DNA from: Octopus vulgaris
Lineage: Eukaryota
Assembly: GCA_951406725.2 (NCBI GenBank)
Contig: OX597817.1
Span: forward strand, 101,866,001 to 101,930,000
DNA length: 64,000 bases
Direction of reading: 5' to 3'
This document shows positions 1-64,000 of this stretch, piece after piece. Both the position numbers and the translations under genes were made by a program. Under the pieces are notes generated by a model that worked only from the letters and a program-made list of their open reading frames with translations, did not search any database and was not told the DNA's origin. Within the stretch, counting starts at the first letter, position 1. The number at the start of each line of letters is the position of its first letter.

Positions 1-50
1 AACAAAGTTGTCGATGTAGCTTATCTTCGACTAAAACAAAAACACAAATA

Positions 51-1334
51 CGAGGGGCGTTCAATAAGTAATGCCCCTGACCCACTTCCCATAGCAGTAG
101 AGCAACGAAACTTGGCACAGTTATTAGTCTTTTTCTACATAGGAACCACCCAGAGTTACGCATTTCTCCCATCGTTTGATGCGGCTCTGGAGACCGTTTT
201 TGTAGAATCCAGCTTGGTCCTCCAACCTCAACGTGACTTCAGAAATCAAGGCTGCATCATCTGGGAAACGCTTTCCTTTCAAAAACAACTTCATGATTGG
301 GAAGAGGTGAAAATCAGAGGATGCAAGGTCAGGAAAGTAGGGGGGGTGGGGAGGAGTTCATAGCCATACGCCTGTGCTTCTGATCTGGCGACAAGCAAGT
401 TGTGGTCCGGAGCGTTGTCCTGCAGGAGGAAGATGCCTTTGCTGATCTTGCCCCGCCTCTTGATTTTAATAACTTCTCTTAATTTCCTCAAAAGTGAAGC
501 ATAATAGGCTCCTGCAATTGTGGTACCCTTTGCCAGGAAATCTGTCATCACTACTCCGTCCTGGTCCCAGAAGACTGTGAGCATGACCTTGCCAGCGGAG
601 GGCTGCACTCTTGCCTTCTTTGGAGGGGGTGAGTCACAGTGCTTCCACTGCATTGACTGGGCTTTGGTCTCTGGATCATCGTGATGGACTCAGGTTTCAT
701 CCTGTTTAATCAGTCTTTTGAAAAATTTTGACTCATCTTCTTGGCACATCTCCAAATTCACCCTCGAGCACTCGACGTGTTCTTGTTTCTGGAAAGGCGT
801 GAGCAACCTGGGAATCCATCTGGCAGACACCTTTTGCATATGCAAATGGTCATGAATGATAGTTTCCACAGACCCAGTACTAATCTTGACCTCATGGGCT
901 ATTTGGCGAATAATTATGCGTCGATCTTCCAAAATGGCAGCCTCAACTTGACGGACAGATGCCTCATCAATGGCAGAAGGGGGCGACCAGATCTGGGAGC
1001 TGTTTCCACAGAATTCCGACCATGTTTGAATTCACGATGCCAGCGTTTTACAAGGTCATATGATGGGGCATCATCACCATAAGTTACTTTCATTTCATCA
1101 AAAGTCTCCCGTGGTGTGCGTCCTTTCAAATACAAAAACCGGATCACTACTCGACACTCAACAGGCTCCATTTCACACTTGACTCGGTTCAAACACCTGT
1201 AAATCAGAAACCACAATTCAGAGCTGTAATTTGCCACTTACTTTATAGAGATATAAATGATTGCACATGCAAAATTTCAGCTAGATCAAACAACTGCAAG
1301 TGGTTCAGAGGCATTACTTATTGAACGTCCCTCG
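51..1334 (-). mobile_element. Full-length mariner (DD34D, irritans-like) transposon with frameshifted transposase
   Basis: 37-bp TIRs CGAGGGGCGTTCAATAAGTAATGCCCCTGACCCACTT (3 mismatches) flanked by TA at 49-50 and 1335-1336. Minus-strand ORF pieces 914-1237, 690-932 and 291-653 give the HTH region, WIPRLL, QDET, KVMLTVFWD and QDNA motifs. Confidence 0.95.
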
Positions 1335-1419
1335 TACAAGGACGCGCACACACACACATACATACACACACACACACATACACACACACATACATACACA
1401 CACACACAATACATACATA

Positions 1420-1582
1420 CGACGGGCTTCACATAGTTTCCATCTACCAAATTCACTCATAAGTCATTGGTCGACCCAGGGATATAGTTGAAGACACCTA
1501 CTCTAAGGTGGCACGCAGTGGGACTGAATCCAAAAGCTCGTAGTTGCGAAGCCAGTTTCTTGCCCACGCAGCGATACTTGCG
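1420..1582 (-). mobile_element. tRNA-derived SINE, 5' part, preceded by (CA)n/(CATA)n
   Basis: Diverged copy of the SINE at 56341-56833 (acgggcttc...gtgggactgaa). Confidence 0.8.
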
Positions 1583-3124
1583 TAATTATTTTATTATGCA
1601 TATCAATTTGTTTGTAAAACTAAAACAATGCATTTCACTTGAAGTTCACTGTTACTGAGTAATTAATTCCGATCTTTCATATAAATGCTCAGGATAGAGG
1701 GGGATTACCTTTGCCATTTGTATATGGTAATGTGAAGACTATTTCCTTCACTTTTGGAGTCAACTTCAAACATTGGAAAATAAGTTTTGTTGAAATTATT
1801 TCAGTATTTTTAACATTCGGTATTTTTATATAGATTTTAACATTCAATCGTTCTTATAAGTCTTAAAAGTTTTTTCTTTTTCACCTATTTGATTCCATCT
1901 AGTGTATAAATGTTAAGAAAATAAAAAGTAAAGATAGTGTTCTTGATCTATAGCTTTCACTGATGGCAGTTTTGGCTCCTCTTTGGAGCAAAAGGAATTA
2001 AAAAGAAGTGAAAAAATACAAAATTGTGAACTGTCAAATTAACTGTAAGGTAAACTAAGTTGGCATCAATAAATACTTTATGCGCATAAGCAGATAAATT
2101 TCGCTGTGAGTGACACATTGTTTATCTTTGTTACGAATAAGTAATGAATTAGATACAATTAACTGGCACTCACTAGCACAGTACCAACACTTTTCTATGA
2201 TTCCTGATAACTCAGCGACATGTTGTTGTGCTAAAGTAATGTTTAAAATATGCAATTTCTCTAAACCGTAATTCCAAAGATAAAGAAATGTAAACAAGAC
2301 TTCAGCAGAGAATTGATATATGGTGCAGTACATACAGGACTAAGTTAAATGCCAATTGTTGTGATTAATCACAAAAGACCCTAAAACTCATTAATATCAC
2401 TGAAACTCTAATACTAGATATAATAAAGTTTGCTTTATCTAGTATGGTCCAAGTTTATGAAGATGCGACACAGTATTTTTATTTGAAAGAAATACCGGAT
2501 CTAGTTAGATTGGCAGAGTCTACATTTTTTAAAAGGATGTAAAAAATCTAAAAATCGGTTATACTGATGTAGTTTTCCACTCTTTTTGCTGTAAACCCAT
2601 GATCTTGTGGAGAAAAAGAAAATTGAGGTAAAAGTCACAAGATTTAAAAATTGGGAAAACTGTGTATTTTTAGCCAATAGTGCAACAAAAATTTTCTGCA
2701 TTGTAACGGTGTCAACTTTAAGGTTCTACCCTGTGAAATTTATAGTTTAGCATCTGTGCAATGATCTGTTACCTAATAAAGTCAACATGTATCATCTTAT
2801 TGTTTCTTTTGTCTCTTCATTGATTTCCATAGTGTTTTTTTATATTTTTAATATTTTTTAAAAGTTTGTATATTAATATATTTGTCACTCAAAAATTGAG
2901 TAATATTTTCATGCTTGAATTCGTAAACTACAATAAGAATAACACTGATCAACAAAGAATTTGTCCCAAGAAAAAGAATACTTGTATCTTACATGTTTTT
3001 GCATGCAGAATTTTAAAATAATGTCAAATTATCTGTATCACTCCACAGAAAAATTAGAACAAAATGCGCAGGTGAAATGAATTTCGTGGTGTGAAGAATC
3101 AACACAGTACAACATGTGGCATGC

Positions 3125-3668
3125 AAAATTTTTTTTCCCACAAGCGTTCTGGACCCCAGTTATGAACTCATTTGCATACAGCCAATCAGAGCTCAACTAT
3201 TAAACTAACTTATGAACGCATAACAAGTGATGGGCAATAAAATACGGTCATTTGGGTAAGGAATGACCATGCTTCTATTCTCTTTTGATAATGCTTGTGT
3301 TCTTGTTCTTGGTTCATCCATGGCTGTCTCTGCATAGTTATTTGTGTTGTTGTTTACTTTCTGAAACAGTAAGGGGAGAGGGTTGCTAGCACATCACCCT
3401 CCACCCACATTTTTCTCATCCATATCTTTACCATATGAGGCCCTAACAAAATCTGATAAAAGGTATAGATGCAAATCTATCTAATTACTTGTCTCTTTCT
3501 AAAATCAGGCATAACTTTGCGATCGATTGACTTACAACACTGTTCTTCACCTTGAGTTTACTTGGTAGAATGTGTTTGTTAACTTGACATGGTCAAGGTG
3601 AGCTCTGATTGGCTGTATGCAAATGGATTCATTACTGGGATCAGAAACTCTCATGGGAAAAATTTTCA
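3125..3668. repeat. ~70-bp inverted repeat pair (MITE-like) carrying octamer and CCAAT motifs
   Basis: CATTTGCATACAGCCAATCAGAGCTCA at 3169-3195 is the exact reverse complement of 3599-3625; the outer ~45 bp are also similar. Confidence 0.8.
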
Positions 3669-4069
3669 CAAGCAGTATAGACGCAGGTGAAGTGAAACAC
3701 AACACAACGTGTGGTTGTCATGGTAACAAGCTGTTAATGCCTCATTGTCTGTTGATTGGCTAAAATTACCCAAATTTCCCAACTTTAATTCCAAATAACA
3801 TCAGATTCTTTAATTTACAAGATAAAGTAATTGGTTGATTGTAATCAAAATTCAGAGTTGCATCAATACACCAAAAGTGAAAGCAATCTGAACAAAATTA
3901 AAGGGGGCTGATTTTGTGAATCAGTTTAACTAGATCCACAAAAACCCATATTGTTTGTTGTGGCTTGTTTGTCTTAAAGAATTGTAACCCTGTAATGGAC
4001 ATGCTTTAAAATGTAATTCATTGTAAAACAACCTCACAATTAAAACTGCATAGAAGTAAATGTTCTGCA

Positions 4070-5260
4070 ATTATGAAGAATACATGGAGCCGACATTTTG
4101 AAAAGGATTTAATGAATGGTACATGAGACTTGTTTTGGGGCGAGTCAGATTGCATCTTTGATATTGCAGTGATTTATTTTAGCCAAAAATGAAGGGAAAA
4201 TATTTTCAACATATTTCAGTTTTGTTGTGCTTGAAATATGTATTGTTGAACTTCTAGCAAGTGAACTGAATTAAAAAAGAAGAAAAAATTGATATTACAT
4301 AACTTATAGCAGTTGGCACTTATAACAAGTGTGGTAGTGGCATAAAGATGTCACTTAAAAGAGAAATTCCATCACTTATCTTAATGAGATGTGTGTCAAT
4401 CTCTTCAATTAGCAGCTTCAAATGCATCCTTATCTCTAAGACATACAAGTGATTTTCTTTATCATCCCAAAGACAAATATATATATATATATATAGCTGT
4501 CATATAAAAAGCTACATGAAGTTATAATTGATGGAAAATCACTTGAAAATTTCGGCTGACTGTAAAACAAGATGAGTTTCCATTGAGTCTACTGTTGGAT
4601 GCATCAGATCATAATAGTTTGAGTTAAGAACCCACTTTGGTATATGAGACTGAATGAAAGTGTTTTATACTTCAGAAATATTGAGTTTAAAATTTTGGTC
4701 AGCTCTTCATCTTACATACATCAGAAATTTTTGCTGATATCTGTAACGATGAAAAAAAATCTAATCATCCTTCTCTTTATCCAGTTTTAGGGAAAGTATG
4801 GAAAGTACAAGACAAAAAAAGCCCCACAAACAGGATGAATTAACTCATCTCTTCCAATAATATTCAATGACTGAAAGATTACACAGCAATAAGACATGAA
4901 GAAATACATCTAAGAAAAACATTTGTAGTTTCTTCTGTATATTTTTCACCAATTGAAGATCTTAAGGAATGCATCATTATAGCTGGTTGAAAAAATTCTT
5001 CTATGAAACAAGCAACTAACTGCTTTTTTAATTGAATTCATAGAAGCATTTCATTCGATCAAACCAGTATAAAAATATTAATTAGATCTACAACAAAGAT
5101 ATTGTAAATTTCTGGAGTGAGAATGATCCTGTATAAGATTTATCTAAATAAAGCTATTCGAAGTTGCAGAGTTTGCTATTTTGACAATAATTTGTCCCAT
5201 TCTAATGCTGAAGTAGAGAAGGTATTATTTAGTAGCATCTTAATGAAGAAATACAACAGA
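4070..5260 (+). mobile_element. Highly degraded hAT-like transposase remnant
   Basis: Conceptual peptides DEFPLSLLLDASD (4571-4609; resembles the SLLxDESTD catalytic motif) and LSHSNAEVEKV (5192-5224; resembles the hAT dimerisation motif PxSNAxVERxFS). No intact ORF. Confidence 0.45.
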
Positions 5261-5917
5261 ATTTAAAATATTTACTGCTACATTAACAATAAAATTTTAG
5301 TTTTAAAGGGGCAATAATATGTTCTAAGGACTATGTATTACCAAAAGAAGTAACCAAAGCTAGGTATATTAACATTTTAGTACCCCACTCACTTTTTTCT
5401 AAATGCATATTTCATTAAAAAAATTTTATAGAGATGCATTTTCGAATGTGTATTTTTTTATTGTGTTGATGAAACTAAAAAGATTTTTTTATATTCAGAA
5501 AGGAAAGAAGTTTGTGCCTGGTTGTTGCACAACATAATAGAGTGAGATAAGAGTAACAGAGTGCATTGCAGGATATTATCTAGAACTCTTTTGATTTGAA
5601 CTGTAGTAGGGTTAATTATTTCAGGACCAAATACTTTCAACTTGTATTGTAAGCTAAACGTAAACACAGAAATATTGTCATGTCTAACAGTTTTACATTA
5701 ATAATAATCAGAATAATATCACAGATTTATGTTGTGTAATGGCCATCGGTTGTTGAATACTTATAAAGATATGGACATCTTTTTTTTTATTGTTTGCAAT
5801 TTTAAAAATTAATTTCCAAAAGCATGATAATAATCTTCACCTTCAGAAACGTTTTTTTCTCCAAATAGTTATGAGGAAACAAAGTTAGCAAGACTGCCAA
5901 AAGCTAATAGTATGATA

Positions 5918-6641
5918 TGAAGTGCATTCCAGAAGTTTTCAGACTTTTTAAGAGTGACAGTTATAACTCTCCTAGATTAGAAGGAATATTGCTCTTGTGA
6001 ATTATGCAGTGCATTCCAGAAGTTTTCAGACTTCTTTAGGAGAGGAAGTTATAACTGGCCCAGATTATTGTAATATCATTAGTATACATCTAATAAGCTG
6101 ACCTGCCCACTTTTGTTAATCCATATTGAAATAGATGGCTGTAACAGCACTTTGAACACACATTGCTTGTCATAGCTGTCTAGGTTGCAGAATGCAGTCG
6201 GGACGTTTATTTTCTGGATGAAGATCATTGAGTGTCTACAAAGGCAATGAGTATACAGTTTGGAGTTGGTGTGACAACTATACATAGAATTATTCATGAA
6301 GATCTGAACATATGCCAAATTCCCAGGTAGCTCAGTAATGAACAATTGGACAGAGATAGAAATCAAAACTGCTCTTCACTCTCCCTACAGTCCAGGTCTT
6401 GCATCCTGTGACTTTTGGCTGTTCTCAATACTGAAGAAAAACCCCAGGGGCAGTTGTTTTGAAGATGAAGGATGCCGTGACAAGGATCCTGGGCAACTTC
6501 AGTTTGGAGGACTTCCATAGGACCTTCACGAAGTGGTTGTAGTGCTACAATAAGTGCATTGAAGGAGGTAAGGGTTTTATACTTCTTTGAAATTAATAAA
6601 TGTCTCCCTTGAAAAGTTTGAAAACTTCTGGAATGCACCTT
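5918..6641 (+). mobile_element. Internally deleted mariner derivative with duplicated left end
   Basis: TIR core GTGCATTCCAGAAGTTTTCAGAC in left-end copies starting at 5918 and 6005, and inverted at ~6612-6641. Transposase remnant HSPYSPGLASCDFWLFS in ORF 6338-6520. Confidence 0.85.
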
Positions 6642-8849
6642 TATAGCTTTATATTCCCCAGCTTACTTGCTTCTTTCTTAGCATGAAGAGATATTGTTCT
6701 GGAATCAAGTATGGAATTATGTAAGCTTAAAATGTTTTATCTTTTCTTAGTTTAAATGTATACATTAAGAGATAAGATTACCTTATATGAACAGTTTCAA
6801 ATCGATGACAGTAATTTCATGAAAGCAAGGCTGTACTGAGGAACACTGCATAGAGTCATTTCTGACACCAACATTGCAATGTCAAATTCCTGAAGTTCAG
6901 AACTGTATCTATGGCCTTGTAGTTGAATGATCTCCCTTGCAAGAAAGATTATAAAATAACCTCCATTTCTAAGTTTCTCAAAGCATCTGTGTCATGAAAC
7001 GTGATTCTTAATTATTCAAGAAGCTTAGCATTTCTCTTGGAAGTTTCTAGAATGTCTAGCGTTCCATTAAAAAAACAGCTTGCTAACCCTGCTCTTTGCT
7101 TCTTAGTCAATTAAACTTAGAGCCATTCACGTCATTGCTATGTCCATCTATTTCTCTACACCACATGACTGAAAACCACCACTTAGCTGTTATTTTTATA
7201 TTTCCTGTCTCTGAACTAGTGGTAACTAGATAGTTACTGCTACAGCCTCTAGCACATTCAATGCTATTGATAATATTACAGCTTTCTGACTTCAGCAAGA
7301 AGCAACAGGATACACAACTCTAATGATATATTCCATCCATTTCTTATGACCTAAACATGTGAAATTGGGTTCCCAACAATCAACTATGTCTTATCAAGAT
7401 CAGAAACCAGTTAATGCAAGCTCAAATACAAGCTAGCTGTTTCAAGGATTAAACCCTCATTTAAACTCTGGTATTCACAAAACAATTATCTCAACTAGGT
7501 CTTTATCAGTCGCTACACTGCCAGTAAGAATATTTGTTAATCATGCACATACCTTCATAGGTTGTTCAAATAATGTTTAGATTGACTTTCTCAGTGAAGA
7601 TTAATAACAGTTTGAATACTGTTGAACAATAACATTTATTTAAAATACATTTTTTTAAAAACATTTTAATTCTATCTTTTACACACACACACACTTTCTC
7701 TCTCTTTCTCTCATGAAAAATGTCATGGCTCCCTATGGTACAGCCACTTAATAGTAGACTTATATAGTAAAAGTCGTCTTATTTTTAGGTCTGTGTTGCA
7801 TTGTCTTTTTTTTGAAGTCTGTGTTTTGTTGCATTGTGTTGACAGACTTGTGCTCAAAATTCCTGCTTTTTAATCAAAACTTGATTACTATAGTGACAAC
7901 CCTATCTATCTATTTATCTTTCACACACACGTTCTCTCTCTCCCCCTTTTTCTCACTGTATTTCATTCTCCTCCCCTTTCTACATATATGCTGTGACGGG
8001 CAGACAGACAGAGATCATCTTGACTTTTATAATATAGATTGCATTTCGATTAAATCTACAGCAACACTGAACAGTAAGTATTGAAATGTATCAGAATTGT
8101 GCACGAATCATGAGATTTCAGATTCCATCCGACTGAGTAGCATCTCGGGTAAGAGTCTTTTACCATTACTTCAGGTGGAAAAACTGAAACTGTGCAGAAG
8201 CCTTTCAGATAGATTCCATCTGTAATTCAAGGTACAGCTTTGTTATGCTATCTGCCTGCATATGTAGGCGGAATACTCAGTCACTTTTATGCTAATGCAA
8301 AGAATTAATAGTTCAGTTGATCAAACAACTAAATACCAATCGTTGGAACCGACAGAGATCCACTTTTAATTTCTAGAAAAAAATTTGGGAAACTATTGTC
8401 CTCAGATGAAACTCCCTTGAACACTATCTCTTCAGGTAGACAAAACATTTTTTGAGATCAAAGTAATGTAATGTGTATTTCTATAATTAAACTAAAATTG
8501 AATAATTAATAAATCAATCATTTCATTTTCTTAAAATTTTGGTTTCGAAAATCTTCACTATGTATTCGTGGTTTTTTTTTTTTCTTTTTATCGGAGGTTT
8601 TCTGTCCTACTTTACATTATAAATGTGGAGGATTTGTCCTTGAAAATTTTATTCTGAAGGGTTCTACTCTTAGAAGAGTGTGTATGGAGGATATCTACAA
8701 GACAGAAGGTACCTATACATAAGGTGTAACATGGAACAGTTCTTGCACACAAAACATAGCTCACTATCAGAACAAATCCCGATAAAACAAATAAATAAAA
8801 GTGGCTTCCACACCTTCACAAGAAGATTTAAAATAACGAACCACAAGCC

Positions 8850-9450
8850 AACGAAGTAACCTTCCTACAAAAAGCAGAATCCCATTCTCTCTCAAATGAC
8901 ACCCTTTCGTCTTCAAGCAAGGAAGGGTATATTGAATAATGTGACCCTTGACATATTATAGCTGAATAAAATACAGGGCGGTCACAGCAAAAATGCCTCT
9001 GATCATTGGTTCGCTTGATCAGAGCTGGCTGGAGCTAAATAACAACTAATACATTTAACAGTAGCAAGCTGTTCTTGTCCTGTAGCAATTAATTACAGCA
9101 ACATACACTTCGTTATTTGTGAATTAAATCTTGGTTACAGACAAATCAATGATGTTGGCTGAGGCTGACCGACCACCTACGCTTTCATTAAAGCAGACAT
9201 AGCAATACCAAACAAATCAGTACAAAATAATGTATGCTGTCGGTATTTAACTCAGATCAGTACTAACCAGTAGATTTATGATCAAAGGCATTCCTATTAC
9301 GACCATCTCATCTTGTTTTTTCTTCTTTTAATGTATCCAGGATTATACTGTTCAATGAATGCTTATTCAAGTAGAAAGTGATTGGACGAATTTTTGTCTG
9401 CTATTTTTAGCAGGTTGGATGACCAAGTAAGAAACTCTCGAGTTGATTCG
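8850..9450. mobile_element. Two oppositely oriented degenerate copies of an interspersed SINE-like repeat
   Basis: Motif gatcaaaggcattcc...gaccatc or its reverse complement; similar copies near 12000, 38150 and 54740. Confidence 0.55.
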
Positions 9451-9665
9451 GGGAAAAAACTGTATTTTCAGATGAAATTTCTGAATAAATAAATAAATAA
9501 ATTACTTCTTTTTTTTTTTTTTTGCAAAATACATCAAAGTTTTATTACCAACAGAGATAATAATTATTACATATATAACACATATGTATAATATATAATG
9601 CAAAACTACATTAAAATATAAACAAATTAGCATTATTGAAGAATAGTGGTAGTATTTATGACATA

Positions 9666-9678
9666 GGAAGTGACGTCA
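9666..9678 (+). promoter_or_regulatory. Overlapping ETS-CRE composite motif in the proximal promoter of the plus-strand gene
   Basis: GGAAGTGACGTCA ~130 bp upstream of ATG 9807, in a locally CpG-richer patch. Confidence 0.6.
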
Positions 9679-9806
9679 TGCTGGGTCTTTTCTTTCTATA
9701 CGACTCAGCTGTGTGGACATGCGCAGTGTTCTATATCTCATGTTAAGCGTAGTCGTCGCTTGCTGGAAGGGAGTTCTGTCAACATCTGATTGTTCTCCCA
9801 ACAACC

Positions 9807-9862
9807 ATGAGGACTGGTGTTGATTTGGATAGCCATTTCGAAAATCTTGATATGACATTAAG
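9807..9862 (+). CDS. FAM104/VCF-like protein, coding exon 1 (MRTGVDLDSHFENLDMTL+AG)
   Basis: Start context aaccATG; donor AG|GTATGT; phase 2 matches the next exon. Confidence 0.75.
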
Positions 9863-12800
9863 GTATGTTTGCATATATTTCTTCTATAATAAACCTAATT
9901 TTCATTCGTGCAGAATCCTTGCAAATATTTCTCTATATTTGATGGAATCCTTCAATTCTTTTTTGTATTTTACATCCCGAACATTTTATAGTTTTATCAA
10001 CCTAACTTTGAAGAATCCTCTAACTTCATGCTACAGCTATCGTTGCGTAATGTATTGACATTACTGTCGGTTTTTAGTTCTTGTATATTGTGTTAGTGTT
10101 ATAGGACGATATGGAAATATAAATTAATTCGACACCACGAATAATTAGTAAGTAAATAGTTATTCATACCGATACAAACTTGTAAATATGTAAAAAGAAT
10201 AATGAGTTGTAACTCTGGACAGTATAGATGGTAATTTGTCATGTATAAGTTCTCGACAAGTCCGTGATTTGGCTCTTATTTGCTCCCAGTTCAGCTCGGC
10301 TGATCAAAACTTTAACAGTCCGTTTATTTATTTGTGTATTTATTTATCTATTATATATATTTTCTAACACTGTATCTGAGACTTCATTATTTTTTTCTGT
10401 CCTTCATTTTTAGACGGTAGGATGGTGTTTGTATCTGCTATTTCTAGCTAGTGAAGGGACCACGTAAAGGCTTGTTATGATTTGGTTTCGTTTGACGTCA
10501 CTTATACCCTTAAAAGTAGAAAGTGAAAACCAGTCTGATTTCCACTACTTTATAAATAAGAGTTCTATTTACGTAAATCGATATTCATGCAATACTGTCG
10601 ATAGTCATACAGTCATTTAGACACCGCAATGCCGTATCTAAAACTAAGGACTGTAAAATGTAGTTGATCGCCGTAGATTACAGGCTTGTCTTATAGTTGT
10701 ATAGCTTCATCCTAAAAATAGGAGTCGTTAAATTAGATTTTATAATGACAGCATACACGCTCAGTAGCCATGTAACTTTTTGCTGTAAATATGATGTTCC
10801 TCGCACAATTAATTCGTTTCGTGTATATTTCATATACTTATACGTTTATTCCTCACGTGTTTTGCAGTATATGTAGTAGGTAATCAACAAAGTGCTTTAT
10901 ACAGTGTTCCATGAATGTATAATGTCCCTTGTCATCCGTGTCTCGTACACTCTTGCTAATTTCTTTCACCCTATTTTTAAAGGTTACGAAAAACGCATCA
11001 TATAGGTTAAATAATGTTTGATCACAAAATATTTTTTAAATTATTTAAAAATTTAAATCCGGAATACTTTCGTTATGAACATAAAGAATAAATCTACTCG
11101 CAGTAAATTTGTTTATCCATAACTATTTGGTAGCTAATTTTTATTTGATACATATGAAGTTGGTTAGTATCGTGTTTTGTCGACATAGGTGTCTAACTAA
11201 CCTATTAGTAATATTACCAATGGTCTTCCTTTCCCTTTTTATTTTCTGTTGAAGTCATACATATGAAGTATTTTCAAATAAAGTTTGAGCGATTTCATTT
11301 TTTTCTTTTCCTTTCTGCTGCTTTCTATTTTTAGACATAGTATTTATTTAGCTTTGCCTTTGTCAGTGTTTCTGAATCAGCTGATTCAATGTTTGGGACT
11401 TAAAATGTTGCAAGTTATGAACCTAATTAACTTACGTATAAATTCTTATTTTCAAATTCCTCGTGAAAAATTCAGATAAATAGATACAAAGTTTATTTAA
11501 TTCAAGCATATTCAACTGTTTACGCACGCACACACACACTTACACACAGAGTAATTCGTGTAATAATGAAGTTTTATTACGAAGCAGCAATCAAAATTCA
11601 TGCTTTAACAAATAGACTGGTGGACATTCATATTTCAATGGATGACTGTTAAAAATGCATTCTGTTCAGAGTTTTTAATATATAACTATAATGGTATCTT
11701 GTACTAGAGTGCATTGCTTAGTCGGGTTTAGTGAATTTGATCGGTATTGTACAGCGTCCGCCTCGGATGGATGAGTAGTAAAGTCTTCTCCAACGAGATT
11801 TGAAGAGAGAACAAAAAATGATGAAACAGAACTATTCGTTTCTTCCATGAGAACAACGATATTTGTAAATACAATACATCATCGTTTTACTAGTGCTGTG
11901 AGCTGTTTTAACCAACTGGATATTAAACCTCAAAGTATGAGCCATAACTTATATATTCCATAAAATCGACTGAGATGATTATTTTGAAGTTGTTGTTTAA
12001 CCTCAATCTGGTCTAGATCTAAGGCGTTCCAGTCGCGATTGCCCTATCCATGACGGCAATGTATGATTTGAGAAAAATATGGCTGCTATTTTTAGCAGGG
12101 CGATCAACCACGTAGAGGCTCCCTTATTGGCTAGAGTATTTTCAAGCTCAGGCCAATGGATGGCTTTCTGATAGTGATTTTAAGTTTGTTTAATGTCAAG
12201 GTCACCCACATAGCATCTGGAAAATGGGTGCTTCTAATTAAAATTCCAGTGTGTGTGTGCGTATGTATATATATATATTATATAGCACATAAGATATACA
12301 CAAAAAATAAAACTTCTTTCTAATCATGAGAATCTCTTGAGTATTTTTCACAGTAATAACAATGCTAGCTGCAGGGTTTTTTTTTGCATTTGTGTCAAGC
12401 ATAGTAATGACTAAGAGTTAAGATCTGGTCTGGGACGATTTTACCTTACTCTCTTTCATGATCGATTTTAATCGAAATAAATATTATTTAGCCATAAAAA
12501 CTTTTTTTTTCTATTGTATATTTTACTGCATCTCTTAAGATTGTATTTTGGTTGACGTAGGAAAAATAGCTGTTTAAAGAATTCAGAAAACAGTGAAGTT
12601 GGCTTCAACATTTATAAGTGCATAAAACATAAAAAAGCTAGCCAGAAAGAAGTATGCAGTAAGGCAAAAGCTATATTAATCAGTAATTAATATTTTAACT
12701 TTCTAATAAGTATGGGAGGCAATTCTGGACAAGCTATGGTTTTATTGTGTCCTCATCAGTGAAGTCAGGTCTTGTTCAAATATTAGACTGATACAGAAAC

Positions 12801-13576
12801 TCTCAACACTCTAGATCTCTTTTTTGCCTTTAAATCTGATCTTTACACAACCATCTCATGATTGTTTGATATCTACATACCTCATATCATGCTGCTACAC
12901 AACAATTATTTCCACTCAATATTACCAATTCTACCCTAACTACCCTTGGCAAATGTTTTAGTTATGCCCCTCCAAAAGAGTTAAATTCGCATCTTAAGAT
13001 CTAAGTTGCTGACTCTCTGCAAAGTAAAGAAATATTAGAGTGTTATTCATGCATTAAACTGGCACTCAGCAGTGTCATAAAAATCTATGTGATTGATTGA
13101 TTGATTCACTTGTCATTACACTGTGAAAGATAATGCTAGTTCTTCTCACTAAATCTTTTACCAATTTTTTTACTTGGTTTTTACTCTACTGAATTAGCAG
13201 TCTGTTCACCCTGTGCACCCACCTGCTTTGTTTTTCTTAGACTCTGCACTAAACATTATTCCAAATGCATTAATCTAGGCCTTTTGCTAAGGTAAAAAAA
13301 AATAGAATGCAGTACAACCTCATATATGTCATTCTAAAATTATCCAAGCAATTTCTAGTAAAAGAAAATCTGTATCAGGGGAGTGGTTTAATGATTCTTG
13401 TATAGGTTTTGGACAGAATTTTGAAAGCTCTTAACACTAATTTAATAAAGCATTTAGAATTATGCCATTCTATGCCTATTTTCTATTTAAATATTTAATT
13501 TGCCTTCTATTGATCGTTTTCAATATTTTTTGTATATTCCTGCTTTGATGGTTTTTTTTTTTCTTTCTTTTCCTAG

Positions 13577-13663
13577 TTGCTGTCGCAAACGACCTCGGAA
13601 TCTTGAGGATGAATTTGATGAAAGTATTCCGATATCTAAAAGAATAAATAGCCTCTATATTGA
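13577..13663 (+). CDS. FAM104/VCF-like protein, exon 2 (CCRKRPRNLEDEFDESIPISKRINSLYI)
   Basis: Long polypyrimidine tract plus TAG acceptor; GA|GTAAGT donor; open frame with an NLS-like RKRPR. Confidence 0.85.
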
Positions 13664-14038
13664 GTAAGTTTAAAGCAATCATTTCTATGTCAAAGTTTTC
13701 AATGTTATAGAACTAAAGAGATTTTAGAATTTGCAAAAGTTTGTAGACTAAGAGATTTTCTTCAGTCTAAAAACTTCCCCATGTATACTCTTCTCAGTAA
13801 TCTTGAGTGCATTTAATCTGCAATTTATGTCTTTGTATTAGTATCTTTTAATATCTAAGGAATGTGATCACTGCTTAGAAATAAGCAACTATAAGTTCTG
13901 ACTGTTGGATGGGAAACAGTTATTGAAGATAAAATTATTTGAATCAATTCAAACATTGACCTCAGTGCTTATGATATAAATGAATACTGTTACTGCAAAT
14001 AGTTAGCTGTCAGCCCTCAGTCAAGGAAATGGCTTTAA

Positions 14039-14258
14039 CCCTTTCATTACTGTATTTATTTTCAGAAGCTCTGTGTTTCTTTCAATTACTTTAAATATAA
14101 CAAAGAATTTATTAAAATAACTTAGTTATCATTCAGCTAGTGTTAGGAACATAAATTGTGACTAAGGTTTGGTGGAAGATTTTAATTCAAAACTTATGCA
14201 AACAAAACATTTGTACTCAAAGTCAGAGCCGGTTTCAGCCGGGTTGGTAACGAAAGGG
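14039..14258. mobile_element. piggyBac-like MITE (220 bp)
   Basis: TTAA on both sides (14035-14038 and 14259-14262); 12-bp TIR CCCTTTCRTTAC. Confidence 0.85.
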
Positions 14259-14329
14259 TTAATTTCATAACACTCACTAGCATTTTAATGATTAAGTCTT
14301 TCTGATCGTTTTTGAATTCTTGTTGAGCG

Positions 14330-15720
14330 ACAAGGAATATGAGTGGTAGAGCTATGATTTTGCTCTCAATTAGTACAAAACTGTTCCTATTCACACATTT
14401 CCTGAACTTGTGTACTTTTCAGCATAAGTCATCAGCAGATCTAGAGCTTGCTTGAGTTAGATTCTTCAAGTTAGCCTTGCAGCAATTACCAATGGAATAC
14501 TCCTCAGTGGAACTAGAGTTTCATCAGTTCTTACGGAGAAGTCTTCTAGATAGAATTATAACTTTAGTTAAGACAGTATTAATTTGATCACAGGGGTATC
14601 TGAAATGAAAATAGTGATGACTAACATTAATCATTAATTGACGTTGGGATTAAAGTGTCTTAGCAAATTTTCTCCAACTTCAGGGTGCCATCCAAATAAA
14701 GACCAAACTATTGATGAACAACATTAAAAATTAGCCTATCATGAAATATTAGGTGAGGAATCTAGTTACATGAAGCATTTTTCTTAAAACCATTTTCCTG
14801 TTAGCCATCTTGAATGAAGAGCATTATTGTTCTTAAAATTGTATCTAGTTGTTTTACTTGACTGTTTTTAGTTGGTTGATATGGAGATCTCAAGACAAAT
14901 TGGGATCCTTGGTTTGAGTAGATTGAAGCTGGAGCACCAAACCTGAGAAATGTGTTGAAGCAGCTCTCATACCAAACCGCACAGAGTTAGACATGATTAG
15001 AAGACCTTTGAAGTTGATACTGAGACACTCAAATAATTATGTGAACTTGATAAGTCCATGAAGAGGATGGGAGTATATGATACAGTTATCACAGATTTTT
15101 GTAACATCTCCTAAAAAAAATTACAAGTCCTTAAATCTGATGTAGTGCCATAATCAAGTCATTGCAGAATGATGCAAAAGATTACGTGAATTTGTGATAC
15201 CAGAGAATATTATAGGGGAGCATCTGGTAAAAGCATCACTAGCAACCTTATCTTTGCTTGATATGTTTCAGACACTGTAGTTGTAGAGTGGTGCTATTTC
15301 AATGTACCAGTGAAAAATCTTGTTGCTTGTTTTTCCTCTACTTTTGCGACTAAATATGAGATCACTTGTCAGTTGATGTTTCGTGTAAAATAGTCTTGAA
15401 ATAATAAAAAAATTCTCTTAAAACTTTCTGTGATAGCCCTAGCTTTCTTTTCAGTTGCTGGGAGATTTTGTTCAGGGTAAAACAGTTTTCTGAAGAATAA
15501 AGGAACAGGTTTAATACACTGTGAAAGGATAATTGAAATTACAGTTTCAACAGCATCAGTATTAGTATGTAGTGGCGTTTCAGATAAGATCAATGAAACT
15601 GGATCATTAACTATTAGTGTTTTAAGCAGAGGTAAAGCAAATAAGTGACATTTTTGCAAAGGAAAATTAAGATTTACTAGCAGTTATTTAGCATTGCATG
15701 GCATCAGGTAATCAAGGAAA
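14330..15720 (-). mobile_element. Degenerate Ty3/Gypsy pol fragment (RNase H and integrase)
   Basis: ORF 15369-15659 contains TDAV...ILSQ..KPV..F.RKL...EQN...EK.A.AI (RNase H-like). Peptide FGAPASIYSNQGSQF at ~14897-14941 resembles the integrase SDQGSQF motif. Confidence 0.8.
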
Positions 15721-15830
15721 GGTTTCAATTTTCCTAGATTAAATTGCATGTAATTATTTTATACTGTGTAACCTAGGTAACAAATGGATGTTTAGTGGTG
15801 GGGACATTTGTCATTGTTCACTAATCTGTT

Positions 15831-16050
15831 ATCTTTTACTTGCTTCAGTCGTAAGACTGTGACCATGCTGGGACACTGCCTTGAAAATTTTAATCAAACT
15901 TATCAACCCCAGTATTTATTTTTTTGTAAAACCTGGTACTTATTCTATTGGCTTCTTTTGCCAAACTGCTAAGTTATTGGGGCATATACATGCCAACCCT
16001 AGTTGTTAAATGGAAGAGGGGGACAAAGACACACACACACACACACACAT
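15831..16050 (-). mobile_element. tRNA-derived SINE, 3' part
   Basis: Matches the 3' half of the SINE at 56341-56833 (cttttacttg.ttcagtc...gactg.g.ccatgctgg). Confidence 0.8.
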
Positions 16051-16451
16051 AGATATGTATATAGTTCAAATTTACAGAAGGCAAAAGACGAAGACAAGTG
16101 AAGGAACAACAAACAGGTGTATTAGTTTAACACTCAGAAAAACGGAAAAGTCTTTGATGCTTCAAGCCTATACTCTTTGACAGAAAAGATTTAGAGAAAA
16201 AAAGTGTAGGGATTAACAGTTCAACATGATGAGATGGCCGGAAGAAAAAGGCTTAATGAAAGGGAGATAATAATGGTGACCCAGATGAACTAAGGTGCAT
16301 AAGCATGTGTGTGTGTATTGTGAATGGGGGTGAGTTCATGAATATGTATGTGTGGACGAACTTAAAATTATGTAGGCCTGTGTTTGTGATTATGTGGAGT
16401 GATGTGCATTTCATGTACTGGTGTGTATGTGTGTGTGCCTATAGACATGTA

Positions 16452-17085
16452 CATGGTGCAATGGATAAATTGTCGCCATTTTATAATTTTAATTTTGCGC
16501 ATGCACATTGTTTTTAATTTTGTTGACTACACAGTATAGTAGTGTCATTTGGGCACTGTCTGTGAGAAAAACAATACCATGACTCACTTCACTCTGTCAG
16601 AAATTTGGAAACATGTTATACTGCTTGGCATTCATGCCAGAAGCTCCAATAGGAACATTTTAGAGTGTTTGAGGCAATCTGAGTGTGGTGCATGTACTGA
16701 GAGTGATAAAAATCAATCATCCAGTCAACATCATGGTGTTTGGAGTGATCACTAGTAATGGTGACGTTATGCCTCCATTCATCTTCCCACACAACTTCAG
16801 ACTCAACACAGAGGCCTACATCAAGTGCCTGGAGGAGGTAGTGCTGCCCTGGGTCAAGAGGGTGACTGCTGGATGACCCTATGTCTGCCAACAGGACTTT
16901 GCACCATGCCACACAAGCAGAACACAGTCATGGCTGTCAAACAATTTCTGTGACCACATCACCCCTAACATCTGGCCTCTCCACAGACTGCAACCCCCTT
17001 GATTATTATGTGTAGGGCACAGTTAAGCAAGAGACCAACAAAACTCCTTGTAACACCAAAGATGAACTGAAGGCAAGGATTACTA
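16452..17085 (+). mobile_element. Deleted and truncated DD37D (maT-type) Tc1/mariner element
   Basis: TA plus CATGGTGCAATGGATAAATTGTCGCC left end. Peptides IMVFGVITSNGDVMPPFIF, QQDFAPCHT and DCNPLDYYV. No right TIR seen. Confidence 0.8.
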
Positions 17086-17767
17086 GGATCCTGACAAGAA
17101 AAAAAAAGAACACAATCGTTGGATTGGTATTAGTAATTGAATATAAAGTCATTTATGACATATGACAAGGACAAAAAAAAAACTATATCAAGAACTAAGG
17201 TTGGCACAATCTTTGAAGGTTTTAAAAGTACAGACAAGCTGTTTATTATAATCAAGGATAATGTTATCAAAATTAGTGGGATCCAAACATTTCATTTAAA
17301 TGAATTAAAAATTATTTACTTATTAAAATGAAAGCTCTGTATATTTCACTTAAACTGCTTTATAACCACTACTATTAATGTAGATTATATGAGGTGATAA
17401 TGGTGCATTAAGTTGATCAATGTGCTTGGTGGTGTTATGCATATGACTCCATCTCAAATTGATGGCAATAATGAGCTTCTTTTCATTACCATCATATCCA
17501 TATGATCAGAGGTATCTTGTGAATCTTATTGACTTCAACAAATTGGTAATTGTGACATTCATGCCTTTTCCCAAGAGAATTAGCAAAGTAAGTAAACAAA
17601 CAACCATAACTAGAAATTCAGTGCAGACTGCAGTTTACAGTCAACTTTTTTATTATCAATATACATAGAATATTCCTCAATCTTAACAATACTTGACCTG
17701 AGTTTTTCTAATGTGCTTGTAGTTGCTTTCAATTAAATTAACTTAATTTTTTTTCATTATTTTTCAG

Positions 17768-17792
17768 GGGAAGACCTGATTGCTCTCATGAG
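17768..17792 (+). CDS. FAM104/VCF-like protein, 25-nt exon 3 (GRPDCSHE)
   Basis: ttttcAG acceptor and GAG|GTAACT donor; bridges phase-2 exon 2 to phase-0 exon 4. Confidence 0.75.
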
Positions 17793-19757
17793 GTAACTAT
17801 TTGCTACTGCTTCTTAAGAACATATAGTGTGCTTATGAAAATTAATTATTTCTTTCAAAAATTGAGAATAATAAAAATAAAATTTTGTGTGTTGGGGATA
17901 GGTTTACGTTTCTGTTATGAAATTTTGTCCATATAGGTGAATGAACTTGTTCATTTACTGTTACCTTCTTATTATGAATATGATCAGACATTTCTTAGAA
18001 TTTTTAATATTTTATAAAAGCTTGTATTTATTTCAGCTGTGAATTAATATTTGATATTTAGGTTCAGTTAATTTATTATCTACAAAAGAAGAGATAGATA
18101 AGTTATAGTAAATTTTGGGTATAAATTGTTTAAACCTTTAGCATTCAGATTAATCTGTCAAATGTAATGCTTATTTATTCACAATGTTTTGAATTAATCA
18201 TGCATTATCTTTAGCTTTGAGTTTTCAGTTAAGTAATTATATATTTTTAAATGACTTTGTAGGTTAGGTGGATATGGGTTAAAACATTTTTATTGGATGA
18301 AACTTAAGTTACTGATTCCTAAGAAAGAAGATTTTTCAATTACTGTAATCATTTGAATATTATGACTGCAGCTTAGGGTGCAATACTGTAGTTTTTCTGT
18401 GAATAAAAGTTGTCTAAAATGTAGGTTACATGAAGCATTTAAGGTATTAAGGGGACTAAAAGTAGAGCCAGGTGAAAAAAGTTTCATACTAAATGCTTAA
18501 GGAAGCTCTAGTATTTTTTCTCTTTTTTGACAATTTACTTTATAATATGTTAGAAATGAGCTGTAGAGAGTCGTTGAAATGAAGAACTGATCTTGAGTTA
18601 GATAATATAATAAATAAGGCAAGCAATGGAATTTTATAGATTAGCAGGAGTCAGCAGAATCATAAAATAATAGGAAAGCTGGCTTTTTTAGTTTGACACT
18701 AATGATTACAGAACAGATTGATTAAGCATCAAGTTCTCTCACCTACTAATTCAACCAACAGATATATCTAATGGTTTGTTGAAGGTAATTATTAAATTCT
18801 ATTTACTAGCTGATATCCTTCTGAGAGTGGAGTCAGCTTGCTTCACAGTGTAGGTAATTTATTGGTGTTGTGTTAGTATCGCCTGTTATAAAGTAGGGAG
18901 CCATGTTATTGATTAGCTTCATCAGCTCACTTTATCATATGGTATTTAGCTGCATAAGGTAAAGTATGATGTATCTAGTTTGTTGTCCATTCACTTTTGC
19001 ATGTCTGAATGTTTTAGTACTAACTATAGGCGTGATATGAATTGGACTTCCTTGATGTGGAATAGCTGCAATTACTTGATATTCATTTTAAAAAAGCCTT
19101 TGTCATTCTGATGTTCCAATTGGCTGGATGATATATTTTGAATGAAAAAGAGCTGGGCATTTATGAGAGAAATTATCCATAGAGGTAGCTGAAAGAAGAT
19201 TTTGTAAGTAGGGTTACTCTTACAAATATTAAGTACTACGGAAAAAATAATTCTGAATTGAGACATGGAAACATGCTGTCTTTGAAAAACAAATGATGAT
19301 ATATGAGTGGTTTGTTTTAGCTTATTTAGGCTGGTAGATTTAAAATGGTGTTGAGAAATGTGTTTGTCTAGAGCTATAAATAGCGACAATCACAATGAAA
19401 TGATCGTTAACATTGATTTAAATGGGTAGAAAAATCTACGAATTACATTGTTTATATTTTATTGTATTTTGTGATAGTGACAGGATTGGCATTGTTTACA
19501 AAGGAGCATAATTATTGATCAATTCTTTTATGTTGATTGAAGTTTCTGATCATTAATTATTTATTTTTCTTTCATGCATGTTAATCTTGAAAAATTAAAT
19601 TATTGCTTCAGATTTTATAAAATATAGTCACCAATGTTTAGGCGTTCTAAGCAATTGAGGAAATTGGTTTATCTTTACTTTGATAAAATTTGTCACAAAA
19701 ATCTGAAACTAATTTAAATGTTATTTTCTTTAAATTGAGTATCTTTCTTTGTTGCAG

Positions 19758-20168
19758 TCAACACCAAGCCCTGACCCTCCTGTAGCTGAGAACAATCACC
19801 CAGATCAAAATTATAAGCTTTGGCAGCAGCAACAATTCCATCATCTACCTCCACAAGTAGACTGTTTAAACAACACTCAATCAAAACTCTATTCAGAAGC
19901 CTCTGGATCCTCTGCTAATATGTCTGCAGCAATAGCCAACCACCCTCACCCTTATAACCCACAACAGCAAACTCCTAACTCCTTTTTGGACACAAGGCAT
20001 ACTGCTGATCATACAGTCATAAAAAAATATGAGCCTGAACTTGATGAATCATCTAATCCATTTTATTATCGTATAAATGAAGTTTTATTTAAGGCCCATG
20101 CTGCTCGAATTGGGCGCTTAACAAAAACATCACCTTCAGACAGTAGCCATTTTTCTTTTAGCAGATAA
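19758..20168 (+). CDS. FAM104/VCF-like protein, last coding exon
   Basis: ttgcAG acceptor; 136 codons then TAA. The C-terminal NPFYYRINEVLFKAHAARIGR resembles the FAM104 helix YFHINQTLREAHFHSLQHR. The spliced CDS is 579 nt (192 aa) with no internal stop. Confidence 0.85.
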   Translation, partial: STPSPDPPVAENNHPDQNYKLWQQQQFHHLPPQVDCLNNTQSKLYSEASGSSANMSAAIANHPHPYNPQQQTPNSFLDTRHTADHTVIKKYEPELDESSNPFYYRINEVLFKAHAARIGRLTKTSPSDSSHFSFSR

Positions 20169-20700
20169 TTTTTTTTAACATATTAAAAAAATTATTTTTT
20201 CTAATTAAGCATTTCTGCTCTCTGTAAATAGATATTTTCTCCCATGTTTATTTAATGTATACTTCCTTCATAAGGTATGCTTTTAATAGATTTCAACTGG
20301 TGAGTTCCTTTCATATATAGTCAATGTTACCATTTACTTGGCTGAATAATTATTTAGAACTATTTACATATATCTAATTAATATATGGATGATCTTCATT
20401 AACCTCATTAGTGTATCAACTAACTTTCTTAACTATTTGGATTTTGTTCTTTTTCATCATCACTTGACAACGTTTTAAATATATTAAAATGGTAATGATG
20501 GGAAACTAGGTAAATGTATTTTATTTAAAATTAAAAGAAATCTGTTAGATGTCTAAACTCATCAGGATTTTATCATGAATAAAAACAACTTGTTGAATTT
20601 TCCTTGTTTGGTCATGACAACTCAGATACAAAAACTTCAGAAAATTATTTTTATTGAAGTTTGTAATAAAAAAAAAATTGTGTGTGTGAATGTGTATATA

Positions 20701-20930
20701 TCTTTTATCTTTTACTTGTTTCACTCATTTGACTGTGGCCATGCTGGGACACTGCCTTGAAGTGTTTTTTTAGTCGATTAAATTGACCCCAAAATTTAAA
20801 GCCTGGTATTTATTCTATCAGTATCTTTTTGCCATACTGCTAAGTTTCAGGGATGTAAACCAGTTGTCAAGCGGTGGTGGTGGGACATACACAGACACAA
20901 AGACACACACACACACACATTGACATATAC

Positions 20931-20963
<33 letters not shown>

Positions 20964-20974
20964 TTGACATATAC

Positions 20975-21009
<35 letters not shown>

Positions 21010-21014
21010 TTGAC

Positions 21015-21053
<39 letters not shown>

Positions 21054-21232
21054 TTGACATATAAATATATAGATACACGCACACACACACACACAATAAG
21101 CTTCTTTCAGTTTCTGTCTACCAAATCTACTCAAAAGGCTTTGGTCAGCCCAAGGCTATAGTATAGTAGGACTGAATCAGGAACCATGCAGTTGGGGAAC
21201 AAGCTTCTTACCACACGGCCATTCCTATGCCT
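20701..21232 (-). mobile_element. tRNA-derived SINE with an expanded internal compound microsatellite
   Basis: Same family as 56341-56833; internal [(CA)n TTGACA (TA)n] x4 at ~20903-21095. Confidence 0.85.
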
Positions 21233-22089
21233 GAAAGATACCAAAGGGATAAAAAAAAAAAAAAACAGTTTGTAATGTTTTGTTGCATATTTTCAAAGTA
21301 ATTATCCATAGAATACTACTTTTCTTCTGATTTTCAACAATTTTCTTGTTTCTCGTCATGAGTGTTATCCCATATTATCATCAAATATATTTTATTTTCT
21401 TAATTAGCATGTTAAAATAGTCCTTATCATATTGATATGATGCCATTATTTGATGCTCATGATTAAGATAAATGAAGATGACTAAAAACAATTTAATGTT
21501 TCATTGAAGTAGTGTAAACAATATTTAAACTAACTTAAATCTGGCAATTTGTTTATTTACTATAGGCCATACACTTGGGTATTTGATTGGTTAATCTTGT
21601 TATAATAGAGGCAGAATCGTGATTAAATTCTCTAAGACATCTGAATATTTCTTTATCAATAATAGGATTTTGTTCCTGTATAGAGATAGTAAAGCAAATT
21701 TGTTACCAGTAATGGTGAGCATAGAAAGTGGACAGTAAAACAGTGAATCCTTTTTTTTATAGGCCTCATTAAGTTATTTTTTTGTCTTCAAATAATTAGT
21801 GTGCAAGGTTTTAAACTTGTCAGAGCCAAGTCTGCTATTATTGTAGATTAAATTATTATTTTTGAAAACCCAACTAAATGTTGCTAGGCTAGTAGCAAAT
21901 TGCCTTTGTAGTTTTCTAAAGATATAATTATGCCAGTACTATCTAATTTTAAACTAACTTGAAGTTAATCCTATGCAAACTAAATACTGTTATACCATAT
22001 TTCCAACATCCAAAAAAATATTTTTAATGATGATATAAAGAAAAGATGAGAACATTTATTTCATAAGTAAACATTAAAGCATTGAGTGA

Positions 22090-23335
22090 GATGAAATGTT
22101 TTTAAAAATGAAGAAAATCTTGAATGCAGGAGAATTCATGCCGACATGTTTACTACATTAGGAGATGATGCTCCAGTTTTATCAGCAGTGCAAAAGTTGG
22201 CAGCTAAATTTAAGAGAAGGAAAAGTTGACTCAAGGTCTGGACGTCCTGCAACTACTACCACTAAGAAAAACATTCATCGTGTTCACCAGATAGAGATGG
22301 ATGACAGGTGATGAGCTATAAATCAAATAGCCAATGCTGTCACATTATCCCATGAAGTGAGAGGGTTGAGAATATTCTGCACAATGAATTTGGCATGACA
22401 AAAGTTTCTGCTCAGTGGGTGCCACATTTTCTGACCCCTTATCAAAAGCACACCAGGCTGATCACAACAGAGGAAAATCTGACATTGTTTGAAGCAGATC
22501 CAGCTGGTTTTCTTGAACATTTCTTAAGCTAGGATGAGTATTGGCTCATCACTTTGAGCCAGAGACAAAGAGGTAATCCATGTAGTGGAAACACTCCTCC
22601 TCACCTACTCCAAGGAAAGCCAAGATTGTTTCATCTGTAGGGAAGGTGATGGCCTCAGTATTCGGGGATGCCTTTTTGATCTCCATGTGTCTAACACACG
22701 TGGACATGCCTACAAAGTCAGAAAACAGCACAGCTCCCATGACTTTCGGAAACATTTTTTCACGCTCAGGGTTGCTGAAGCGTGGAATAAACTGCCTGCG
22801 TCAGTTGTTGACTGCCATGACACTGCATCCTTTAAGGCCCTCATGCTTTCTGAAATCCACCGAAACTACACCTGATTATATATACACTTTAGATGAGTTG
22901 TAGTGCACCTGAGCACTGTACACAATTATTATTATTATTATTGACTACTTTCAAATGGACCACACCATCACTAGAGAGTACTATGCCATCTTGCTGAGGC
23001 AATGACGAAAGGGTTTTGTTTCATCAGAACAAAGCTCCAGCACACAAGCCCTTGCTTTCAATAGCTGCTCTGCATGACCGTAGCTTTGAACTAGTTTATT
23101 TTCCTAATTTGACCCCATCTAACTATCATTTGTTCCCTAACAGGAAAAACTCACTTGGCTGGGAACCAGTATTGCAGTGATGATGAGACATCTGCTGTTA
23201 ATGACTTTTTTGACCAAGAGAATGAAAGCTCCTTCATCAATGGGATCCAAGCACTGCAACACTGGTGAAAGAAATGTGTGTACTGCAAGGAGTATGTTGA
23301 AAATTAACCTCATTTGTTCACATTCCATGACTGTC
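22090..23335 (+). mobile_element. Degenerate mariner interrupted by a CR1 fragment
   Basis: Collinear with the reverse complement of the mariner at 46767-48034 (SAQWVPH, DEYW.HHFEPETK and GKVMASVF motifs). Confidence 0.85.
22672..22942 (+). mobile_element. 5'-truncated CR1-clade LINE 3' end
   Basis: TRGHAYK...RKHFFTLRVAEAWNKLPASVV...SFK, stop at 22875, short UTR and an (ATT)n tail. Confidence 0.9.
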
Positions 23336-23384
23336 AGTCACTGGATATGACACCTTCCTGCATTAGCAATCCATGGATACTTGG

Positions 23385-23480
23385 AAATCATGTATCCTAC
23401 ATCACCAGATATTTTGAGCATCTCCATATCTAACTTTGATAGACCAGTAGCTTTCCCTATCTTCATGTCCTTATCTATAA
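23385..23480 (-). mobile_element. Small RTE LINE fragment
   Basis: Translates to IKDMKIGKATGLSKLDMEMLKISGDVGY, homologous to MKTGKAPGPSGITAEMLKISGSVGY in ORF 61616-63535. Confidence 0.65.
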
Positions 23481-25304
23481 ACACACACACTACAAGGTAA
23501 TTTCAATGAAAGAACATAATTTCTTGGGCACCCACATAAATATTGCTAAGTTCATAGAATGCCTAATTATTATCCATAAGCATTGCACTGCTTTTCGGTT
23601 TACATTGCTTGTCCAGCTAAAACTAACATTTAACATTAGGATAGAAGCTTCTGTCTTCAGTCAAGACTCAGCCAAATACTTGTAACAAGTGGAAAATATC
23701 TCTATATTATATATTTCTATACATTGATACCTTTTCACTATAGCTACAGTATATTTTTGTTTACATGATGATAAACTCTAAACTAAATCTTACTGAACAT
23801 ATATTATCAGTTTATCGGTAGTATAACTGCTTTCTGGTGGCAACAATCCGACAAGTAACCTAATATTGGTTAGTCCAACATCAAGCTACTTGTCTGACTA
23901 CTGTATGTATGTTTGTGCATACAGAAAGAATTTCATTTTAAACTATTTGCCATGAATTAAAATTGTAGAGTAATGTATAGTAAGAAATAAAGTGTTACAG
24001 AGTCGGGTGTACTATTTTGAATGCAAGATATTGAGACATTCAGCTCGCTAATCATGCATAGTCACTAATCTATAGTTCAACAATGTTATCTGACAGGGTT
24101 TAACAAATACCTCATGTTAACTAAGCATTGTTAGCTGGTGGTGTCTGAAGCAGTTAAAAGTAATAAACATTGTACAGGTTTCATACGAAAGAAGTTATAG
24201 CTTCATTTTAATTTACTGTATGACCTGGCTTATCTTTATCAAGCCATTTGAAGTATCACATGGAATTTATAAACTGTTGATGCAGATGAAACCATAAAAT
24301 TTTCCAAGTATCTCTCATACACACTTATTCACTTTACATCATAATCACTATTTTAGATATTTCAAGTTGGTAAAACACCATACATATATCAATTCATATC
24401 TGTAAGCAACAAGTTGTTTGATTTTCCAAGTTGGATCCTGCATACCATATAGTGATGGTTCCTGTTGATTGGCCACATGCTTCATGGTTACAGTGGATGA
24501 AGAAGTATTTCACCGAGATGGGACACTGCTTGGAGGGTTGACCAGGATGATCCGAGCAGATACTGACAACAGTGGATGCAGCGATGTGCTGCAACAGCAC
24601 ATGCCTCCATACCTGATATCTATGAAATTTAAGCCTTTTTATGCTTTAGAATTTAAATGCTTAAATCTTCCTCTACTATCATATTAAGTACCTTATTTGC
24701 ATCGCATGCCCTTTCTTGCTCAATATATTTTGCTTTATGGCAGCAAATCAGTTCACACTGTGGTTGATGTGTTACTAACAATATGAACCAATACCTTTGA
24801 TATCTGTTTTCCTTATTCTCACACATGAGCATTGCATTTACAGCACATGTCAAACTTTTCTACATCGTCAGAGACTAGCTATTTATTTATAGCAAAGGTG
24901 GCTTACAATGCTTTTATTCCTTATAACAATAACCATGTGATTTTTATTCATGGTTTCTTGTGTTGCCATGAATGAAGTAACAGGCACAATTAAAATTCTC
25001 ATTTCCTATTAACTGGTATTCTATTTTCATTTTTTGTGTGACTTGTTTACATTCTACACAGATTTTAGTTCCTACTACAGTCGCCTGTTTTTCAACACAT
25101 CTTCAAGCATTTATTAGCAGATGATATATCAGTCACGTATATTGTTAACTATTTAATATCAACCTAATATAAATTTTAAAGTATCTCTGCAGCAGACGGT
25201 GATTGACTTGCAGCTTTCATCTCTTTGTTTTACTTGCCATTTTCAAACTAATTTTTACAGGTTGCTCTCTTTATTCTATAAAGAACAGAATATACTATTT
25301 TTTA

Positions 25305-25680
25305 TTCTTTTACTTGTTTCAGTCATTTTACTGTAGCCATGCTGGAGCACTGCCTTAAAGGGCTTTAGTTGAAGAAAAATGACCTCAGGAAATTGTACAC
25401 CTAGTACTTATTCTATCTGTCTCTTTTGCCACACCACTAAGTTACAGTGACATAAACATACCGACATTGGTTGTCAAGTGATTGTGGGAGAGCAAACACA
25501 CACACAAATATATACATATATGTGCATCATCATCATCATCATCTTCATTTAACGTCCGCTTTCCATGCTAGCATGGGTTGGACGGTTCAACTGGGGTCTG
25601 GGGAGCCCGAAAGCTGCACCAGTCCAGTCAGATCTGGCAGTGTTTCTACAGCTGGATGCCCTTCCTAACGCCACTAACGC
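25305..25680 (-). mobile_element. SINE 3' part followed by an RTE-type 3'UTR/(GAT)n tail fragment
   Basis: SINE motifs run to ~25520; then (CAT)n ttaacgtccgctttccatgc...ggatgcccttcctaacgcca, shared with many RTE tails in the window. Confidence 0.75.
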
Positions 25681-25695
25681 ATGTATATATATATA

Positions 25696-26950
25696 TGAGG
25701 GGGTACCCAAAAGTAACCAGAAACGTTCTCTGTGGGGCAAGCCAGTTGTAGTTCAGACTTCTGCTGCTAGAAGCCTCTTGATGCAACCCTCAGGCATCAG
25801 TCTGCCAACTGGCAGCATCAAGTGTAGTCCTACTGCTATGTGGTGTTATATTGTTTTGCAGTGCTTCTCTGTTTGTTCCTTTGTTTCAGCCATCGTAAAA
25901 ATTGACAGTGTGCTTCCATGAAACTCTATTTTCTACTGGGGAAAACAGTAGCTGAAACAGTTATCGTGCTTCAGACAATTTACAAGGATTCTGCCATGAG
26001 CAAAACACCAGTTTACGAGTGGTTTTCATACTTTAGGAATGGTCACTTGTGACTTGAGGACCAATCTTGTTTAGGGCAACCATTGAACTCCTGAACAAAT
26101 GAACGAACTGATGTTGGAGGACTGTGGCTGAGCAATTGACAAACTTGTTGATATGACTGATATGTCCTGGAACACCTGCTGACAAATTTTGGTTGAGGAA
26201 TTGTGAATGAAAAGAGTTGCGTTAACATTTGTGCCTTGCTTGTTCACGGAAGATCAAAAGCAGCTACAACTGAATGCATGTTGTGAACTGAAAGAACAGT
26301 TGGAAGTTGATCCAGACCTTTTTAGAAAGGTCATCACTGGTGATGAAAGCTGGTGTTATGGCTACAACCCGGAAATAAAGCAGCAATCAAGTCAGTAGAA
26401 GCATTCAATGTCACCACATCCCCAAAAATGTGCATCAAGTGAAGTCCAACGTGAAGACGCTAATTTGTTTCATTGATGTGAAAGAAATTGTCCACAGAGA
26501 ATTTGTTCCTCCTGGTCAAACTGTTAACCAGACATTTTACTTAGAAGTTCTGAAGTTTTTGCAAGATGCAGTGAGACAAAAGCACCCCAACCTGTGGAGA
26601 ATGGTAGTTTCATCACCTGTGCACACCACCTTCAGTGTGAAACACTTTTTGACCAAAAATGGCATGACCCCCACTTAGCTACCCTCCATATTCACCCAAT
26701 CTTGCTCCCTGCAACTTTATTTTGTTCCCCTAATTGAAAAAGTCCTTAAAGGAAAACGTTTTGCAGATGTGGAAGAGGTGTTAGAAGGTATTACACTGCA
26801 AGAGCTCCAGGACTGCTTCAAACTGGAAAACACATCTGGATCAATGCATCACTTCAAATGGAGAATACTTTCAAGGTGAAAAACATGGTAAACATGTAAA
26901 AGTGAATAAAATAATATCAAAAATTCTGGTTCCTTTTGGGTACCCCCTCA
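25696..26950 (+). mobile_element. Full-length mariner with decayed transposase
   Basis: 27-bp TIR TGAGGGGGTACCCAAAAGKAACCAGAA (1 mismatch) with TA TSDs. Motifs VITGDESWCYGY and EFVPPGQTVNQ, plus a PPYSP remnant. Confidence 0.95.
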
Positions 26951-26952
26951 TA

Positions 26953-29092
26953 TTGTGAAACAGTTACAAGAAAAGCATTTGGACAAAAGTAAACCATTGT
27001 ACTTAGCCTTCATTGACCTGAAAAAGTTTTCTACAAAGTTCCCCACTTTCTTACCTGGTGGTCTCTAAGGAAGCTAAGAGAAGAGGAATGGCTTGTTAGA
27101 GCTGTTCAAACCATGTACAGTGATGCTGTCGGGTGAGAGTTGGCCTTGAATTTAGTGTACAAGTTGGAGTTCACCAGGGGTCAGTTCTCAGTGCATTGTT
27201 ATTCATCAGTTCTGTAGGCCATAGGAACTACTATATGCTGATGATCTTGCTCCTATTGCAGAATCTGAAGCAGAAATGGAGAAGTTCCAGATTTGGAAGT
27301 AAAACCTGGAATCAAAGGGCCTTAAAGTTAACTTAGCAAAGACTAAAGTTGTTGTTAGCAAGAAAGCAAATAAGACTCTCCTTCCATCATGGCCCTGTTC
27401 GATATGTAGGAAAGGAGTAGGACATAATTCCATTTGCTGCACCAAGTGTAAGTTATGGACACATAAGTGACGCCATGGAATCATAGGTAGGTTAACAGAT
27501 ACGGTTGCTTTCGTGTGTGGCAGATACACTGGAACAATAAGCACTAAGGGCACGAGGAATTTCAACTTTCTCAAATGCCCAGGAGGCTCTCTAAAGGTAG
27601 TAGATAGTTTCTATTATTTAATTGGCCAAATTATTAAAGATAGTCGATGCTCTGAAATTATTGTTTCTAGAATAAGAATAAGATAGAGGAAGTTCAGAGA
27701 GCTACTACCTCTGTTGGCCACAAAAGGACTCTCTTAAAGTGAAAGATTGTGTATGATGCTTGTGTGAGAACATCTATATTACATGGTAGTGAGACATGAG
27801 TTATGACTGCAGAGGACATGCATAGACTGAAGAGGAAAGAAGGTAGTATGCTCCATAGGATTTGCAACATCAGTGTGCACGACTGACGAAGCACAACTGT
27901 GTTGTGAGAAAAGTTAGGCATAAGAGGATTAAACGTGGCATGCAGGAGAGGAGAATGCATTGGTTTGGACATGTGATGCGTATGTGTGAAGACAGCTGTA
28001 TAAAGAAGTGCCTGTCACTGAAAGTAGATGGTACGTGTGAAAGAGGGAAACCCAGGAAGACATAGAAGTAGTGAGGACTGATTTTAGGATGGTGGGGCTC
28101 ACAGAGAAGATGACAATGGACCAAGACATTTGGTGATATGAGATTCTAGAGGAGACCCATCAGCAAAACTAAATGTTGGAAGAGTTGTCCCACACACATG
28201 TAACAAGAAACTTTTCACATGTCCTACCCCAAGAAACCAAACTGCATCTCCTCTTCTAAACAGCATCTTTCTCTTCTTTACATTTCCTCTTCATAAACTA
28301 CGATTGTCTTCCAATCTCCTTTCTTGCTTTCACTGCCCTCTACTCAGGTTTCCGCCAGTCACTGCAATCTCCACTCCCTACTTGCATCTTGTTGGCAACA
28401 CCCAACAGTGCATTTTATACCTCTTCTCTTTACTCTACCATCACATCTATGCTCTGATCCTTGTTACTTGTGAGTATATCCTGGCACTTTACTATCTCTC
28501 TTCTGCTTTCTCTTACACTTTTGCTGTTTCCTACTCTCTCTCTTCCCTCTTGCTGGGTATCAATTTATTTCCTCTACAGCAGCACACCTATTTCTGCCCT
28601 CATTCTTGGTTGCTCTCTCTCTTTAGCAAAACACCTATTTCTTTGTCACACTCTAACTTTGCATCATCTGATACTGGATCACCTCTTCCAGTGCCTCCTC
28701 CATTATAGCAAGACACCTGTTTCTGCCTCTTTGTCATCCTCTGACATAAGTTTCCTTCCTCAAATGCCCCTGCCCCTCTCATAATTCTTTTGTCTTGCAA
28801 GTTACTTGGTGACCCTGCCAGTGCTGGTGCCACATGAAAAGCATCCAGTTCACACTGTAAAGTGGTTGGCATTTCAAAGGGTATCCAGTTGTAAAAATCA
28901 TGCCAAAACTAACCTCGCCTGAGTGGACTCATAAAAAGCACTGACTCCACTCTACAGAGTGGTTGGTGTTAGGAAGGGCATCCAGCCATAAAAACTCTAC
29001 CAAAACAGAGTAGCATAGGGTAGTTTTTCTAACTGGCCAGCTCCTGTGAACCATCCTACCCATGCATGCATTGAAGATCGATGATGATGATG
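26953..29092 (+). mobile_element. 5'-truncated degenerate RTE LINE (RT C-half, long 3'UTR, (GAT)n tail)
   Basis: QLQEKHL..SKPLYLAFIDL, VGVHQGSVLS, LLYADD and WPCSICRKG are collinear with the 61.2-63.5 kb element; ends in gatgatgatg. Confidence 0.85.
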
Positions 29093-29099
29093 TATATAT

Positions 29100-29264
29100 A
29101 TGATGGGCTTTTTTCAGTTTCTGCCTACTAAATTCACTCACAAAACTTTGGTCAGCCCAAGGATAGAGTAGAAGACACTTTCCCAAGGTACCATGCAGTG
29201 GGACTGAACCTGGAACCATGTAGTTGGGAAGCAAGCTTCTTACAACAGAGTCTTGCCTGTGCCT
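29100..29264 (-). mobile_element. tRNA-derived SINE, 5' part
   Basis: Matches 56670-56833. Confidence 0.85.
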
Positions 29265-29845
29265 GCATTTTCTTTGTTAATAGTGACACATTTGTAATTC
29301 TTTATTCTTATTTACAGTTAATGTGCCTAAATCAACATACTTTTTTTCATAGTCACTGACCATTAGTATACCTAATTCATACTATTTCATATCTTTTGTA
29401 CCACTGCTTTACACATCTAAGTATTTCATACTTCTCAAATTTAAGGAATCAAATCTTACTAATAAAACTGCTACTCTACACTTCTCTAGCTAGTATACCT
29501 GATATCTATCATTCCATCTGGCTGTCTTCCCTTTTTTTTTTTCGGTTTTTCCATAGTCTGTCTTACCTCCTGTAGTTGTTCCTAAGCTCTCTAAACTAAA
29601 ATGATTTTCTTCATTGTAGAAATGCTCAAATCAAGTATTCGTTAGTGCTGTATGGGAGCAGGCCTTCAGTCAGCTTTTAGCACATACTCAAATTGTGGTT
29701 CTACTTTTCTTGTGAACTTTATAGTTTTTAATTCATTTTTGGGAGCATATTACTTACCAGGTATCTATTTTGTAATCATTGACTGTCCCTATTTTTCACC
29801 ACAATAAAGTCAAGGTCATCAGACTGGTACAAGACCAACTCATTG

Positions 29846-30110
29846 GCATCATCATCGTCATTTAATATCCACTTTCCATGCTGGCATGGATTAAATGGTT
29901 TGACTGGAACTGGTAAGCTGCACCAGGTTTCAGTCTAATTTTCTATGGTTTCTACAGCTGGATGCCCTTCCTAACACTAACCACTCCAAGAGTGTAATGA
30001 GTGCTTTTTTACGTGCCACCAGCACATGCCACTTACATGACACCAGCAATGGTCACAATTACAATTCTATGGGTGTCATTGACATGACACTGGCAATCGC
30101 CATGACTACA
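29846..30110 (-). mobile_element. RTE-type 3'UTR fragment
   Basis: (CAT)n...tttccatgctggcatgg...ggatgcccttcctaac motifs. Confidence 0.7.
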
Positions 30111-30612
30111 GTTTCACTTCATAAAATTTGTGCTACAAATAGTAAACAAATTTTAGATTCATGCCCTCTTCAATCTTTGAACTGTTACCATAGCCTCCTT
30201 GCAGAGATTTTTAAAGTGGTAGTCTTTAACTTAGTCTCTATGAGGTTATTGTTGTCAATGATTTTGAAGAAATTAGCTGACCAGCTACCAATTAAGAATA
30301 ATATATTTCACAATAACTGCAAAGCTATTGGCTATCCAGAAAGACTTAGTCATGCCTTTTTAACCATTACTCTGTTTGGAGAACATGATATGATGTGCAA
30401 CATGCTTATATTCCACCTTACTAATTTTTATTTATATCATTCTTTTGTTAACACATAAGAATAATATAAATGAAATTCAGAAAAGGCTTAATATTTAATA
30501 CATAGTCATTAGTAACAGTGGTGTAGTTATTGCTAAATTTCCTTTGGGTCACACAGGTGTCACTGAAAACTTTCTTAATGTAACTTACATTCATCAAATC
30601 TATATATATATG

Positions 30613-30643
<31 letters not shown>

Positions 30644-30756
30644 GTTTCACTAAAGTTTTTACAAGTCATCAAAAATTCTATTGATCATTAGCATTGAGTT
30701 TCAGATGAATGCTTATCCCCATAAAAATTGAATACACAACAGATTTTTGTCCAGAA

Positions 30757-30762
30757 TTTATT
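30757..30762 (-). terminator. Candidate distal poly(A) signal of PCYT2
   Basis: Minus-strand AATAAA followed ~16 nt later by GU/U-rich GTTGTGTATTCAATTTTT, at the end of a ~4-kb TE-free AT-rich tract downstream of the stop. Confidence 0.35.
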
Positions 30763-32091
30763 TCCAAATTTATATAATTTAAGACAATAACAATGTTAAA
30801 AATGGGTAAACAGTAAACAACCATAACAAACTTTTTTTGTTACATAGTCAACCTTGTTTTAATTAAAAATAAAACAAAAAAAAACTATTGGTATTGCACC
30901 AGAATTGTTTTGAGATAATATAGTGGGAGAAGGGAAAATTTTAACATTCCTAACAACACTATCAAACACAGAGATGGAGTTTTAACTATTATGGAACTAG
31001 TAGTGATAACTTCAACTAGGAGGGGGTAAAAGTTTAAAATCAAACTCAAATTGTAAAAATGAAATAGTTAAAAATCAAAAATTTAATATAGTGAGGTAAG
31101 TTAGTGCAAAACAAAATTACAAACAAACAATTTTAGATCAATATGATTGATAAATAAATAAAATAAATACTTATTATGTCTCATATTCACATCTAGATAC
31201 AGAAGAAATAATTTCAAAATTTAAAAGAAATTTACAACTAAATTTAACCATTACATTAAGGTAACTGAAAAGGCTAATTCTAAGATGTAGAGCCTAGTTA
31301 AACATATAAAACATCTTACATAATTTTTTTGAAGAAAACTTAGCTTATCACAGTGTACTTGTTAAATACAATGTAGGCGAAATGATTTATGATTGGACAA
31401 AACCCTTAAATGCAGTGCTGCAGTCTAACTGATAAACTAGTAAAAATAAAAGAATAAATGAAATTATATTCTGAAATTAGAGAAAGTAATCATTAAAGAA
31501 CAATTCAATGACTTATAAAGCTAAAACTAAATAATTCTAGTGCATCATTAACATTTTCTAGGGGCCAGATTTAATTTTTAAAAATTCACCAGTTTATATT
31601 ACAGAAATATATTCCTTAAAAATTTCCCATGTTGAGCTTGATTAAATGAGTTAAAAATTGGAGAAAAATTTATTGCTTATTTTTCAATTAAAATATTAAA
31701 AAATAAACATTCATATTTAAAAAAAAAATCTAATGAGTCGAAATAAAAAAAGAAACTTTACATTTCAATTTCTTAAAAGGAGAAATAAAGGACATTTATT
31801 ATTAACAAATTGAATATTTTTGAAAGAATTAGTATTTTACATGAATTATAATATTTTCAATGGAAAATGGTAATTTGAGACAATATAGTTTCTGATGGAA
31901 AAAAACATACACAAAGCTCAAAACATGACAGATTTAGAGCAATCAAGCTGTTCAATATACAGAGACAAAATTTTGATTACCTTTTAAACAGGTGGTCTCC
32001 AAGTCAGATTTATAGATTTTTATGGATAATGTAAATAAAATACACATATCTGTATGCATGTGTGTGAGTGTGTTTGTGTATATATATATAT

Positions 32092-32124
<33 letters not shown>

Positions 32125-34725
32125 ATTTCACAAAAATTTGATAAGGCATCGAAAACATTTGCATATGAAATAGTCTGTAATGATGAAGTTGAAGTGAATA
32201 ATTCAACTCTTCAACTTTTGAGCTCCAGTGGATTTTCAATGTATATTTATAAAACTGTATAATTAGATTAAGCTAATTTCATAATTTATAATGGTGTTGT
32301 AGTCCTGATATTGAATGACCACTGGGTGAAAGAAAAGCATGAAGTAAAATACATGAAACCTTGTTTATTACAAAGAGTTTGAATATATGGGACGGGATAG
32401 GAATATGGAATTTTAGAAAGAAGAAAGTGTTTAGAACCAACAAAAATTATTTATAGACTGGTTGAAGATTCCCAGACTATCAATGTCATCTTATGTGTGT
32501 CTCTATGTTCAACAGTATGTCTTAATTAGTCCATTTTGAAATCATCTTCAAGGATCCTGTTCTTATATAGCTTAGCCTGGTCTTTATTACAATCTTAATA
32601 GTAAAGTAGATTTCAATATTCTTAACGGATATACTCAATGACATTTAGCAGTTAGGTACAGAAAACTCATTTAAAAATTGGTAGAAACTGCATTGAGGTC
32701 TTTATGAGATCTATTGGTTAGTTTCTATATTTAATGTTAATGAATTAGAAACAAAGAATGTATGTAAGAGTTGAGGGTTAAGCTTATGTATGCAAAAATT
32801 AGGGGTCAAGCTGAAAGGAAACAACTGAACAGTAGTTCCAATCATAGAAATAAAAAAAAAATTAAAACTGGAAATAAAGTTATTTAAAAATTAAGACATT
32901 TAATAAAAGCATTTATATTTTATAATATTGTTGAAACTAGTAAACTTGTATTGATTCCAATTGTATAGTGCAATGGCAGGAAAGTCTGATTCTAGAATCT
33001 TCTACAAAAATAGTGATAAACAAACATATTCATTCTTATTTAAAGTCTATTTCAAGGATAGGAGCATTACAGAAAAAGAGACAAGCTGAATGTTGTCTGG
33101 TCTCATCAGTTAAAGCCACTTTATTTCACTTTGGCAGCACAATCCTTTGAAGATGAAATATAATGATAGTTGTTAGTATGTTTAATTCATCAGCTCTTGA
33201 GCCCCAGTGGATTTTTAAGATGTGTTTTGATAAAACAACAGTATAATTATTATATTAAGCTGATTTAATAAAAAAAAAATGATAGTATTATTATACTAAT
33301 ATTGAATGGGCATCATAATATTTCCTCTCTCCATAAATGTTATATCTTAATCCTAATCTGTTAAAAAGATAGTGGAAATCTTTGTTGTTTAGTTTCGAAA
33401 GTAATCTACAATTTAATTATCTTATGGATAAATAACCAAAGCTATTTCGACACACTCAAAATTAATCATATTTTTAAAACACTTTCTGAATTACAAGCAT
33501 TTTATATGATATATAATTCTATCATTTAAACTGCAAAAATATTTTAAATCCTAGAGAATCATTAGTTTTGAAAAGATGCCTTGAAAATTGCAAATTTAGT
33601 TTAACAACTATATACTACATATGTTTATGAATGTAAGTATTATGTTTAATTTTGGAAGTCTGAACAATAAGTTGATGTTGAAACCATTCAGCATTGGGTC
33701 TTGCTGAGCCAAGTGGTAGTGAGATGGATGATCTGAGGAAAATTTATGTGCTATACATATTGTAAACATCAATTAAGAATGTGATGAACAAATACCAGTT
33801 ATAACAGTCCTAGAAATATGTGATCAAAATGACATTAATTATTTTTGTTCATTAGCTGAAAGGATTAAATCTCTTATTAAAAATTTTTTTAGAAAAATAA
33901 ATAGAAGTTCTTGCTTGTATGCATACAAAAATACACATTAAGCAAGAAGGAAAAGATAAATAAGAAAATTTGAACATATACTTTGAATATCTTTCCATGT
34001 CATATAAATACACTTTATACTTAAATAGCAAATAGAATTTTGCCAAATATAGTCTGATCTTTGAAATATGTAACTAATGTGTTTATGCCTTCTAATTTCA
34101 TTCATCACATAATTTAAACAAAAATATTACATAAATAATGTTAATGTAGCCTTAAATATCATATTTAAATATTATATCAAATATCATATAATATTAAACC
34201 ATTAAATATAATATTAAATATTATTTTTTATTTTAATATTCCTTTTAAAAATTAATTTGTAAACTGAATTTTTTTTTTTTGAAATTTCATTTTCTAAATA
34301 GTATTATTTAATCATAAAACATCAAAATTCACTAATTTTTTAAAATATTAAAAGTACCAATTTATCCTCATAAATTTAAATGTTAAAACATGAGTTATTT
34401 CAAGATTTGAGCAAGGGATTACATTTGATTAAAAAACCAGAAAAGCCAAATTAGATGAACCAATTGCATACATAAATAAAAAATATTCAAACATATATCG
34501 TAGTAGTGCTTTTTTTTACACATATATATAAATACACATGTTTGTCTAGAAAAAAAAATTAAATTTAAAAACGGTGAGAGGATGAGTGATTAAGATAAAC
34601 ATTGTATTGCTAGCAAGATAAAGTAATATTTTTCATAGCTGAATCCATACAGATGTCCTGAATGTTAAAGGGTAGAAAATAAAGAAGCAGAAGCTATTGA
34701 GTGAAGGCTTTTGGTTGACTCAAAC

Positions 34726-34807
34726 TCAATGAAAATTGTTTTTCATTGCTTCTAAAATTTTCAGTTCCTTTTCAGTTTTCTTCTTGTTGCGAGCTTCATA
34801 GTCTAAT
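34726..34807 (-). CDS. PCYT2: Ethanolamine-phosphate cytidylyltransferase, last coding exon (LDYEARNKKKTEKELKILEAMKNNFH*)
   Basis: ttccAG acceptor; matches the PCYT2 C-terminal RLEYEARNQKKE motif. Confidence 0.93.
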
Positions 34808-35290
34808 CTGGAAATAAGGAAATTAAAAGAAAAAAAAAACCATTTTCAATGAATACTACATATGAAAGAAAACAAACTAACCATTTTTCCCATAAAAAAA
34901 AGTCCCATACATATGATACAACCTTTAGTTAAATTGCATATATCTGCCAAGTATGAATATTTCATGGAATTGCACTTATGTGCATGTGTTAAATGATAGG
35001 TGATATAAAAAAACTTAGTTCAATTAAAAAAAATATACTCTTCATTATCTACGCACCACTGCTACCTCCACCACCATCATCATCTCCCTCTCCCCCCTCT
35101 CTCTCAGCCTTTCTTTAACCTCACCATCAGAACATCACCCCTCTGCTAAAAATATTTCTAACTCTCTTTCTCTATATCACTACTTTCAACTAACTTTTTT
35201 AACTACATAATAAATATTATGCTCCCCCTACCACACATCATGTACTCTCTTTTTCTCTCTCCTTTTTCTTTCCCTTCAACTAATTACTTG

Positions 35291-36252
35291 AAAGCATTAC
35301 AATTACATTCCCTCTACCTCATGTCATTAAAGCTTCTCTCTTCCTCTTTTCTTTCTCCCACAAGAAAGCATGGCACCCTGTCAAAGCTGTCTCCAGAACA
35401 ACTTATACTAGCTAGACAAGTATGCTCTAAGCAAAAATCTTCTCTTGCAATTGTCTTACTATGAAGAGACCATCAATAGTACCCTAAGCTACATTTCATC
35501 TCAGTTGATTTTCTTCCTAATCAGTTGTACTAAAACTTTTCCCATTATCATCATAACTTGGTCTATCATTTTCATATCTTTGTAGTTGCTTCATTCTAAA
35601 GCAACTCATTTATGCTTGATGATAATACTGCTTTAATCGATATAGATGAAGATACTAATATGCCAGTCATTGGGATGCACAGAACTATTTTAAGCAATAT
35701 TCACATAACAGGTTACATGCTGCTATACTTCATATAGTAGACCCAGCATCCACTTTCTCAACAGCTTTTTACACCATGACAGCTCATTTTCACTTTAGTT
35801 ATTAGTAAGGTTAAACTGGGATCACATTTAAAACATGAGTTACTCCAGTTGTAAAACATCATAAACAAATAAATTCAAATTACAAATATGCTGAACCTCA
35901 CAAAGATGATTTAGGAATGCCACAAGTGGTGATATGTTGTGTTGTAGGGAATCTGTCCAATCCATACAGGTATGGAAAAATTGACATAAAAATGTTGATG
36001 ATAATGTAACCTAACTGCAGATAAAGGAAGACCTGTGAGAGATCAAGATATGTTATGCCAGGAATATTACTGTCAAGCAAACCTAGACTAAAGTCTTCAG
36101 TAATACAGCAATCTTATAATAATTCTGTTTGTCATTGTGTTACTTAGCCCGTCAGTAACACTTTCACGTGATTAAAAGAAAGAGGGAGAAAGAAAAGAGG
36201 AAGAGAGAAGCTTTAATGACATGAGGTAGAGGGAATGTAATTGTAATGCTTT
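35291..36252. repeat. Perfect 69-bp inverted repeat with an 824-bp spacer
   Basis: 35291-35359 is the exact reverse complement of 36184-36252. Confidence 0.95.
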
Positions 36253-36382
36253 ACAATAAATAATAGATATATTTACTTAATCATTTTTTATGTTTGTTTA
36301 TGTGTGTGTGATACATTTCTGTGAGTACGAGTAAGTCATATACAAAATATTCTAGATGTTATCAGGCTGGTTGAACAATGTT

Positions 36383-37012
36383 TTAGCAAAAGCTTGAAAG
36401 AAATGAAGCCAGTATGCTCCAATGGATGGGTAATGTCAGTGTATGTATATGACAGAGTGTAAGTGACTTGAGAGAAAAGCTGGATATATGAGGCATCAGA
36501 TATAGTGTGCAAGAGAAAGAAGACTGCACTGGTATGGCCATGTAATGTATATTAATGAAGACAGCTGAATCAGGAGGTGCCAATCTAATTGTAGAGGGAA
36601 CATGGAAGGAGTTGACCCATAAAGATATGAGACAAAATGGTAAGAAAGGATCTGCAGGCATTGGGACTCACAGAGGGGATTGAGACATTTGGTGGTTTGC
36701 TGTGCTTGAAAAGACACATCAAGCAAAGTAAAAGCATGGTTGTCCTTGCATACAGGCTACCCACTGCACCCCTCTTCAACTGAGCATTCCTAATCTTGTG
36801 GGTGCTGGTGCCATGTAAACACACCCATGTTGATGCTGTGTAAAAGCACCCAGTACACTCTGTAAAAGTGGACGGCGTTAGGAGAGACATTCAGCTGTAG
36901 AAACCATGCCAAAACGGACATGGTGTCTGGGCAATTCTTTAGCTGCCAGCTCCTGTCAAAGCGACCAACCCATGCCAGCATGGGAAACAGATGTTTAATG
37001 AAGATGATGATG
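36383..37012 (+). mobile_element. RTE LINE 3' fragment with 3'UTR and (GAT)n tail
   Basis: agaaatgaagccagtatgctccaatggatg shared with the segment at ~63200-63235; RTE tail motifs. Confidence 0.85.
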
Positions 37013-37473
37013 AATATTTATTTACTATTTACTGACAAGAGGAGAGGAAGCATTCATGGCCATATCAGAGCTTAAAAGACTAATAAGAGAAAAAGAAAAA
37101 ATTATCCTCAGATCAGAGATCTGACTTGAATGCATGTTGCAAAGTGGAGGACATGAAAGGTATCCAAAGACTAAATGATGTTGTTTAAACTAAGCTTATT
37201 CTGTTTATGTTTAAAATAATTGCTTGATAAGATAAGGAGGAACGTTTTAACTTTTTTTTTTCGTTCCTAAACAAGGTAGATAACTCTGATTGTCTTCATT
37301 TAACTATTTCCATGTCATTGCTGAGTGATTATCAACAAGAAAAACACTTAGCTGTAAAAGGCTTTTGTCTAAACAATACTTAAATATCCTAATTTTCTAC
37401 ACACATCTCACTTACCCTGGTATATTAAAATGGAAGAATAATGTTTTATAAAATTTTATTTATTTTTCATTAC

Positions 37474-37562
37474 CTGTTTCTGATAATACGTTCAACAATT
37501 TTTTGTGTAGTCAAATCATTTCCACTGTCAAGCATTTTGAATTTTTTCCTTTCTTTGGGTAC
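37474..37562 (-). CDS. PCYT2: PCYT2 exon (VPKERKKFKMLDSGNDLTTQKIVERIIRNR)
   Basis: AG/GT borders, phase 0 to 2; matches DSGSNLTTDLIVQRII. Confidence 0.95.
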
Positions 37563-38404
37563 CTGGAACAAAACAGAATTGCAGCAATCAGAAAAATATT
37601 GCTACTTGCAACTAATTTTTAAAATTTAACAGAAGTGTTCTGATGATAGTATTGCTTTCAGACTGTCCAAAATTTGTAAAAGAAATACTAAATTTTTTAA
37701 AACTGAAACAAGTGTCCTTCGGAAATTCTTATATAACCTCAATTCAAGTGAGTGTCAAATAAATAAATCAAATTTAAATATCACACATCTATCACTTATA
37801 CTTTTTCTCTCTCTTACTAGTAAATATGTGAGTCATTACTGTCTCATTTTCATTATGATGTCTCCATTATAGGCTCACTTCTTTCCCTACCACTCTTACT
37901 GCAATCACCCCTCTCCTACTCACTCTATTTGATATGTTGTCTATGAAGACAACATAGAACAGTGAGGACCCATTTTGTTTTGTGAAGTATACTTCAAACT
38001 TTAGTAGCTATTTGAATAAAGGGTTTCCACATGCAAAAAAAAATTGGGACTGAGTGAGTTTCATTGGAGTCAGTCACTCTGCTTGAAATGGCATCCAAAT
38101 TCACTTAAATGTCATCAACCCTCTTAAAAACGAAAGGACATATTAGATAGGAATGGTACAGCTGGAATTCCTTTTGTCATAGGTTTGTGGAGACCAAGAC
38201 TGAACTGGGGGCTAAACAATAACAACAGCAAAAATTGCACCAACAATATACAAAAGTCTAAATTTAAGAAATAATTCCAACCCATAACAGCATGGAAAAT
38301 AAATATAAAATAAACAATAAATATAATATAAACAAAAAAATGTACTTGAAAGTTTTCGCTTTCAAGTTACATGAAACATAGAGAAAAAAAAACCCAGTAA
38401 TTAC

Positions 38405-38470
38405 TGCATAAGGATCTGATCCATCTTCAGTAGGCATAATTGGAGTTTTCCCATGGCAAACAAGATCAAC
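38405..38470 (-). CDS. PCYT2: PCYT2 exon (VDLVCHGKTPIMPTEDGSDPYA)
   Basis: AG/GT borders, 66 nt; conserved VDLVCHGKT...DGSDPY. Confidence 0.96.
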
Positions 38471-39964
38471 CTACATGAATGGAGCATAAAAATGAATAAT
38501 TATATGGTTGGTTAACTGCAGTGACCTGAAATTGGGTAAACCATGAGAATATGCAAAAACACAGTATATCAAAAATACTAATAGGATTATCAAATTAAAA
38601 TTCTAAGAGAGTTATTACCAGGAAAGTAAGGTGATTCTTTAAATTGATGAAATTAAATTACAAGCATTTAAAATAAAAAGGGAAAAGCAAACAAATGTCC
38701 TTATGTGAATTACCTGCTTTGCAGCCTTATCACATGATTATGTGAATATAGAGATAAAAGTTTTGTATGGTGCTGAGAGTCTACTATTATAACTGGTAGT
38801 CTCTCTTTCTTTCTCTCTCTTTATTTATTTATTTTTTTCTTGACATGTATTTCAAAGCAAGCAGCTGCTTTGATACTTTCACTATCTTTATTCTATATCA
38901 AAATACTAAACAGATTTGGCTGAATACTTTAGATGAAACTAAATGTAAAAATTGCATACAATCACATATATTTAAATGAATGCATATTTTATTATTTATT
39001 AATGATAATGAGGAACATGTAATTTATTCAGGTCCTTTAAAATACAGTTTATCATCTCAGCTATAAAACTGTATGTTTATTTCTCCTAGCTTTTCTACAA
39101 GTACTCACTGGTAACTTTATGTTCCTAGGAAATAACATACAACAAATAATGAAGCAAACAAGTGGCTGGAATGTATGTGGATTTATTTTGCAGCGGAATT
39201 GCAGATAAGAAATAAAAGAGGACAAAGAAAGGAAGCAGCAAGGTAAAAGTGCAGTAGTTTTTTTATGATTTTCAGTTTTACAGACAAGATGACAAAAGAT
39301 GCTAGTGATTGACAATAAATCATACTGCAGACTGTTGCTTCCAAGGATGGTAACAATGGCAAGGATTGTGGCAGTGATCAAGGTTACTAGTAGTGATAAT
39401 AATGATGTGAATGTGCACTTACATTCATTTCTAACTTTTAAAAAAAGGCACATAAATATCACTACAATATGTAGAGCATAAATGAGACAAAGAGAATTTA
39501 AAGTTACTATAGAATAACAGTTTTAAATGGGGACAAGTAATAAGGCAGTTAAGGATGTAAATGTCAGAGAAAGCTGTAGAACTTTCAGAAATACTTACTA
39601 AGATATTAGAAACACTGGGATTAAATAAAATTTCATTTTTATTTTTTTTTATAAATTAAAGTTTTTCATGTGGAAAAATCTGATTTCCATGAAAAAGGGC
39701 ATCTATAATAGAATTAATTTCAACTTCCTCACCTACTTTATCACTTTCAGAAGTTATACTTTATGAAAATAGCATAAAAATAATACAAATAATTGAGAAA
39801 AGATGATAAAAAGTATTTACATGTAATTTGAGCTTGAATCATGTTATAGAATTATATAATTTACTATTATTTTAAGAATTAAGGACTATATTTATATTCA
39901 TCAGTAAACACAAGAAAAAGAAGTTGTTGTTTGTTTTTGGTATGGTAATATTTCTTAACCTATT

Positions 39965-40167
39965 AAGGTGGCAAGTGGGCAGAATCGTTAGTGTGCTAGG
40001 CAAAATGCTTAGTGTCATTTTGTCCATCTTTACATTCTGAGTTCAAATTCTGGCAAGGCTGACTTTGCTTTTCACCCATTCAGGGTTGATAGATTAAGTA
40101 CCAGTGGAGCACTGGGGTTGATACCCCTGCCCTGAAATTGCTGGCCTTGAGCCAAAATTTGAAACTA
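39965..40167 (+). mobile_element. Second tRNA-derived SINE family
   Basis: A-box-like GGGCAGAATCG, B-box GAGTTCAAATTC, core gactttgc...gata.attaagtaccag; further copies near 41100, 45520-45725, 49020-49205 and 61045-61172. Confidence 0.8.
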
Positions 40168-40459
40168 ATATTTCGTAACCTCAGAGTTCATGAATAAAAC
40201 TATTTCTTATCACAGTGATTTTAAAATTTATAGCAGAGCAACTTAATTATTATTAAAAATAATAGTCAAAAAGAAAGATGTTATGCTTCAAATGAAATTC
40301 TTTATGTTATAGAACTAAAAACTATGTCACAAAAGAATTCCCTTCTTGATTATGAATTCTGAGTAATTATTGATTTCACCTAGCAAACAAAACTCTCTAT
40401 ATTTCATTGAGTAATAGCAAATAGGGAAAGAAAAGAAGGGTAGTTCATATTCAAATTAC

Positions 40460-40525
40460 CTTGAAATGATCCATAAGTTCTGCTGTTACTTCATATGGTG
40501 CTCCAATGACAACTTCAGATACATA
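40460..40525 (-). CDS. PCYT2: PCYT2 exon (YVSEVVIGAPYEVTAELMDHFK)
   Basis: AG/GT borders, 66 nt; near-identical to the vertebrate PCYT2 segment. Confidence 0.97.
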
Positions 40526-40680
40526 CTACAAATTACAATAAAAGTTAATCAGATAAAGACCAAGCATGAAGATGTTTCATAAAAAATATAATCAGTATTG
40601 TAATAATTTAAACAGAATATTATAAATAGTATTTTCTTCTAATTCAATAAGTAAGGGAACTGTTGTTATTGCAGCCAATA

Positions 40681-40739
<59 letters not shown>

Positions 40740-40765
40740 AAATGTGTGAGATTCTTGGTAGTTAG

Positions 40766-40945
40766 GTATATTTGAAAAAAGAAAGAAGACTTCACTGGTA
40801 GTTCTAATCAGTCTAATTTATTATTTTTTAATAATATAAATCCTTTAGTTTGATAAAATTTATATTATTAAAAAATTTAAAAATAATAAATTAAAACTGA
40901 TTAGAACTATCAGTGAAGTCATTCTTTTTCTTTTTTCAAATATAC
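40766..40945. repeat. ~180-bp foldback palindrome (MITE-like)
   Basis: gtatatttgaaaaaag...gacttcactggtagttctaatcagt pairs with actgattagaactatcagtgaagtc...cttttttcaaatatac around a short central loop. Confidence 0.85.
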
Positions 40946-41179
40946 ACACAATACAACCAGAGCTTATTTTAGAGTTTAAATTGTAAAATTACAATAACAA
41001 CTAATAATATTCTATGATTGCAATTAAAGATATCTTGTACAAAAATTCAACAAGATTTAAGTGCATTAATTATGTTTAGCAAGTAAAATGTTTAGCAGCA
41101 TTTTGTCTTCACATTCTGAGCTCAAATTCTGCAGAAGATGACTTTGCCTTTCATCATTTCAGGATACATGGCACTAGTA

Positions 41180-41612
<433 letters not shown>

Positions 41613-41637
41613 TTATTTCCATTAGAAAGCCCTTTCA

Positions 41638-42038
41638 TCTTTTTTACTTGTTTCAGTCTGCAGCTATGTTGGGGCACCAACTTCAATTTTTAGTTGAATG
41701 AACTGTCCCTAGTACCTATTTATTTATTTTTCTTCAAGCCTAGTACTTATTCTATTAGTCTCTTTGCCGAACTGTTAAGTTACAGGGATGTACATATACA
41801 ACACTGGTTGTTAAGTGGTGGTGGGGGACAAACACAGACACAAAGACACACACACACACACATATATATCTAATTGATGGGCTTCTTTCAGCTTCTATCT
41901 ACCAAATTCATTCACAAGGCTTTCGTTGGCCTGAGGTTATAGAAGACACTTGTCCCCAAGGTGCTACGCAGTGGGTCTGAACTCAGAACCATGTGGTTGG
42001 GAAACAAGCTTCATAACACACAGCCAAGTCTGCACCTA
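41638..42038 (-). mobile_element. tRNA-derived SINE, near full length
   Basis: Collinear with 56341-56833. Confidence 0.85.
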
Positions 42039-42538
42039 TAATGTTGATATTAATGATTTTATTTTTAATGCAGACTTATTTTACCACACTACAAAATTCA
42101 TATCAGTGGAACTTCAGGAATGTAAAATATGAAGTTTTTGCTCTTTACACTTTCAGCCTCATAACTTCTTACCCACCCCCAAGATACCATTCTGACACAC
42201 TGGCATCCAGTTTCAGTTCTACATAATGAATGGCATCCAAGTTTGATTTCTAGTTCCTTCTCAGCTCAGAGCAACAAAAAGTGGGTTGCTCTCACAACAG
42301 AGCCATTGGAGTGTTCTCTGCAGGCCTCAACTTTTGCATAATTATTTTTCAAAATTAATGTATTTGTGGGCCATTGAGTAGTTGATTGTATTTAGATAGT
42401 TTTTTTATATCATGATTTCCTTAACTGTTGCTTACATAAGCTTTGTCAGTGATAGCGACTAGAAGATACTCTGACTTAAAGTTATCTTTTATATATAAGA
42501 TAGGACATAAGATATGTGTGGTATAGGATATAAAATAT

Positions 42539-42652
42539 ATGGTCTAGTGGTTAGGCTGTTGCACTCACGATCGCTAGATCATGGGTTTGATTCCCTGACT
42601 GGGTAGTGCCTTGTGTTCTTCAGCAAAACACTTCATTTTACATTGCTCCAGT
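42539..42652 (+). mobile_element. tRNA-head SINE fragment with a CORE-like body
   Basis: A box TGGTCTAGTGG and B box GGTTTGATTCCC, then gtgttcttcagcaaaacacttc. Confidence 0.65.
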
Positions 42653-43246
42653 CCCCGCTTCAATCAGGGGGTAATGTTAGCCAGCAGGGTGGCATCTGTT
42701 GTCAGTCATGTTACGAGATCATGTTATAATATATGTGGGCCATAACTGTAAGAGTTGCCAATTCCTGCTTAATAACCAACAGCAGATACAATAGCCCCTT
42801 TTCATATCACAATCAGTGATATGAACATATATCAGTGTTCGTAAGCTTAGCTGCATAGCTAAAATGTGTATTTTGTAACCTAGTAGTTCTGAATTTGGTC
42901 CAATTGTGTAGTGCCCAGGAAAGAGTTTTCTACTGCAGCCTAGAGCTGATTAATGCCCTAAGTGAAATTCAGTAGTCAGAAACAGTATGGGAGCCCATCG
43001 TGTATGTATGTGTGTGTGTGTGTGTTTATGCATGTATGTGTGAGTGTCAGTTTACATTCATGTCACTTAAAACCAGTGCTTTGACAAATACACATTGATT
43101 AAATATGTACCAAACTTTAAAATAATTACTTGTGCTGATATGCTTAACTAAATGCTTGAAGGCACCAATTAACTTGATATTTCAAATATACTTGATCCAA
43201 CTATGTCATTAGTTAAACCCTAACTCCTGCTTATGGCCATTACATA

Positions 43247-44831
43247 CACTGGCCAAAGTAAGTTTAAGACTGATGATGACAGTTCTATTCCTTCATTAAT
43301 ATATTTTTAACAAGACTGTATAAAATTATTTTACTTTTTATAGTTTATGTAGAATTTTTTTTCTTTTTCTACAGTTTGAATAATTTTAATGTGCAATTGA
43401 TTCAAATGATTAGAAATTATCGGCAAAATAAGTTTAAGACCATACCAAGATTATGCAAATTAATAAACTAAATGGGTGGTCATGTGGCTGGTCGTACTGC
43501 ACTGTTTTGTTTAATAATTGAGCATTGTTACACATTAATTTGCTGTGGGAAATAGAATGGCCCAGTTACTAGATCAGAGATCGTGTTGCTTCATCAGCAA
43601 AATGTGTCCTTCATGAACATTAGCAAGCAATTAGGATGCAGCAAAGTGGCTTGTTTTCAAGCGTGAAAACTTTAACAAGCCACTGACTAATACAAAGATC
43701 AACAAAGAATGGGTGCTCTGAGAAAAACAACAGTATGGATGGATCAGTGAATTCATAGGCTCTCTGGCGCTAACTGAATGCTAACAGTAGTGGACATTTG
43801 CAAGCAATTACATGATGAAACTGACATAAGCTTTACACCACAAACTTTCAGAAATCACCTAAAAGAATTTGGATTGTTTGGCCAGATTGCTCAAAAGAAA
43901 CCAATAATTTCTGAGATGAACCAGTGGAAGTGGATCAAGTTTACTAAAAAACATATAGAATGGACAGCTAAAGACTAGTCAAAAGTTCTTTGGAGCGATG
44001 AATCTCGCTTCTGCATCTTTGGATCAGATGGAAAGACTTATGTTAGATGCTGTCCAACTGAAGAATTCCATCCTAAGTGTGGTAAGAAAACAGCACAAGC
44101 AGGAGGTGTGGAGGTGTGTGTGAGGCGCAATGGTGTGGACCATGTTTAGCAGCTTAGGTGTTTGTCTAATTGTTAAGGTTGATGGCAGACTGAACAGTGT
44201 AGGCTATCTGCAATTAGTAAATGAAAATGTGTTGCCATATTTAAATAATCAGTTGTCACCAGGATCTATTTTCCAGTAGGACAATTTCTTCATTCATAAG
44301 GCTTGGAAAGTTTTGCAATATTCTGAGTGTAATAATAAATCTGCAGAGCCCAGATTTCAATATGATAGAAAATTTATGGAATTGTCTTTAAAAGAGTTCA
44401 TGCTAAAAAAACCAACAAATGTATCCCAATTATGTAATTTTATTGAAGAAATATAGCAGAACATTCCAAATGATTTTTGTGCTCATTTGTCCAACTCCAT
44501 GTCCCACCGTTGTAAGGCTATAATTGAAAATAATGGCTATGGAACTAGATACTAATAATAAATTTTTGTTCGTTGATCATTTGTACCATAAATTTTCAAT
44601 TGAAACAATAATGTTGGTAATGGTCTGAAACATATTCTGCCGATAGTTTCTAATCATTTGAATTAATTGTGTATTAAAATTATTCAAATTGTAGAAAGAT
44701 ATATAATGCCTATATCATTCGAAAGAGTAAAAAATTCTACATAAACTGTAAAAAGTAAAATAATCTTATAGTTTTGTTAAAAATAAATTAATGAAGGAAT
44801 AGAATGGTCGTCAAACATATTTTGGTCAGTG
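43247..44831 (+). mobile_element. Tc1 (DD34E) transposon with long IR/DR-type terminal repeats, decayed
   Basis: TA-CACTG...CAGTG-TA ends; ~195-bp inverted repeats (43247-43442 and ~44621-44831) with internal direct repeats. Motifs AQKKP, VLWSDESRF and SPDFNMIENLW. Confidence 0.93.
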
Positions 44832-45519
44832 TATGTGTGTGTATTTACACAGATATTGATATACATATACACATAGAAACTTATATGCAAAGCTCTTAGC
44901 AGTTTTCTAGTTCTTGTAGAGAAATAATACTTTGATATTTTTGATATTCTAAGACACTTCAAATGCAGAGAGGAATGAGAGAATAACTAAAATGACACCA
45001 AACAGCCTCTCACTTCTTAGAATCTTTTGATTCTCTCTTACACACACAGACTTTCTCTCTGTCTCTCTTGGAATCTTTCTCCCTCCACCATTATTAATAC
45101 CATTGTCATCATCACTACCATTACAACCAACAGTTTCTTACAATTAGCATTACTTCCCTTAGCATTATACATTTTATGAAGTAGGAACACATCTTAATAT
45201 AAAGACAATACTCATCACTGAGAAATTGTCATTTTCTCGCAGCCAAATTATCTCTGATTAATGTTTGATGCTCACTACATTAAATATGTTGACACACTAT
45301 CAACTGACTAAAGTCATTACTGTACTATGTATACGTCTAATATGCTATAAACACTGCTAAAAGTGCACTTTAACACACTGCAGCAACTTCTACACAGTGT
45401 ACACTTCTAATACATTACAGTTAATTCTACACAGTGTACACTGCTAGACATTTACAGATAAATAGTGAGTGGCAAAAGTATATGATTATGGAAAATAGTA
45501 TTATTTAGTTGTAGGAGAG

Positions 45520-45725
45520 CGACAAGCTGGCAGAATCATCAACATGCCTGATAAAATGCTCAGCAGCATTTTGTCTGACTTTAAGAGTTCTGAGTTCAAA
45601 TTTCACCAAGGTTGATTTTGCTTTCCATCCTTTCGAGATCAATGAAGTAAGTACTAGTGGAACACTGGGGTCGATGTAATCAACAAGTCCCTCCCCAAAA
45701 TTCCAGGCCTTGTGTCTGTAGTGAA
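45520..45725 (+). mobile_element. Second-family tRNA SINE
   Basis: TGGCAGAATC A box and GAGTTCAAATTTC B box; same core as 39965-40167. Confidence 0.8.
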
Positions 45726-45989
45726 AAGGTTTATTTAGTTGGAAGAGAGACAGTACCCATAATTTTAACAGGTTCTTCAAGACTGGCAACATCTATTAGA
45801 GGGTATATTGAGTGGATTGGGGTGGAAGAGCTATGCACCTATAGCCACACATAAAATACTTTGTTATTTAAACAATGTAATCAGGATTAATGAAAGAGAG
45901 TGGCATTCAGATGATACCGAGAAGTATGTGGAAATCAACCACCCTGTATGGCATAATGAATAAAGTACCAATATTTTGTTATTACTTAC

Positions 45990-46066
45990 CTGATCTGAAT
46001 GTAGTCCAACTATCACAAAGTCACCTTCTGCAGCTGCTTTTTCTAGGAAATCACAATGACCAACAT
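45990..46066 (-). CDS. PCYT2: PCYT2 exon ((H)VGHCDFLEKAAAEGDFVIVGLHSDQ)
   Basis: Preceded by an AC acceptor and a U12 branch site; CAG|GTAAGT donor; completes the HVGH motif. Confidence 0.96.
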
Positions 46067-46766
46067 GTAGCAAATGTTAAGGCAAGTAACAAGTTAACTT
46101 AATATAAAATGAGAAAGTTAAATAAAAATAGTGAAAATATAAATGGATTCAATAGATACATGATGTGAACATTTGGATATAACTAAATCATTAAGTAAAA
46201 TTGATCAGAATATCAACCTTAAGTAATGACTTATATTTTGTGAAATACTTCCACGTAACTGTTAGAAGCCTTCTTAAATGATACTATAAGCAGATGTTTG
46301 AGGCCAAAACATATTTGGGTCAAGAAAATAACAAAACTAAGTAAATAAATAACTGTCGTCAGAAATCCAGAAAGGCTCATGATGAACAGTTTATTTATGA
46401 TTTTATAGCATTAAGATGTTGAGAAATAAACACCAACTGAATGTATCTGTTGTAGGTGACATTCTTAGAAAATGTACCTTTTTCTAACATATATAGATTA
46501 AGTGAAGTACATAGCATTAAGTGTGTGGATTTGGATTCAAAACAAGGAACACATTTTTTTAAAAACTATTATTATATATTATCTTATTTTAACATTTTAC
46601 TAATATTTTATTTATAACTCGTAATTATAATTATTTTACATTTTCTTTTTCATATTTCATTTTAGCATTTTCTTAAGTAGCAGACCAAATGCTAACAGCA
46701 ATCTGCCAACTGCAGTTAATAGTGTATAATGGAAAACTTCAACTGGAATATATTTCCACTTTCATA

Positions 46767-48034
46767 TGAGGGTCAGCTGACAAGTTCATAGGCTGACCAA
46801 GATACTCTCATGGAATGTGACCAAATGAGGTTTATTTTTCAACATAGTCTCCCTTGCAGAGCATACACTTCCTCCATTGGTGTTGCAGTGCTTGGATCCC
46901 AATGGGGAAGAAGTTTTCAGCAAGTTGATCAGAAAAGTCATCAGCAGCAGATATGACGTCATCATCACTGCCATATTGGTTCTCAGTCAAGTGTCTTTTC
47001 ATGTTGGGGAACAGATGATAGTGAGATGTGGCCAAATCAGGAGAATAGGGAGGGTAATCAACCAGTTCAAAGTCACAGTCATGCACAACAGCCACTGAAG
47101 CCAAGGACTTGTGTGCTCAAGAATTGTCCTGATGAAACAAGATCCCTTTCATCAGTTTTCCTGGGTGTTTGGTCTTGATAGCCTTTCATAACTATCTCAG
47201 CAAGTTGGCTGAGATAGTTATATATTGATGATGTGGCCTTTCTGAAGATAGTCAATAAACACAATGTCTTTTACATCCCAAAAAACTGAGGCCATCACCA
47301 CCTCTGCAGATGAAACTAACTTGACCTTTGGAGAGAAGGGGTTTTTTCCACTGCATGGATTCTCCCTTCGTCTTTGTTTCAAAATGACACAACCAGAACT
47401 CTTCTTGGCTTAGGAAACATTCAAGGAAGCCAGCTGGATCAATGCCAGATTTCCCACCGATGTAATCAACCTGACACGCTTTTGATCAGGTGTCAGAAGA
47501 CATGGCACTCACTGAGCAGAAACCTTCATCATGCTAAATTCATTGTGCAGAATATTCTTAACTCTCTTACGGGATATGCTAATAACATTGGCTATTTAAT
47601 TTACAGTCAATCATCTGTTTTCTATCACCATATGATGAACATGATCAATGTTTCCCTTGGTGGTAGCAGTTACAAGATGTTGGGTCATCTTCAAGATTCT
47701 TCCTTCCTATCCTAAATTCAGCTTCTGACTTTTGCACTGTTGATACAGCTGGTGTGTCATCTCCTAATGTAGCAACCATATCAGCATGAATGTTGTTGGG
47801 AATAAAACCCATTTTCTGCAGGTGCTTCATAACATCATGACACCAAATTTTGTTCATTTTCAAAAGAAGTTGCTACCAGTTACTTTTGGAGTCTTTGAAC
47901 AGTCACATGTGAGTTTACCTGGAAAGAAACAGTGCAGTTTTTAATAAGAAGAGTTGAAATTAATGCATGCAGGATTTTACAGCTCTAGCATCACTCCTTC
48001 ATAGCCAACCTATGAACTTTTCAGCCCACTCTCG
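46767..48034 (-). mobile_element. Full-length decayed mariner inside the U12 intron
   Basis: TA-flanked TIRs TGAGGGTCAGCTGACAAGTTCATAGG and CCTATGAACTTTTCAGCCCACTCTCG; YPPYSPDLA in ORF 46832-47104. Confidence 0.92.
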
Positions 48035-48144
48035 TAGTATTAATGGAGAGGTATTTCTCTTTCTTAATAGGCCAACACTAATTTTAGCCACAGAATGTTT
48101 TGAGCGCAGCACTGCAAGCTAAGGAAAAATTTATTAATTATATA

Positions 48145-48570
48145 TCACCTATGGTCATGAATGTTGGGAAATAAATGGAAGACTACTATCACAAATACAA
48201 GGAGCCAAAATGGAGTTCCTCCAAAGGCTCTCTGTACTGACTCAACAGGTTGCATAGACAGAGATCAGGGAGTTTCTTCAGATCAAGTCACTACTTCAAT
48301 GCAGTGAACTGTCACAGCTCCAGTACTACACACATATGTCACAGGAAAGAATCGCAAGACAGATTCTTCAAGCCAAGCCAACCAGCAGGAGTCCTAAGGG
48401 TATACTAAGAATGAGATGGTTGGATAACATCCATAGTCTCAGTTGATCATACTTGGGAATCCAGCCAGAAAGTCTGATAGTGGCTTCTGATAGGAAGTAA
48501 GTAGAATAAGTACCTGAGGACTCTACCCCTACAATCACCAAGGAATAGTGGGAGCAGAAAATGGACAGAT
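48145..48570 (+). mobile_element. RTE-clade LINE C-terminal fragment (different subfamily)
   Basis: Peptide remnants YGHECW, MEFLQRL and ERIARQILQAKPTSRSPKG...RWLDNI. Confidence 0.65.
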
Positions 48571-49019
48571 GGCTGACGATGGTACTAGATGTGATTGCGC
48601 CTTTCTCAGGTATGTTTATACAACTAATTACACTGAGTAACTGAGAGCTAAGTGTCTTTGTCACAGATACAGCACTATATTAATGATAGAATATGAATTA
48701 CTGACTATATAACTTGATAATCTCTTGACTACTACAAAGCCAGCTGCAAATCATTAAATGAGTTCTTTGTGAATAATATAAAATATTAAGAAATTACTGA
48801 TGTAACATGAATACAGTACAGGTGGCAGATCATCTGTTCATCAATATCCCTAATGAACCAATCTATTGCAGAAGAAAAACTCAGATTTTCCAAGAGAAAA
48901 ACAATAATGTAACAGATAGGCAACATGGTTTTAACATAAACAAAAGTTAGGATGAAAGAAAGGTGACTATCTTAAATAAATAATATGCAAATACTTAGAA
49001 AATATAGATATTTAATATC

Positions 49020-49205
49020 GGTTTGAAATTTTGGCACAAGGCCAGCAAAAAGTCAGTTACATTGATCCCTATGCTCAACTGGTATTTACTTTATTGACCC
49101 TGAAAGGTAAAGTCAACCTCAGCAGAATTTGAACTCAGAATGTAAAGATAGACAAAATACCACCAAGTATTTTACCCAACATGATAACAAGTCTGCCAGC
49201 TTGCT
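49020..49205 (-). mobile_element. Second-family tRNA SINE
   Basis: Reverse complement of the 39965-40167 family. Confidence 0.8.
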
Positions 49206-49340
49206 GTCTTAATAGATGGATATTTAATATTAACACTAATAAGAAGACACTTCCATACATATGTTAATTAATTAAAATCCCCATCAATAACAGTAACTAC
49301 ATTGATGATGACAAAGTAAAAGAAGGAAGATAAGTAATTA

Positions 49341-49538
<198 letters not shown>

Positions 49539-49845
49539 TTAAAGTAAAATATAAAATACAATTTAGTGTCAGCATGTTTCACTTCGATTTTAAAACATTT
49601 TCTCACTATTTTTGCACATCATAATACTCTCTCTCTCTTCCTGTCCATATCTTTCTAATATAACTGTTTCATATGTTTATATGTATATGAACATAAAAAT
49701 CTTTAGCTCTTAATGGATCATAACATAAGACTTCTTTATGTAGTGCATTGCTTTTCACACTATTGATTTTGACCACAATGCTATGGCATTCTTATTTTGT
49801 GCATTTAATTGATGCATTTACATTGTGTGTGTGTGTGTACATATA

Positions 49846-49887
<42 letters not shown>

Positions 49888-50035
49888 AGTAAAACAATAG
49901 AAAACTATGCCATTTTAATCCCGAGCAATATTGGGTATCTCTGTTAGTATATATATATATATAATATATATATATCATCATCATTGTTTAAGCGGACATT
50001 AAACGATGATGATGATATATATATTTATATATTTC

Positions 50036-50494
50036 ATCTGCTACTGATATACATCTATGCTTTCGTGAGACAAATACCACCGTTTCTGGATTTCTGTAGC
50101 ATATCCATGTTATGATATACAGAATGCTATTTTGAACTAATACTGCTTCTGTCACTAGGAAAGAAATTTTACGCAGCCTGCTGGCTGTTTGTGACACCAG
50201 TGATTTGTTAATCACTGTTTTTCTATATCAGTAGAAGGTAAATTTGTTTAAGCATGTGGTTGCTAGTGGATACTTGCTACTGATGACACTCAGAAAAGTA
50301 GAAATCCAGATTTAGTAATTCCGCTGTTGCTGCTAGATGCTCTTTGTCTGCCACTGATACACTTCTGTGTTTTTTAACATAAATACATCTATAAAAAGTG
50401 CTTTCTTGAGATGAATGCCAGTTTTATGGCAGTATATCCCCATTAAGTAAGATAGACAGAATGCTATTTTTGAACTAATACTACTTCTGTTACT
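50036..50494 (+). mobile_element. Candidate retrozyme 1: diverged direct repeats (period ~310-337 nt) flanking a hammerhead ribozyme
   Basis: acagaatgctattttgaactaatact.cttctgt.act at 50119 and 50456; ctgc.actgata at ~50038 and ~50348. Confidence 0.65.
50274..50318 (+). ncRNA. Type I minimal hammerhead ribozyme motif
   Basis: ttgcta-CTGATGA-c act cagaaa agt a-GAAA-tccaga-T-T-tagtaa. Stem I ttgcta/tagtaa pairs fully (one GU). Confidence 0.75.
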
Positions 50495-50593
50495 TATAAC
50501 AAATATATATAACATTTACAAGATAAACCAATCAATTTTTCAGATAGTGATTATGAAGTTTGAAATGTTATGAAGAGGAAAAAAGTTACATAC

Positions 50594-50669
50594 CTGACTA
50601 ATAGCACCTACTTGGTCTTTGTTGAGCTCCTCAGGACCTCGATGATGTGTTCGGGTCACTAGTAGCATT
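50594..50669 (-). CDS. PCYT2: PCYT2 exon (MLLVTRTHHRGPEELNKDQVGAISQ)
   Basis: AG/GT borders, phase 2 to 0; resembles RMLLVTKAHH. Confidence 0.94.
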
Positions 50670-50852
50670 CTGTATACAACAAAAATATATGTAACTATTA
50701 AATAATGCAACATAAAAATATTACTGATATTACTGAGTACTATTTCTTACATGATGATATCAAATACAACACACTTCTAACACAATGGAATAACTATGGC
50801 TAATTACATATAAATAATGATGATAATGAGGCTTATTTTGTGTGTGTGTGCA

Positions 50853-50908
<56 letters not shown>

Positions 50909-51327
50909 AAACAGAATTCAAAGATATTGGTGTTGGTCTGCATTGGCAAAACTTGTATTATTTAGTACAATTGACAAAGAGTGCGTTCTTTCTTGTCAAT
51001 TTTACTTTATATATACTCACACACATATATAAATATATACACACACTTTCTACTCTGCAGTCATAGATGACAGGTGAGTTCTGTAATCTCTTGTTGAACA
51101 ATCTGCACAAATGAGGTGTATGTAGTGATCAAATGTTTGTGCTGTATACTAGCTCATTTCTTTCACCATTGCCTGACTGGTACACAGTCTGCTGCACATC
51201 AGATGTTGAAGTGACTGCAGAGCAACATGAAATAAGCGTCTTGCTCAAGAGCATAATGCAAACCATGAACTTCTGATCATGAGTGCAACATCCTTACCAC
51301 TTGGCCATGCACCCCACATATATATAT

Positions 51328-51640
51328 ATCATCATCATCATCATTTAACATCCACCTTCTATGCAGGCATAGGTTGGATGAGCCCCAGGTTAATGTGTCT
51401 GTTTTGGCAGAGTTTTTACACCAGGATGCTCTTCCAAACACCAACCACTCTGCAGAGTGGACTGAGTGCTTTTTACATGGCACAAGCACAGGTGAGGTCA
51501 CCAAGTAACTTACAAGACAAGGAGTTTTCAGAGGAGAAGGAGCATTGGAGGAGGGAATCTTGTATCAGATGGTGAAAGGTTAGAGTGTGACAGAGAGACA
51601 GAAACAGGTGTCTTGCTGTAGAGGAGGTACATGGCTACTC
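51328..51640 (-). mobile_element. RTE-type 3'UTR fragment
   Basis: (CAT)n tail followed by the reverse complement of 28590-29090. Confidence 0.75.
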
Positions 51641-52239
51641 AACCAGATAAATATATATATGCCACCATGGAAGACGGACATTAAACATCATCATCATTTA
51701 ACGTCCGCTTTCCATGCTGACATGGGTTGATGATATATATAAAGTGAGTATATAAGGATAAATTAGCCAGGTGGGTACTGTAATAGCTCTCAGGTGTATT
51801 CCAGGTTTTGGCTAACTGCATCAAGCAGTAATAAACATTAATGATTGCTTAATATGAGCAATCTTGCTGTAATTCTTCTGATGGATAATTCTGGGTTTGT
51901 TTCACTGGATTATGAATATTATCTGGAATGCAAATTTCAAACAAATACTAATATGGAATCTGGTACATTTTCAAACTTTTCTTTTAATTTTACAGTTGGT
52001 CATACTGCATAATTAGTTGGTTAAAATGACCAATGCATGTTTCTGCTGCACAGAGTATGTGCAGTAACGTATGCAACCCAACATAATCTGCTGTGCATCT
52101 TCATTCAGGGTCTTTCTACAAGCATAACTTGTGTGGGTGTATATACATACATATGCATACACACACACACATACTGCATGCTTCAAATAGTGATTAATTT
52201 TGGGTGGAGCATCCAGCTGTATAAACCATGCCAAAGTAA

Positions 52240-52815
52240 ACATTGGTTACCAAACCAGTCCTCTGGCTTGTTGAATCCATTGTCCTTCAAATGGATGGAG
52301 TGAGCACTTACTGTTTAATTTATAACCCTGCAACCTAACATCCCTCAAGCTTCTGGCTTCATGCTCTAGCATGATGGGGCTGGGGTCATCCCAGGTTAGT
52401 CGTCCCAGAGGCGTCACCATGTGTAGAGCCAACCAGACCTACCAGTGATCTCCATCACTGGCAGTCCCAAGCCAACCCTGTATATCCTCCAAGGTGATGT
52501 CAAGCCTCTGAAGATTTATCCCAATCACATTCAACCATCTGGTGTGGAGCCTGCAATAAGGCTTCTTCTAGACTGCAGCTGCTGCATTGAATGAAAGTAA
52601 AATGCTGGTCAGATGATCTAGCAAGAGACAGAGGACATATAGCTACGAGGTAAGAGGCTGCAGGCTGATGCATGCACGCATGCTGTTCATTGTCGGAAAC
52701 ATGATGGTACCATCTGATGTTCTCAATGGTTCTCTGGACTCTGCAATTGAAACTGTCAATCCTCTTTGTCAGGGTTTTCAAGAGGGGCCACACTTCTGCT
52801 CCATAAAGTAGAATG
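52240..52815 (-). mobile_element. RTE-clade LINE C-terminal fragment
   Basis: YGAEVWPL.KTLTKRIDSF...TIENIRW...VSDNE, in ORF 52500-52793 and its immediate flank. Confidence 0.65.
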
Positions 52816-52942
52816 GTTTAGGATGAATGTTGCTGTAATTTAGCCCCAGGAGACATTGTCTCCAGCTGGATATACAACACGATCCGTGTCTTTATATTTT
52901 CGAACAAGGGAATCCAGCACCCCTGCTCACCTCAAAACGATA

Positions 52943-52987
52943 TCTGTGTATCGCAATTTCCAGGTTATTTCCCTTCACCAGCGCAGA
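52943..52987 (-). ncRNA. Hammerhead copy with mutated core (CTGGTGA, A6G)
   Basis: tctgcg-CTGGTGA-agggaaataacctg-GAAA-ttgcga-T-A-cacaga on the minus strand. Confidence 0.65.
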
Positions 52988-53228
52988 ATAATTGTTCAGC
53001 TAGAGGTGGTGCAGCCAAATTTCCATTTGAAATATATAGTTTTCAAAGTGACAACTAGTCATTGATCTATAAATTAGAAAATTTATTCCAAAGTACTGTT
53101 GCTTAATATCTCTCGTGAGATTTACAAATAGTAATTTTCTAATTTATTGATCAATGACTAGTTGCCAATTTGAAAACTATATATTTCGAACAGGAATTTG
53201 GCAGCACCACCTCTAGCCGAACAATTAT

Positions 53229-53273
53229 TCTGTGCTGATGAAGGGAAATAACCTGGAAATTGCAATACATAGA
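53229..53273 (+). ncRNA. Type I minimal hammerhead ribozyme motif
   Basis: tctgtg-CTGATGA-agggaaataacctg-GAAA-ttgcaa-T-A-cataga; palindromic stem III; stem I pairs and extends via aacaat/attgtt. Confidence 0.8.
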
Positions 53274-53789
53274 TATTGTTTTGTGCTGAGTGGGGTGCTG
53301 GATTCCCTTGTTCGAAAATACAAGGATACAGATCGTGTTGCATAACCAGCTGGAGACGATGTCTCCTGGGGCTAAATTACAGCAACATTCGACCTAAACT
53401 AGGACTGCCAATAATCTTTACTCCAAAGTACTGTTGCTGAATATCTTGTAAGATTTACAAATAGTAATTTTCTAATGAATATATTAGTTGGAAATTATCA
53501 AAATATACTACAGTAACTTTAAGTAGTCTAATGAGATGGCTGGCAGTAATCTCATTAATTAATTACTAAATGGATTTGGATAACTTTTTTATATGTATAA
53601 ACCAATGTGTAAATTGACAAAATGGTCCCTCTAGTTATTTGAAATGATTGTAACCTTTAAAAAATTTATGTAACACCATCATCTTCTTTCATTTGTTTAC
53701 TATTATACTCAAATTGGTGAATTTGGGGGGGGGGGATTTACAATTTGTATTGGACTGTCCAGAAGATTAAGTGAATATGGATTCCAGTT

Positions 53790-53995
53790 TTCCTCCTTTG
53801 GGTGCTGGTGTTACATGAAAAGCACCCTGTACACTGTAAGGTTGTTGGCATTTGGAAGGACATCCTGCTGTAGAAACCAAGCCAAAATAGATTGGGGAAC
53901 CTGGTACAGCCCCTGGCCTTGCCAGTTCCTGTCAAACATTCAACTCACTCCAGCATGGAAAATGGACATTAAATGTTGCTGTTACTGATGATGAG
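53790..53995 (+). mobile_element. RTE-type 3'UTR fragment
   Basis: aaagcaccc..acactgtaag..gttggcatt.ggaagg.catcc.gctgtagaaacc motifs and a gatgatga tail. Confidence 0.7.
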
Positions 53996-54448
53996 CATTC
54001 TTTTAACCGGGTTTATTCATGGAGTGCCGACTGAGGTATTTAACTGGACTTCCCTTATCCTTACTTTCTCTCATTGAACTGACAATCCCATCAAGCCTGC
54101 TTAGTAAGGGGGATGGTTTTCGTGAACACCCTGCAGGATAGAAAACAGAACCTATCAAAGGACAGACAAATTCAGTAAAATAAATGGCCATCCAACAGAT
54201 GACAGTCAGAAATTCCTAGTCATTGTTCAAACATGTCTCTAAGATGGAAATTCCAATATAACACCCACCTCATTGTGAAGCTTGTTTCTGAACTATTTGG
54301 CTATGTAGGTGAGAGTGTTAGCAGTGTGGTGCAAGCTGTTATTGATTTTAAACTGCAGCATGGGCACTGCTGACAACCATTGCCTTTCACATCTAGGATA
54401 AGATAATTTATTAGCAGTGGTCATACTTGTTTACAAATCGACAGCTCC

Positions 54449-54520
<72 letters not shown>

Positions 54521-55060
54521 TATGCATTTGTAAAAATTGGGTGAGTGTTACATTTACTGTATTCTTTTGACAAGTTCTTGCCATACAGCATACTCTATAT
54601 TTTTTTTGGGGGGGGGGGCCTATGGGGCCTCTGCATAGTTGCTCAGTTTACTAAAAACAATACATAAGCCCCTAAAATCAATCACTATCTTATACAGGCC
54701 AGAGCATCTTAGATGTGATCTTACATATACCTAAAATATTAGATGGCCTTGACTGGAATGCCTCTGATCATAAGTTTGCTCAATAAGGGTTAAACAACAA
54801 CAGTATATTTTTATTATGCACAGGTAATTGAAATACACATATAACAGATGTATAGTATAAATACATAGCTATTTACTAAACACCTCCCACTGCTATAACT
54901 GTACAACTTTAGCACGTACTTCCAAACACTACAAACACTAACATTTTTAATGTGCAACAATATCATCAGCACTTCAATAATAGGCTGTATCCTTATAACT
55001 TACATATTAATATGAACAAAACTGTGGATGTCAAAATGAAATAAATAAAAATATTCTCAC

Positions 55061-55108
55061 CTGCCTACAATATCTGTTGTTGACACACCTTCTGTTCGTT
55101 TACATTCT
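55061..55108 (-). CDS. PCYT2: PCYT2 exon (ECKRTEGVSTTDIVGR)
   Basis: AG/GT borders, phase 2 to 2; cytidylyltransferase RTxGVSTT signature. Confidence 0.96.
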
Positions 55109-56157
55109 CTTCATTAAAAAAAAAAGGAAAAGTAAATATCACCTCATTAAAAACATATGTATATTGAATCAATAAGAAAGTCTTTATGAAACTGCCAATC
55201 CTGCTGGAAATAGCAGCCAAGCTGCTTCAAATTACCCTCCCATCAACTAAATTCCCCACACAGAGCAAGAACGAACATCACCTATCTCTTGACATTTCCA
55301 CTCTATCAACCATTCCACCCAACACTTATTCTTTGGTGAGGCTACTACTCTTGGATACCCTACCACTCACCCCATTTTCTCTCTTCATACTTATATAACT
55401 TTCAGTCTGAATTCTCTTCCTCAATTCTTCTAACCAGCATGCTGACTCACATCACCATTCACCTACCATCTTGTATCCCTGATACATGTATACATACCAA
55501 CCAGTGCTCTCAAATCTTTCCATTTTTCTGTCTCCCTTCATTCCACTACTCTCATGATATAGTATTAGGTAAGTTTAAGGTTTCCTGCCTACTCACACAA
55601 TAACTTGCTGACCCATCACATCATCAGCAACCCCATACGCATATATCCCACTCCCTACTTCATCAGCCTCCACCACTTTTTCTTCTATATATTCCACCAG
55701 TCAAACAGACCTACCAATCTAATGAGGGTTTCTATACACAATCACTCAAACTTGCTAGAAATGCTAACCAAAACTCCCTCTCACAACTTTTTCTCACAAA
55801 GGCCACACACACACACACACGGGCACAAAAATGTACACCTATTTACATGCTAGCACAAACACATTTCTCCAATATCTGCGACTCTTTGCTTCACAACTGT
55901 GTTTCTTCCCTAACTAGCTAACATGCTTTCTCTCTCTCTCTTATTGCTTATACTTCTTACCTCCTTTTCTCTTCATTCTGTGGTCATAAAGAAATTTCCT
56001 TTTCTGCACTTTTCCTCCATCATGTGATTCTACTATACTTCTCTACACCACACATTCTGATCTAACTCTCTTCAACTGATTTTTTTCCCAGCAGAATTTA
56101 CCATTTTCTTCCAGGATTTTCTACCTACTGTATGATTTTGAAAAAATAAAATTTTTC

Positions 56158-57092
56158 GGTAGCAATGTAGTATGTGATCTACATGCCATTGTGATCTACA
56201 CCAACTTAAATCTAAATTACCTTGCAACCTACGTTCAAAATTTTGTTATAAATTTGTAATTATAATTAGAGGAATGAGTTAAACAAGGAGTTCATAGCAC
56301 CGGAGAAATTCTATTGCAGCTTCTTCATCTTGAATAACCTCTTTTCTCTTTTACTCTTTTACTTGTTTCAGTCATTTGACTGCGGCCATGCTGGAGCACC
56401 GCCTTTAATCGAGCAACTCGACCCCGGGACTTATTCTTTTGTAAGCCCAGGACTTATTCTATCGGTATCTTTTTGCCGAACCGCTAAGTAACAGGGACAT
56501 AAACACACCAGCATCGGTTGTCAAGCAATGCTAGGGGGACAAACACAGACATCTAGAGGGACAAACACAGACATCTAGGGGGACAAACACAGACATCTAG
56601 TGGGACAAACACAGACATCTAGGGGGACAAACACAGACATACAAACACACACACACACACATATATATACGACGGGCTTCTTTCAGTTTCCGTCTACCAA
56701 ATCCACTCACAAGGCTTTGGTCGGCCCGAGGCTATAGAAGAAGACACTTGCCCAAGGTGCCAGTCAGTGGGACTGAACCCGGAACCATGTGGTTGGTAAA
56801 CAAGCTACTTACCACACAGCCACTCCTGCGCCTATAAAATTCTTATAAAAACTTGTGTATAAAATTCTTTTGCTCTCATCATGACTTCTTTCAATGGACT
56901 CAAGACTAAAAGTGTTTAAATCATAAATGTTATTTTGGTTTATATATCAAACCAACTGAAAGTCAAGTAAATAGATGAATTTTAAATGTAGATCAAAAAG
57001 TCGGTGTAGATCACAAACTAAACCTTTTGAACTAATGTAGATCAAAAGCTACACCAGAAACATGTATATAGATCACATACTACAACGGCACC
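56158..57092. mobile_element. Non-autonomous DNA transposon (Merlin- or MULE-like) interrupted by a SINE
   Basis: 24-bp TIR GGT.....TGTAGTATGTGATCTA; 8-bp TSD AATTTTTC (56150-56157 and 57093-57100); subterminal TGATCTACA repeats. Confidence 0.8.
56341..56833 (-). mobile_element. Young full-length tRNA-derived SINE
   Basis: Minus-strand head AGGCGCAGGAGTGGCTGTGTGG (A box) and GGTTCAGTCCC (B box); CpGs retained; 3' tail (GTAAAAGA)n; internal 22-bp tandem x5. Confidence 0.92.
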
Positions 57093-59145
57093 AATTTTTC
57101 TCTATTCCATTACAAATGCTTTAAATCCTACACAATCTGATACATCTTCCACTTTCAGTTTTTCCTCATACTATGGACATTCCTATATCTTGAACTTTGC
57201 AACAGTTGTATAACCTCCCAAGACTTTTCACCAATGTTGTATTGTATGTACATGTATTGTTTCTAAGTTTCTTCTTGCACAGAACTTGTTTTTATATCAG
57301 CATTGTATTAATATCAATTTTTCTCCAATTTTTCAATTATTTTTTCCTCACTTCCCAACCAGAACTCACATTCCTTTCTTTTTCACTTTTTTTTTTGTTT
57401 TCTCCCATTTATGCACTTTATACTCACATGTGCAACTATTACACACCTCTCGCCCCTCCATGTGCTTCACTATTTTGTTTCTCTAAGAGAACAAAAACTA
57501 TTTTTGCACCAGTGTTGTATTGTAATAATTTCTTCAATGTTTCTCTAATTATTCTCTCACTGAACTCCCACCTTCTTCCTCACTTTCATTCCCTTGTCCA
57601 TGCTTTCCTTTCATACAACAGCATTTCACACCCATACCCTTGCATAGACTTCTATCACACCTTCCACACTCCTCTTGAATTCTTCTTTATCTCATACATG
57701 CATCTGCTTCCACCACTACACTTACATGCTTTCTTCTCTCTCTCTCTCTCTCACACACACACTCACTCCTACTAAACTATGACACTATACTTCTGAACTT
57801 ACACATATCTACATACACACCAAAGTAAAACTACACACACACACCACTCTTCTCCTTATGCCTATCTCAAAACACAGATACACTCATGTATGTGCACACA
57901 CATGCTACCCCCTATTCCCTTCTTAACCTCCTTAACCACCCCCATAGAACTGTATTCAAACCCAGTTCCTAACTCTTCACCCATTTTTTTTCTTTCTTTC
58001 TTTTCTTCTCAACTACTTTTCATCTTTCTTACTTCTATTCTCTTTTCTGATGAAGGTCTAACATCTGAAAAGTTAAAACTCTTTTCTTGTTCAACTAATA
58101 CAATATCTGTTAAAATTTATTTGTTGTCTTTTTTACTTTTTGTTTTTATTAATTAGTTTCTACACATGCGCGTGTGCACACACACACACAATTAAAAAGG
58201 CGCATATATTTTAGCATTTCATTTGTAAATTTATACAAAGATTACGTCAATATTTAAAACACTTTATAAACATGGAGTCATTGAAATGAAATTTGTAATT
58301 AACACATCTTTGTATTCATAGCATGTAAGCTGTGTGCACATGTACCTTTCATATCTTTCCACTTTATATTCATGTAGAACTTAGTGCATGTTTTTGGAAT
58401 GCTATAGATAGCTAAGTTGATAGACAAAGGGTTAATTATTTATTTTTATTTCAAATTACTGAACAGAAATTGGTAGCAGTTTCCAAAGACTTAATTGCAG
58501 TTCTGATAGATTTTCAGATACTTCATCAATGTTTATCTCATTTACTAATATATACTGATTTATATACTGTGTCGGTGTGTCTCTTTTAATCTTTTATCTC
58601 TTACCCCCATAAATCTTTAAAACTCTTATATCCATAAATCTATTACAGAAAATTAAACCTCCTCATACCTTCTTGTAACCTTCTACTTTTTATTCTATTT
58701 TATCTTGTTTTATTTTATCTCATTCTTCTTCTCTACCTTCCTAACCCCTCCCACTAATACCATTACCCTGTTATCTTACTAGAAATTTATATACATCGTC
58801 ATATATAACATCATCATCATTTTACATGGTGGTTTGGGTTGGACTAATCTCACATCATCTCCTAACTAACTGCCATAGCTTTTCACCACCTGGCATACAC
58901 AACAGAAAAACCAGCCAACTTTGTTGTGTGCATATTTATTTTGGCATGATTTCCATGGCTGGATGCATTTTATTATGCCACCAACACAGGAGAGGTTCTC
59001 CTTAACAGGGCTACAGTGTGCCCTGCACTCAATGCTAACTCTGTTCATCTGTTCCTTTATATAATATAGTTTTTATAGCTGTTTGCTCTTCCTCAGACAA
59101 ACCACTTTACACCCATATTCTGCATACTTAAATTACTACCGCTTG

Positions 59146-59626
59146 ACTCCAAGGACACAGATATTGTGTCTAAAGCCAGCTAGAGACGAAGATCTCTTGG
59201 GGCTATAAAGCTACAGTAACACCCCCTCCCCAATGTCGTTAGCCATGATAAGATGGCTTCTATACTTTACATTATCAAGCGATTACTGTTTCAATCTCAT
59301 TCTGAGATTTAATTATGCTTACTGTTCGTTTTTCGACATCAGTGGCAGACGCCATTAGAAAAACTTATATCTATTTGCAAAGGAGCCTTCTCTTTCATTG
59401 CTACCTGGTGGTTACCGCCCGTTGACGAGGGACAACAATCCCGAAACTAGTTCGAGTGTATCACTCAGGCTTGCGAGGAAGGGATGGCCTCCCTTTGCAA
59501 ATACTCCAAGGACACAGATATTGTGTCTAAAGCCAGCTAGAGACGAAGATCTCTTGGGGCTATAAAGCTACAGTAACACCTCCTCCCCAATGTGGTTAGC
59601 CATGATAAGATGGCTTCTATACTTTA
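59146..59626 (+). mobile_element. Candidate retrozyme 3: 124-bp direct repeats (period 357 nt) flanking a hammerhead ribozyme
   Basis: 59146-59269 and 59503-59626 differ at 2 positions; shares downstream hairpins with 52816-53476. Confidence 0.85.
59416..59458 (+). ncRNA. Type I minimal hammerhead ribozyme motif (U3 variant)
   Basis: cgcccg-TTGACGA-ggga caacaa tccc-GAAA-ctag-T-T-cgagtg; 4-bp stem II and palindromic ACTAGT stem III. Confidence 0.8.
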
Positions 59627-60158
59627 AATTAAATTATTCTTTTCTGAATATTTAACAGCTTAAATGGGTCACTACCAATGAGAAAGTAGACTCCTTCACA
59701 ATCAAGTATTTCTTGTCATAGAGATTAATTGCTATGAGCATTGTAATAGGGGCAAGTGGATCAACCAAATAATTCCCATGAGCATAGATTTAATTCATAA
59801 ACTTCATACAGAGTTACATTTTCAGTTGGTTGTGCTGGTATGAAAATGGGCTTCAAAGAAATAAAAAAATTGTGGGCAAAAAATGAAATGTGTTAACAGT
59901 GAAAAGTGCAAGTGGGAAACAGACAAGTGAAGTCAGTGGAAGAAATAGAGAAGTGAAACCTCACAATATTAGGATGAAATGATTAGAGGCTGAAACAAAT
60001 AGCAACAGGACACACTGCATATCTGTCCAATTGAAGCCAGCATAGAAAAAGAGAAGTTAATACACTGATAAGGATCATCATGATCATTTTCATGATATTA
60101 GGATGAAAAGAAAGCAGTGTCTTTTAAAAGAAGATAAAGAATATGTAAAGTTACTTAC

Positions 60159-60225
60159 TTGTACCGGTTGGCCTTTTTTACTAAGTGGTATGTGTCTGTG
60201 CCATCCACAGTTGTAGTGATGTCAT
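60159..60225 (-). CDS. PCYT2: PCYT2 exon (DITTTVDGTDTYHLVKKANRY); upstream exons lie beyond the window
   Basis: AG/GT borders, phase 1 to 2; matches NDITLTVDGRDTYEEVK.AGRY. Confidence 0.95.
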
Positions 60226-61174
60226 CTAAAACAGAAATAATACCTTGATATAATGAGAGGAAATAAGAGACAGCAATGATAATTTCACATGCAGTTGTAC
60301 AAAATATATCATCATCATAATCAACATTCAACGTCTGTTTTCCATGCTGGCATGGGTTGGCCAGCTTGACAGGAACACACCAGGTTCCTGGCTTAGTTTC
60401 TATGACAGAATGCCTTTCCTAATGCCACCTATTTCACAGAGTGTAGTGGGTGCTTTTAATATGGCACCAGCACCCACACTAATGCTTTTTATGAGGCACC
60501 TGGATTTTAGGATCTCAATTCTGTTGTGGTGGTCAGGTCTTTACAGAATTATGATATTAACTTTTTGCATAAGTACATAGTTCCAAACTTTGGTCCACAA
60601 CAAGGAATGAATAAGGAGAATAAGAGGCAGTGACAAATCCTAACACACCTTCCCTCAAATTCTATACAACAACAATTCACTTTTGAAAGTCCAACAATTA
60701 TACAATAAAGCTCTTACAATCTTTACAAGACTTAATCAAAGTTTCTCTTGGGACTTATTTATTGATCCATCATTTATAGCTGCTAGAATGAAATAGTGCA
60801 ATACTTGATTAACACTGACTAGAAATTTGAAGAATTTATTAATAAATAAGTAAATAAATAAATAAAATCTGTGTATTCTATGCAACTTTTTCCTTCTTCC
60901 TTAATTTTAAATTCAAACTTCAAATCCCACTAAATATTGTAAAGAAATGATTTCCCTTGTTTTAACCATTTTACAGAAAAACAACAAAAAACATTGAACT
61001 TGTGAAAATACACTGACATATAAGAAAAAATATTGGTATCACATTTTGGCACACAAAGTCAGTAGTTTTGGGGGAGGGGCTAGTTGATTACATGAACTCC
61101 AGGGCTCAACTGATACTTATTTTATCAACTCCAAGAGGACGACAAGCAAAGTAGACCTCAGCGGAATTTGAACT

Positions 61175-64000
61175 TAGAGGGGAGGGAAAGATGGCTGCTT
61201 ATAAATGCCAAAACCTTCCCAGGCGAAGAATGTACCCCACAACATAGACTGGTAGTTAGTGACTTCAGGATCAGGACTAAGAGGACCAACATGGAGAAGA
61301 AGGGTCTGGAAGCTTAAAGACCCTGCAAATGGACAGAGATTTAGAGACATGTTACTTGAAGCCTTCGACGAAATAGGAGGGGGTATAGCTACACATGGGG
61401 TAGAAGATAACTGGACACTTCTAAGGGACAACCTGCTGAAAGCCACTGACCAGATCTGTGGCTGGTGCAAAGTCCCCTCAAGACATAAAATAACGTGGTG
61501 GTGGAACAATATTGTTGACAGGGCTATTAGACAAAAGAAACAGGCTTGGAAGGACTGGAAGAATGGTGGTAGCAGGGAATTGTATCAGACTGCCAGAAGG
61601 GAAGCTAGGAGATAGGTGTATTTAGCCAGAGGGGAAGCAGATAAGAAAAAATTTGCCAATGTTCTGCGCCGTGAGGATGAAAGACTTGAGGTATTTCGTG
61701 TTGCGAGACAGTGTGTGAGAGAGAATCGTGATGTGGTAGGAGAGAAATGTGTTCGCAAGGATGACGGCTCACTTGCACTAAATGAGGATGCAAAGAGAGA
61801 GGTTTGGAGACGCCACTATGAAAGGTTGCTGAATGAGGAAAATGTATGGGATAAAGAGAGTCTGCCGAATGTCGACCCAACAGAGGGACCAGCAATCCGA
61901 GTTGATAGTTCCTTAGTAGTTAAGGCAATTACAAGCATGAAAACAGGGAAAGCCCCTGGCCCATCAGGAATTACTGCAGAGATGCTCAAAATATCTGGTA
62001 GTGTTGGCTATAGCCTAGTCTCCCATATAGTTAACCAGGTGATACACGAAGGAGTAGTATGGTGTAGCAGCATAATAGTCAACTGCTACAAAGGTAAAGG
62101 TGACACTCTAGATACAAATAACTATAGGGGTATCAAGCTGCTGGATCAGGTAATGAAGGTCACGGAGAGGGTTATAGCCCAACTAATTAGAGAGAGAGTG
62201 AGCTTAAATGAGATGCAGTTTGGGTTCGTGCCAGGGAAAAGTACTACTGATGCTATATTCCTGGTAAGACAGCTGCAGGAGAAATACCTAGCCAAAGATA
62301 AGCCCCTGTACCTGGCTTTTGTTGATATGGAGAAAGCCTTCGACAGGGTTCCCCGATCGCTTATCTGGTGGTCAATGAGGAAACTAGGGATAGATGAATG
62401 GTTAGTGAGAGCTGTGCGAGCCATGTACAGAGATGCTGCTAGTAAGGTGAGGGTTGGCAACGAGTACAGTGAAGAATTCCGGGTAGAGGTTGGGGTCCAC
62501 CAAGGTTCAGTCTTCAGTCCCCTCCTATTTATCATAGTCCTCCAGGCAATAATGGAGGAATTCAAGACAGGATGCCCCTGGGAGCTCCTCTATGCTGATG
62601 ACCTTGCTCTAATTGCTGAGTCTCTATCAGAACTGGAGGAGAAGTTTCAGGTGTGGAAGCAAGGTTTAGAATCGAAGGGCCTTAGAATCAACCTAACCAA
62701 AACCAAAGTCCTAATAAGTAGGAAGGTAGACCAATCACAAACGCCTTCAGGTAGATGGCCCTGCTCGATCTGTAAAAAAGGCGTAGGTAGAAACTCTATA
62801 AGGTGCACCAAGTGTAAGCTATGGACACATAAGAGGTGTAGCAATGTCAAAGGAAGACTAACTAGGAAAATAGTTTTTATCTGTGGCAGATGCTCAGGAG
62901 TAATAAACTCTGAAAATATGCAGAGACCAACTTCTACCATGTTCCAGGGAGAAAAACTAGAAGTAGTTGATAGCTTCCGCTACCTAGGTGACCAAGTCAG
63001 TAGTGGGGGTGGGTGTGCTGAAAGTGTAACTGCTAGAGTAAGAATAGCCTGGGCAAAGTTTAGAGAGCTCTTACCCCTGCTGGTGACAAAAGGCCTCTCG
63101 CTCAGAGTAAAAGGCAGACTGTATGATGCATGTGTACGTACAGCCATGCTATATGGTAGTGAAACATGGGCTGTGACTGCTGAGGATATGCGTAAGCTCG
63201 CAAGAAATGAAGCCAGTATGCTCCAATGGATGTGTAATGTCAGTGTTCATAATCGACAGAGTGTAAGTACCTTGAGAGAAAAGTTGGACCTAAGAAGCAT
63301 CAGTTGTGGCGTGCAAGAGAAGAACCATCAGTTGTGGTGTGCAAGAGAAGATAGTTGTGTGCGAAAGTGCCACACCCTAGCAGTTGAGGGAACCTGTGGA
63401 AGAGGGAGACCCAGGAAAACCTGGGACGAGGTGGTGAAGCACGACCTTCGAACTTTAGGTCTCACCAAGGAAATGACTAGAGACCGAGACCTATGGAAGT
63501 ATGCTGTGCATGAGAAGACCCGGCAAGACCAGTGAAAACATAACCTGTGGCCTACATACCTTTCCTTCTTGGGAAGCACGACCTTCGAACTTTAGGTCTC
63601 ACCAAGGAAATGACTAATGACCGAGACCTATGGAAGTATGCTTTGCGTGAGAAGACCCGGCAAGACTAGTGAGAACATAACCTGTGGCCTACATACCTTT
63701 CCTTCTTGGGACACAAAACTCCACTTGTGAAGACCCGTTGAGACAAGTGAAAATCAAAATCAAAATCAAACCAAATCAAATCAGATATCAGAAAGCAGAA
63801 CCAAAATCGAAGTCGATCAACATCAATGGAAATAGCAGCTGTGGTTAAGCGAACCATCCGATCGTGGACGTTGCCAGCGCCGCCCCGACTGGCCTCCGTG
63901 CCGGTGGCATGTAAAAGCACCATCCGTTCGTGTCCGTTGCCAGCCTCACCTGGCCCCCGTGCCGGTGGCACGTAGCACCATCCGTTCGTGGCCGTTGCCA
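61175..64000 (+). mobile_element. Young 5'-truncated RTE-clade LINE (RT, PHD-like finger, repeat-rich 3'UTR running off the window)
   Basis: Abuts a truncated SINE at ~61172; long RT reading frame; 3'UTR has tandem gccggtggca.gt...gcaccatccg units. Confidence 0.95.
61259..63535 (+). pseudogene. RTE reverse transcriptase ORF with one in-frame stop (61613-61615) and no endonuclease domain
   Basis: Motifs GKAPGPSG, NYRGIKLL, QFGF.PG.ST.DAIF, AFVDMEKAFDRV, GVHQGS..SPLLF, LLYADD, FRYLG and YGSETW. Confidence 0.93.

Follow-up and report, generated by a model that had tools for sequence, protein, structure and literature searches.

A dispersed hammerhead retrozyme family in Octopus vulgaris whose insertion ends carry the signature of Penelope-like elements (PLEs)

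The window analysed here, i.e. the whole stretch of 64,000 nucleotides to which all positions refer unless otherwise stated, was taken from the Octopus vulgaris assembly GCA_951406725.2 (contig OX597817.1, positions 101,866,001 to 101,930,000, forward strand). Near its end lies a copy of a 357-nt repeat with a hammerhead, the parts of which are collected in the table below. The direct repeat announced in a preliminary description, which was made from the letters alone, was recovered as 124 bp (59146-59269 and 59503-59626) at a period of 357, with its two mismatches at 59224/59581 and 59237/59594. As also described there, CpGs are retained (observed/expected 0.57 in the element and 0.28 in the window), TG...CA ends are absent (the element begins with ACTCCA and ends with ACTTTA) and there is no ORF. 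The longest stop-free frame in the region of the unit, which is 357 bp long with 43.7% GC, has 68 codons, an ORF with RT and GIY-YIG is absent, and a rolling-circle ORF was ruled out by stops in all six frames of the unit. What had been missed is that the same octamer, TTAAATTA, stands on both flanks, with 10 filler bases (59136-59145) between its left copy and the element. The stretch 59146-59628 is a 1.35-unit, 5'-truncated retrozyme copy between an 8-bp target duplication. The folded monomer was more stable than its shuffles both as linear RNA (z -3.6) and as circular RNA (59146-59502, z -3.9 over 60 shuffles, 59% paired); the circular RNA proposed earlier is plausible. The 68-nt hammerhead by itself folded no better than shuffles (z -0.88).

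The remainder of the window holds a number of other features. A stop-free frame at 19734-20168 (plus strand) looks like a terminal host exon, for which FAM104 is a weak lead (27% of cluster members at an atlas score of 0.84) and Pfam gave no match. On the same strand, the frame at 61616-63535 encodes 639 aa of a non-LTR element, namely a reverse transcriptase that includes a PHD-like finger, and is followed by a 137-bp tandem, while a broken DDE transposase (Transposase_1) lies on the minus strand at 291-1237. Pairs of inverted repeats of 47-87 nt were seen at 3132-3662, 5922-6638, 35276-36267 and 43274-44813, and may represent other back-to-back insertions or DNA transposons. ARAGORN reported zero tRNA in the whole window, and a tRNA-derived SINE was rejected on this empty scan.

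Table. Parts of the retrozyme copy and an older relative in the window.
Feature	Position	Strand	Basis or remark
Target-site duplication, left copy TTAAATTA	59128..59135	.	same 8-mer on both flanks
Filler, 10 bases, from left duplication to element	59136..59145	.	without match to the unit upstream of position 1
First 357-nt unit	59146..59502	+	5' end = truncation point; 5' ends of other copies scattered
Tail segment between family 3' ends A and B, internal in this copy	59275..59321	+	3'-end histogram, 101 insertions; A ~unit 130, B ~unit 174-176
Long hairpin around hammerhead	59372..59503	+	12-bp closing stem 59372-59383 / 59492-59503; folding
Type I hammerhead with closing helices	59404..59469	+	Rfam HH9 alignment; alignment, pair counts
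Loop 1, UUAC	59412-59415	+	HH9 alignment
Stem I, one C.A mismatch	59416-59421 / 59453-59458	+	HH9 alignment, pair counts
Core UUGACGA (U3.G8)	59422-59428	+	HH9 alignment
Stem II, 4 bp	59429-59432 / 59439-59442	+	HH9 alignment, pair counts
GAAA, then ACUAGU and U17	GAAA at 59443-59446	+	HH9 alignment
Helix III region AACUAGUU, self-complementary, with the GUU behind which (59452) the cut is predicted	59445..59452	+	folding
Partial second unit, stopping at short 3' end site A (unit ~126-130)	59503..59628	+	matches unit 1 to 59626
Target-site duplication, right copy TTAAATTA	59629..59636	.	same 8-mer on both flanks
Old back-to-back copy of ~352-nt family	52816-53450		arms 89-92% complementary; canonical core CUGAUGA (53236), helix III a palindrome, triplet AUA

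The hammerhead was matched by the Rfam model Hammerhead_HH9 over 59404-59474 with 29.3 bits (E 7.2e-05 in a 1.6-kb search), the gathering score being 52; throughout the window nothing attained a gathering score, and a whole-window scan at E<=1 did not include this hammerhead. The nested helices and the 12-bp outer stem of the preliminary description were present in the fold in addition to the HH9 match, and the predicted cleavage site after 59452 was supported. In the monomer, helix III consists of 2 bp round a 2-nt loop with a pair probability of 0.0, compared with 8 bp between two copies (self-duplex -8.0 kcal/mol). Judging from this folding, the palindromic helix III would need a dimer, a mechanism reported for animal type I hammerheads (PMC4209133).

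The U at core position 3 turned out to be the state of the family and not decay. When the consensus core of Perreault et al. (2011) was used for comparison, the allele counts (78 at either position) gave U3 76 times and G8 73 times, i.e. a wobble in place of the consensus C3-G8 or the compensated U3-A8, and among the first 100 listed of 136 core-motif matches 99 had U and none had C at position 3. The informative comparison is therefore U3.G8 against U3-A8. Across the family the core is otherwise nearly invariant; in stem I, the copy at 59146 has T at 59457 (G-U), where 79 of 84 allele counts have C (G-C). U3-A8 occurs together with GUC in a sister lineage of about 84% identity, whose stem II carries A-U in place of G-C and whose palindrome reads ACCGGU or ACCGCGGU; its loci were chosen by a motif that fixes GUC and what comes after. 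Counting all relatives, four helix III palindromes were seen (ACUAGU, ACCGGU, ACCGCGGU and AUCGCGAU), the sequence varying and the palindrome being kept. In an alignment of 48 rows, 95.4% of the cells pair and two-sided changes occur in 27 cells, against 8.7 in shuffles; stem II G-C is replaced by A-U in 14 rows, and the palindrome centre UA by CG in 12. This covariation is mostly one change between two lineages, with few independent events, and the compensatory changes suggest that the hammerhead has been under selection.

In a tree of 35 copies, from which the three core columns were left out, as were two loci with short cover, and which was rooted on one old copy, the GUU copies formed one clade (support 98) nested among the U3-A8/GUC copies. 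G8 was present in all members of the GUU clade but one, U3.G8 with GUU being derived from U3-A8 with GUC. Both U3.G8 and GUU would be expected to slow hammerhead cleavage. U3-A8 is reported as a natural covariation (PMC3088659; PMC4209133). A saltern U3...G8 variant with a two-base insertion is also cited in the literature, giving the wobble a precedent, while a literature search for a U3-G8 pair or the combination of C3U and G8A returned no paper. At position 59452, the GUC variant made up 19% and 16% of the summed contig depth in runs X16 and X17 and 0.3% in X15; amplification of subfamilies may differ between organisms, contig depth being a poor measure of it.

The 357-nt hammerhead repeat is a dispersed family of hundreds of copies. 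In the genome (2.8 Gb, 227 contigs), the unit gave 1826 first-look candidates, and all 40 of these that were scored, one of them being the copy at 59146, matched most or all of the unit at 94-100%. Exact searches returned 712 matches to a 27-nt 3' motif and 136 to a 33-nt core motif, with none for the reversed controls; the locus is thus not the isolated one that the preliminary description had named as the case against itself. Its view of a fairly recent insertion is supported by a difference from the family majority at only 5 of 448 sites. "Youngest", on the other hand, holds within the window, in relation to the old relative at 52816-53450, but not within the family, where the copy ranks 15th of 82 by divergence and, among 28 other within-insertion pairs compared over positions 1-120, 8 have fewer mismatches and 9 are tied with it. 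Given this rank and the minority T in stem I, neither is it the best template for reconstructing the RNA. Tandem copies with two hammerheads do occur, e.g. one of 2.5 units (L002) and core matches 357-358 bp apart on contigs C3, C7 and C15. Natural loci with two hammerheads include G000:C3:91376625-91377520, and the sister lineage also has a dimer, on C1 (L062). The two complete hammerheads by which Li et al. recognise an active locus are accordingly found in the family, whereas the copy at 59146 has one.

No empty site was seen in any of the three runs examined (organism codes A, C and D, one run possibly being the assembly's own source), where a presence/absence polymorphism had been suggested as a check. 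In all three runs, single-copy contigs leave the unique flank at either junction and continue for 21-30 bases of element sequence, which is below our 31-base bridging rule, and none joins flank to flank past the element; they fit a shared insertion and do not prove its fixation. In one run, taken as RNA by guess, contigs covered the element while its unique flanks were sparsely covered, a signal that is not locus-specific. The copy is young and probably shared between organisms. A third family of ~352 nt, with C3-G8 and the palindrome AUCGCGAU, occurs as dimers and trimers elsewhere in the genome. Older relatives of 65-72% identity, with the same tail end and a longer helix III, were noted at L133:131-465, L183:4580-4818, L205:7-756 and L120:2013-2174, which points to several waves of the retrozyme lineage.

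Insertion ends were analyzed in 101 distinct insertions of at least 88% identity, after duplicates and two sister-lineage loci had been dropped. Their 3' ends lie at either of two sites about 45 nt apart, site A (unit ~126-133) or site B (168-181), while the 5' ends are scattered; an apparent excess of 5' ends at unit position 1 was rejected as an artefact of the query start. Since 3' ends are fixed and 5' ends are not, the 124 bp taken in the preliminary description as a terminal repeat of the element is simply the excess of this copy over one unit, its 5' end being a random truncation. Of the single-armed insertions, 37 end at A, 17 at B and 2 elsewhere. Two-armed, i.e. back-to-back, insertions (45 in number) combine A with B in 35 cases and never A with A or B with B, the other 10 having an end elsewhere; such pairing in all 35 scorable cases has P ~2e-13 under independent arms. 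In one of them (L081, G000:C1:5255367-5255630) a short end is again combined with a tailed one, yet the alleles at four of four diagnostic sites assign the two arms to different subfamilies, which suggests two RNA templates in one event. Duplications of at least 7 bases (7-14) flank 22 of 57 non-microsatellite insertions, compared with 6% of mismatched flank pairs, and, as a raw count, (TA)4+ adjoins 44 of the 101 insertions.

The hallmarks described for PLE insertions are partial tandems, a 5' copy in inverted orientation and a tail that is confined to one of the ends (PMC8557442; PMC3846280). In vitro, a PLE tail is reported to correspond to the segment that separates two internal starts of reverse transcription, and the PLE enzyme, a predicted dimer, to cut both strands of AT-rich DNA (PMC11167929). 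The insertion ends are a PLE signature, and the retrozyme has very probably been moved by PLE machinery, the 3' end at site A being, as we infer, a start of reverse transcription.

As for the template, a cleaved linear monomer gives at most 180 or 225 nt from these sites and longer arms exist, so that the RNA copied was either a circle or an uncleaved multimer. Arms cross the cleavage site in 31 of 68 cases of the 3'-selected set; among all 133 arms, 12 cross two such sites. Stops at the cleavage site (8/35) are in no excess over those on the flanking sides (11/46 and 6/27), and 5' ends are not piled up there (2 of 24 within 305-310, p 0.44); the DNA thereby gives no sign that cleavage happens, and the lack of extra stops fits uncleaved RNA equally well. 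The same element and PLE machinery might accordingly have used an uncleaved linear multi-unit transcript, with the U3.G8/GUU hammerhead weak or idle and circles minor. This we regard as possible but doubtful, even though the youngest clade has left both the Watson-Crick 3-8 pair and GUC, the ribozyme is reported as dispensable for insertion by the anole PLE in vitro, where unprocessed RNA was the main template (PMC11167929), and 8 of 9 Xenopus retrozyme dimers are stated not to have cleaved (Li et al. preprint). Linear masters that are copied from a fixed 3' start and truncated at the 5' end could only become shorter; as related families nevertheless keep units of 350-358 nt, we infer that unit length is regenerated. 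Neither does a linear template sit well with the longest arm of 896 nt (~2.5 units) and the lack of long arrays among the 101 insertions, with the private variant common to all three units of L002, or with a core that is otherwise so constant. More generally, variants restricted to a single insertion are in 4 cases common to its tandem units (71 unshared) and in 5 to its inverted arms (64 unshared), a sharing that gene conversion could also produce, and the arms of an insertion have the same diagnostic allele in 57 of 73 comparisons, against 12% between insertions. L081, with its arms of two subfamilies, counts against a circle. A circular template is reasonably likely to have been the main route.

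Long intact frames are present in at least two PLE families of the genome, both of them young and both with short and tailed ends. One (L177-L182, e.g. G000:C17:42762600-42767600) has RT and GIY-YIG frames of 781 aa that lie 0.3-1.4% apart in five copies, a pLTR with a minimal U3-A8 hammerhead and an ACAUGU palindrome, and a tail of ~38 nt; in one member (L178) a long open stretch was observed upstream of the 781-aa frame. In the other (L189-L218), which is very young, all 150 scored matches have 99-100% protein identity, with many 775-aa frames and a tail of ~30 nt, and its back-to-back pairs combine A with B in 4 of 4. The survey scored 300 of thousands of PLE candidates and compared 72 loci. 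No match of the 357-nt unit to the pLTRs of these 72 loci was found, all hits falling on older retrozyme copies in their flanks, and no partner PLE emerged by sequence. Alignments of the retrozyme 3' end to four PLE ends were at chance level (p 0.14-0.89), and a 9-mer, CTTCTATAC, common to the retrozyme and one PLE tail was dismissed as chance, its placement relative to the ends being different.

With a survey of that size, the copies might instead be cut-down pLTR ends of an autonomous PLE outside the sample rather than a separate non-autonomous element, all the more so as their end structure is identical to that of PLE debris and 24 of 57 Xenopus retrozyme families are reported to match known elements, nearly all of them PLE termini (Li et al. 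preprint). We consider this improbable: upstream of the 3' ends the sequence re-enters itself with a period of 357, to 2.5 units at most and with no ORF, and the hammerhead is canonical with a loop 1, as against the minimal hammerheads of the pLTRs sampled. Its two near-identical direct repeats, the 68-nt motif folding no better than shuffles and the score below the Rfam gathering threshold might suggest that the copy is a solo LTR, a TRIM or a tandem duplication of local origin (satellite seed) in which a hammerhead arose by chance. This is of negligible probability and refuted, for the first two in agreement with the preliminary description, by a family whose dispersed copies are fixed at one end and variable at the other, by inverted arms and duplications of 7-14 bp, and by the absence of TG...CA and the compensatory changes in the hammerhead.

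Returning to the retrozyme as an element of its own, the copy at 59146 is probably a non-LTR retrozyme for whose insertion a PLE supplied both reverse transcriptase and endonuclease, likely with the predicted circular RNA as template. In such a scheme, rare copies with two tandem hammerheads would be transcribed, the palindromic helix III would pair between the two hammerheads and release a monomer (unit 308 round to 307), and a host ligase would close this into a circle. A PLE protein would then nick AT-rich DNA, start reverse transcription internally, from either site A or site B, and travel round the circle until it dropped off, leaving the 124-bp redundancy. The copy at 59146, with its one hammerhead, is likely a dead end. 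Tentatively, a dimeric PLE enzyme could prime at two fixed sites of the same circle, one per DNA strand, giving one short and one tailed end, and the last-amplified lineage could have weakened its ribozyme (GUC to GUU and U3-A8 to U3.G8) so that circles persist for copying.

The value of these data lies in the family-level evidence for PLEs and in the derived wobble core, the copy at 59146 itself being ordinary. A link of PLEs to retrozymes was proposed in PMC7229834 and is given homology support in a 2026 preprint (see below), while a 2020 review described animal retrozyme repeats as without a motif pointing to a partner retroelement (PMC7761336); the octopus family gives independent evidence, from insertion ends, on which retroelement mobilises them. 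Furthermore, the predicted RT start sites are exact enough for the existing in vitro PLE assay, with circular against linear RNA, and the natural series of cores (C3-G8, U3-A8 and U3.G8) with its changing palindromes provides a test of whether a weaker ribozyme favours spread. Our literature search found no such family for octopus or cephalopods, although the supplements of PMC7229834, the Li et al. preprint or PMC5785218 may list the family or its core.

Among known systems, every testable feature of animal non-LTR retrozymes was found here. Those described by Cervera and de la Pena (2020, PMC7229834), e.g. of 350-390 bp in mussel and 330/350 bp in axolotl, likewise have a non-coding unit of 150-450 bp with GC below 50% and no LTR, each unit bearing a single type I hammerhead whose palindromic helix III is weak, long target duplications (>4 bp; 8 bp here) and a self-paired fold, and PLEs are present in their genomes too. 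Unlike them, as far as they are described there, the octopus copies are dispersed, of at most ~2.5 units, often back-to-back and provided with PLE tails, and their core has U3.G8 with GUU; moreover, circles and cleavage are demonstrated for those retrozymes, whereas for the octopus family both are predicted. The HH9 hammerhead (RF02275) shares the type I layout, the GUUAC / GUA internal loop of stem I and the CAA loop 2, and differs in that our match scores below gathering, has a short palindromic helix III and belongs to a repeat that is mobile, HH9 being a single motif in an intron. Plant LTR retrozymes, TRIMs and solo LTRs are set apart by type III hammerheads in LTRs, TG...CA ends and 4-5-bp duplications, none of which is seen here.

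With the endonuclease-bearing PLEs, as presented by Arkhipova et al. (2013, PMC3846280), Craig et al. (2021, PMC8557442) and Frangieh et al. (2024, PMC11167929), the family shares several traits: copies are truncated at the 5' end, may be partially tandem or carry the 5' copy inverted, and have a tail at one end only; there are two internal 3' ends, targets are AT-rich or microsatellites, and duplications measure 8-10 bp. It differs from them in having no ORF, a tail of ~45 nt rather than 30-40 and a canonical instead of a minimal hammerhead, and from PLE derivatives in showing no sequence match to the pLTRs sampled. The same conclusion is drawn in the preprint of Li, Clavereau and Pollet (2026, 10.64898/2026.07.22.740005), in which retrozymes are regarded as non-autonomous PLE sequences and dispersed monomers are also reported. 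Its evidence, as set out there, consists of co-occurrence and pLTR homology in vertebrates, whereas ours consists, with no pLTR homology, of insertion-end structure in an invertebrate.
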